Shown piece by piece: positions 1-64,000 of a DNA stretch of 64,000 bases (its first letter is position 1; every line of letters starts with the position of its first letter). This stretch comes from Haliotis rufescens (lineage: Eukaryota). The position numbers were made by a program, and so were the translations under genes. The notes beneath the pieces are model-generated. The model was given only the letters and a program-made list of their open reading frames with translations. It made no database searches and was not told where the DNA came from. The stretch is from NCBI RefSeq assembly GCF_023055435.1, contig NW_025963791.1:2604001-2668000 (forward strand), in the 5' to 3' direction.

Positions 1-300
1 TTCTGCAGGATTCGGGGTGCGTGGGGTCTGGCGTTGACATGCTGATAAAGGACATCACGTGGCAGCTGTTGTAGAAATGGTAGGACAATCGGACCAGGTG
101 ACCAGGGGTGTTCTCTCCTGCCCACAATTCCCCCTACACTATAACATCCCCCCCCCCCCCCCCCCCCCCCCCCTCCACATACGCCACAATTCCTGAACGC
201 GGCATGCCGCCGTTCGTTCTTTTCCATCAGCTCTGAACAGACAGAACCGGCTTTTATCAGTGAAGACGACCCTATGCCAGTAACGTCTGTTGCATCAGGT
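1..300 (-). mobile_element. Degraded Tc1/mariner transposase fragment, runs off the window start
   Basis: Minus-strand translation gives VVFTDKSRFCLFRADG (first catalytic D motif) and PIVLPFLQQLPRDVLYQHVNARPH (decayed QDNARPH); interrupted by a poly-C run. Confidence 0.8.
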
Positions 301-1504
301 TAGTTACAGAAACGCGGGAGCAACCAAACGTTCTAGCAGTGTGGGCATCGATAGCTCCCATCTGTATCATAACTAACTGGACTTTTAAAGTCAGTTAACT
401 CTCTTGCTTCGGGAAGATGTGCTTATTCATGAACAACGACGACATCTCATATTATATGTAATACGGCTATTCCACATTCTACATACCACTCCTTTGATTG
501 ATGGGTGCTCATGTTCACTGGAAATATTAGGAATTGTTATATTCCGTATTTTGAATTAGCCCGGTCTCCGGTGTTTTTATAATCAGTGCACTGCACATAG
601 CCACATCTGAAACGTTTGGAACGGGTAGTGTGTCGGCGAATTTCCATAGAGCCCGTAGTATTTTTCAACCGTTTAATGGAATGCACAATTCTGGTCACTA
701 TCATATATTTTGTGCCCAAGGGCTGTTCCACTGACCTCGATAATCTGTTGCATGAAGGCACAGTTCTCTAGGGTCACTTATAGCTAACACCGAAGGCTAT
801 GAGGGGTATTTAGGTCATAATCAGCTCCCAGCAACCACTGCCTCAAGCGATATTGTTTACATAACAGATCAGTTTTATGGCCCCGTCATGGGTGCTCCAA
901 ATATTGAAACAGGGGAAACACATTTCCTAGAATCATTTCAACAAGCAATACTGATATCCAAGTAACTTTTGGTAACTCTTAATGATGTCTCCATTGCAAA
1001 TTTTACGGATTTTTATTTTTATGCATTATTTGATTTTTATCAGTGGAATGGTTCGTGAGGGATTGATCCGAATGGAAAAACAGTTTTAGTATTGTTTAGT
1101 AGAATGGATGAATTGTTATGTTACATCTTAATAGTATATCAACCATTATCATATGAACTCATTCATATGAACCAGTCATCGTTACAAGGAAACCACATTC
1201 CACAACAGTTTTTGAAACTGGACAACAACAAAAAACAATACATAGAAAAAGACCAAGTAACTCAACCCATCATGATCATAATTACTTTTCTTTGAAAGAA
1301 AGAAATGCAAAAAAGAAACTGACCAAAAAATGTAAAACAAAAGAGGGGGAATATCCGTTATTGATAAGTTCTGGTTTTGAAATGTTTTCCACTTCAAATG
1401 ACATACATCAACATGGCCTTCATTCTACAGGCACCTCCTCCATGGTTAGGACTGGTGATGTTCGCACCGTCTCACAAAAGATCAGATTTTGGAAAATTCA
1501 TATA

Positions 1505-3020
1505 CACTCTCTCAAAAAAGAAACGCAACCCCTATATTTTCAAGATCTTTATCTCAATATTCAAGTTATTATAACACATTTATTATTGAAGACAACAATA
1601 TGAAATTTGGCATGGTGGCAGTACAGTTATGCAAGTTTAAGTCCAGACTTTGACAGTTCTCTCACTAAGATTGACTTGACGCAAGGGGGAGTGTTTCTCA
1701 GTACCTCGTATGAGCGCCACGAGTTGCGATCACAGCATTGCACCTCCTAGGAACAGAACGGATTAGACGCCGGATTCTTTCCTGAGGGATTGCTCTCCAC
1801 TCCTCCTGCAGTGCAACGGCTAGTGCATCCAACGTCTGCGGAGGCGGTGTACGTGCACGTACTCGTCGGTCCAGATAATCCCAAAGATGTTCGATTGGGT
1901 TGATATCTGGTGATCGGGAGGGCCATGGTAACACGTTGACGTCAGAATTCTGGAGAAAATTCACTGTTGCATGAGCAGTGTGCGGCCGGGCGTTGTCGTG
2001 TTGATAAAGCTCCCTCTGTTGGTCGATAATCGGCAGAAGATGAGGCTGTAAAACGTCATTGATATAGCGCTGGGCTGTCAAATTGCCACAAATGATCACC
2101 AAGTCTGATCTTTGGTTGTAAGACATGGCTCCCCTCACGATGATGCTCCCTCCACCAAATCTGTGGACCTGCCGAACACATTTCGGGGCAAAACGTTAGT
2201 TTCCTCTTCTATAGACACGCTGTCTTCCGTCACGGCGTTGCAAGAGAAAACGTGATTCGTCACTAAACTAGACGCACTTCCAGTTTCTGAGGGTCCATAT
2301 CTGAACGTTGGTGCACCACCTGAGTCGTTGGCGTCGATGTTCGTGGCGTAAAACAGGTCCAATCAGTGGTCTTCTTGCACGTAGACCGGCCTCTCGTAAT
2401 TGTTTGTGCGGACACTCTTCTCAAACCTGGCACCTATGTTGCAGTGACGGTAGGTGTGGCTAGCCGATTACGTAGTTGGGTGACCCGGATGAATCGATCC
2501 TGAGGTGGTGTGGTAACCCTTGGCCTACCACTTCTGGGGCGATCTTCAGTTGCATGAAACTGGGTGTATTGGCTCAAAAGTCGGGAAATCGTTGTTTTAT
2601 GAATATTGAGGTGCCGGGCAACGTTTCCAAAGCTTTGTCCGGCCTCAATACGACCAATGGCGATATTTCGATCTGCAGCACTCAACCGTGGCATATTCGA
2701 CCTTGTCTTTCGGTGAAAATGATAGAGTGAATTGCTAATCAACACGTACTTTTATAAACCCATACTTCTACTGCTCTTTCCATGAATTGCACGTGCATGA
2801 GGCTTTTGGCATGGGCCACGAGAAAATTTTGCTCACTATGCTAAAAGTAACAATAAAATGCCCTTTTGCACGAAAATTGGTGTGTTTGGGCGCTTACGTT
2901 AATAAACAATGTACATGGTATGCGTGCATATCAGAAAAACTGTATTTACAATGAACATTTTTCTTCTTGGGTCTTTCTCACATTTTCAGACTGGGGTTGC
3001 GTTTCTTTTTTGAGAAAGTG
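1505..3020 (-). mobile_element. Full-length Tc1-family (DD34E) DNA transposon, transposase disrupted
   Basis: 28-bp TIRs CACTCTCTCAAAAAAGAAACGCAACCCC at 1505-1532 and 2993-3020 (1 mismatch), TA on both sides (1503-1504, 3021-3022). Confidence 0.95.
1698..2694 (-). pseudogene. Tc1 transposase pseudogene
   Basis: MPRLS...GRPR paired-like HTH from ATG 2694; stop at 2434 and frameshifts; FSDESR near 2250-2270; HDNARPH...SPDINPIEHLW with 34 residues between D and E; ends GAHTRY at 1698. Confidence 0.93.
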
Positions 3021-3509
3021 TATGTTCATGAAAAATATAAAAGGGACTTCAAAAATGCTTTGTATGAATTATTAGCTAGGTTAAAATAGGTCTTCAGCAA
3101 CACATGCTTGCCGTAAGAGGCCAGGGTAGTGAGGCTCGCTGATTTGGTGGATGCATGACATCATGCATATTCCAATTGTGTAGTTCATGATGTCAATCAC
3201 TGGATTGTCTGGTCCAGACTCTGTTAATTATAGTCCACCGTCAAATAGCTGCAGTAATGCTGATTGCGCGTTAAACAAGAAAACTATTTTTTTAAATAGG
3301 CCTACCCTATTCAACTGTATCAACTGTAATGCCCAGTACTCAGAATAAGTAAAAAAATAATTTCACAACAGCGTTATTATATTTGTGGTTAATATAATTA
3401 TGCTCTTTCGTGCCCATTAGTAACATCATAATTGTGCATTTGTGAGGCATCACATATGGCTCTGCTTCAATGTTTTCTTGTTTACCTTTATTACGTGAAG
3501 TTTCGGCTA

Positions 3510-3713
3510 CCCATGGCCATGCGGCATGTATTGTTTTTTTCGCCATTTTTTCCATTATCTTAAAAAAAAAAAAGGGCCGTGGACGTGTATTACTTGCAGC
3601 AAATGGCATTGTTTTTGGACGATGTGTTTTGCATTGATTTAACTATCGCTTGTGTTTTTAATTTTTTGCAATTTCATTTTTAAAGTGGTAAAGTTTCTTT
3701 TGGCCGTCAGTTT
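3510..3713 (-). mobile_element. Tc1-like terminal fragment (same family as 28166-28724)
   Basis: Ends GGTAAAGTTTCTTTTGGCCGTCAGTTTA; same TIR and subterminal sequence as the 28.2-kb element. Confidence 0.7.
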
Positions 3714-3735
3714 ACGTAGTGAATGAACTGTTCAG

Positions 3736-4075
3736 GAACTGTGACATACTGAAGAAGGAAACATCCCGCTTCGATAACAAGAAGGACATAACATTTGGTG
3801 AAATGATTGGAAATGTTCGCAATCCGACGACTAGTACTTTCACATCCAGCCATAAGGTACAGGTATGCCTAGATAAATCTTTATTGACACATAATGATCT
3901 ACCAACCGCAAGGTCCAAATAATTATTCTTATCTATCATGCTGTGATTTTACACGTTTTCTTTGAATATGGAGACATAGACCACATTAAGTATGTCCCAG
4001 CATGGTAAATATAGGATTCAATCCCAATCAATCGGTGGTTCGTAAAAAACTATAAATTTCAAATAATTCAGTTTA

Positions 4076-4165
<90 letters not shown>

Positions 4166-7100
4166 ATCATTATTTACAATATTGTCTTGCGTTGTGCTAA
4201 AGGTCGGAGTGTCTACACAGATTACAGTTGTAGACTATGATAATGGAGTAGATGATATCATCGAGGTGCTGAAGTACGAACATCGTTTTGAACGCTTTTC
4301 CATGGTAACTCCGTCCAAGTACAAGAGCGGTGCTTGGCTGAAAGGGCGAGCGTGTCGGTGAGTATAGCAATCACACTTTTTAAATATACACACTTTTTAA
4401 AATGTACATGGTACTTTAATTGTCCGAGTGAACGAAATGAGGATCGCTTTTCCTTCAACTAATTACTACCACGCCAAATTCATGCTTTTCGTCATAGTCA
4501 TGTAGGCAACACATTTGCATACATGTATCATTGATACATGTACTTTTAAAAATATAAGAATGTCTCGGCCCAAACAGTTCTTTTGTGGTTGATTCAGCAT
4601 AACTGAAATTAAATGACAAACCTCGGGGATAATTTACGTATGTCTGGAGTAATTTCTTAAAGCGAAATTCCAATCATGACTCTATACCGAGCTATGACGT
4701 CATGCAACGAGGTAACAAAGCGGTGATGTCAGAGTTTAACTGGATGTCGATTTCGTTACGCGATTTTTGTTTGGACTATGCATACACCCGTTAGGCCAGC
4801 AAAAACATATCTCAGAAATTGAAGCCAAGTTCGGCAAGGTTGACTCATGAATTTTATAGTCAGTTAACTCTCTTGCGTTGGGAAGATGATATTATCAGTG
4901 AAAACCTTGAACTCCACCCCACTACATAGTCCTTGGTACCTAAGGGACATAACTCTACACAGCAAAACGCAAATTACGCGGTATGCAATTCTTACTATTA
5001 AGGCTGAAAGAAGTTTGACCTTTAGCAAATCAGATTTCCCTTTGTGTGAGTTAGAATCTCAGATTGTTCTAAAAATATTATAGTAATAATGTACATACAT
5101 GTATATTCATAAAATGATTGTACTAAAGTCATTTGAGATACAACATTGCATAATTATTTTTTTTATAGAAAGGAGAGTAGCACTTTAGAAGAATTATTTC
5201 TGAGTTTGTACATTGTGTAGAGAATGGCGGCTTGGGATTGCGAAAGAAATATCATTAATCATTACATGACTTAATTTATAAATAGGTTCCATTGATAGAA
5301 ATAATGGTTCAAATTGAGAAATTTTACAGAAAAGATCGCTCCTTAAGTCGGAGTAAAAAGGACAAATATGAGCAATGACATTCGTCATTCGTTCATGTAT
5401 GTGATTCCAGGTGATATCTGTAAGGAAACATAGGTACACAAGCTAAAAAAGACACATTTGGTGTTATGGCATGTGCACAGATTACTTAAAACAGTTCATG
5501 CTTATGTGAACAAAATAAGTAAAACCTACATGGGTAATGAATTTATAATGTGTATTTTACAGCTATAAGCTGTTTATATATCTGGGTCTCTGCTGTCTTC
5601 CTATTTTAATACTATAGGATACATATAACTAATTTTGTGGAGTGTGATCGTGGATGGTACGGTCAACATTGCGACAAAACCTGCCAAGAATTCCAAATGA
5701 CCTCCTATCCAGGCATGTACGAGTGTAACCACAACGGATATTTAGTCGCGTGCAAAGACGGTAAGTCACAGCTATTAGACATATTATGAATATGGTCCTA
5801 CTCCTTGGGCGGTAGGCGTAGACTGGTGATTAAAACGTTTGCTCGTCACGTTGCAGTTTGATTTCCAATATGGGTACTATAATGTGTGAAGCCCATTCTT
5901 CTTTTCCAAGCCTTGATATGGCTGCTCAATGTGACGCAAAAGCAAGGTCGCTCCTTAACTCACTCACTCACTCATCTGTGTAGACTCACTCACTTACTCA
6001 TCTGTGTACATTACATATGGATGTGTTTAACTGCACCAAATATATGCCATATCTATGATACATATTCAAGGTGCATTTTGAGTTTCTTTCTTTTTCCGAT
6101 GGTTAATAATAACTCATACGTGCGGAATATATAATCAATAAAGTACTGCTTTTAATCCGTGAAACAATTTTCATGTTCCTATAATAAATTCAGTTATGTC
6201 GACATGATTGATATATTTAACAAATTAAATTACATGTGGGCTATTATCATAAATCAGTCGCTTTTTTGAAGAGAAAACAAACTGTCAGCATGAAATGACG
6301 ACGGTAGTTCGTCCTAGGACGCCGCCGATAGACGTAATTCGAGCAACATCTCCATCGACAACGACGTTACACGCCATCTTAACGACATCGGCACCACAGA
6401 GGACTACATCACTGTATACCCATGTAACGCAGTCTCAACGACCCTACACAGAAAGATCAACAAGTGACGTTAGCAAATTTTCACCATCAACTGAGGTACA
6501 TAGACATTTTAATTCCAATAATATAAATCTAAACACAAGCAGCACTGTTAGCACTGACATCGATACAAGCAATACTATCGGTACATCGCCGAATGATTCT
6601 CCATCGGTTCCAACTTATGACATCGATACAAAGAGTACTACCGGTACATCGTGGAATAATTCACCGTCGGTGCCAGCTGAGGACATCGATACCGACACTG
6701 ATGACCTTGCAGAGAAGATCAGCCATGTTTCCAACTTGACAGTCCCACCATGCATCTCTATCGGGAACCTACAACACATTCGTAAGTCATCATATGTAAT
6801 CAGACAGTGCACAAAATGACAACCTCAGAACAATAACGTACACATAGGATGCGTGAAAACACAAGATGTCATAATTAAACAACTGTATTCAAACAAATAA
6901 GTAATATAAATTATAATTTATTGCAGGAAAGTTCCTCATGCACACGTTCACGACAACACAATGTCCATACAATGAAGTGGTAAAAACGTATCGGCCACTT
7001 TGTGAAAATCCAGATAAGATATATTTATCAAACATAGACGCAGAAGTTCTAAATGTGAAATAAAAGGTCCTGCTGATTGAAAAGATCCCACAATATATAA

Positions 7101-8773
7101 TTATATATTTTAGAAATTATGTTTTACATTGGGCAAGTAACTTCCGGTACTTTCTAACCATCTTCCTAACAAATGGCCATAATACTTGACTAACAACAAA
7201 TTGTTATACGTATGACCACCATACAGGCAGAATATGCTCCCCTTTTAGCGAACATTTGGTCTCTTGACGAACACTATTTGATAAATACATGCTCATGAAA
7301 TAATCAGATAATGGAAATGATTATTTCTCTTATATTTCAAAAGATATGTTTTTTTAATATAAAATATACATAACAAAAATGTTTTCATTGACGTACACAT
7401 CGGTGTGAATCTTTTATAAGGTCTAATAACACTTTAATATGATACATGATTGTGAAGTTTTTCAAATTATCCATTGATAAACTGTGGAAAGTTGTATTTA
7501 AAACATTTTATCACCCAAAACTGGCTCCCACAGGAGATGTAGCTTGGGTGAGATCAAGCGACAGTAGATATCGCTGCAATCAAACTGCATCACAATGCTT
7601 TGCAGACCATTGTGACGTCATTGGTTACCGTGACGTCACAATCAAATGACATCACTTATGGCTCTGCTACTGAAGCTGTTAGCAGTACCTTTTACACTTA
7701 AGACACTGCTTATTACTGTCTACAAACTGAAAAAGTTGGAAGAATGATGTTGGATGATAAATAAAATCTCACCCTCATGTCTTTTGATATCAAATATATC
7801 AACACTCGATGATAAAAGTGGAAAAAATCCTCGACAGGCCTCGGAGTTTTCCCACTTTTATCAACTCGTGTTGATATATTTCATATCAAAAGACACTGAA
7901 ATTGTTTGCTACATTCAAGATTCCTAATGAAAGGATAAGAAATACATCATTTATAGAAATTATTATGGTCTTTGTATGTACAATGACGTATACATATCAA
8001 CAAATACATACATGTATAACTAAACATTTCTTGACTCTCATCCGATTGAAAATCTATTCTTCAAACTAACTTATTCTTCTGACTGTTCATTGTCATAAAT
8101 GATTCTTTGATGCAGGAAATTCCCTGCTGTTGACGTTTCGAATCGCCGATAATGTTTCCCTATCTCACAACAAGCGGAACGTAACTTTGGCTCTCGAATC
8201 ATGGAAACGACTATCAAATGTGAACAATTTCACAATAATCATTGCAAATATAAGGTATGATACTACCACTACTACTACTACTACTACTCATTTATATTAT
8301 TGAATTTTCTGTCCCTTTTGACACGAATGTGTTTGACAAGATTCAGGAAATACATGGCAAATATGCGAACCTTGCTTTCGAAATGTCTATCTTGCATCCC
8401 AAGTACCAAGTTGTCCGACTCCCCATTGTTCTCGGTGCTTGATGTTTGGTACCTCCCAATCTGTTGACAGACATTGGGAGAGTACCCATGTTTGCCACCA
8501 GTAACACAGCCCTTCTGACATTCTTGGTAATGCAGAAGGCTTAAGTGTTGGGGAGTCTTCACATTCTCCGAACAGTTATGGGTGGGTTTGACTAGGCAGT
8601 GCTTCCTGGGAGAAGTGCCATTCGCTGGTTTGGCTGCTTGTAGAGGGGGCAAGGGCCCTGAGCTGATGATGAACCTCACCAGCCTGACTGTGACATGATC
8701 ACCCAAACCATCTTTGCTTCATTTCTTATTTTATTCTGTAAATATTGGTTGGTTGGTTAATAATAATAATAAT

Positions 8774-8806
<33 letters not shown>

Positions 8807-10265
8807 TTATAATGGAGAATACCTGGGTTTGCAACCAGGAATACAACCCTTCTTCCAATCTGGGTAAGGCAGAAGGCTGCAGTGTCGGGGAATCTTCACA
8901 TTCTTCTTAAAGTTCTCGGCGGGTTCAACAAGGCAGCGCTTGATACCCCAACGTTTTTTGTTTGTGGTGATTATATTCGGAAAGTAATTCTATTACAGTG
9001 GTTCTTCCTTTAGTCTTGCTGTCACTGTCCCAAGCGAAGTAAGTGTATCTACTTTGATGGAAGCCGTGTTTGAAGAAGGAAACCTTGAAGAGTGGATTGA
9101 GAAAGCCATTGGACACAGCATCATTCCAGTAAATCGACCTCTGTGCTCACCCTCCATGATAAAACAGGTTAACCATAATCTTTTAAGCTATTGTCGTTTA
9201 AAAGAAAGGAAATTGTCTCTATAATACAATAGATTGAAACAATCTTTGGATTATTATGAAGAGGATCGGGCGTGTTTGGGAATATGACAATATGACCATT
9301 TGGTTAAGTAAGTATGACCATGTTAACGATGAATACGTTGCTTTTAGTCACATTCCAGCAACACAAAATACCAAGATTTAGCTTCACACTTTGTACCAAA
9401 ATATGTTCGAAAACGGGCCTTCGGTGTAACGAGCGAAAGCTTTGACCACTAACCTACCTCTCCATCCAACCAAATGGGGTGCCCATGTAGGGTATCGACC
9501 CGTGTCCTTGGCGTTACCAACCAGCGCTTTAGCCCCTAGGATACCGTCACCATGACAAATGTGTTCATGTTGGTATAGCAGCGAAACTCAGAGAATAACA
9601 ACATAAACCATATAAAACAACGAACAAATTGAAAAGAGAGGGCTGTTACATGTACCTTCACCAAATAAAGGGGCAAAACGTGACTCTGATACATCTTGGA
9701 AGTATTATGACAAAGAAGATCATTGCAAATGTGTGATCCTTGCGTCTTCTCGTAGGTGAAGATATCACAACGTGCTGAAGATCATTCCTCGGCTATCATC
9801 GGTATTGTGATGGGCGCCCTATTTCTTGTCGCAACAACAGCAGCTGTTGGGCTTAGCTATCAGTGGTGAGATACAGTCGGATTCACTGTCTTTGCTGAGT
9901 GACATAATATATATATAGTGGCATCCTCTGACAGGGTATATCAAACAATCCAAAGTTGACCCCTCCCTTTTCCCTTAAATGAAACCGATAGTAAGGTACA
10001 TGTAAACTAGGTGACCCCTTGGACATTGATGGACATAGGCATAGTCTTAGTAACAGTGATGTGTATATAAGTAACAATATGTGACATCAAGAGGTAATGT
10101 TCAGCTTCTATTTTACATGGTCTTAAAACGACTACCTGATGATACCTCTAACGGTTTTTAAAAAATTCTTTCAGGCATCTGATGTTTCGGAAACGTACGC
10201 GGAAGGTGTGCCCAGAAAACTCTTCTGTTGAACTTCAGATGGTTGAAGAAGAAACCAGGGATTAA
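3736..10265 (+). CDS. Delta/Notch-ligand-like type I membrane protein, paralog A (C2-DSL-Thr/Ser stalk-juxtamembrane domain-TM); 5' exons not found
   Basis: Phase-compatible GT-AG exons: 3736-3856 (or 3862; NCDILKKETSRFDNKKDITFGEMIGNVRNP), 4203-4357 (ITVVDYDNGVDDIIE, C2-like), 5618-5760 (DSL: CDRGWYGQHCDKTC...YECNHNGYLVACKD), about 6272-6781 (T/S/P-rich), 8116-8254, 8999-9167, 9756-9865 (TM: AIIGIVMGALFLVATTAAVGLSY), 10175-10265 (HLMFRKRTRK...ETRD*). Confidence 0.8.
4076..4162. repeat. (TTA)n microsatellite
   Basis: Read directly. Confidence 0.95.
7778..7895. repeat. Long imperfect inverted repeat, probable transposon terminus
   Basis: TGTCTTTTGATATCAAATATATCAACAC ... GTGTTGATATATTTCATATCAAAAGACA. 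Confidence 0.75.
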
Positions 10266-11339
10266 CACTTACGGTGGACGGGTCTCGGTTTCAAACAGGA
10301 CGCTATACGTTTAACGGTCTGGTGTATATGACATTTTGGCATCCATGACAACTGAGACATTGTCTATGTGTAACGAGAGTATCAAGAATACAACAGCCAC
10401 ACTGTCCAGACAAACAGTGGTGTTTGATTGATTCAAAATAGTTTGGGCTGTCAGTTGTCCTTAGTCTGGCTGCGTTGTATAACTTTATCCCATATTAAGT
10501 TGACAGACCATATAAAATTGAAATACTGATCGGCGTTAAGCCAAACTCACACTTATTTCTTATACGGTGCCTTTTGTGCTGATTTTAAGATTAATATGTT
10601 TTATGCGAGACACTAGTTATTTCATTTTCAGGCCCAATTACGCCCGCAAGCTGTGGGCATGTTGCTGCAATATCGCCTTTTGTAATCAAATACCTCCTTT
10701 TCTCACTCACTAACAAAGTAAAGGAAAATCACACTTGACCTCTCAACTACTAGTGGCCGAGGGAGTATTTCACTATTGCATTTTCTTCAAGTAACAACCA
10801 CGATGAAAACCATCGACAATAACACCAATATTTCAACACCTTGAAATAAATATGTTACAATATGCATCTGCCGTCCAATTGCAAATAGGCACGTACAGCG
10901 TTGTCATTTGATCTGTGCGTGTATTGTGATGAGAACAATACTGAATGTGAGTTCCTGTGAAACCTTGCATGTTTCCCTTGCATGACTTATGTTAGTGCTT
11001 TTTTAACCTATTCAGCACTACCTCTTTATCGCTTTTATCCTATGAACGTTAGTATGAGTGCGACAATCTCACAAAGAGGCTTGAAATATTGTCACCAAAT
11101 ATAACCAGATCGAAGGCGCCCTTCACAATGACGGCCGGTAATATAGTGCTGGTTCTACTGCCACAAGTACGTACAAAGATATTCTTATTTAACTTAGTTC
11201 AGTGGAAATATGTACCTTTTTTATTACTTAAGGAATAATTAATGTCATGACACGTTTAACTATTTTAACTGGATGATGGTTGAAGTCACATATGTTTCTC
11301 GTGTATCAAACATTGGCATGCAGCCATTGCAATTTTCAG

Positions 11340-14300
11340 ATATGTTGTGCAAGCATCGCTGTGACACTTAAGTTCGTGAGATATGACCATGTCGGTGAAC
11401 GCAGGATGGCAAATGGAAGATGTTGTACTACGTTCTTTTCGAAGTGCATAGTTCCATGTGATCCGTCGATAAGAGTGTGTGTTTCGTCTCAAACAATAAC
11501 AGGGTAAATATATACAACACTTAAAGAGCGAGTGAGATGGATAATGCCGTTTTGAACAGTATGCAGCTCTACCACGGCGTGTCCGCTTATGTGGGAGGAA
11601 AATCCGAAGTGATGCATGAAACAGACGTTTGCCACTTTGGTGAAACCTACAAGCACGGGTATGGTGCTGACAAACCTAGAAACTTATTCGGGGTAAACCG
11701 GGATTCGAACCAACGATTATAGGTTCCTGGCGTGTCCAAGGGAAGCAACTCCATGCCATACCTCCGACATTATAAAAACGTCCTTGTTTGTGTTAAAGAA
11801 CATGATTCAAGTCGGTCCTTCCTCCAACTTTAACATAACTCGTGAATTGATTAAATAGCATTAAAAACGGCGATAAACCCCTAATCAGTCACTCTTTTCA
11901 GAATGTGTAATATATATAAAGGAGAGACGAAACAGTTCGGACGCATGAAGACAATCACTTTTGACAATAACATGGGAGCTGTACCAAACCCTCTCGTACT
12001 TCCAGTGGGCCAATGGGAGGTATGTGTATTAATTTTGTAGATACAGTTTTAATGATTGTTACTCGCTCTCTTTGTCTTCACATTTGCATGCATGGGTAAC
12101 TTGAAAGTTTGTTTGATTGTGGGTTTATTTAACGCCGCTTTCAGCAATATTCAAGCTACAAGGCGGCGGTCTGTAATAAATTGAGTCTGGACCAGACAAT
12201 CCAGTGATTGGCATGAGCACCGATCGACTCATTTGGGATAAGATGACATGCTAACTAAGTCATCGAGTCTGACCACCCGATCCCGTAAGTCGACTCTTAC
12301 GACAAACATATGGGTTGCTGAAAACCAATTCTAACCCGGATCTTCACGGGTATGAAACGAAAATACGACCCTTGAACCTTGGCCTATCCACGACTTATTT
12401 CAGATAATTAATCTTGATTTCATGAATCATACCTTTAACCTTAACTAAATGTGTTTAGTTCTGTAGTTACATGTGGTTCACAGTAAAGCTTCTTATAGAT
12501 ATTTTATTCATTTCAATCCTTACAAATAAATACTTTATACCGTATTGCCAGATGGCATGTGGCCGAGTCAGAATTCTAATATAATGTTTACCACTCTAAT
12601 GATAGATCCAGAAAGGTGTGACAAGTGTATTTTGTTATTTTCACGATGACACAATATCCCAATACCAAGTTTTGTTGATACTGATACCATATTTTTATCC
12701 AAAAGGAAGGTTTGTATTTCATCTTTACCGTTAACAACGGAGGTGAAGGAAAAAAACCTTCATTGATGGAACGCCTTAATTGGCACCTCAACAAAACACA
12801 GATAGTGTATCAAGGCATTGGGAAGATATCTCCGCATAAAATATCCGGAAAACATGTTGTGTAAGTATGTCATTGGCACACAAATACATGTACCTACAGA
12901 CATGCTAGGCTGGAGCTTCATAGAGTATTTTTTGGACGCGTTTTTCATTTGATATTTCATGTTGAACACGTATCACGTCACAGAGCAAGGTTGCATGGAC
13001 ATCACGTAAAATATGCTATCGTTGTAGTGTCGAAATTTACAGACGTCTGATTAAACTAGTATCATGATTGGGTGGAACTTTAAAGACGTCACGTGAAACA
13101 TGTACATAGTATCATGATTGGGAATAACTTTAAAGACGCCACGTAGAACCAGTATCGTGACTGGGTAGAACTTTGAAGACGTCACGTGGAACATAGTATC
13201 ATGATTGGGAAGAACTTAAAGACGTCGCGTTGATCCAGTTCCGGACAGAGTAGGACTTTATAGACGTCACGTGGAACACAATATCGTGATACGATAGAAC
13301 TGTTCAAAAGTGATTTGGAATTAGTGTCGTTATAGGTTCGAACTGTACGAATATCACGTGGACCCAACATCGTTATATATTAGAACTGTAAGGGTATCAC
13401 TCGGACCATAAACCTCGATACAGTGTAAAGTGACATGATCCCAGTATGTGACAGTACTTGTTTTAACATGCATGTCGGTTCTCAGTGCCGTCGGCTTTGG
13501 TCAGTAAGGTCACTTTGCTTAACATTTCAATGCATAATAATTAAATGGACAATCACATTAAAGAACCCGTGAAGATCTGGGTTAGATGCAACCAATGCTT
13601 GCCGTAAGAGGCGCCTTTGCCTGTCGTAAAAGGCGACTATTTGGATCGGGTAGTCAGGCTCGCTGACTTGGTTGATTCATGTCATCATATCCCAATTGCG
13701 TAGATCCATGCTCATGATGTCAAACACTTGATTGTCTGGTCCAGACTGGATTATTTACAGACCGCTGTATTAAGCTTGAATATTGTTTGAAACAACAAAC
13801 AAACAAAGAACAATATTAAAGTATCGGCATTTATGGCATTGTGATCCAAATATTCGGAAAAATATAAAATTGTCAATTTAATTGTAATTATAAACCATTT
13901 CAGTCAGACTGCGATGCTTATTTTTGTTGATATCAGGTTGACACTTCACATTGGTATTGACTGCTCCAAGGATTTCTACGGGAAGCAATGCAAAGTATAC
14001 TGCAAAGACTCGGATGACCAGACAGGGCATTACAACTGTGAGGACGATGGACACAAGCTCTGTATGAAGGGTATGTACGTAATGGGTTAGAATTGGTCTC
14101 CAGCAACATGTGCTGGTCGCAAGTGGCGACTTAATGGACCGGGTGGTGAGACTTGGTGACATTGGTTGATGGCGTGTCATCGTACCCGACGGCGTGGAGC
14201 ATTGCTCACACTATCAATCAAAGGATTGTCTGGTCCAGACTCGATTGTTTACAAACCGCTGCCGTCATTAAGCTGGAATATTTCCGTGGTTATTGCGTTA

Positions 14301-17300
14301 AACAATAAACATACACAGAGTGTATACGCGTGTATATTCAGACATTTGATTTATTTATGACGCAGGATAATAGAATACAAAAAAAAAAACACACGAAGCA
14401 CACGAGACCTATCCTCATATGTTCTGAAGCCAATGTTAAAAATATATGAGGTTTTGGTCATCACTAAAGTGTTTATTTGTGATGTCTTATCACAGATGAG
14501 GTAAACATTGTTACTGATAGAGGAATATCTTAATATACTGTTTGCTTTGCTAACACCACCTCGTTTGGTGAGATTGTCCTATTTAAAACCATGTCTTACT
14601 GCAAGAATGTCCTATTTAAAACCATGTCTTACTGCAAGGATTTAATTCCGGTGGAAAGTACTCAAACGCAACGCATCGGTGCAAAGTATGTTAGTATTAT
14701 TTTCTGAAGCAAAAAAATGCAGTTTAATGTAAAGGAATACTTAAATTTAAAAATCTTAAAATTATCGTAAGACAGTTGCTTTGTAAAAGTATTAATTATG
14801 GACAACAAATCCATTATCGCGCAAATGGCAAGCATTAGGTATGGTAAGTGTAAAGGATCTCATTTCATCAGGTTGCTGAAGATCTCGACAAAACAATAAG
14901 TGTGATTTCAGTGTTATTGAATCTGCATAGAATAACTGGTGATGTGAAAATGCGGCGTGATCGTTGTATACCTAAAACATCTACAACAGAGTGCAGAAAC
15001 AATTGCAAGACTTAAGCGTTAACGTTTGTCTCACATCACCACCATGCATTCACGCTTTCAACCAATACTTTGCTCTAGAATAATGCGTGGAACTTGAAAA
15101 TGGAAAATGATTAATTATCTTTTTTGTTTCAATTGTATTTACACTTAAGGGTGGAAAGGCAGTAATTGCACCGAGCAAGAGAACGCCTGTGACGGTAACA
15201 GCTGTCAAAACAATGCCACGTGTTACATCACGAAAGGACCAATTGCAACATATCGATGTGAATGCACTTCAGCCTATACAGGTATGTTACAGTCTTAAAG
15301 TAAATTTAGATAGTTCTCACTGTTTTCTATGAAACATTTTATAATTTTGTTTTCACAAGTACGCGCATACTAGTAATAATAATACGAAATGTACAGCAAT
15401 CTTCCAACCACAAGTTTGTGATTTTAACGATGCTAATTCGGCCTGACATAATTTCTCTTATCAAGTGATTTTTTTTTGGATACATATTTCAATATGAAAC
15501 TGTAGGAACGTACTGTACAGAACGCTGGAACATCCTGAGGAATGCAACGATTGCTCAAGAAACATCAACGCTCGCACCAACGACTCGTGTGCATCCCAAA
15601 CCTACACCAGCATATACGGCATCAACGAGGCCTCCGACATACTCAAAGACATGTACACCTTCACAAGGTATATATGGGGATGCGGGTAGCCCAGTCGTCT
15701 GAGGTGGCGCAATTTGCTGTGATTATGGGTTCGAATCCCGGTTCGCATCGTCAATAATTCACAGGTTTATCTGGCTACGATCCTCCATCTAGGTGAGGTG
15801 AGGTGAAATGGGGTTTAATTTCCAATATCATTGCACTTGAATAGCGACGTGCATGCGCGCGCGCGGGCGTGTGTGTGTTACGTGTGTGTGTGCGGCTGTT
15901 TGTGCAAGTCCGGACTAATGCCGATTTTATAGATCTAGCCCACGGAGATACCATGTCGCAGTTTAAGATGAATACCCCACTCGGACACAGTAGACTGACT
16001 CCGAGCCGACCAGTCCTGTCCCCTTATTTACGAGCGCCAGGCAGGGTAACAACAAATATCACCTTATTACTTTTTTTGGTAAAGCGGCCAGGGATCGAGT
16101 CCGGGCGGACGCTCTACCACTAGTCCACGGAGGCGGTCTACCTCCATCAAAGGCATAGTAGCTATATAGTGTTTACAAAACCAATGAAGTATTGACGATG
16201 CCCTGTTCGCCCTGAAATACTGTCCACAGCGGCGTTAAATCCAACTCCTTGACGTACCCACTCACAAGATATATACACAATCCGCACATTGCTTTTGAAA
16301 ACGTTTAAAAGATATCATTGTTCAATTTATCTTTTTATTTGAGTAACTATGATCGTTTCATCATATCAGAAAAGTTACAGACTGAAGTTGTGTTCCTGCA
16401 ATGTAGCGTTAACAAGTTTAACTGTAACACTACAACCACGAAACGTTGAGTGAGTCACAGTGGTGAGTCACAATTAACCCCCACCCCCACCCCACCCCCC
16501 CCCCCCCCCCCCCCCCCCCCAACGCTATATCATGATTCAATTCTAAATCAGATTCGCCCCGATGGTGGACCTTGGTCTAGATATGTCAGGACCAAATCTA
16601 ATCCGTGGATGAAGGTTTCACAACATAACGCCTTCGACGCTTCGACTTGCATGACCGGACACGCCGTGACATAACTGAACTTTTGTCAAACAAGGCGTTA
16701 ATCTTCACTGACGTACACGTAACTCACTGTTCAGTATATTGATCTCGTATTGATCTGGCTTAGCCAATTCGTCGAACAATTTGCTTGCTCTTTATATAGT
16801 CAGTCGTGTTTAATAAGGCTGTGAAACACCATAAAATAACGGGAAATACGATATGCTACATACAGCTATATGACGGCGGCCGGGAACTAATCGAGCCCAG
16901 ACAAGTCAGACAGGTGATTGATAGTATGAGCAACATCCCGGGGTTCGATGACACGCAATCAACCAAGTCACCGTATCCGCCCAATGTGTCTCCTCTTACG
17001 ACCAGCAGACTTTGCTGGGGACCTATTCTGAGCCGGAATTCCAACGGGGTTGTGACTTATAAAGCCTGCTAATGGTCTACCATTTTCCTATGACATTGTT
17101 TTCCAGCCTTACAGTTCGGGATAGATGGTCAGACGTCATCGCCCGACGTGGTTAGAAACGACATAAAACGTTTCTTGTCAGAAAGAGGCGTGAGTGACAT
17201 CTACAACGTCGACATCATTGAAAAGGATATATCAGGGTTAGTTTAAATACGTCCATATTAATCATAGGAAGCATGATGTTCGTTCATCTTTGTTTGTGTG

Positions 17301-19968
17301 TTTGTTGTTTAACGCCGCCATCAGCAATATCCAGTTATATGACAGACTATTTAGTGTTCGACATCATGAGCATCGATCCACGCAACTGGATACGATGACA
17401 TGCATCAACCAAGTCAGCGAGCCTGAACACCCGATCCCGTTAATAAGACACATAGTCGACTTTTAGGATAATCATGGAAGCTAAAGACCTACTCCAATCC
17501 GGATCTTCACGGGTTTGTCCTGCAATCCAAGCGCCTTGTAGCAGTGGTTGCCGGTCGTAGTCATCAGTCCGTTTGTCTATGTATTTCTTTAGTATACTGT
17601 GTCTGAGTGGGGTATTCATGATAAACTGCGGCGTGTATCTGAAAGGGGACACATTAAAAATAATCAAATACCCAAAGAAGCCGCCAATCCTGATTAGTTA
17701 GGAATGTGACGTTGATCAACAGTGAGGACTTAACTTTAGGGGACGTCATCTGATCTAATACCATTTGTACAACACGACTTCCTGAAGTTGAAACACCTTA
17801 TATGAAGCGTTGTGCACGAATTGATTAAAGGCTATTATTTTGTAAGGTGTATTTTCGGGTGTAGGTGTCCAGTTAGTAAAGGCGTTACTTCGTCACGCCT
17901 AAAACATGGATTAAATTATTTATGTCAATAGAAAGTGTGAAGCCTTTTCCTTGTGCAATAGTATACTGGTATATTGTAAAAAGCGGCGTGCAATACAACT
18001 GACTCACTCTGGTATATTTCAGATATAGGCATCCACATGTCCTCATTACACCACTACGTCAGCCTAACATCACTGAAAACATAGAGCTGCTAATAATAGA
18101 ACATGTGAAACACCTTACTGGACATCACCCTGAAGAACCACATTGTGTCGATATGAAACAACCACGCAACTGGATACGATGACATGCATCAACCAAGTCA
18201 GCGAGCCTGAACACCCGATCCCGTTAATAAGACACATAGTCGACTTTTAGGATAATCATGGAAGCTAAAGACCTACTCCAATCCGGATCTTCACGGGTTT
18301 GTCCTGCAATCCAAGCGCCTTGTAGCAGTGGTTGCCGGTCGTAGTCATCAGTCCGTTTGTCTATGTATTTCTTTAGTATACTGTGTCTGAGTGGGGTATT
18401 CATGATAAACTGCGGCGTGTATCTGAAAGGGGACACATTAAAAATAATCAAATACCCAAAGAAGCCGCCAATCCTGATTAGTTAGGAATGTGACGTTGAT
18501 CAACAGTGAGGACTTAACTTTAGGGGACGTCATCTGATCTAATACCATTTGTACAACACGACTTCCTGAAGTTGAAACACCTTATATGAAGCGTTGTGCA
18601 CGAATTGATTAAAGGCTATTATTTTGTAAGGTGTATTTTCGGGTGTAGGTGTCCAGTTAGTAAAGGCGTTACTTCGTCACGCCTAAAACATGGATTAAAT
18701 TATTTATGTCAATAGAAAGTGTGAAGCCTTTTCCTTGTGCAATAGTATACTGGTATATTGTAAAAAGCGGCGTGCAATACAACTGACTCACTCTGGTATA
18801 TTTCAGATATAGGCATCCACATGTCCTCATTACACCACTACGTCAGCCTAACATCACTGAAAACATAGAGCTGCTAATAATAGAACATGTGAAACACCTT
18901 ACTGGACATCACCCTGAAGAACCACATTGTGTCGATATGAAACAAGGAACAAAGGTGGGTTTTGTTAAATCATATTGTTTAAACGTTTCACAACGGGGGA
19001 TAGTGGATAGAGTATCTGCCTGGGGAAGCGGAAAGTCGCTGGTTCGATCCCTGGCCACGTCATACCAAAAGACGTTTAAATTGTGACTTGGCATCTCATA
19101 GGGCTAACACTATAAAAGACTTAAGTCTGGGCTAGCACACGTAGCCACACACACGGATGAGCAATATCCCGAATTATTTAATCATGGCTACCGAGTGGCA
19201 TTGTTTAGACAGACGGAATCAATAGAAACGACGAGTCATAGTATGACTATATCAAGACTGCATTCATTTCAGTATCTTTTTACAGTACCTTTTAAAACCA
19301 GAATCCAGACGAAATTTGGTAAACCCCTCGGATGACATATCATTGCTAATTGTCAGGGAAATTGGTTGAGTCTGGAATATGATATGGCAGAGATCAGAAG
19401 TTATCACGAACCTGTTAGTTTTACATTGTAGGGTTTCCGTTAATAGTCTTACTGTTGTATTTTATACATTCCAGGGTCACGTTCAAGCGAGATTTGATTC
19501 CAGCGAACCGCGGATTTCGTCCGCAGCTGTAGCTGGTGTATCAATGGGGATACTGCTGCTTATATGTATAATTGTGGGTACCATTATCCTGCAGAGGTAA
19601 GGATACTTGTCATGATGTTTGGTATTTTTTACGTGTGGAAGACATAACTCAGAATCCCTGACATTTCAACACATGCATAATTTAGTGGCAAGTGTATGGT
19701 AACACTAAAGCACGTTTTTTATGCCTGCAAATTAAAAACTATCCCCTAAAATCCAAACGTTATCTCCTTCAGATGCTGGGATTATAAAATATGGCCTTCA
19801 TCCCAAAGGTCAACAGAAACTGGAGCTGTTTCACATAGAAAGGAATGTCAGACGCAGTACAACGTCGATGTCTTTGTGCCGGGGAGTGATGGAGAATGTG
19901 CCGTGATTTCGTTGCCCCCAAGATCATGTTCTTTGGGCAGGATTGTTGAGGGGAAACACCGATTGTGA
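11340..19968 (+). CDS. Delta/Notch-ligand-like type I membrane protein, paralog B (MNNL/C2-DSL-EGF-Thr-rich stalk-juxtamembrane domain-TM); start exon uncertain
   Basis: Phase-compatible exons: 11340-11503 (LKFVRYDH..ANGRCC..C...CDPSIRVC, like the Delta N-terminus), 11902-12019, 12706-12860, 13937-14070 (DSL: CSKDFYGKQCKVYCKDSDDQTGHYNCEDDGHKLCMKG), 15150-15281 (WKGSNC + EGF CDGNSCQNNATC..YRCEC), 15506-15667, 17107-17236, 18807-18954, 19475-19596 (TM), 19773-19968 (stop, AATAAA immediately after). Confidence 0.88.
12108..12351 (-). mobile_element. S2 retroposon copy
   Basis: Reverse complement begins ACCCGTGAAGATCCGGGTTAGAATTGG and carries the shared tail. Confidence 0.85.
13060..13400. repeat. 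Degenerate minisatellite of about 43 bp
   Basis: Recurrent GACGTCACGTGGAACATAGTATCATGATTGGG..AACTTTA. Confidence 0.75.
13564..13806 (+). mobile_element. S2 retroposon copy
   Basis: ACCCGTGAAGATCTGGGTT...GGATTATTTACAGACCGC...(CAAA)n. Confidence 0.85.
15791..16137 (-). mobile_element. SINE S1 copy inserted within an S3 SINE
   Basis: Reverse complement matches S1; S3 head lies at about 15678-15790 and S3 tail at about 16140-16265. Confidence 0.85.
17378..18945 (+). repeat. Apparently identical 784-bp tandem duplication inside paralog B
   Basis: Units 17378-18161 and 18162-18945; identical ORFs at 17440 and 18224 in the ORF track. Confidence 0.95.
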
Positions 19969-20284
19969 ATAAAACATGAACGAGTTTGGAGATGTGTTGG
20001 ATGGAAGATATACTTGCCATATCACTTTTCAAACCCTGGACCCATTCGCTGCCATACCTTCGTTTAGAAAGTGACGTAACTGTCCGCATTCCTCCTATCA
20101 GTAGCGTCACGCATAATTTCTCTCGCTCATGAGTGTTGTTTGATTGGACGGCTATTTTTAGCGGCATCTATTTCCCAACAATGCTATAATGGCGAATATA
20201 TCTAAGGATACACTGGATAATCGAGTATGATCAAACGGTGTAACTGATTTTTTAGCTGTTTTTGACTGTAAAAAGTACAATTAT

Positions 20285-20930
20285 AAACTGAACCGCAAAA
20301 GAAACGTCACCATGGATAGCTATATGAGAAACCGTATTTGTCCAAACACTGTAAACATACTTTGAGACATATTAAAAAGATGAAGCTTTGCAAAACTGAT
20401 CAACAACGTTGAAACTAAAGTGTCAAATGTTCTTAAAAGGAAACACAACACCAGTCTCTGAGAAAATGGCATCACAAGTCAGTATCTCGTGCGTCCGCCA
20501 AGTTCATTGATGACTGCCATGCAACGTCGATACATGGAATGGATGAGGCGGTTGATGAAGGCCATAGGCACTTGAGCCTACACTCACGCAGTTCAGCTGC
20601 AGTTGTCGGCCTTGGTCGGACGTCATTGAGTCGTCTTTGAATCTCGTCCTACAGGTGCTCAATGGGATTTAAATCGGGACTGAGGGCAGGCCACTGCATG
20701 GTTCTGATGCCATTCTGCTGGAGGAAGTCTCTTGTTGCAGTGTGATGTATGGCGTGTGGTCTCAAGACTTGATCAATGTACCGAGCTGCTGTGACACCAT
20801 TGCCTCTCCCTGGACCGATGTCCTGGAGTACCACGGGGCCGACCCTCTGTGCAAGATCAAATCCACCCCACACCACGAGTCTCTCTCAACATCCGAAAAA
20901 CGTTCCCCACGGCGTCCCCAGACTCTCAAA
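20285..20930 (-). mobile_element. Truncated Tc1 relic
   Basis: ORF 20649-20876 has MVWGG and WPALSPDLNPIEHL; C-terminus GGRTRY* ends at 20479; TIR-like TA-AACTGAACCGCAAAAGAAAC near 20284. Confidence 0.85.
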
Positions 20931-21889
20931 AATATTTAATGTTTTTATTGAAGTTTAAATCCCACAGAAAAATGACATAATACGTTTCTATATAAGCAGT
21001 TCAGTAGACACAAGGGCACATTTTACGGTTGTAAAAAGTAAAATAAATCTCTGAGAGGTAACACTGTTTATAAAAGACATATTGCGCTGTAATAATGGCA
21101 ACATCGTTTCAGGGAAAGTTTGAGGTGTGAATAAAAACATATCTTAGAATCTATATTGAAATATGAACATGCAGTTGTGTTACAGTGAGAAAAATAATAC
21201 ATCAAGAAAGATGGGGTTTTATGTACCCTCGATTCTTTTATTGATGATTTTTACTTGTACCTTTTAAGTACCATTAACTGATATATGTGTAATAACATCT
21301 TCATGATAAGTGCTTCATTATACTGAATAAATGCATTGTACGTGAAATTATGTTTCTTTAATAAATTAAGTTAAACGTTACCATTTGACGCGTTCTACAA
21401 ATACCAATCCTGTCAAATATAGAATCATCCTCGACTATATATTCAGTGTATTATACATCCATTCTGTTAGAATACATACCCTGGATCTTAATCTGTCACA
21501 GGATATCTCTCGCCCATGAGTGTAAACTGGTTGGACGGGATTTTGGTTGACATGTTTATGCTTGAAAACGAATGGTAGCGAATGTGCCCATGTTATGTAT
21601 CTTCACACTGGATTATCGAGGGTGGCACAGAAGCTGACAAGTGTCAGTTTATTATTCGGTTCTTCGTACATGGAATATTTCACATTTGTCTAAAAGGAAC
21701 AGTAGTCGCTAATCGTGGGTTCGAATCTCAGACTCGACCCGATTATGAGCCTTGGTATATCAGCACCATGTGGGTGTTCACCGGGTGGAATTAATAAACT
21801 AAGTTCCATAATCATAAGAAGTCTCTGCTTAGAATCCAGTGTACGATTCCGACTACATCATAAGCATGTACTAATGAATCACTATCCAT

Positions 21890-22270
21890 TAGGGATGATA
21901 CCAGGTGTTGACAAAAAGGTGAACGTGTCCTGCCCAACCGATGGCACACGTCACAAACACATGCAAAGGCAAGTTAAATGTTCACCTGACTTATTAAGAC
22001 CTTGAATGTTGTAACCTGATCTTGATAAAACAATTTTTGAGCATGAGTCGTATGAACCTTTTTGAAAGTTTCGTGGAAAGAACCTGCTCGATTGCCCCTC
22101 AAAGGTTGTAATATGTAAGCACCTAATGCTGGAGCTGCTGGAATCATGTCGAACAGATGTGTATACTTTACTGTCACTCTAAATCTGTATGCAGAGATCT
22201 GATAAAATATAAAAGTATACCAAGCGACATCAGCCTGCATATGGCACGGTGTATGCATTCATACCTCGTT
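21890..22270 (-). mobile_element. Penelope-like retroelement RT relic
   Basis: IPAAPALGAYILQPLR..RAGSF resembles the PLE RT motif NIPAAPAYGVYISQLIRYSRAC; homologous to 50905-51330. Confidence 0.65.
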
Positions 22271-22819
22271 GCCACTCATTTATCAAACGGGCAGATGTCA
22301 ATATTAAATTATTCGTTCAGCTGGTGTTTTTCCAATCTCGATGAACTCACTGGGAGCAGAAAAGTCCGCACTACCGGGATTTTACTATGCACGAAATTGT
22401 GTACACCTGTAGACCTTTTGTGAAGTGGGAACATGTCTGTTTATTTCACCAGCCCAGTGCGGATTATCGGATTAACTTATGCTCATAGGACGAGACAACC
22501 AAATTGATCGAGTGGTCAGGCTCGATGACTTTGTGTCATCACTGATTTTCAGTGGTCCATACATATAAAAAAAATTAAATTGCCTCTTACGCCTAATGGA
22601 ATATGTTTCAGGGGATAATCGAGATGTTTCAGGGGATTTCGTGGGTCGTTGCTCAGAATATCACCAACGGTATTTCTTATCCACAGTCGATTATTTCAGG
22701 CAGCCGTCGTACAGATGGAATATTGCAGCAAACAGACAAACAGATTAAATGTTTCAATTTGAAAGAAAATGGTCGCCAGGTGACACATAATGTCCTCCTC
22801 CCAATACTCAGTTTAGTCC

Positions 22820-23620
22820 CTTCAACGTCAAGCCGTAGGCACTTGGAAGTTCTTCAACGCAAAGCCATGGGCACTTGGAAGTTCTTCAACGTCAAGCCTT
22901 AGGCACTTGGACGTTCTTCAACGTCAAGCCTTGGGCACTTGGAAGTTCTTCAACGTCAAGCCTTAGGCACTTGGAAGTTCTTCAACGACAACCTTCTGGC
23001 ACTTTGGTGGTCTTCAACATCAAGCCTCGGGTATTTGGAAGTTCGTCAACGTCCAACCTTTGGCACTTGAAAGTTCTTCAACGTCAAGCCTTTGGCACTA
23101 GGAAGTTCTTCAACGTCAAGCCTTTGGAAATGGACGTTCATCAACGTCAAGCCTTAGGCACTTGGAAGTTCTTCAACAACAACCTTCTGGCACTTGGGTG
23201 GTCTTCAACATCAAGCCTCATGCACTTGGACGTTCGTCAACGTCCAACCTTAGGCACTTGGAAGTTCTTCAACAAGCCTTGGGAACTTGGAAGGTCTTCA
23301 ATGTGAAAGCCTTAGGTACTTGGAAGTTCGTCAACGTCAAGCCTTAGGCATTTGAAGGTTTTCAATGTGAAAGCCTTAGGTACTTTGACGTTCTTCAACG
23401 TCAAGCATTAGGCACTGGGAAGCTCTTCAACAAGCCTCAGGCAACTTGCAATTGGATTTCATCAACGTCAGACCTAAGGCACTGACAAGGTCATCAACGA
23501 CAGGATTTAAGCACCGGAGGGCTCTTCATTGACAAGACGTGGGCACTTAAAAATTCTTCAGCAATGAACTTTTGGCACTGGATAGCTCTTAAACGCCAAG
23601 CCATAGGTATTTGGAAGCTT
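22820..23620. repeat. 32-bp minisatellite
   Basis: Unit CAACGTCAAGCCTTAGGCACTTGGAAGTTCTT, about 25 copies, decaying toward the 3' end. Confidence 0.92.
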
Positions 23621-24910
23621 CTCAAGTATGACGGGGTGAAATGTTTTGAGAAAATATTACAAACTTTGAAACTGAACCACTCTTATAAGAATTTGTACCA
23701 CAATAGAAATCAATTACAGTACTAAACATTTTTGCTCAGCCTTGAACTTGTTAGAATCAATGCGATGACAGCCTTTATTTGTTAAATGTCAAGTGAAACT
23801 AATATGTCGTTTGGTAATGCTTTACGGGACTTCAAAGGGTATAACAAAAGCGTTCATTACTTTTGCATGCGCCCTGGCGCAAGGGAAGGCAAGTATTACA
23901 TCTGTAGAAGGAAGATATATGGCTACAATAGAAGCAAAGGAAAGGTTACGAAATGAGTGAACCTAAATAATGTAGACAGAGAGAAAGAGGAGAGGAGGAA
24001 GAACGTTGTGCCAATTTTCTATTTTGAATTTTGAATTTAAGATATTGAGAGTCGATGCAGGTCTTAGGTGTGTAACAATTAGCAAAAGGTATTCAGGTCG
24101 AATCTCAGATTCGAACCCACAATCATGAGTTTCTGGCTCGCCTAAGGGGTGCGACTCGAGAGAAGATGCTGCAATGAATGCGAGGTAAAGAACACAAGGA
24201 CCGATCGATGAGTTAGGAGAAAGAATGTGAAAATTAAGATTGTTCGACATATATATTGCGCTGACGCTTCGCTTCATACATGAAATGTTAATGTCCAATA
24301 ATAGCTAGTTTTTACAGATTCAATGTTTTGCTCGTCATGGCCGTTCTGTTTTGTGAAATACAGATCTGAAAGCGAATCTCAAACTAACGTGTTTTTCATT
24401 GTGGAGCGAAATTTAACCTTTAATCCTAACACTGTTTATTTCCTAAGCAGTTAACAAATATTAAAATTATTGCGAAATGTTAAGAGATGCTACCATTCAG
24501 ATGAATAGTTAAGCGTTAAACGGAACGTATTCAGTTAAACTTGTAACCTTGAAGTCATCAAACAATATACCGAGGTATACATTGCTTGAGACAAGCGGCG
24601 TGCGATATTCGTCTATAGAGCCTACATGGACCTTGTCGAGGCTGTCAAGCTACACCATCGTGAATGATATATGTGAATTATGGGGTTAATATATAAAAGT
24701 TCTAAAGCTTTACATTATCAACAAATGTCGCCCTTTATGAGATGTTGTGGTCGTGGTGTCATGAGGCTTTTAAATCATAAAGCAACGAAGACGCTGGCGT
24801 TGAACGAAAACTATTGATTTATGTGTGTATGGTGAAACTTCTTCATGTATGTTTCATAACATATTAGTTCGTGTCCATGGGAACGAGAACACTAACTGTG
24901 ATATTTTCAG

Positions 24911-27900
24911 GCATTTGTGTGACTGTGTTCACGGGCAAAAGTTCTATCAGTGGCACCAAGGGTATGTACTTAATTTGCTTTTAATTGTTGTAAAATAGAA
25001 AAATATACTTGGGTGTTATATTGATTGCAAGGTTTGTGTGGAGCTGGGGAGGGGATTGTAAGTTGTGTTTGTTTGTTGTTTAACGCCGCAATCAGCAATA
25101 TTCCAGCTATATGATGGCGGTCTGTAAATAATCGAGTTTGGACCTGACAATCCAATGATTTTAATATCATTAACATCGATCTACGCAATTGGGATACGAT
25201 GACATGCATCCACTAAGTCAGCGAGCCTGACCAGCCTGTCCAGTTAGTCGCCTCTTACGACAAGCATGAGTTGCTGAAGACCAATTCTAACACGGATCTT
25301 CAGGGGTTTGTGTGTGCGTATGTGAGTAACAATATTGGGATAGATTGTGGTACAGTTCTTGTCATACCTTTGTCATTGTGTGCATAATATATATTGTATT
25401 CAGTGATTACCATGTAATGTTACTTATGATAATGATTTCTTTATATGCCCTTAGTGCATTTAGTGTTTAAATTATGATGGAAAACCCTTTTTCTAAAATA
25501 TATTTTTCATGTAATCATTTCATGCAATAAATACAGTCCCTTATATACATTATAATGTATTCATAAACTTGCCATGCATCATAAACTGCCGAGGAAAAGA
25601 AAGTATACATAGTGACAACAAAATATTACTCACGTTATCAAACGTAAGAGCAGTCCCCGAAACACTACGAACCTAAAGTCTAAAACAAAACTATTAAATC
25701 TGTATCAAATACATCCATATCGGCATCGAAATAACATTTCTTGTTTGTTGTATTTAAGCCACCAAACGTGTGTATGTACTTTGTTTTCCCCGGCAGTTTA
25801 TGTTGTATGTAACATAGAAATAATGTAGGTACCAAGGAGTTGTTGTTAACACGTGTTGCAGATGCTGCACTGCCATGGGACTGACTAAGCCTGTTCTGTA
25901 CATCGTCCTCGTCACATTACATCTCCTTGTATGTAGTCACGGTATTGTATCGTGTACTTTTACAGCGAAACCCCGTTAATACGAACTGTGGTTGAAATTG
26001 TCCTGATTAACAAATTGCCAAATTAACGAATAAAGGGTTCTACTGACCTGTAGGCAGTATTTTATTGTACGATTGTACTGTGTGCAGTATTTTATTGTAC
26101 AACGATCACGAGTTGTTTAGTTCGTATATGAGGTATTAACATTATGTACAGCCTCTTCAATGATATTAAAAAATGTGCAAACTTTGAAAATATGAACCCG
26201 TATTTAAATAATGATGAATACAATTCGATCTCGGTAATGAGCACAAGTCCTTTTTATGAACAGGGGAGTGAAGTTTGGTATTTCCCGGATATTCTCACAA
26301 TTGTCACGGCGACTATCTGTACCTTTTCTCCCCATACCGATTGCCATATCGCTTCCACGTTTGGATGCGGTCGTTCGGCCATTGCGTTTATATGAGTTGT
26401 CCAGCTACATCTATGGGGAACAACTACGCATTAGCCACTTCCTTCTAAAAAATAACTTCGTCCAATCTTCGACGTCATCAAGTTGCGAGCCCCAGAAATG
26501 ACGTCATGATAGAACTGTTTTATCGTGAAATAAAATATGCTTCGTTCTATTTGCGATTTTTCGCGTACCTAATGTTAAATTAAAACATACTGTGTTTTCA
26601 ATGTACATGTAGAGCTTGGTTAACGAGCTTTATTGAATTCGCAACCGGACATGCAGAGTGAAGCTCGGTTAAATCTACAGGAAACCTATCTCTATATTTA
26701 CATCTTAAAGTTACCATGGCAACAGTAAACGCGAACTCTTTCGTGGATACAAAGATATTGAGAGAAGCGGCATGGGTTGTGCCTATTGTTTTGAGTAGGT
26801 TATTGATCTCAATTAAGGAAACACCGATAATAGTCTTTTAAACTGACACGCGCTCATCCGATCAGTTTCAGATGGCGGCGTGTCTACTGAATGGCACAAC
26901 ACGCATTTTACCAGTTTCAAACTCAGCTGACATCGTTCCCATAACCAGGGTTACAGTAGCCGATGCCACAAGTCTTCATAAACAACAGCTAAAACATCTG
27001 GCAACCAAGGCCAATTCTACTGGCGTAAAACCTCCCCTTAAGTTTCCCCCCAAAACGAGATCAAAAGGGCTGGCGTCGTTAGCTTCTTCGCGGAAAACAG
27101 AACATGAGGTGAGTGCTTATACATAAGTGACATCCGGCATCTGCTTGTCTGGATCCAAGACCAACTTCCATCGTTCAGTCCCAATGAACAGTGGATGTTT
27201 ACATGACTAAAGTATTGACAGATCTATATGGTGAGTGACTATGGTCTCTACGTCCTTTCCAGCAGAGTTCAACCGACATCACAACGACAGCCACAAGCAC
27301 TGTGCCTATATATTGTAATAAATGGGATTCGAACACGGATCGTCGGCTTGACGAGCGAACGCGTACGTAGGCTTTCACTACTCGGCCACAGCACCACCAG
27401 CATGTCCTGGGGTGGGCTTATTAAAAATGATATAAAATTTATAATCGTACATGTAAGTATTTGATAAATTCGTGAACAGTTTGTAGTGTTATGCAGATAT
27501 GCTAAAAACTGATGTCATTTATTGAGGAATATCATCATATATCAATAATATCTATTGATATCAAACCCCCTCCGTGGTCTTGTGGTAGAGCGTCCGCCCG
27601 GAGAACGGAAGGTCCAGGGTTCGATCCCGGGCCGCGTCATACAAAAAGACGTTAAAAGATTGTACTTGTTGTTACCCTGTCTGGCGCTCGGCATTAAGGG
27701 GCTAAAACAAGGACTGGTCGGCTCGGAGTCAGTATACTGTGTCTGAGTGGGGTATTCATGTTAAACTGCGGCATGGTATCTCAGTGAGCTAGCACTATAA
27801 ATCGGCATCAGTCCGGACTAGTACAAGCAGCCACACACACACATACACGTGCATGCACGTCGCTATATAAGTGCAATAATCTTGGACGCGACGTTAAACC

Positions 27901-29760
27901 CAATTTCACCTCACCTCACCTATTGATATCAAACGATTTCGTGTGACATTGAAAACAACCTACTACGACAATATTAGTCGGTTGTATAGTAAATTTACAT
28001 ACATCTTTCTCTTCCTCGACAGTACGGAAATGTCCCCAACCAGTCTCTTGTCGTTGGGCTTGTATTCGGCGTGTTGTCTATAGTGGGGATTATCATCGGA
28101 ATACTTGTCATAAAATTGTGAGTCATTATTTGTATTGGTACCATTATATAATATATTGTTAATATAAACTGACGGCCAAAAAAATGAAATTGCAAAAATT
28201 GAAAAACAAAGGGTTTTTTTTAAAATGCGAAAAACTGAAAAACACATGCCGCTTGGGCAGCCGGAACTGCACGCTCCCCAGACATGTCCCCCAGGGACAC
28301 CTCCGGGACATCATGGATAGTCGTGTTCGACAGCGACCACATCCTCCAGCTAAACCGATAAGAACTGATCCAGGCCTCCAAGAAGAATAGCGACGAATCT
28401 CACGTGACGCCATCAGACGACTGACGTTTTCTGTGCGCCGGAGAGTTTTTGCGTACACGCGTACACGCTATTAATGTGACGTGTAATTGACCTTTTGAAT
28501 GTGTGTGCCCTGTGTGCATTAGGTTGAAAGCTTGTTTTTGCTACCCTATCTCAATTCGGGCAACTGTCGTGCCAATATCGGATGATGTATGACTGTCATT
28601 TTAACTGACTGATTTCGTTGAGATTCTGATTTTTCCATACATTTTACTTCATGCATTCATCTTTTGTGGTTTTTAAACTTGAGTGATTTCAAACTATGGT
28701 AAAGTTTCTTTTGGCCGTCAGTTTCTTTTTCATTGTTTCTGAGACCCGTGAAGATTCGGGGTAGAATAGGTCTTCAACAACCCATGCTTGCCATAAATGG
28801 TGACTATGCTTGTCGTAAGAGCCGACTAACGGAATCGGGTGGTCAGGCTCGCTGACTTGATTGATGCATGTCATCGATCCCAATTGCGTAGATCGATGCT
28901 CATGATATCGATCACTGTATTGTCTGGTCCAGACATTATTGTTTACAGACCGCCGTCATATAGCTGAAATAGCTGATTGTGGATTTCTATACTGTGTGAT
29001 CAATATCACGCAGACCAAAGACCTGTTACCTCATTGGTAAAACCCAGAATCGCTTATGTATTGTACTTTGTCCAAGAAAACATACATTGTGGTTTCTTGA
29101 GTTTCAGAACATACAAATAGCTCATCTCTATCAATATCGGGGGTATGGATGGCCAAGTCGCCAAATGTAAACACATTTCTGTGCAGCTTTCCTTCCCTTA
29201 GTCGTGCCAGGATTCTATAATTCGAGTCCTGGATTAGCTCAGATTATAATCCTTGTTTGTCAGCATGAAAGCGGTAAACGTCTTAGACCTGCATCATACC
29301 GACATATTGTTCAGAGCGTTGAGCAAAACTGAACATTAATAGTCCCTTAACTCTAATTTGCCACACCAGAAAGTCTGCCTGTGGTGCATGTAGCAGGATA
29401 CATATTTATTACACATGCCTCATATATTATTTCCCACAGGAGAGGGAAGATTACAACTATGCGTAGTTGCTATGCATAATTTATATGGAACGAGGGAAGA
29501 GTAGTGTGCTTGATTGGGGAGCAGTTCAAAAGTTCATGTGGGGTAAAATTCGGGTGATATGTTTTACATTAAGTTTTTTGGGGTTGTTTTTTTTTTTGGG
29601 GGGGGGGGGGGTCGGTGGGAATTGTAATACTAACACCATTTAAGGTGAGTGAGTGTCACATTTTGTTATCATATGTACCTATGTCTCATGTTTCAGTCGC
29701 ATTCATAAGGTATCACCTGTGGCTGCAGCGAGACCTGGCTCTAGTAAAGGGGAGGAATAA
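24911..29760 (+). CDS. Tentative orphan single-pass membrane protein (5' end unresolved)
   Basis: Phase-compatible exons 24911-24961 (HLCDCVHGQKFYQWHQG), 25862-25928 (CCTAMGLTKPVLYIVLVTLHLL), 26872-27108 (MAACLLNGTT...KTEHE, donor GTGAGT), 29440-29462 (weak donor GTAGTT), 29697-29760 (RIHKVSPVAAARPGSSKGEE*). No homology recognised. Confidence 0.45.
25064..25308 (-). mobile_element. S2 retroposon copy
   Basis: Near-consensus full-length match to the other S2 copies. Confidence 0.85.
26710..26723. promoter_or_regulatory. RFX X-box motif
   Basis: GTTACCATGGCAAC matches the GTTNCCATGGNAAC consensus; followed by forkhead-like GTAAAC; about 150 bp upstream of ATG 26872. Confidence 0.55.
27567..27920 (+). 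mobile_element. tRNA-derived SINE family S1 (Meta-domain-like core), full length
   Basis: A box GTGGTCTTGTGG, B box GGTTCGATCCC, (CACCT)n tail, 14-bp TSD TATTGATATCAAAC at 27553-27566 and 27921-27934. Confidence 0.92.
28166..28724 (+). mobile_element. Internally deleted Tc1 derivative retaining both TIRs
   Basis: AAACTGACGGCCAAAA (28166-28181) and TTTTGGCCGTCAGTTT (28709-28724); internal remnants ARSPDMSP, DIMDSRVRQRPHPP, RRISRDAIRRL, TRY*. Confidence 0.85.
28743..28981 (+). mobile_element. S2 retroposon copy
   Basis: Starts GACCCGTGAAGATTCGGGGTAGAATAGGTCTTCA; duplicated hairpin module. Confidence 0.85.
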
Positions 29761-30569
29761 CTACACGAGGCGCCATGGTAGATCCTTTGTGGACGGTCTC
29801 TGTGTGTTTTGTATAAAATCTCAAATCACTGGGAAAGGGGAGCTTAATCGCAACATTTACCCTCCACTCTATGGTGTCACCTACATTTCTTCCAGAGGCT
29901 CCCGTCTTAGTGATACTATGACAGTCATCTTCAGTACCAAAACCGAATTCATTTGCCATTATCGAGACATTTCCGCGGATACTGAAGTGACATGTGGTAC
30001 AGACTGTGCTCTGAGCTGTAGGCGTTACATGGACAATGAACCTAACATTTTAAAATTGATTTGATCTTTGCACTTTCGTAATAATATATAATAATGTCCT
30101 AGCTCTGTTGTTGCATTGACCTTTCTTTGAAGATCCCTTTAGATGTTCAGTTACTGGACCAAACTTGCTCATTGTGAATGATGTGTTACAATTTGTTAAC
30201 GAGAGATTATTTATATCCCCTTTTGTATATCAATATGACGTGGTGGCGTTTGTTTGTTGACACTTTTGCATTGTTCTTTTGTGGGCAGTAATTCCACTTG
30301 CTGCTACATTCGTCTTCTGGATAATTGGTAGGAGGTTTGGCGGGGGTTGTTTCGCGGGTTATGGTGGGGCCAGAGGCGCCGGCAGTCGCGTCCGAGAATT
30401 CTATGACCGTCGTTCGAATCCCTTATTCGTCCTCTTTAAAATTGTGGGGTTTCCAGTAAAGAGGTAGAGGGCAAAGAAGTGAACTTCAACCGACAATAAG
30501 CTGGCAGGGCGTGATATAACTGATATATTGTATTTGACATATCTATTTTATTTGTGTCTGTGGGGCTAG

Positions 30570-30809
30570 TGTTTGTTGTTTTTGTTTAACGCCGCACTTA
30601 GCAATATTCCAGGTATATGACGGCGTTCTGTAATTGATCGAGACTGTACCAGACAATCCAGTTATTTGCTTCATGAGCATTGATCCACGCAACTGGATAC
30701 GATGAGCCTGACCACCCGATCCCGTTAGTCGCCTCTTGCGACACACATAGTCGACTTTTACGTCAAGCATGGGTTGCTAAAGGCCTATTCTAACCCGGAT
30801 CTTCACGGA
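30570..30809 (-). mobile_element. S2 retroposon copy
   Basis: Matches S2; further S2 fragments at about 30895-31085 and 31380-31512. Confidence 0.8.
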
Positions 30810-31540
30810 TTGAAATAACATTGAGACGAAAATGACAGATTTAGATTTTTATTTCTATTTATATATCTAGATCTGCTATTTATATACTAGTAGCATGACA
30901 TGCATGAACCAAGTCAGCGCGTCTGATCATCCGATCCCGTTAGTCGCCTCTTACGACAAGCATAGTCATCTCTTAGGGACCGTCCACTTGATATTCGAGC
31001 CTCACCCCACCCTCCGAAATATCAAATGGTAGGTCCATTACGACAACAATCATGGGTTACCGAAATTAACTCTAACCCGGGTGTGGGGCTACTGGGCTGA
31101 CGCTTGCTTCATAAGCTTTCCTTGTTAGAATCTTCACCGAATCTTCTCTATAACTGTAATAAAGAGTTGAGCATCGTGTCATTGGTTAGCTACTTTGTAC
31201 ATGTATGTATTATTCTCAGTATAAAAAGTTTTACTTTGAGCAATGCTTTATTATCATAGTGTATACTCCCTGGGAAGCTGACATTTGAGAACACTCTGAT
31301 TAAATGGTAATAATGTAGCCCTGTGAGGGTTCGTTCAGGCGAGTAACTTGGCGCTTTAGAAGTGTACTCATTATTGCTTTGTTGATTCGTTTGTTCTTTT
31401 ACGCCGCACCCAGCAATATTCCAGGTATGTGGCAGCGGTCTATAAATAACTGAGTCTGGACCAGACAATCCAATGATTGGCACTGATCCACGTAGTTAAC
31501 ATGGCCACCCGATTCATTGAGTTGTCAGGCACCCGAACTC

Positions 31541-32021
31541 GACTCTCCACATGGATACAATGTGTGAAGCCCATTTCCGGGTCAGGCCCGTGTTCGATTC
31601 TCCACATGGGTACAATGTGTGAAGCCCATTTCTGGTGCAGGCCCGTGTTCGATTCTCCACATGGGTACAATGTGTGAAGCCCATTTCTGGTGCAGGCCCG
31701 TGTTCGATTCTCCACATGGATACAATGTGTGAAGCCCATTTCCGGGTCAGGCCCGTGTTCGATTCTCCACATGGATACAATGTGTGAAGCCCATTTCTGG
31801 TGCAGGCCCGTGTTCGATTCTCCACATGGGTACAATGCGTGAAGCCCATTTCTGGTGCAAGCCCGTGTTCGATTCTCCACATGGATACAATGTGTGAAGC
31901 CCATTTCTGGTGCAGGCCCGTGTTCGATTCTCCACATGGGTACAATGTGTGAAGCCCATTTCTGGTGCAGGCCCGTGTTCGATTCTCCACATGGGTACAA
32001 TGCGTGAAGCCCATTTCTGGT
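31541..32021 (+). repeat. 55-bp tandem array (about 8.7 units) derived from SINE S4
   Basis: Unit GATTCTCCACATGGGTACAATGTGTGAAGCCCATTTCTGGTGCAGGCCCGTGTTC, followed by a normal SINE tail at about 32022-32077. Confidence 0.95.
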
Positions 32022-32514
32022 GGTGTCGAGATGTGATGTTGGAATATTGCTGAAAACGGCATAACCATATACTCATTCTAACATTAATACCACACTTCTA
32101 AAATATACTGCTTTACAATGCACGGTATATTTTGAGTGCATTGAAAAAAATAATTATATTGATACTTGCCTGAAGATTAAGGTGACCGTGATCATATTGT
32201 CAAGTCAGGCTGACCTCCAGGCCGTGTTATGTCAAGAAACAGTTGGAGTGGCCGCGTGCCATAAGCTCATGACAATAATTGACATGTTTACAACATAGAG
32301 AAGCGGTTTCTCAGTGGCGCAGCAGCGTTGGGCTCTACCAAATCTCTCATAAATTGGGTCAGATCCTTCACGACCACGCCATTTTTCGATGTGGTCGTTT
32401 TGAAACCACAATTTGTTTAGATTCCCCCCGTTCATCTGACATGATTACAATTCTCAGGATTCCTAAATAAAGTGATGGGGGCATGGTTTATGTAAATGTT
32501 CATTAGAGTAGTAT

Positions 32515-32970
32515 CACTCACTCACTCACTCACTCAATCACTCACTCACTCAATCAATCACTCACTCAACCACTCACTCAACCACTCACTCACTCACTCA
32601 ACCACTCAACCACTCACTCACTCAACCACTCACTCACTCAACCACTCACTTACTCACTCAACCACTCACTCAACCACTCACTAACTCACTCAACCACTCA
32701 CTCAACCACTCACTCAAACACCCACCCATCCACTCACTCACTCACTCACTCACTCACTCAATCAATCACTCACTCAACCACTCAACCACTCAACCACTCA
32801 ACCACTCACTCAACCACTCACTAACTCACTCAACCACTCACTCACTCAACCACTCACTTACTCACTCAACCACTCACTCAACCACTCACTAACTCACTCA
32901 ACCACTCACTCAACCACTCACTCAAACACCCACCCATCCACTCACTCACTCACTCACTCACTCACTCAAC
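32515..32970. repeat. (CACT/CAAC)n compound microsatellite
   Basis: Read directly. Confidence 0.95.
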
Positions 32971-33889
32971 ACTATACCGAATGAAAACAGATGCGGTACC
33001 TTACATATTTTTAGGACGCTTCATGTGATATTCCTATAACGATCACCTCAGACGCCTAAGTTGCCAAGAAAGCATGACGTACATGCATGCATTGGATGGA
33101 AATTACAACTTCCCACATGCCTCGCCGTCTGTAAATAATGATTATAACAACAAGCTCACATCGGCCTTCACTCACTGCACGAAATGTCTACCGTATAATC
33201 TTTCGACGGATAATTGTTACAGTAATTTTCGTTTACATGCATTTTAGTCATAAATAATTTTAATTATAACAGCCGAACCTATTTTCCATTGCTATTTATC
33301 ATGCGAATAATTTCCATGATAACAATAATTAAATAGTAAAGTGCTCGTAATATGCACGTAATTATTTATAAATGTGTGTGTCAAATTGCATATGTCAATC
33401 ATATGTAACTATATAATGAGAATCTTCATTTGTTTACTGGATAATATATTATTACATTGAACTACATCTCGTACATTTGATATATGAACATATTACGAAG
33501 ACATTATGAAATATGAAAGAAATAGAAGCCTGTTTAATCAAATTATTTAAACGTCAGATAATTAATGAGCATCTTAATCTTTAACTTATAAAGCATTATG
33601 GCAAGGATTAAATAACCCTTTGAGACCCAGTGTGCGATGTCAGGTGAGAGAGTGTCCAGTTGAGATATAGAGCTTGTCCGCCCGGACAAACTCTTTCTCC
33701 TCGAAAGAGCAACAGATCGGCGCCGGACGGCTTGTACGATGTATAAAGATGTGTTGAGATCCTGAACACAAACCGAAGCCCGTTCCTTGTCCCATAACTT
33801 TGACGCGTTTGAACATGTTTTAAATATAAACGAGTTTAGATTATGGTGATTTTGTGTTTAGGTACTGTTTAGGCAGTGCGACGATAGCA

Positions 33890-33974
33890 ATCTTCCTGAG
33901 GCAATGGAGTTAACTGACTATAAAAGTGAAAACTGGACTTGTATAGTCAGTTAACGCCCTTGCCTCGGGAAGAT
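33890..33974. mobile_element. Small foldback MITE
   Basis: ATCTTCCTGAGGCAATGGAGTTAACTGACTATA inverted; the same end recurs at about 389-419 and 4856-4888. Confidence 0.7.
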
Positions 33975-34315
33975 GGACGATAGTTCATTTCATGGGTTCA
34001 TGTGATGGAAATTATACAAACGGATGACACCAGATATTCACTAAAAGGGTAAGGATATCCTGCTTTGTCGGTAACACCGACCACACACACAATTTTGATA
34101 TTAAAAAGATTAAGTGAGTTGGGAGGAATGAAAATACCATATGAAGACTCCTAAGATGGGACAGTATCGCGCATCATGTTGACAAGTGCCGTGTCATAGA
34201 TTTAGTCACATAATCTGAAGCCTATCGTGAAGTAAGGGTGTTCCAACACCAAGCATGACGTTTTGAAAACACAAATAACATGCCCGTCTCCAATTCAGTC
34301 CGTTCACAAAGCATA

Positions 34316-34419
34316 CAGTCGAACCTCGTTGTGTCGAAGTTGGATGTGTCGAAAGTCCCCCTGATGTCTCGAACCAAGGTTAACTCGAACTGTTTTCCAT
34401 GTCCCCACGAGTTCGACTG
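34316..34419. mobile_element. pogo/Tigger-like MITE
   Basis: TA-CAGTCGAAC ... GTTCGACTG-TA, with internal TCGAA repeats. Confidence 0.75.
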
Positions 34420-37028
34420 TACTTCTGATGAACGTATGTAGTGTGTTAGACATTGTGATGTTAACGGTATCTAGACTGAGGAGCAAATGAAACTATACCT
34501 CACAGTTGATTTTATTATATGTTTCATATTTAATTGAAAATATCTTACATTATATCCAATAAATGCACTGTACTGGCGCTTACTCAGGACGCAAAGATTA
34601 CTAGTCTTCTAATAATTTGATTAACAACTTTTGATAATTACTTTGTTTTCGCATTATACACAACTGCTGATGGGTATGTTATCATATCTTCGAAAATTAT
34701 AAATTTCCTTTTTTTCGGCCCAAATTTACAATATTTTAAACATGGCAAGGGTCATGAGGTCATTGGGTTGAAAGTTCATTTCTTTGCCAAGTCTTCATTG
34801 AACTAATATATGTTTTCACAAAGTACCCAGTAAGCAATCACTGTTGCAGGAATGAGTGATGATTAAATAGACACAATCAGATTTAACAACGGTCTGTTTC
34901 AGTTTTCAATTACATAAAAACAAACTCGGCTTATTTTCTTTTGCCTCTCAGTTATCAGTGATTAGATATTTTGTTTGATCGTGTTAATATGTAGACTGCC
35001 ATAAGATTCCATACATAAAAAACGACAATACCATACCATTCCCTCCATTCAGACAGTCACTGAATCTATTGTTAATGACATTATCAATTACTGATGATAC
35101 CATGGCCAGGTATTCGCGAAAAGGTTAGCATATCCTGCCCTACCGGTGTCACCCGTCACTAACACACGCAAAGGCAGGTTTGGTTGTTACCTGGCCAAGC
35201 CAGTAACATGTGGTTCAAGCTAAAATAGGAAAATTACATCCGACATCATTATGGTCACTGATGCATCAAATCAGAGACCAAGTAATAGATTATGGTCTCT
35301 GGTCAAATTAAGAAAGCATGAGATGTATTTTCTTACCCGAACCTGCTTTCACCCTGTGACAATATGAGTGATATACCGCCAGTGTCAGGAAGCAATTTGT
35401 GATAATTACGAATGAAGACATTGCCCCCATCTGACTGTAATTCATCATACAGTTTCACCTTGTTAAAGCTAAGCTACCAGGCAAAGGAAAGAGAAAGATA
35501 TATTTGATGATGGCTAAAAATGAAACAACAAGAAATTCTTACTTGTCATGTATTTAACACGGGTATTGTAGTTGTGTTTTGACCCTTAAAGTTTGCATTG
35601 TTGCGGCGACTGTTTTCAGCCAAGTAACGTTTTGATAACGTTTGTAAGACTTTAGTCAAATCCAATTTTTAAGTGTATACTTTCTTTTGCTCGGAAGTTT
35701 ATTGACAGTTTCATCTTCCCAAACTTCAGGCAATACCGAATCAATCATTCGTTTTTCATCCCGCCTATCCATTGGATGGCACAATTTTATTGTCCCCTAG
35801 TATTTGCACATAACGAAATTCGCTACATGTGTTCTCTTCGAAATCCCTCCTACATGCAACTCTGAATCATATCCATCGATGGTTAATGTTCACGGATGAC
35901 TTAAACGGATTTGTTTAATGTATGATATACAATGACTACTTGTTCCAGTTTATCAGATTTTATGAAAATAGGATTATTCACTTATTGTGGCCTAGCTGGC
36001 CTAATCATGTAAAAAGCAGATGAGGTCATCTGTAAAAAGTTCATGTACGACCAAGATGAATACACGAATCAACACCCGCATCGGTGATGTGGATTACAGC
36101 AATTAGCATCGTTTATATCAGCTGTGTTTTATACTTGTTAGGACGATATGTGTCCCAGACTCTTGTATCTCATTGGATGGCACCAGCGTGTGAACTGTTC
36201 AAGCAAACAATACTGGTAATATCGTTACCAATAATCGAATAAATTGAATATAAAACTATGCAGTGAAATCCGTTCATTTGTCAAACCCTCGTTGACAATC
36301 GTTAAGAGAAAGAGAAATCTAACATGTGACTGAGTGAATGAGTGGGTGAGTGGGTGAGTGAGTGAGAGTGGCTTGACGCCATTGAACAATGTGTCATTCA
36401 CACGGAGTGGCAGCTTCTTGTGGTAGGAAAGATCGAAGTGATTTCTTACATGTGAGACAAATATCACCTTGGAAAACGGGTACAGTGCTGATAGAGACCA
36501 TGAGTAGAGCGCATCTGTGTTTCTAACTAATGATCATAGGATACTGGCACTCCTAAGGAAAGCAACTCTATGCCAGTAGTTTTGGCGTCAGACGAATGGG
36601 CCGCATCGAATCAAATAGTCGAAGCTATGAGGATCCTGGTACTGCAGAAAATTGATCGTGATATAGCTTCATTGTGTTGTGTCACTATAGACCACTAGAC
36701 CACCAGTATAATGGTATTTTAAGAAAAATGGTAAAATAATAATGCTGTTCATACATGTATGGTTAAACGTGCTTATTTTGCAAAATCGAAATGGACTGGC
36801 AATGAATGATTTTGATTTGTTTAAATACCGCTCAAATACAATATATTTATATGTACAAGTTTATGCACAATGGTGTTATGGCAAGCATGTTCAAGCCTAC
36901 ATTCAGATACTATAGTTCAATCAAGAGCTAACAATGCATCCTAAATGTGCAAGATTAATAGACCAATTAATAGACCGTAGTTGGTAAATTAAATCTAACG
37001 TCAGCTCTAATGATGCACAGGGGGGCAC

Positions 37029-37303
37029 GGGGGGGGCCCAGTCGTCTAAGGCGCCGCGATTCGCTGTACAGAGTTGCGTCCCTTGGGCACGCCAGAAACC
37101 TATGATTGTGGGTTCGAATCCCGGTTCGACCCGATTATGTTTCTAGGTTTGTCAGCACCATACCCGTGCTCGTGGGTTTCACCGAAGTGGTAAACGTCTG
37201 AGACCTGCATTACTTCGAGCTTTCCTCCCACATTAAGCTGACACGCCGCGATGTAACTGGAATATTGTTAAAAGCGGCGTTAAACCCAACTCACTCACTC
37301 ACT
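37029..37303 (+). mobile_element. tRNA(Leu)-like SINE family S3
   Basis: GGCCCAGTCGTCTAAGGCGCC...GTGGGTTCGAATCCC head, (CACT)n tail. Other copies at about 11530-11760-, 41135-41397+, 45545-45800-, 52000-52190-, 56160-56380+. Confidence 0.85.
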
Positions 37304-38484
37304 AATGATGCACAGATTGAATAATTTTAAAGTTTTCGTTAAGCGATTTTTCAATATTTCCATATACATAACATCGTATCCATTTACATAAAATAATGTT
37401 ATTTGTATGAATGTAATAATATGAACATACATGCATGTAAGTAATTGTATTTTGTGTTTTGATCATAGCGTTTGCTGATACATAGCGAGTAAGTTCATTT
37501 TCCACCGCTTTGGACAGTATTTCGGTTATATGACGGTGTGCCAGTTTGAAGAGGATGGAATGTATCTTAAAGGGAACGTTTTGTAACGTAACGATTCCCC
37601 ACATGGAAGAATTGTGTCAAGAATCATATTCTTGATTTCCATTACCCCGACATGACTGGACTATTGGCTAAGAACTGCGAAAATATCCTTTTAAAATATC
37701 ACAATTTGCATGTGACGTTTAATTCAACGAAGCTTACAGACGCGGGGTATAATGCATTTAGTGCAGCTCACGGCTGACATAACCGTTTTTGTAGGTTCAC
37801 AATCAGAGATAATATGATTAGCAAAGCAGGCCCGAATGTAACCCGAGCTCCGCGCTTCACTCTGGCTGTAAGATGCGTCTCATCCCAGTAAATGTCAGGA
37901 GTTGCCGTGCCCTGCTGCTGGTGTCGTGTGATGCAACCAGGGCCTGGCTGCTATGGCAATGTTTCAACTGATAGCTGCAGATTTCATTTTAAATACAACG
38001 CAAACAACTCATGCCGAAGTATTGAGACTCGTGCAAACATGCACAGGCTATTGTGACATTAATAATTATTGAATAGTTTGAACCTGTGTTATAAGAGGCA
38101 GAACAGACGTTGGTCATTTTGCACTGGCATTCACATTTTAACGAAATCAGCATGTATACTTCCAAGGGAGCTGAGAACGCAAGTGGATTAATTGCTCTTG
38201 TCTCTTTGGCTGTGGTAATAATGTCAGGCGTTTTGAATAAGCGCCAGGAGCAATCACTGATTTTCGACATAAATATAAATAATTATTATCATTATCATTG
38301 TGAAAGTCCGGACTGGAGACAGTGTATGTACAACGTGCAGCGGTATTCGTCATCCTTCACAACACACTAATATTAAAGTTGTAAAAAACAAACCGTGCCA
38401 TCTTTCAAAACCAACAACCATTTTGCCCCTGCGGGTACTTTCCCTACCTGTAAATGAGGCAATATTCCACATGATTCTTGTCAT

Positions 38485-38597
38485 CAGGGGCCCGTTTCAC
38501 AAAGAGATCGTAGCGCTAAGACTGTCGTAAGTCTATGTTAAAGTATAGGAGTTACGGCAGTCGTAGCCCTACGATCGCTTTGTGAAACGGGCCCCTG
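38485..38597. mobile_element. Palindromic MITE (PIF/Harbinger-like)
   Basis: CAGGGGCCCGTTTCACAAAG ... CTTTGTGAAACGGGCCCCTG; the whole 113 bp is an imperfect hairpin. Confidence 0.8.
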
Positions 38598-41406
38598 TAT
38601 ATTATGGGGAAGCCATGACGCTGCCATTTAATCCAATGGGTATCAGTTACCGCTTTCTACGTGTAACTTTCACACACCCAAACCTGAATATTAGACAATA
38701 AACTTTTCATACCTATTATTTCGATCCTTGCCAGAAACGTCCGACTTCGAAATATCACGTGACATGTATTTGAATTCTATGTAAAGGATCGAAAATCTTC
38801 GATGTTCTCATTGTATGGTTCATCTAAGATATCGTGTCACCTTCGAATATCTTTATTTAAAATCTATTTCAGCTACTTTGTGTCACAACTTGTGGCTTTG
38901 AGTATTCATTTTGCTGAATTTAATATAAAAAAACCCACCGAAATGAAAGTATGTATATTTTGTGGTGTAGTGTTGCCAGACAGTTGCTCAATATTTGCTT
39001 GAAATGGGAAACATGAACTTACCATAATTTCAATCCGGCATTTACTTTTTTTAAACGGGGACAAGACATCATGGTATAAAGACATCCATTTTGTCCTTGT
39101 GTTATTATATAGAATATGGGTTAGTCCCCATCCATTCACTCGTATTTTCTATTCCTTGCATCACCTCTTAACCCAGATGTGAAGTGTTGAAATAGAGAGG
39201 GCTTGTCAATATTTGATTTGGCAAATAATCATGCGCAAATTGCTATGATCGATCCGACATTATTGGTAAAATTAAGTCTGACGTTTTGATGAAGACGTTT
39301 TTTATAAGAAATTCACGACTGTAAGTTGTTCATCACATTGACGTTGTCAGCCTCATATTCCGAAGTCGCCACAGATTACCAAGATCTGTCTTTAAGAAAT
39401 GAAGAAAAAATACAATATGCACTGATGGATCGATTGGCGATTATTTGTAACTCTGCTCGAGTCGAAAACGCTGATCCAGTTTGCATGGACTTGCTAGGAT
39501 TTCAGATTGATAACCCACAATACATTGTAACTAGATGGTAGAATGTATTACTTGGCGGTTACCCAAGAAGTAGCTGTTATGTGTTATGAACAATTGTTGT
39601 GGACAGAATATTGGCTCTCCAACTCTCCTGACTACAATGCAGACAGACGTCTTCCCATTACACGATACAACGATATGCACATAAATTATTGAATGGAGAA
39701 TCTGGTTCTAGTTTTATTATGTTTACTGTGATGTTTTATCAAATTAAGTCTTATGTATAGAAGCTGATTTGTTGTCTGCATATTACATCGCAAAAGAGAC
39801 GCTGCACGGACGAGCCCTGGGGAAGATGTGTAGTATTACCGTTCGTGTATTACTGCGTTGATTTTGTCCGTGTTTCAGGGTTTTAAAATGAAACTGTTGC
39901 ATAAGCAGTTGAAATTCAATATGTAGCCCAGTCCTCCGCTGCTATCTGACCATATAATCTACAACACAATGGTAGGTATACACAATTGGCAAAAACAGAG
40001 CATGACGTTACCATTGTCCTTTAGTCAGGCAATAAAATGAGAAAAAGAAAATAATACATTTCGAAATTAAATACCTGTTGAGCAACCAATTCCCAAATAG
40101 CGTCGTCAAGCTAAAGCTGTGGGGAATGAGGGGTAGAATAACCCCCAGTACCTAGAAGCCACTACACGAGGATCGGGTGGTTACAACGAGTGAACTTATT
40201 TTCTTGTGTCATCGTGCTCAGGTTATCAACCTCTGATTTACCTGACCAAAACTAAATTATATCCAGTCGCCATGATATGTATGGATATTTCCGACTGCGC
40301 CGTAAAAGAGCATTCATTCATAAAAACAATTAGTTCAACTTCACAGTTGTACCAGGCGGTGTTAATAAACGGTCTGTATCTTTCGCTCATACTGAGAGCT
40401 GATCAAGGTGTATCACATGTCTGCTACATATGCAGGTTGGATACACGATCCTGTGTTAAAGCTGTGTCTCATTTATTCCACTATATAAGATAACTATGCG
40501 ATAAATCGCAAAGAACAATGAAGAAGCAAACTGTGTTCTACTATGACGTCATTTCCGGAGATTCGAAGATGTCCTCGAAACTTGTAACTCGTAAATTGGA
40601 CGTTATTTTTGAGAGGGGGCGTCCAGTGAGTCGTTCCCCATAGATGTAGCCGGACAACGTAGATAAACGTAATGGCCGAACAAATGCATCCCAAAATGGG
40701 AGAGATATGACATAGGTCTAGGGGGAAATGGTACAGATAGTCGCCGTTACAATTGTGAGAATATCCGGGAAATTCACACACACACATACACACACACACA
40801 CACACGTCTGTAATAAAACGGACTTGTCAGATTGTTTTCATTGATATCATTATTTAAATATTATTTAAATACGGTGAAATATAATTGTACATTTAAATAC
40901 AGATGTTGTACTTAATATTGATATCCCATGCGCCCCTCGTGGTTTAGTCTCCCTGCAGTGTTTTATTGTACGATAAACAACTCACTCGTCGTTTATGTCT
41001 TAAATAAAGCATCTCTAAAAGTGAATAATGCTCATTATGTATCCTGCTAATGCAGCATCTTTCAATAAGCACTTCCATACTGAGTTTTTGAATTGGGTTT
41101 TACGCGGTTTTTAACAATATGCCAGCTATATCACGGGTGGCCCAGTCGTCTAAGGCCCCGCAATGCAGAGTTGCGTCCCTTGGGCACTCAAGAAAATTTT
41201 GACCGTGGGTTTGAATCCCGTGTCGCCCTGATTATGTTTCTAAGCTTGCAGCATCGTACCCGTGATCGTGGGTTTCATCAAAGCTGTAATTGTCTAAGAC
41301 CTGCATTACTTTTCCTCCATCGAGGAGTTTTCCTCCATCGTCAAGCTGACACGCCGTGATATAGCTGGAATACTGTAAAACCCATCCAACTCACTACCAT
41401 AATCAA

Positions 41407-41760
41407 ACCGCCCCTGTTGCCTATTGGTTAGGCGTCCTCTCGAAGAGCGGAAGGTCCGGATTTCGATCCCCGGCCGCGTCATACTAGAAGACGTTAAGAG
41501 ATGATACTTGTTGTTACCCTGTCTGGCGCTCATCATTAAGGGGCTAAAACAAAGACTGGTCGGCTCGGAGTCAGTATACTGTGTCTGAGTGGGGTATTCG
41601 TGTTAAACTGCGACATGGTATCTCAGAGGGCTAGCACTATAAACTCTGCCATTCGTTCGGACTAGTAGAATCAGCCACACATACAGACACGTGCATGCAC
41701 GTCGCTATATAAGTGCAAAAATCTAGGGCGCGACGTTAAGCCCCATTTCAGCTCACCTCT
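41407..41760 (+). mobile_element. SINE S1 copy
   Basis: High identity to 27567-27920; directly follows an S3 copy. Confidence 0.88.
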
Positions 41761-42288
41761 CTACCACACTCATTCATTGTGGAGCCAAGTGTGGTTGAAG
41801 TTCACGTGCTCAAAAACAGGAATATCAGAGACAACGATTGATATTTATTACATTTGTACATATCACCTGTCGACTACATTAATATTATGGCAGAATGTCG
41901 ACACAAACAAGCCGGCAAAGCACAACACCACTGACATTATGTTATGTTCGTGTGTGCTTGAAGCAGTCGCGATGCAATCAACAAATATTAGCACAGTGAG
42001 TCTGATATATAGTCAATGACATTTTGATCCAGCACGGCGATTCTAATGCATGAATTTTCATTATCAATTTTCGATCAGATCGAATAACTATTTGCCATTT
42101 GACCAGCCACGAAACAACAGAAAGCTACACTGTCACAAGGTGAATGTCATAGTTTCTGTAGGCACGTCATGTCTCAATTATCCCGGCAAACAAACGCAAC
42201 AACATCCGGGTTCTGATCGCTGCATAACACTCCCGTTGGTATCAAGGACGTCTCAAATGGCCTTGACCCAGCTTCATCATCCCAGTTG

Positions 42289-55121
<12,833 letters not shown>

Positions 55122-56649
55122 TCACTGACTTCATACATGTGCGTTGTTCTTCTTCGGAAAATGCTTACATTCGCTGCAAATAAACTAGTAAAAGAAGAAG
55201 AAAAATATTTAATCTTTCGAAGTGTCTTTATGTACGACGTGCACCCACAGTATCTTCACTTTTGGGGGTGCGAATAAAAAGTCTTTGTTCACTGATTTAA
55301 GATATTCGTACTGAAACACATCCCTTTGGCTTCAGGAAATAGTATCTATGTTCATCTCATTCACCTACATTTATGTTCGCAAATTTAAGATGGTCATCGA
55401 TTCATACTGAAAGGGTGGAAGACCTAACGTAACACGTGATACTTCAAAGTGGAATTTCCTTATTGTACATGCCAGTAGTACAGCCGATGAAAAACCGCAA
55501 AAACAGAGAATTAACTGAGTAAATGTGGTATAATGCCATATGTACACGTATAATCAAGCTGTCTGCGAAATGGCCGCTCGACGACTCTCTTTAATGAATT
55601 CTCATCCTGTTTCTAGTGTCTTCAAAAAGGTTTTATCAGTTTACATTGAAATTAGTTACCTGAGATAACAGACTTAATCTGTTTGGTCATCTTTCTAAAT
55701 GGTGTGATTTAAATTACACAAGCAATACAACACTTTTAACTGTCTATAAACTTTCCTAATATATAACCAAAAACATGAGTTAAATTTGAAACAGGAGTAA
55801 TGCTGGTCTTGTAAAGGGTTTCTTTGTAAAGGCAAAATACTAAAATATCTTAATCAAATACAGTTCTTCGGGAAACAAAATGAGACTCACCAGGAGGGAC
55901 TGACTAATAACTTTTTTTCTGACACATAATTTGTTTTTCTTTTTGAAAGAAATTCTATATGTTTTTCATGAAAGTGCTTACGGCAACAAAGAGAGAAAAC
56001 TGTGAAAACTGTGCTGCAGTAAACGAGTCTATCATGTTGAGACTGTGTTGACAGCAGTGCAAACACTTGTTATGATATTTCAGTGCATTTATGCAAAGAC
56101 ATCGGTTCCTATAGGGACCTACATAGGGACATGGGGGAAAAGGGGGTCCAGTCATCTTCGGCGGGGTGCAGAGTTGCGTCCCTTAAGCGTTCCACCAGCC
56201 TATGATCTTTATAATGTATTTTGCTTGTCAGCACCATACCCGTGATCATCGGTTACAGCAAAGTGGAAAACGTCGAAGACCAGCATCAGTTCGGGATTTC
56301 CTCCCACATTAAGCTGACACGCCGTGATATAACTGAACAATCGTTCAAACGGAGTAAAATCCAACCCACTCACTCACTCAAGGACATGCAAAGATGGAAA
56401 TCAACCACAATTATAGTCACAATTCATTAACGTGTATATTATAACACATGCGGGTATAGATGTTTGTACACGATGTTCACAGTGTACGCATACCACGTTG
56501 TACGTATCACCGTATAAAATATGCATGATTTGCGGACACACGTGATGGAATATTACATCCATGTTTATACCGTTACTCACATATGGCCAAATTACAACCA
56601 CATTTCTAGTGTAACACATACATAACATATACAGACATATTACAACGTT

Positions 56650-57330
56650 AATATTAACTCCCATACGGACATAATACCACGTGTAAACTGTAACACACAT
56701 GTGGCCAATGTGGACAATGTACAGTCATGTTAATAGTGTAACTCCCATATGGACAATACTTTATTACGATGAGTATATTGTAACACACATGTGGACAATG
56801 TGGACATATGTAAGTCATGTTAATAGTGTAACTCCCATATGGACAATACTTTATTACAATGAGTATATTGTAACACACATGTGGCCAATTATGGACATAT
56901 GACAGTCATGTTAATAGTGTAACTCCCATATGGACAATACTTTATTACAATGAGTATATTGTAACACACATGTGACCAATGTGGACATATGACAGTCATG
57001 TTAATAGTGTAACTCCCATATGGACAATACTGTATTACAATGAGTATATTGTAACACACATGTGGCCAATGTGGACATATGACAGTCATGTTAATAGTGT
57101 TACTCCCATATGGACAATACTGTATTACAATGAGTATATTGTAACACACATGTGGACAATGTGGACATATGACAGTCATGTTAATAGTGTAACTCCCATA
57201 TGGACAATACATATGGACATATTACAATGAGTATATTGTAACACACATGTGGACAATGTGGACATATGTAAGTCATGTTTATAGTGTAACTCCCATACAT
57301 AGACAATACATATGGACATATTACAAACAT
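56650..57330. repeat. Tandem repeat of about 90 bp
   Basis: ACTCCCATATGGACAATAC recurs at 56741, 56831, 56922, 57012, 57102, 57192. Confidence 0.92.
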
Positions 57331-57648
57331 ACTCTACCGTAGATGATATAAGGAAAATTACAACACTATTTCCATTGAAAAACATTCATTTTGGTTTATC
57401 ACAATAAATTGTACAACTTATATTCACATTTTCCCATAGCAGTACCATATGATAGAGATCCATCGATACCAAACCACGTTTCTATTTAAGCATATACACA
57501 TTAGTAAAAGATAGGCATCACTCCTCCTTTAGCTATATATAACTCCCATTTAACTTTTCGAAGCATTTTACACATGACATTAATCTCATTTTAATATATA
57601 CAACCAATATGTACCAAGAACACTCATGTTATTCTACGTAGATTCTCG

Positions 57649-58328
57649 ACCGTCTCCACCGCCTCCGTGGTCTAGTGGTAGAGCGTCCGCCCGGAGAGCG
57701 GAAGGTCCGGGGTTCGATCCCCGACCGCGTCATACCAAAAGACGTTAAAAGATGGTACTTGTTGTTACCCTGTCTGGCGCTCGGCATTAAGGGGCTAAAA
57801 CAAGGACTGGTCGGCTCGGAGTCAGTATACTGTGTCTGAGTGGGGTATTCATGTTAAACTGCGGCATGGTATCTCAGTGAGCTAGCACTATAAATCGGCA
57901 TCAGTCCGGACTAGTACAAGCAGACACACAAACACATACACGTACATGCACGTCGCTATATAAGTGCAATAATCTTGGACGCGACGTTAAACCCCATTTC
58001 ACCTCACCTCACCTCGACCGTCTCCGTGGTCTAGTGGTAGAGTGTCCGCCCTTCCATCCCCGGCCGCGTCATACCACAAGACGTTAAAAGATGCTACTTG
58101 TCGTTACCCTGCATAGCGCTCGGCATTAAGGGGTAAAACAAGGACTGGTCGGCTCGGAGTCAGTATACTGAGTCTGGGTGGGATATTCATGTTAAACTGC
58201 GGCATGGTATCAAAGTGGGCTAGCACTATAAAATCGGCATTAGTCCGGACTAGAACAAGCAGCAACACACACATACACACACGTGCCGTCTTTAACGTGA
58301 CGTTAAACCCCATTTCACCTCACCTCAC
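57649..58328 (+). mobile_element. Two nested S1 SINEs
   Basis: Copy 57658-58012 flanked by CTCGACCGTCTCC (57645-57657, 58013-58025); older copy continues to about 58328. Confidence 0.9.
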
Positions 58329-61169
58329 GTACATGATACATGTACGTAAATATTCGTAGATAGACACACGTAATGGTTCACATCATATGATCTGACGAAG
58401 CAGAGGAAACATACAAAAGGGTACACAAATTAACTATTGCAATGGAACAGTTGGGAATTTATACAGGATACGTTTTTTTCAAAGGAAATTTAATATAGAA
58501 ATACAGAGTGACTTCTTAAGAGGCGCCTCTCCCTTTTAAGTGTGTATATTCATTTATATTCATCGGATTCAGGCTCGAATGGGCCACATTTATGACAGTC
58601 TAGCCTGCAATGAACATGCATGTCAATCCGCAACACACGGTCACTGACATGATGCTCTCTCTGTTCCCTTTATAGACACAAGTGATGAAAACTGAACGCA
58701 GCGACGTGCATCTTGTGCTCGCTGCTCCATGAAAAGCAAGGGAATGCTGGTCTGAACATGGAATATTATCAAGTTAATGCGGCTTTTATGTAGTGATTAG
58801 ATAGCACAGGAGGATGTTATCTCCTCGTTACGTAGAAGAACTTTTTGTCTCTAAAGAGGATTTGTGCCGTCCCAAAGAAAGGTCATTGCAGAGTAGGAGT
58901 AACCCATTGCTTGGAAACAAGGAGTTGTTAAAACAAAGAGACTTATAATTACCTCTTTAATACTGTGGAATTCATGATTTTAAGAGCATGATATTTTTTT
59001 CTATTATCATGAATAGTTTAGCACGGCAAAGGAACGAAAAGGTTAACAAAGACGGTTTTTTCTTTGCTTGTGACCTGTTTTTTTTCACAAATGAATACGA
59101 ATTCATAATTTGTCCAAATGTTGTGTATTTCTTGAAAAACTTGTTGAGCAAATATTGTTAAATAATCTTTTATCTTTTGGTATCTAATGCCACGACCGAT
59201 TTGTGTCTTAGTCGTGAATGCCAGCATTGATATGATACAATATGTAGATACACGATCAAAGCGTTGAAACAGCTGGGTGGCCTAGTGATCGTTAAAAAAA
59301 TAGGTTTGATTCCCCACATGCTGGCTCACAATCAAAGAAACATAATTGGTCAGAACTGGGAATCGAACCCACGATCATAGGTTTTTGGTGTGCCCAAAGG
59401 AGGCAAATATTCACCCGTGTCCCCTCAAAATTTTGAGGATAATAAAACCTGAAATATAGCAAATCTTAATACACACAAAAACAATCAATTTGTAATTTAG
59501 GAAATAGGTGTCCGCGATTATTTGAAATAGAAGAATTACAGTATTACAGTGGATTTAAGCCGCTTTTTGATATTCAAGCACGAATATTGGGACGGTGAAC
59601 ACCCGAAAAGGGCTTCACACATGGTACCCAATTAGGGAATTGAAGACGGGGCTTCGGCGTGACGAGTGGTAGCTTTAACACTTGTCTACCAAACCGCCCC
59701 ATAATATAACATATGGGATTGAACATTAAGACTGAAGATCACATTTAGGATTTTTTTTACAGACAAGAACATCCGTACAACAAGATTGATTGCGTTTGAG
59801 TTTTCATAATATCGGTGGTCTACCAATCCCCAAATCAAGTAAAACAATCTCCCTTTCCCTGAATTTGATACGGCCTTGAAGATAATATTATGCATACTCA
59901 TAAACGATGTTCAATCAAACAAGAAACCCTGGGCCAAAGACAAACTCGTTTATCTAATTGTTGGAATCGGCGAAACGGCGTTATAACACAGTAGACTTTA
60001 CATACTGTCTTAACGCATCCTTCAATGGAGTGTCTGGTATCAAAGGATGAGTTAACATCAACGTAACGCATTTAACAGCCTTAATTGGATGCATGGTACT
60101 AGGCACACTGCAATGACCTGGTAGGCTAAGAGGTCACAACCAGACGGAATGTCATACATAAGAAATAACTGGAAACGGGGAGCTGCTCTTCACGTATTGA
60201 TCTAAACATTAAGATAAAATCATTGACGATCAATCACGTGACTGGTCGGTGTTACTGCGCGTTAAGAGGTTGCCATGTGACATTTTGACAATATCTCCTG
60301 AGAGCAAATTCTCCGCGTTCAAGCAGGGTATGTCTTGAAATAATTACCACGTCCATAGAACAAACTTTAATAAAGCTGTCAAGGGTTTACAACCTTCTTG
60401 TCACCGGTTTATTGTCATCCACGAATGTGGGACACTATTAAACCGTTATCCATCCTTGTAATCAGTCTTCGTGACTGATGCCGGGGTTGATGTCGTTTAC
60501 AATAGTATTTTGCTACACCACGACACGGTACGTGTAAGACTCACACATCAACATTTATCATTTAATAATTAAAAACAATATGTCTCCACCATTTTCTGCA
60601 AAAACACCTGTGGCTATATCTAAAAATACTGCTGAAATATATAAATATAATTTTTAAACCTGTTTACTGTATTTAATACTCATTCAAACGAATATAACTC
60701 ATTCTAATAGTTTCCTTGACATAATCTGTGTAACATATTAGTCAAAGTCGAAGCCTATAAAGGAGGAGGAAAAGAAGAAGAAGAAGAAGAATTTTAGTCA
60801 TGATTAAAGGCCACATGGCCCAGAGTTCATTTACATAGTGTCCACATGCACTAAGAACAGGCATACTTATATTTTCGATATTTCATCAGCCGATTTCTTT
60901 TCAAATATATACAGATATTTATCATTATAAATTCTTTAGTGCTAGATGGATACATTTATGAAAGGATGTTCTACATAATAATACTTGGGGATAATGTGCC
61001 CCTGCTAGTATTGTACAAAGGACACATGAATAGGAACTGATAGTAACTGTAACTCATTTTCTAGTTCCGAATGGTTACACTTTGTACATACACTTATTCT
61101 TCGTGATGGATCCTTAGTTGTATTAAACTATATGTTTTGTGCATTCAGTTTCTGTGCTGGGCAGAGGCA

Positions 61170-61468
61170 TTTACATAACATTGGAGATCTTCACAGGAAT
61201 ATAGCTGCAAGAAAAATTTGGTATTATATAATAGAATGCCAATTTACATAACATTGGGGATCTCATCACAGGAATATAGCTGCAAGAAAAATTTGGTATT
61301 ATATAATAAAATTCCAATTTACATAACATTGGAGATCTCTTCACAGGAATATAGCTGCAAGAAGAATTTGTAATTATATAATAAAATTCCAATTTACATA
61401 ACATTGGAGATCTCTTCACAGGAATATAGCTGCAAGAAGAATTTGGTTTTATATAATAGAATGCCAAT
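61170..61468. repeat. 75-bp tandem repeat, 4 copies
   Basis: TTTACATAACATTGGAGATCT..CACAGGAATATAGCTGCAAGAA four times. Confidence 0.92.
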
Positions 61469-64000
61469 TATGAAGTTCGACATTGTTGAGGCCTTGTTTG
61501 AATAAAGTATCTAAACAATTCAAATCGACACAGTCTCGAGACATCCATACATATGAAAATTCAGTTTTAAACAAAGGTAATCTTAGCCCAGTTAGGTTTG
61601 CCATAGATCAAAAGTCTACAGCATATGATAGCAAGCATACGGATACCGTTTAGATTAAAATAATTAAGCTACACCAGTATATAATACCAAGGCTATGGTA
61701 GTTTACACCTACGGGGGTTGTTCTCAGCTCTCCTTTAACCGCATTTTTCGATGTTCTTTTACCACGAGAAAAATAACTTTCACAGAAATTGCTGTGACTC
61801 TTCTCAAATGTTGCTTCTGCAAACGTAGATTTACTACCCATACAAATGAATAGGAGTTATTATGTTTGAAAAACATGTTTTAGAAATGGAAATCTTTTAA
61901 ACATATTCAAGACGGAAAAGCTCGCTTTCCTTGCTTGGATAGATTATGTATCATACCCATTTGTCCAAACATGCCTTGAAGAAAATTAAAAGCAATATAT
62001 ATATATATAGATGCAACTTCAATGTGTGAACCTTAATGATTCCATTTTTCTGCATTTCTTTTGCAACCATAATTTCTGAAAAATATTACCTTCGTCTTAT
62101 CTTAATTTAAAATCTAAGTGTATGTACTGAAGGGGACCAACAACTGGTAATCTGGCCCCATGCTTACTATACACATTACATTGTGTGTATTATAATGAAT
62201 AGAAAATATCCTCAATAGCCTTAAAGACAATCTTAGCTGAAACTAAAACGGGTTGGATTGCTCAGAAACAAACAAAACTTTGGTTTCCTTAATATACTCT
62301 ACAAGATATAGTCAATCCGAAGCCTAAAGACGTATGTACTGAGAGCGAATCAACAATTGGTAGTCTTCCCCCTTGTGGTGCTAATGAGCGGACTTATTTT
62401 CATCACACCGATAATAGCTTCAGTATCTTAAATTAGGAATATTTCTCGCTGGCGCCCCGCATTCAAGTTGTAGCGGTTTTTAATGAAGAAACGTCTTCCA
62501 CCAACAATCTTATGATGTTTGTGAAGCTACAGACACCCCGCTACTAATAACGACAGTTTGCGTCATTTGGTCACTGTCAGGGCTTATAAATAGGACTGTG
62601 GAGGTGATACTCTGTGATCCCTGCAGAGAACAAGAAGAGCTTATGACTCTAGGTGCTTGGTCTTGGAGGTCAGTGATGGTCATATGTTGACCTCAGATGT
62701 AGGTCAACTAGTACACGCTTCTTGATGTATTGGCATGCCACTTGTCTGACTTTATGAAATATGTTCATTTGCTAAAGGTATCGTTGCCTATCTTTTTTAT
62801 TTAGAAAAAGTCCTTTTTTATTAGAGTGGTTGATTTGGGTTTCACGCCGCTTTGCTTTTTATGAGACACCATTGAGCTCAGTAGGAAAAGAATTCTCATG
62901 AAGACCAGAGGCCATATGGTAACCACGGCTTGGCTTCTCGACCTAAAATTGCATGGCGTGTGTAAAAAGTTGCAATCGGGTGAAAAAGCGAAAAGTAATT
63001 TGAAATCGTTTTAGCGTTTAACAATAAGCAAATTACCAGGAGCGGGGGTAAATTTATAGGAACGGGTCGAATAAGACATTATTGCAATGGATGTCTTTCT
63101 TGACTCTAAGTTTTGTTTGTTTGTAGTTTAACGCCGCACTCAGCAATATTCAAACTGTGTGACGGCGATCTGTAAATAATCGAGTCTTAACCAGACAATC
63201 CAATGATTGGCATCATGAGCATCGATGTACGCACTTGGAATACGATGCATGCATCAACCAAGTCAGCGATCCTGGTGCTATAACCAAGAAACAAACAAAT
63301 CATGACGAGCATGACGAGTCTATGCCGATGTATTGTGAGTATGTGCCAGAGAATAACAAGTCCCGATTATCCGAAACAAACTCCATTAGGCATAAAGGCA
63401 AAATAACAGTGGCAATTATATGAAATGGATCATTTACAATCAGTGATGACACCAGGTGTTCGCGAAAAAAGTTACCATGTATTTTCCTACGGGGAGGTAC
63501 ATACACGCAAGCAACACAAGCGAACTGAACTCGTTTATTTCGTAAATATATTGAGCTAACATTGTTACAGTGACGACCAAGTATTGATTTCCTGATAACG
63601 TTTGAATGCCCCTTAAGGTCTAGTATATACATGTATATTGATAGTTCATTTTTCTGACAGCGTCACTGTTACCGTTAAGTCACGTACGCACAGGAGCGAC
63701 ATGCATGAAATTTATTAATACGTTATGTAAACGTGCTTCAATGAAGTTAATAACCAATCATGTAACAATAATGAACACAAATTCTCCATTACAATGTTGA
63801 AGAATTTCAGTCAGTGAGAGAAGGGCTTGTCTCTTGCAGCATTTCGTTCAAAAAACATAACTATGTTTGTTGGCGTCTGTAACACGGAATATGTCAAGAA
63901 AAAGAATACATCATCATGCCATTTTTACATTGTTTTCATTGCTCTCTGAAATATTTATGCGTTTTGCGAAACTTGCTTGAATTACTGAGTATTAATGGAA

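What the first reader, a model, noticed from the sequence alone, without database searches (positions are those of the whole stretch)
3736..19968. Tandem pair of non-canonical Notch-ligand-like genes: C2-DSL on a mucin-like stalk with 0 or 1 EGF
Seen: two head-to-tail genes with matching exon phases and an identical 155-bp C2 exon length but low protein identity. Known: Delta and Jagged/Serrate have C2-DSL followed by several to 16 EGF repeats. Here A has none and B has one, followed by a T/S/P-rich stalk, a two-exon alpha/beta juxtamembrane domain and a short tail. Inference: a fast-evolving, lineage-expanded DSL family that may act as Notch decoys or modulators, or in recognition or immunity; the array may continue left of the window.
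Basis: partly seen in the sequence, partly recalled or inferred. Interest (0 to 1): 0.7.

Follow-up and report, generated by a model that had tools for sequence, protein, structure and literature searches.

The report
Abalone Delta-like genes missing Notch-binding face
Two neighbouring abalone genes encode Notch-ligand look-alikes with zero or one EGF repeat that lack key Notch-binding residues, and they belong to a large, little-studied family in molluscs and their relatives that likely works in metal-dependent cell-surface recognition rather than as Notch signals or decoys.

Summary
Genes A and B are head-to-tail open reading frames: C2–DSL–(0 or 1 EGF)–S/T/P stalk–two-exon domain–TM–short tail. 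A's first exons and a third paralogue (Z) lie left of the window. RNA-type contigs join A's DSL exon straight to its stalk. This abalone genome holds at least 24 such non-canonical DSL loci, 3 canonical ligands and one Notch. Similar proteins occur in other molluscs, a brachiopod, nemerteans, an annelid and a crinoid, and EGF-poor 'Delta-like/DSL-like' genes are in print, so the kind is known and not abalone-specific. I did not find in print that the class drops the Jagged1 F207 residue (4 of 55 keep it) but conserves four C2 aspartates that align with the metal site of tardigrade AMNP. A keeps all four and none of five Notch-face residues; B has lost three aspartates plus R203 and F207. Neither tail has a Mind-bomb box. 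B's juxtamembrane domain is predicted ferredoxin-like (SEA/MAD12-like). Best reading: stalk-displayed, metal-dependent surface-recognition proteins, probably neither Notch activators nor classical decoys; function untested. The scan's notes held no earlier report of this family.

The parts
3736..3856 (+). Gene A, C2 exon 2 (phase 2-0). C2 exon 1 and the signal exon lie left of the window (G000:C13:2602938-2603104 and probably near 2601978-2602026)
4203..4357 (+). Gene A, C2 exon 3 (155 bp, phase 0-2), holds the D-Y-D half of the four-aspartate site
5618..5760 (+). Gene A, end of C2 plus DSL exon (phase 2-1); none of the five Notch-face residues kept
6272..6781 (+). Gene A, last DSL cysteine and T/S/P stalk (47% T+S+P over 134 aa); joined directly to the DSL exon in contigs
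8116..8254 (+). Gene A, juxtamembrane domain exon 1 (phase 1-2)
   Evidence: fold read by eye only
8999..9167 (+). Gene A, juxtamembrane domain exon 2 (phase 2-0)
9756..9865 (+). Gene A, transmembrane exon (phase 0-2)
10175..10266 (+). Gene A, tail exon to stop; tail about 32 aa, 2 Lys, no IKN, KQxN or NxxN motif
11128..11166 (+). Gene B, candidate signal-peptide exon (tentative)
   Evidence: no transcript support
11340..11503 (+). Gene B, C2 exon 1 (CC...CD; weak MNNL match)
11902..12019 (+). Gene B, C2 exon 2
12706..12860 (+). Gene B, C2 exon 3 (155 bp); D-x-D absent
13937..14070 (+). Gene B, DSL exon; R203 and F207 equivalents are S and T
15150..15281 (+). Gene B, end of DSL and the single, ordinary (non-DOS) EGF with an O-fucose consensus (consensus recalled)
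15506..15667 (+). Gene B, end of EGF and short T/P/S stalk
17107..17236 (+). Gene B, juxtamembrane domain exon 1 (predicted beta-alpha-beta)
17378..18945 (.). Exact 784-bp tandem duplicate; the first copy holds a donor-less copy of juxtamembrane exon 2 (from 18023) used by the NCBI model, which stops before the TM
18807..18954 (+). Gene B, juxtamembrane domain exon 2, complete copy
19475..19596 (+). Gene B, transmembrane exon
19773..19968 (+). Gene B, tail exon to stop; tail about 66 aa, 3 Lys, no IKN, KQxN or NxxN motif

Best explanation
A and B are old, highly diverged tandem paralogues of a widespread non-canonical Delta-like class, encoding predicted single-pass surface glycoproteins that likely hold a C2-DSL head above a glycosylated stalk and a predicted SEA/MAD-like spacer and likely act, without activating Notch, in metal-dependent recognition of membranes or lipids through the C2 loops. 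Shown: gene structure, EGF count, class membership of the C2 domains, loss of the DSL Notch face, absence of DOS EGFs and of Mind-bomb-box motifs, and a conserved four-aspartate C2 site in the class and in A. Inferred: surface display, metal and lipid binding, lack of Notch activation. B has lost three of the four aspartates, so the metal step would apply to A (and Z) rather than to B; B may be a weaker or differently tuned copy.
For: C2 of A, B, Z score 79.5, 66.5, 100.1 bits on a profile of nine non-canonical C2 domains; the seven canonical ligands printed score 29.5-58.8. They fall outside the canonical Delta/Jagged group (SH-aLRT 91, quick tree). In 55 non-canonical rows the four aspartate columns hold D in 39, 43, 47, 47; the F207 column holds F in 4 and R203 holds R in 19; in 9 canonical-side rows F207 is F in 6 and R203 is R in 7. 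A: D,D,D,D and T,Q,F,S,P at F199,R201,R203,D205,F207; B: T,D,N,G and Y,K,S,D,T. JAG1 F207A and R203K abolish Notch binding while C2 aspartates serve Ca-dependent lipid binding separately. The four aspartates of class member P0035 align with AMNP D92, D98, D161, D163 (fold Z 13.5, rmsd 3.0, 139 aligned). One Notch in the genome with a canonical-looking EGF12 against at least 24 such loci, of which 1 keeps both R203 and F207. Tails lack IKN/KQxN/NxxN, which canonical abalone Delta has in part.
Against: No binding, localisation or expression-pattern data. DLL3 has a divergent DSL and still cis-inhibits Notch in vitro (search listing); C. elegans DSL-1 has one EGF and is a ligand. B keeps three similar face residues, the G-H motif and an O-fucose consensus, and lacks the aspartate site that the explanation rests on. 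A D-x-D loop is generic to C2 domains, and the profile was built from rows chosen as non-canonical. The juxtamembrane domains of A and B do not score on the class profile (A -1.1 bits, 315 of 500 shuffles as high; B no score) nor on each other. Platynereis DSL1 and DSL3 are expressed in neural tissue alongside Notch.
Confidence: 0.5

Rival explanations
1. DLL3-like modulators: they cannot activate Notch in trans but would bind or retain it in cis and damp signalling.
For: C2-DSL fold and six DSL cysteines kept; no endocytosis motifs; DLL3 precedent (listing); B's EGF has an O-fucose consensus.
Against: The DSL face is needed for cis as well as trans action; A has none of five residues and no EGF; 24 or more divergent loci for one receptor, with the face column unconstrained while C2 aspartates are constrained.
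Confidence: 0.2
2. Genuine but weak or co-ligand-dependent Notch activators, like the EGF-poor, DOS-less ligands of C. elegans.
For: One-EGF ligands exist (DSL-1); 19 of 55 class rows keep R203 and one abalone paralogue keeps R203 and F207.
Against: A and B lack R203 and F207; abalone keeps three canonical ligands and a canonical Notch; tails lack Mib boxes needed for the pulling force.
Confidence: 0.1
3. A is a membrane-tethered AMNP-like metal-binding protein with Mn-dependent peroxidase or metal-buffering activity on an exposed epithelium.
For: AMNP and its relative 7df2 are the only non-Notch-ligand PDB hits under E 0.7 of the class C2 profile (E 0.045 and 0.0035), above all ordinary C2 domains by fold (Z 13.5 against at most 11.9); CD-CD and D-x-D align residue for residue; A keeps all four.
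Against: E-values are modest, a second class member gave no AMNP hit, and A's own first C2 exon gave none. AMNP's Mn site also uses D131, not checked. Shared ligands fit plain Ca binding as well.
Confidence: 0.12
4. Decaying duplicates of a birth-and-death family, with no present function; B is broken by the 784-bp duplication.
For: Very long branches; exact duplicate inside B and a headless, TM-less NCBI model; A absent from the protein collection; low contig depth.
Against: Ten or eleven exons each stay in frame with GT-AG introns although A and B are 24% identical; A is spliced; cysteines and aspartates kept; paralogues have intact orthologues in other Haliotis.
Confidence: 0.08

Closest known systems
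Lophotrochozoan 'Delta-like' and 'DSL-like' proteins (Gazave et al. 2017, PMC5356439; He et al. 2021, PMC8166818)
   Same: Signal peptide, MNNL/C2, DSL, fewer than seven EGFs, TM, tail; uncertain orthology; DSL expansion in molluscs.
   Different: In the passages read these papers count 2-3 Delta-like genes a species and do not describe a stalk, a juxtamembrane ferredoxin-like domain, loss of the Notch face or a conserved aspartate site; abalone has at least 24 loci.
Canonical Delta and Jagged/Serrate
   Same: Homologous C2 and DSL (class profile E 1e-16 to Drosophila Delta); type I topology.
   Different: No DOS EGFs, 0-1 EGF, no VWC, extra introns in C2 and DSL, no R203/F207, no Mib boxes; outside the canonical group in the tree.
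Mammalian DLL3; C. elegans DSL-1/LAG-2
   Same: Divergent DSL or very few EGFs in a Notch-ligand scaffold.
   Different: DLL3 keeps seven EGFs and did not bind liposomes; no shared ancestry shown here; worm receptors differ from a canonical Notch.
Tardigrade AMNP/g12777 and C2 protein 7df2
   Same: C2-type sandwich with CD-CD and D-x-D metal ligands that align with the class and are complete in A.
   Different: AMNP is a stand-alone Golgi protein without DSL, stalk or TM; activity of the abalone C2 is untested.
SEA-like membrane-adjacent domains (PCDH15 MAD12, mucin SEA)
   Same: [quoted passage not shown]
   Different: B's own model matches ferredoxin folds in general (best Z 7.7; MUC16 SEA Z 5.9); no Pfam SEA hit on single exons.

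Membership tests
Canonical Delta (Gazave 2017 definition) | MNNL/C2 plus DSL | tested here: met
Canonical Delta (Gazave 2017 definition) | At least nine EGF repeats, first two of DOS type | tested here: not met
   0 in A, 1 ordinary EGF in B
Jagged/Serrate | 16 EGFs and a VWC domain | tested here: not met
Jagged/Serrate | JAG1-type juxtamembrane domain (PF23575) | tested here: inconclusive
   No real match anywhere in the genome, not even at the Jagged locus; class profile does not score two Jagged proteins
Delta-like (fewer than seven EGFs; Gazave 2017) | SP, MNNL, DSL, under seven EGFs, TM, ICD | tested here: met
   signal exons tentative; A has no EGF at all
DSL-like (Gazave 2017) | An additional conserved domain | tested here: inconclusive
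   B has a predicted folded juxtamembrane domain, not matched by sequence to the class domain
Notch-activating DSL ligand | F199/R201/R203/D205/F207 face | tested here: not met
   A 0 of 5; B D205 identical, Y and K similar, R203 and F207 lost
Notch-activating DSL ligand | Mib1 N-box and C-box in the tail | tested here: not met
   No IKN or KQxN in either tail; simple motif test only
Notch-activating DSL ligand | Binding and activation of Notch | not testable with these tools
   needs assays
SEA / MAD-like domain | Ferredoxin-like fold adjacent to the TM | tested here: met
   B: (pLDDT 63-76, single sequence); class; A not folded
SEA / MAD-like domain | Sequence or profile match to SEA | tested here: inconclusive
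   Atlas feature hits to SEA clusters at 0.82 and 0.84, under the 0.9 bar; no Pfam hit
AMNP-type metal-binding C2 | CD-CD motif and D-x-D (D92, D98, D161, D163) | tested here: met
   Met in A and the class, not in B
AMNP-type metal-binding C2 | Mn/Zn binding and peroxidase activity | not testable with these tools
   needs purified protein

The most novel reading that the evidence does not exclude
The non-canonical C2-DSL class is a large, old family of Notch-independent surface receptors whose working part is a metal-binding C2 of the AMNP type; gene A is its stripped-down form, an AMNP-like Mn/Zn-binding (possibly peroxidase) head on a mucin-SEA stalk. Notch-ligand C2 domains and the tardigrade stress protein would share this ancestral site, which most canonical ligands have partly lost.
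Probability: 0.15. Interest if true: 0.8.

Novelty: new variant of a known kind. Interest (0 to 1): 0.5.

Why it matters
Databases label these proteins 'delta-like' or 'jagged-like', so mollusc transcriptome studies may count them as Notch signalling. If most cannot bind Notch, those readings mislead, and a family of two dozen abalone surface proteins has an unknown job. The contrast between a lost Notch face and a conserved metal site gives a direct test (metal, lipid and Notch binding of A against B and a canonical Delta) and links the Notch-ligand C2 to a tardigrade stress protein, which bears on what that domain did before or beside Notch.

Tried and rejected
Missing EGF exons: none by regex or profile in A or B. 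A candidate exon near 6927 has no good donor and no contig cover; left out. No RNA holder was listed on record; joints for B were crowded out by repeats (604 rows not shown), and both lay calls are spent. Word-based protein searches found only B's own NCBI model and nothing for A; weak evidence. PF23575 search was uninformative. Leave-one-out profiles of juxtamembrane exons did not recover A or B (ranks 37, 3333, 13505, 3269 of 27201); that profile also held one segment (C13:10907709) that the NCBI model P0068 does not use. The shuffle count for B was not obtained (script error). Foldseek on B gave nothing under E 0.001; its N-terminal 141 residues were modelled under pLDDT 50. The careful tree did not finish; A, B and Z are unresolved long branches, so their mutual monophyly is neither shown nor excluded. 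No complex prediction was sent: the spliced C2 could not be given, the Notch exon lacks its end cysteines, and a pass would rest on likeness to solved pairs. Cordle 2008 was not held; its residues were taken from a review and two primary papers. A supplement search of PMC5356439 found no DSL-like text (figures not held); bioRxiv supplements were not seen and may discuss AMNP homologues.

Full report
1. What is there. The window is G000:C13:2604001-2668000. B's DSL exon matches an NCBI protein named 'delta-like protein 1 [Haliotis rufescens]' (P0001, 246 aa), so this is red abalone. Joining exons by coordinates gives gene A as 549 aa with two exons left of the window and gene B as 499 aa, both without internal stops. 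Order: signal peptide (tentative in both), C2 in three exons and the start of a fourth, DSL split by a phase-1 intron, no EGF in A and one in B, T/S/P stalk (134 aa at 47% in A, 35 aa at 60% in B), two-exon domain, TM, tail of about 32 or 66 aa. A and B are 24% identical over C2-DSL. An EGF profile found only B's EGF and one at -7.3 kb among 2357 segments. That one belongs to a third gene, Z: C2-DSL-EGF-stalk-TM with the same phases and no juxtamembrane domain. A profile of first C2 exons finds only Z, A and B in the 204 kb held around the window.

2. Transcripts. No run on record as RNA was listed. Of 4 runs laid on 4960-7540, X3 and X4 (one study) have a contig that skips 511 nt from A's DSL exon to its stalk exon; the tool draws the joint four bases left of my GT-AG intron of the same length, which I read as one substitution in those samples; X1 covers the stalk exon only, X12 neither exon. 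On 1-20000, contigs lie on A's exons and 3' end and on B's first C2 exon with 24 letters left over, but two contigs run across B acceptors unspliced and no B joint was among the rows shown. B's middle junctions agree with the NCBI model, which stops in the first copy of an exact 784-bp duplicate.

3. The family. The genome search lists 25 DSL matches (150 of 336 candidates scored). With a motif scan of 804 kb fetched around them (26 motifs; four more read) I count 3 canonical ligands and at least 24 other loci, not all checked for intactness, with 0 to about 49 EGF motifs after the DSL. Clusters lie on C13, C68 and C112. NOD matches once and LNR three times at one locus plus one stray: one Notch, whose EGF12 looks canonical. 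phmmer with P0001 gave 1584 hits at E 0.001, 150 listed. Of 30 looked up, named non-canonical ones come from gastropods, bivalves, a cephalopod, a chiton, Lingula, two nemerteans, Owenia, a crinoid and, with tandem DSLs, Nematostella. Several are C2-DSL-EGF-stalk-TM like Z. In a quick tree of 67 C2-DSL rows the five labelled canonical ligands lie on one side of a branch (SH-aLRT 91, with four unlabelled rows); A, B, Z lie outside, unresolved, on branches of 1.51, 1.61, 1.43.

4. Notch-binding features. The Jagged1 face is F199, R201, R203, D205, F207 (review, passages and section 10 read, PMC3415683); R203K and F207A abolish binding (passages, PMC5538765; PMC3888931). In the alignment A has T, Q, F, S, P; B has Y, K, S, D, T; Z has Y, R, E, D and a gap. 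All 3 canonical abalone ligands keep F207 and R201, 2 keep R203; 1 of 24 other loci keeps both R203 and F207 (read by eye). Activation needs Mib1 boxes, IKNTWDK and KQLNTD in fly Delta (passages, PMC11887331); neither tail has IKN, KQxN or NxxN (the NxxN motif is recalled), while the C223 Delta tail has IKN and NxxN.

5. What is conserved instead. Among 55 non-canonical rows four C2 columns hold Asp in 39, 43, 47 and 47; among 9 canonical-side rows in 3, 1, 2 and 1, with gaps in my pieced abalone rows. A has all four, Z three plus Glu, B one. A model of class member P0035 (pLDDT 73, 12-row alignment) matches Notch ligands first (Z 14.6-16.0), then two tardigrade proteins (7df2, 7dbt; Z 13.5), then ordinary C2 domains. 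A C2-only profile of nine rows hits 7df2 at E 0.0035 and AMNP at E 0.045; P0035 aligns its CD, CD and D-x-D to AMNP's, which by chain position are D92, D98, D161, D163, the Zn ligands, two of them also Mn ligands (passages and section 7, bioRxiv 10.1101/2020.11.06.370643; 'Notch' occurs 0 times in its main text). Against this, P0127 and A's first exon alone gave no AMNP hit. Jagged1 uses D72 and D140 at the same loops for Ca-dependent lipid binding, so plain Ca and lipid binding is the simpler reading.

6. Juxtamembrane domain. [quoted passage not shown] The class has a domain at the same place: 14 homologues gave a profile that scores three abalone C68 paralogues at 27-94 bits and one C13 paralogue at 6.6, but not A or B. 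In P0035 it matches PCDH15 MAD12 (Z 8.7), a ferredoxin-like membrane-adjacent domain (passages, bioRxiv 10.1101/460097). So the fold class is supported for B, inferred for A from pattern and shared intron phases, and homology to the class domain is not shown.

7. Prior knowledge. Gazave 2017 (passages) defines Delta-like (under seven EGFs) and DSL-like (extra domain) proteins and notes their uncertain origin; He 2021 (parts 1-3 of 5 read) reports 138 lophotrochozoan DSL genes and discards unexpected architectures from its main analysis; Platynereis DSL1-3 expression is in PMC13172424 (passages). PMC5882950 and PMC10970066 (passages) add fast-evolving tunicate DSLs and an EGF-less sponge Delta. 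PMC4391858 was seen as a search listing only. Searches for abalone Delta-like expansion, DSL with SEA in molluscs, oyster immunity and ferredoxin-like Jagged domains showed no paper on this family's stalk, spacer, lost face or aspartate site; I ran no search for a published AMNP-Notch-ligand link, so its novelty is open.

8. Verdict. Real and correctly described. The kind is known; the anatomy and the contrast in conservation are a variant not found in print by these searches. Most likely Notch-independent, metal-dependent surface recognition (0.5), then cis-modulator (0.2), AMNP-like activity (0.12), weak ligand (0.1), decay (0.08). Interest 0.5.

Noticed in passing
G000:C13:2592378-2597830 (L002, L001), left of the window: Third paralogue Z: C2-DSL-EGF-stalk-TM in open frame, no juxtamembrane domain; tail exon not fixed.
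   Followed up: partly
window 17378-18945: Exact 784-bp tandem duplicate starting in a SINE-like repeat and ending 9 nt before an exon donor; recent duplication or assembly error; could yield a secreted form of B.
   Followed up: partly
window 1701-2751 and 3-299, minus strand; also 20652-20885: Tc1/mariner-like transposase fragments, the first two inside A's long intron (family recognised by eye).
   Followed up: no
G000:C13:10860000-10884300 (L037-L039): Two head-to-head paralogues with about 25 and 49 near-identical tandem EGF repeats in long single frames after the same type of DSL.
   Followed up: no
G000:C68:24425000-24740000: Cluster of at least nine C2-DSL genes with 0-13 EGF motifs and a conserved juxtamembrane domain; several carry a second, partial copy of the first C2 exon.
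   Followed up: partly
G000:C1:86893836, minus strand: Paralogue with a half DSL running straight into a stalk and TM, no EGF: A's layout is not unique.
   Followed up: no
window 8254/8999 and 17236/18807: Both juxtamembrane domains read I-S-G across the same phase-2 intron; in A a Ser follows the Gly in the beta2-beta3 loop, as in self-cleaving SEA domains (motif recalled).
   Followed up: no
window 54096-54509, minus strand: Open frame that reads like a synaptotagmin-type C2 exon of an unrelated gene.
   Followed up: no
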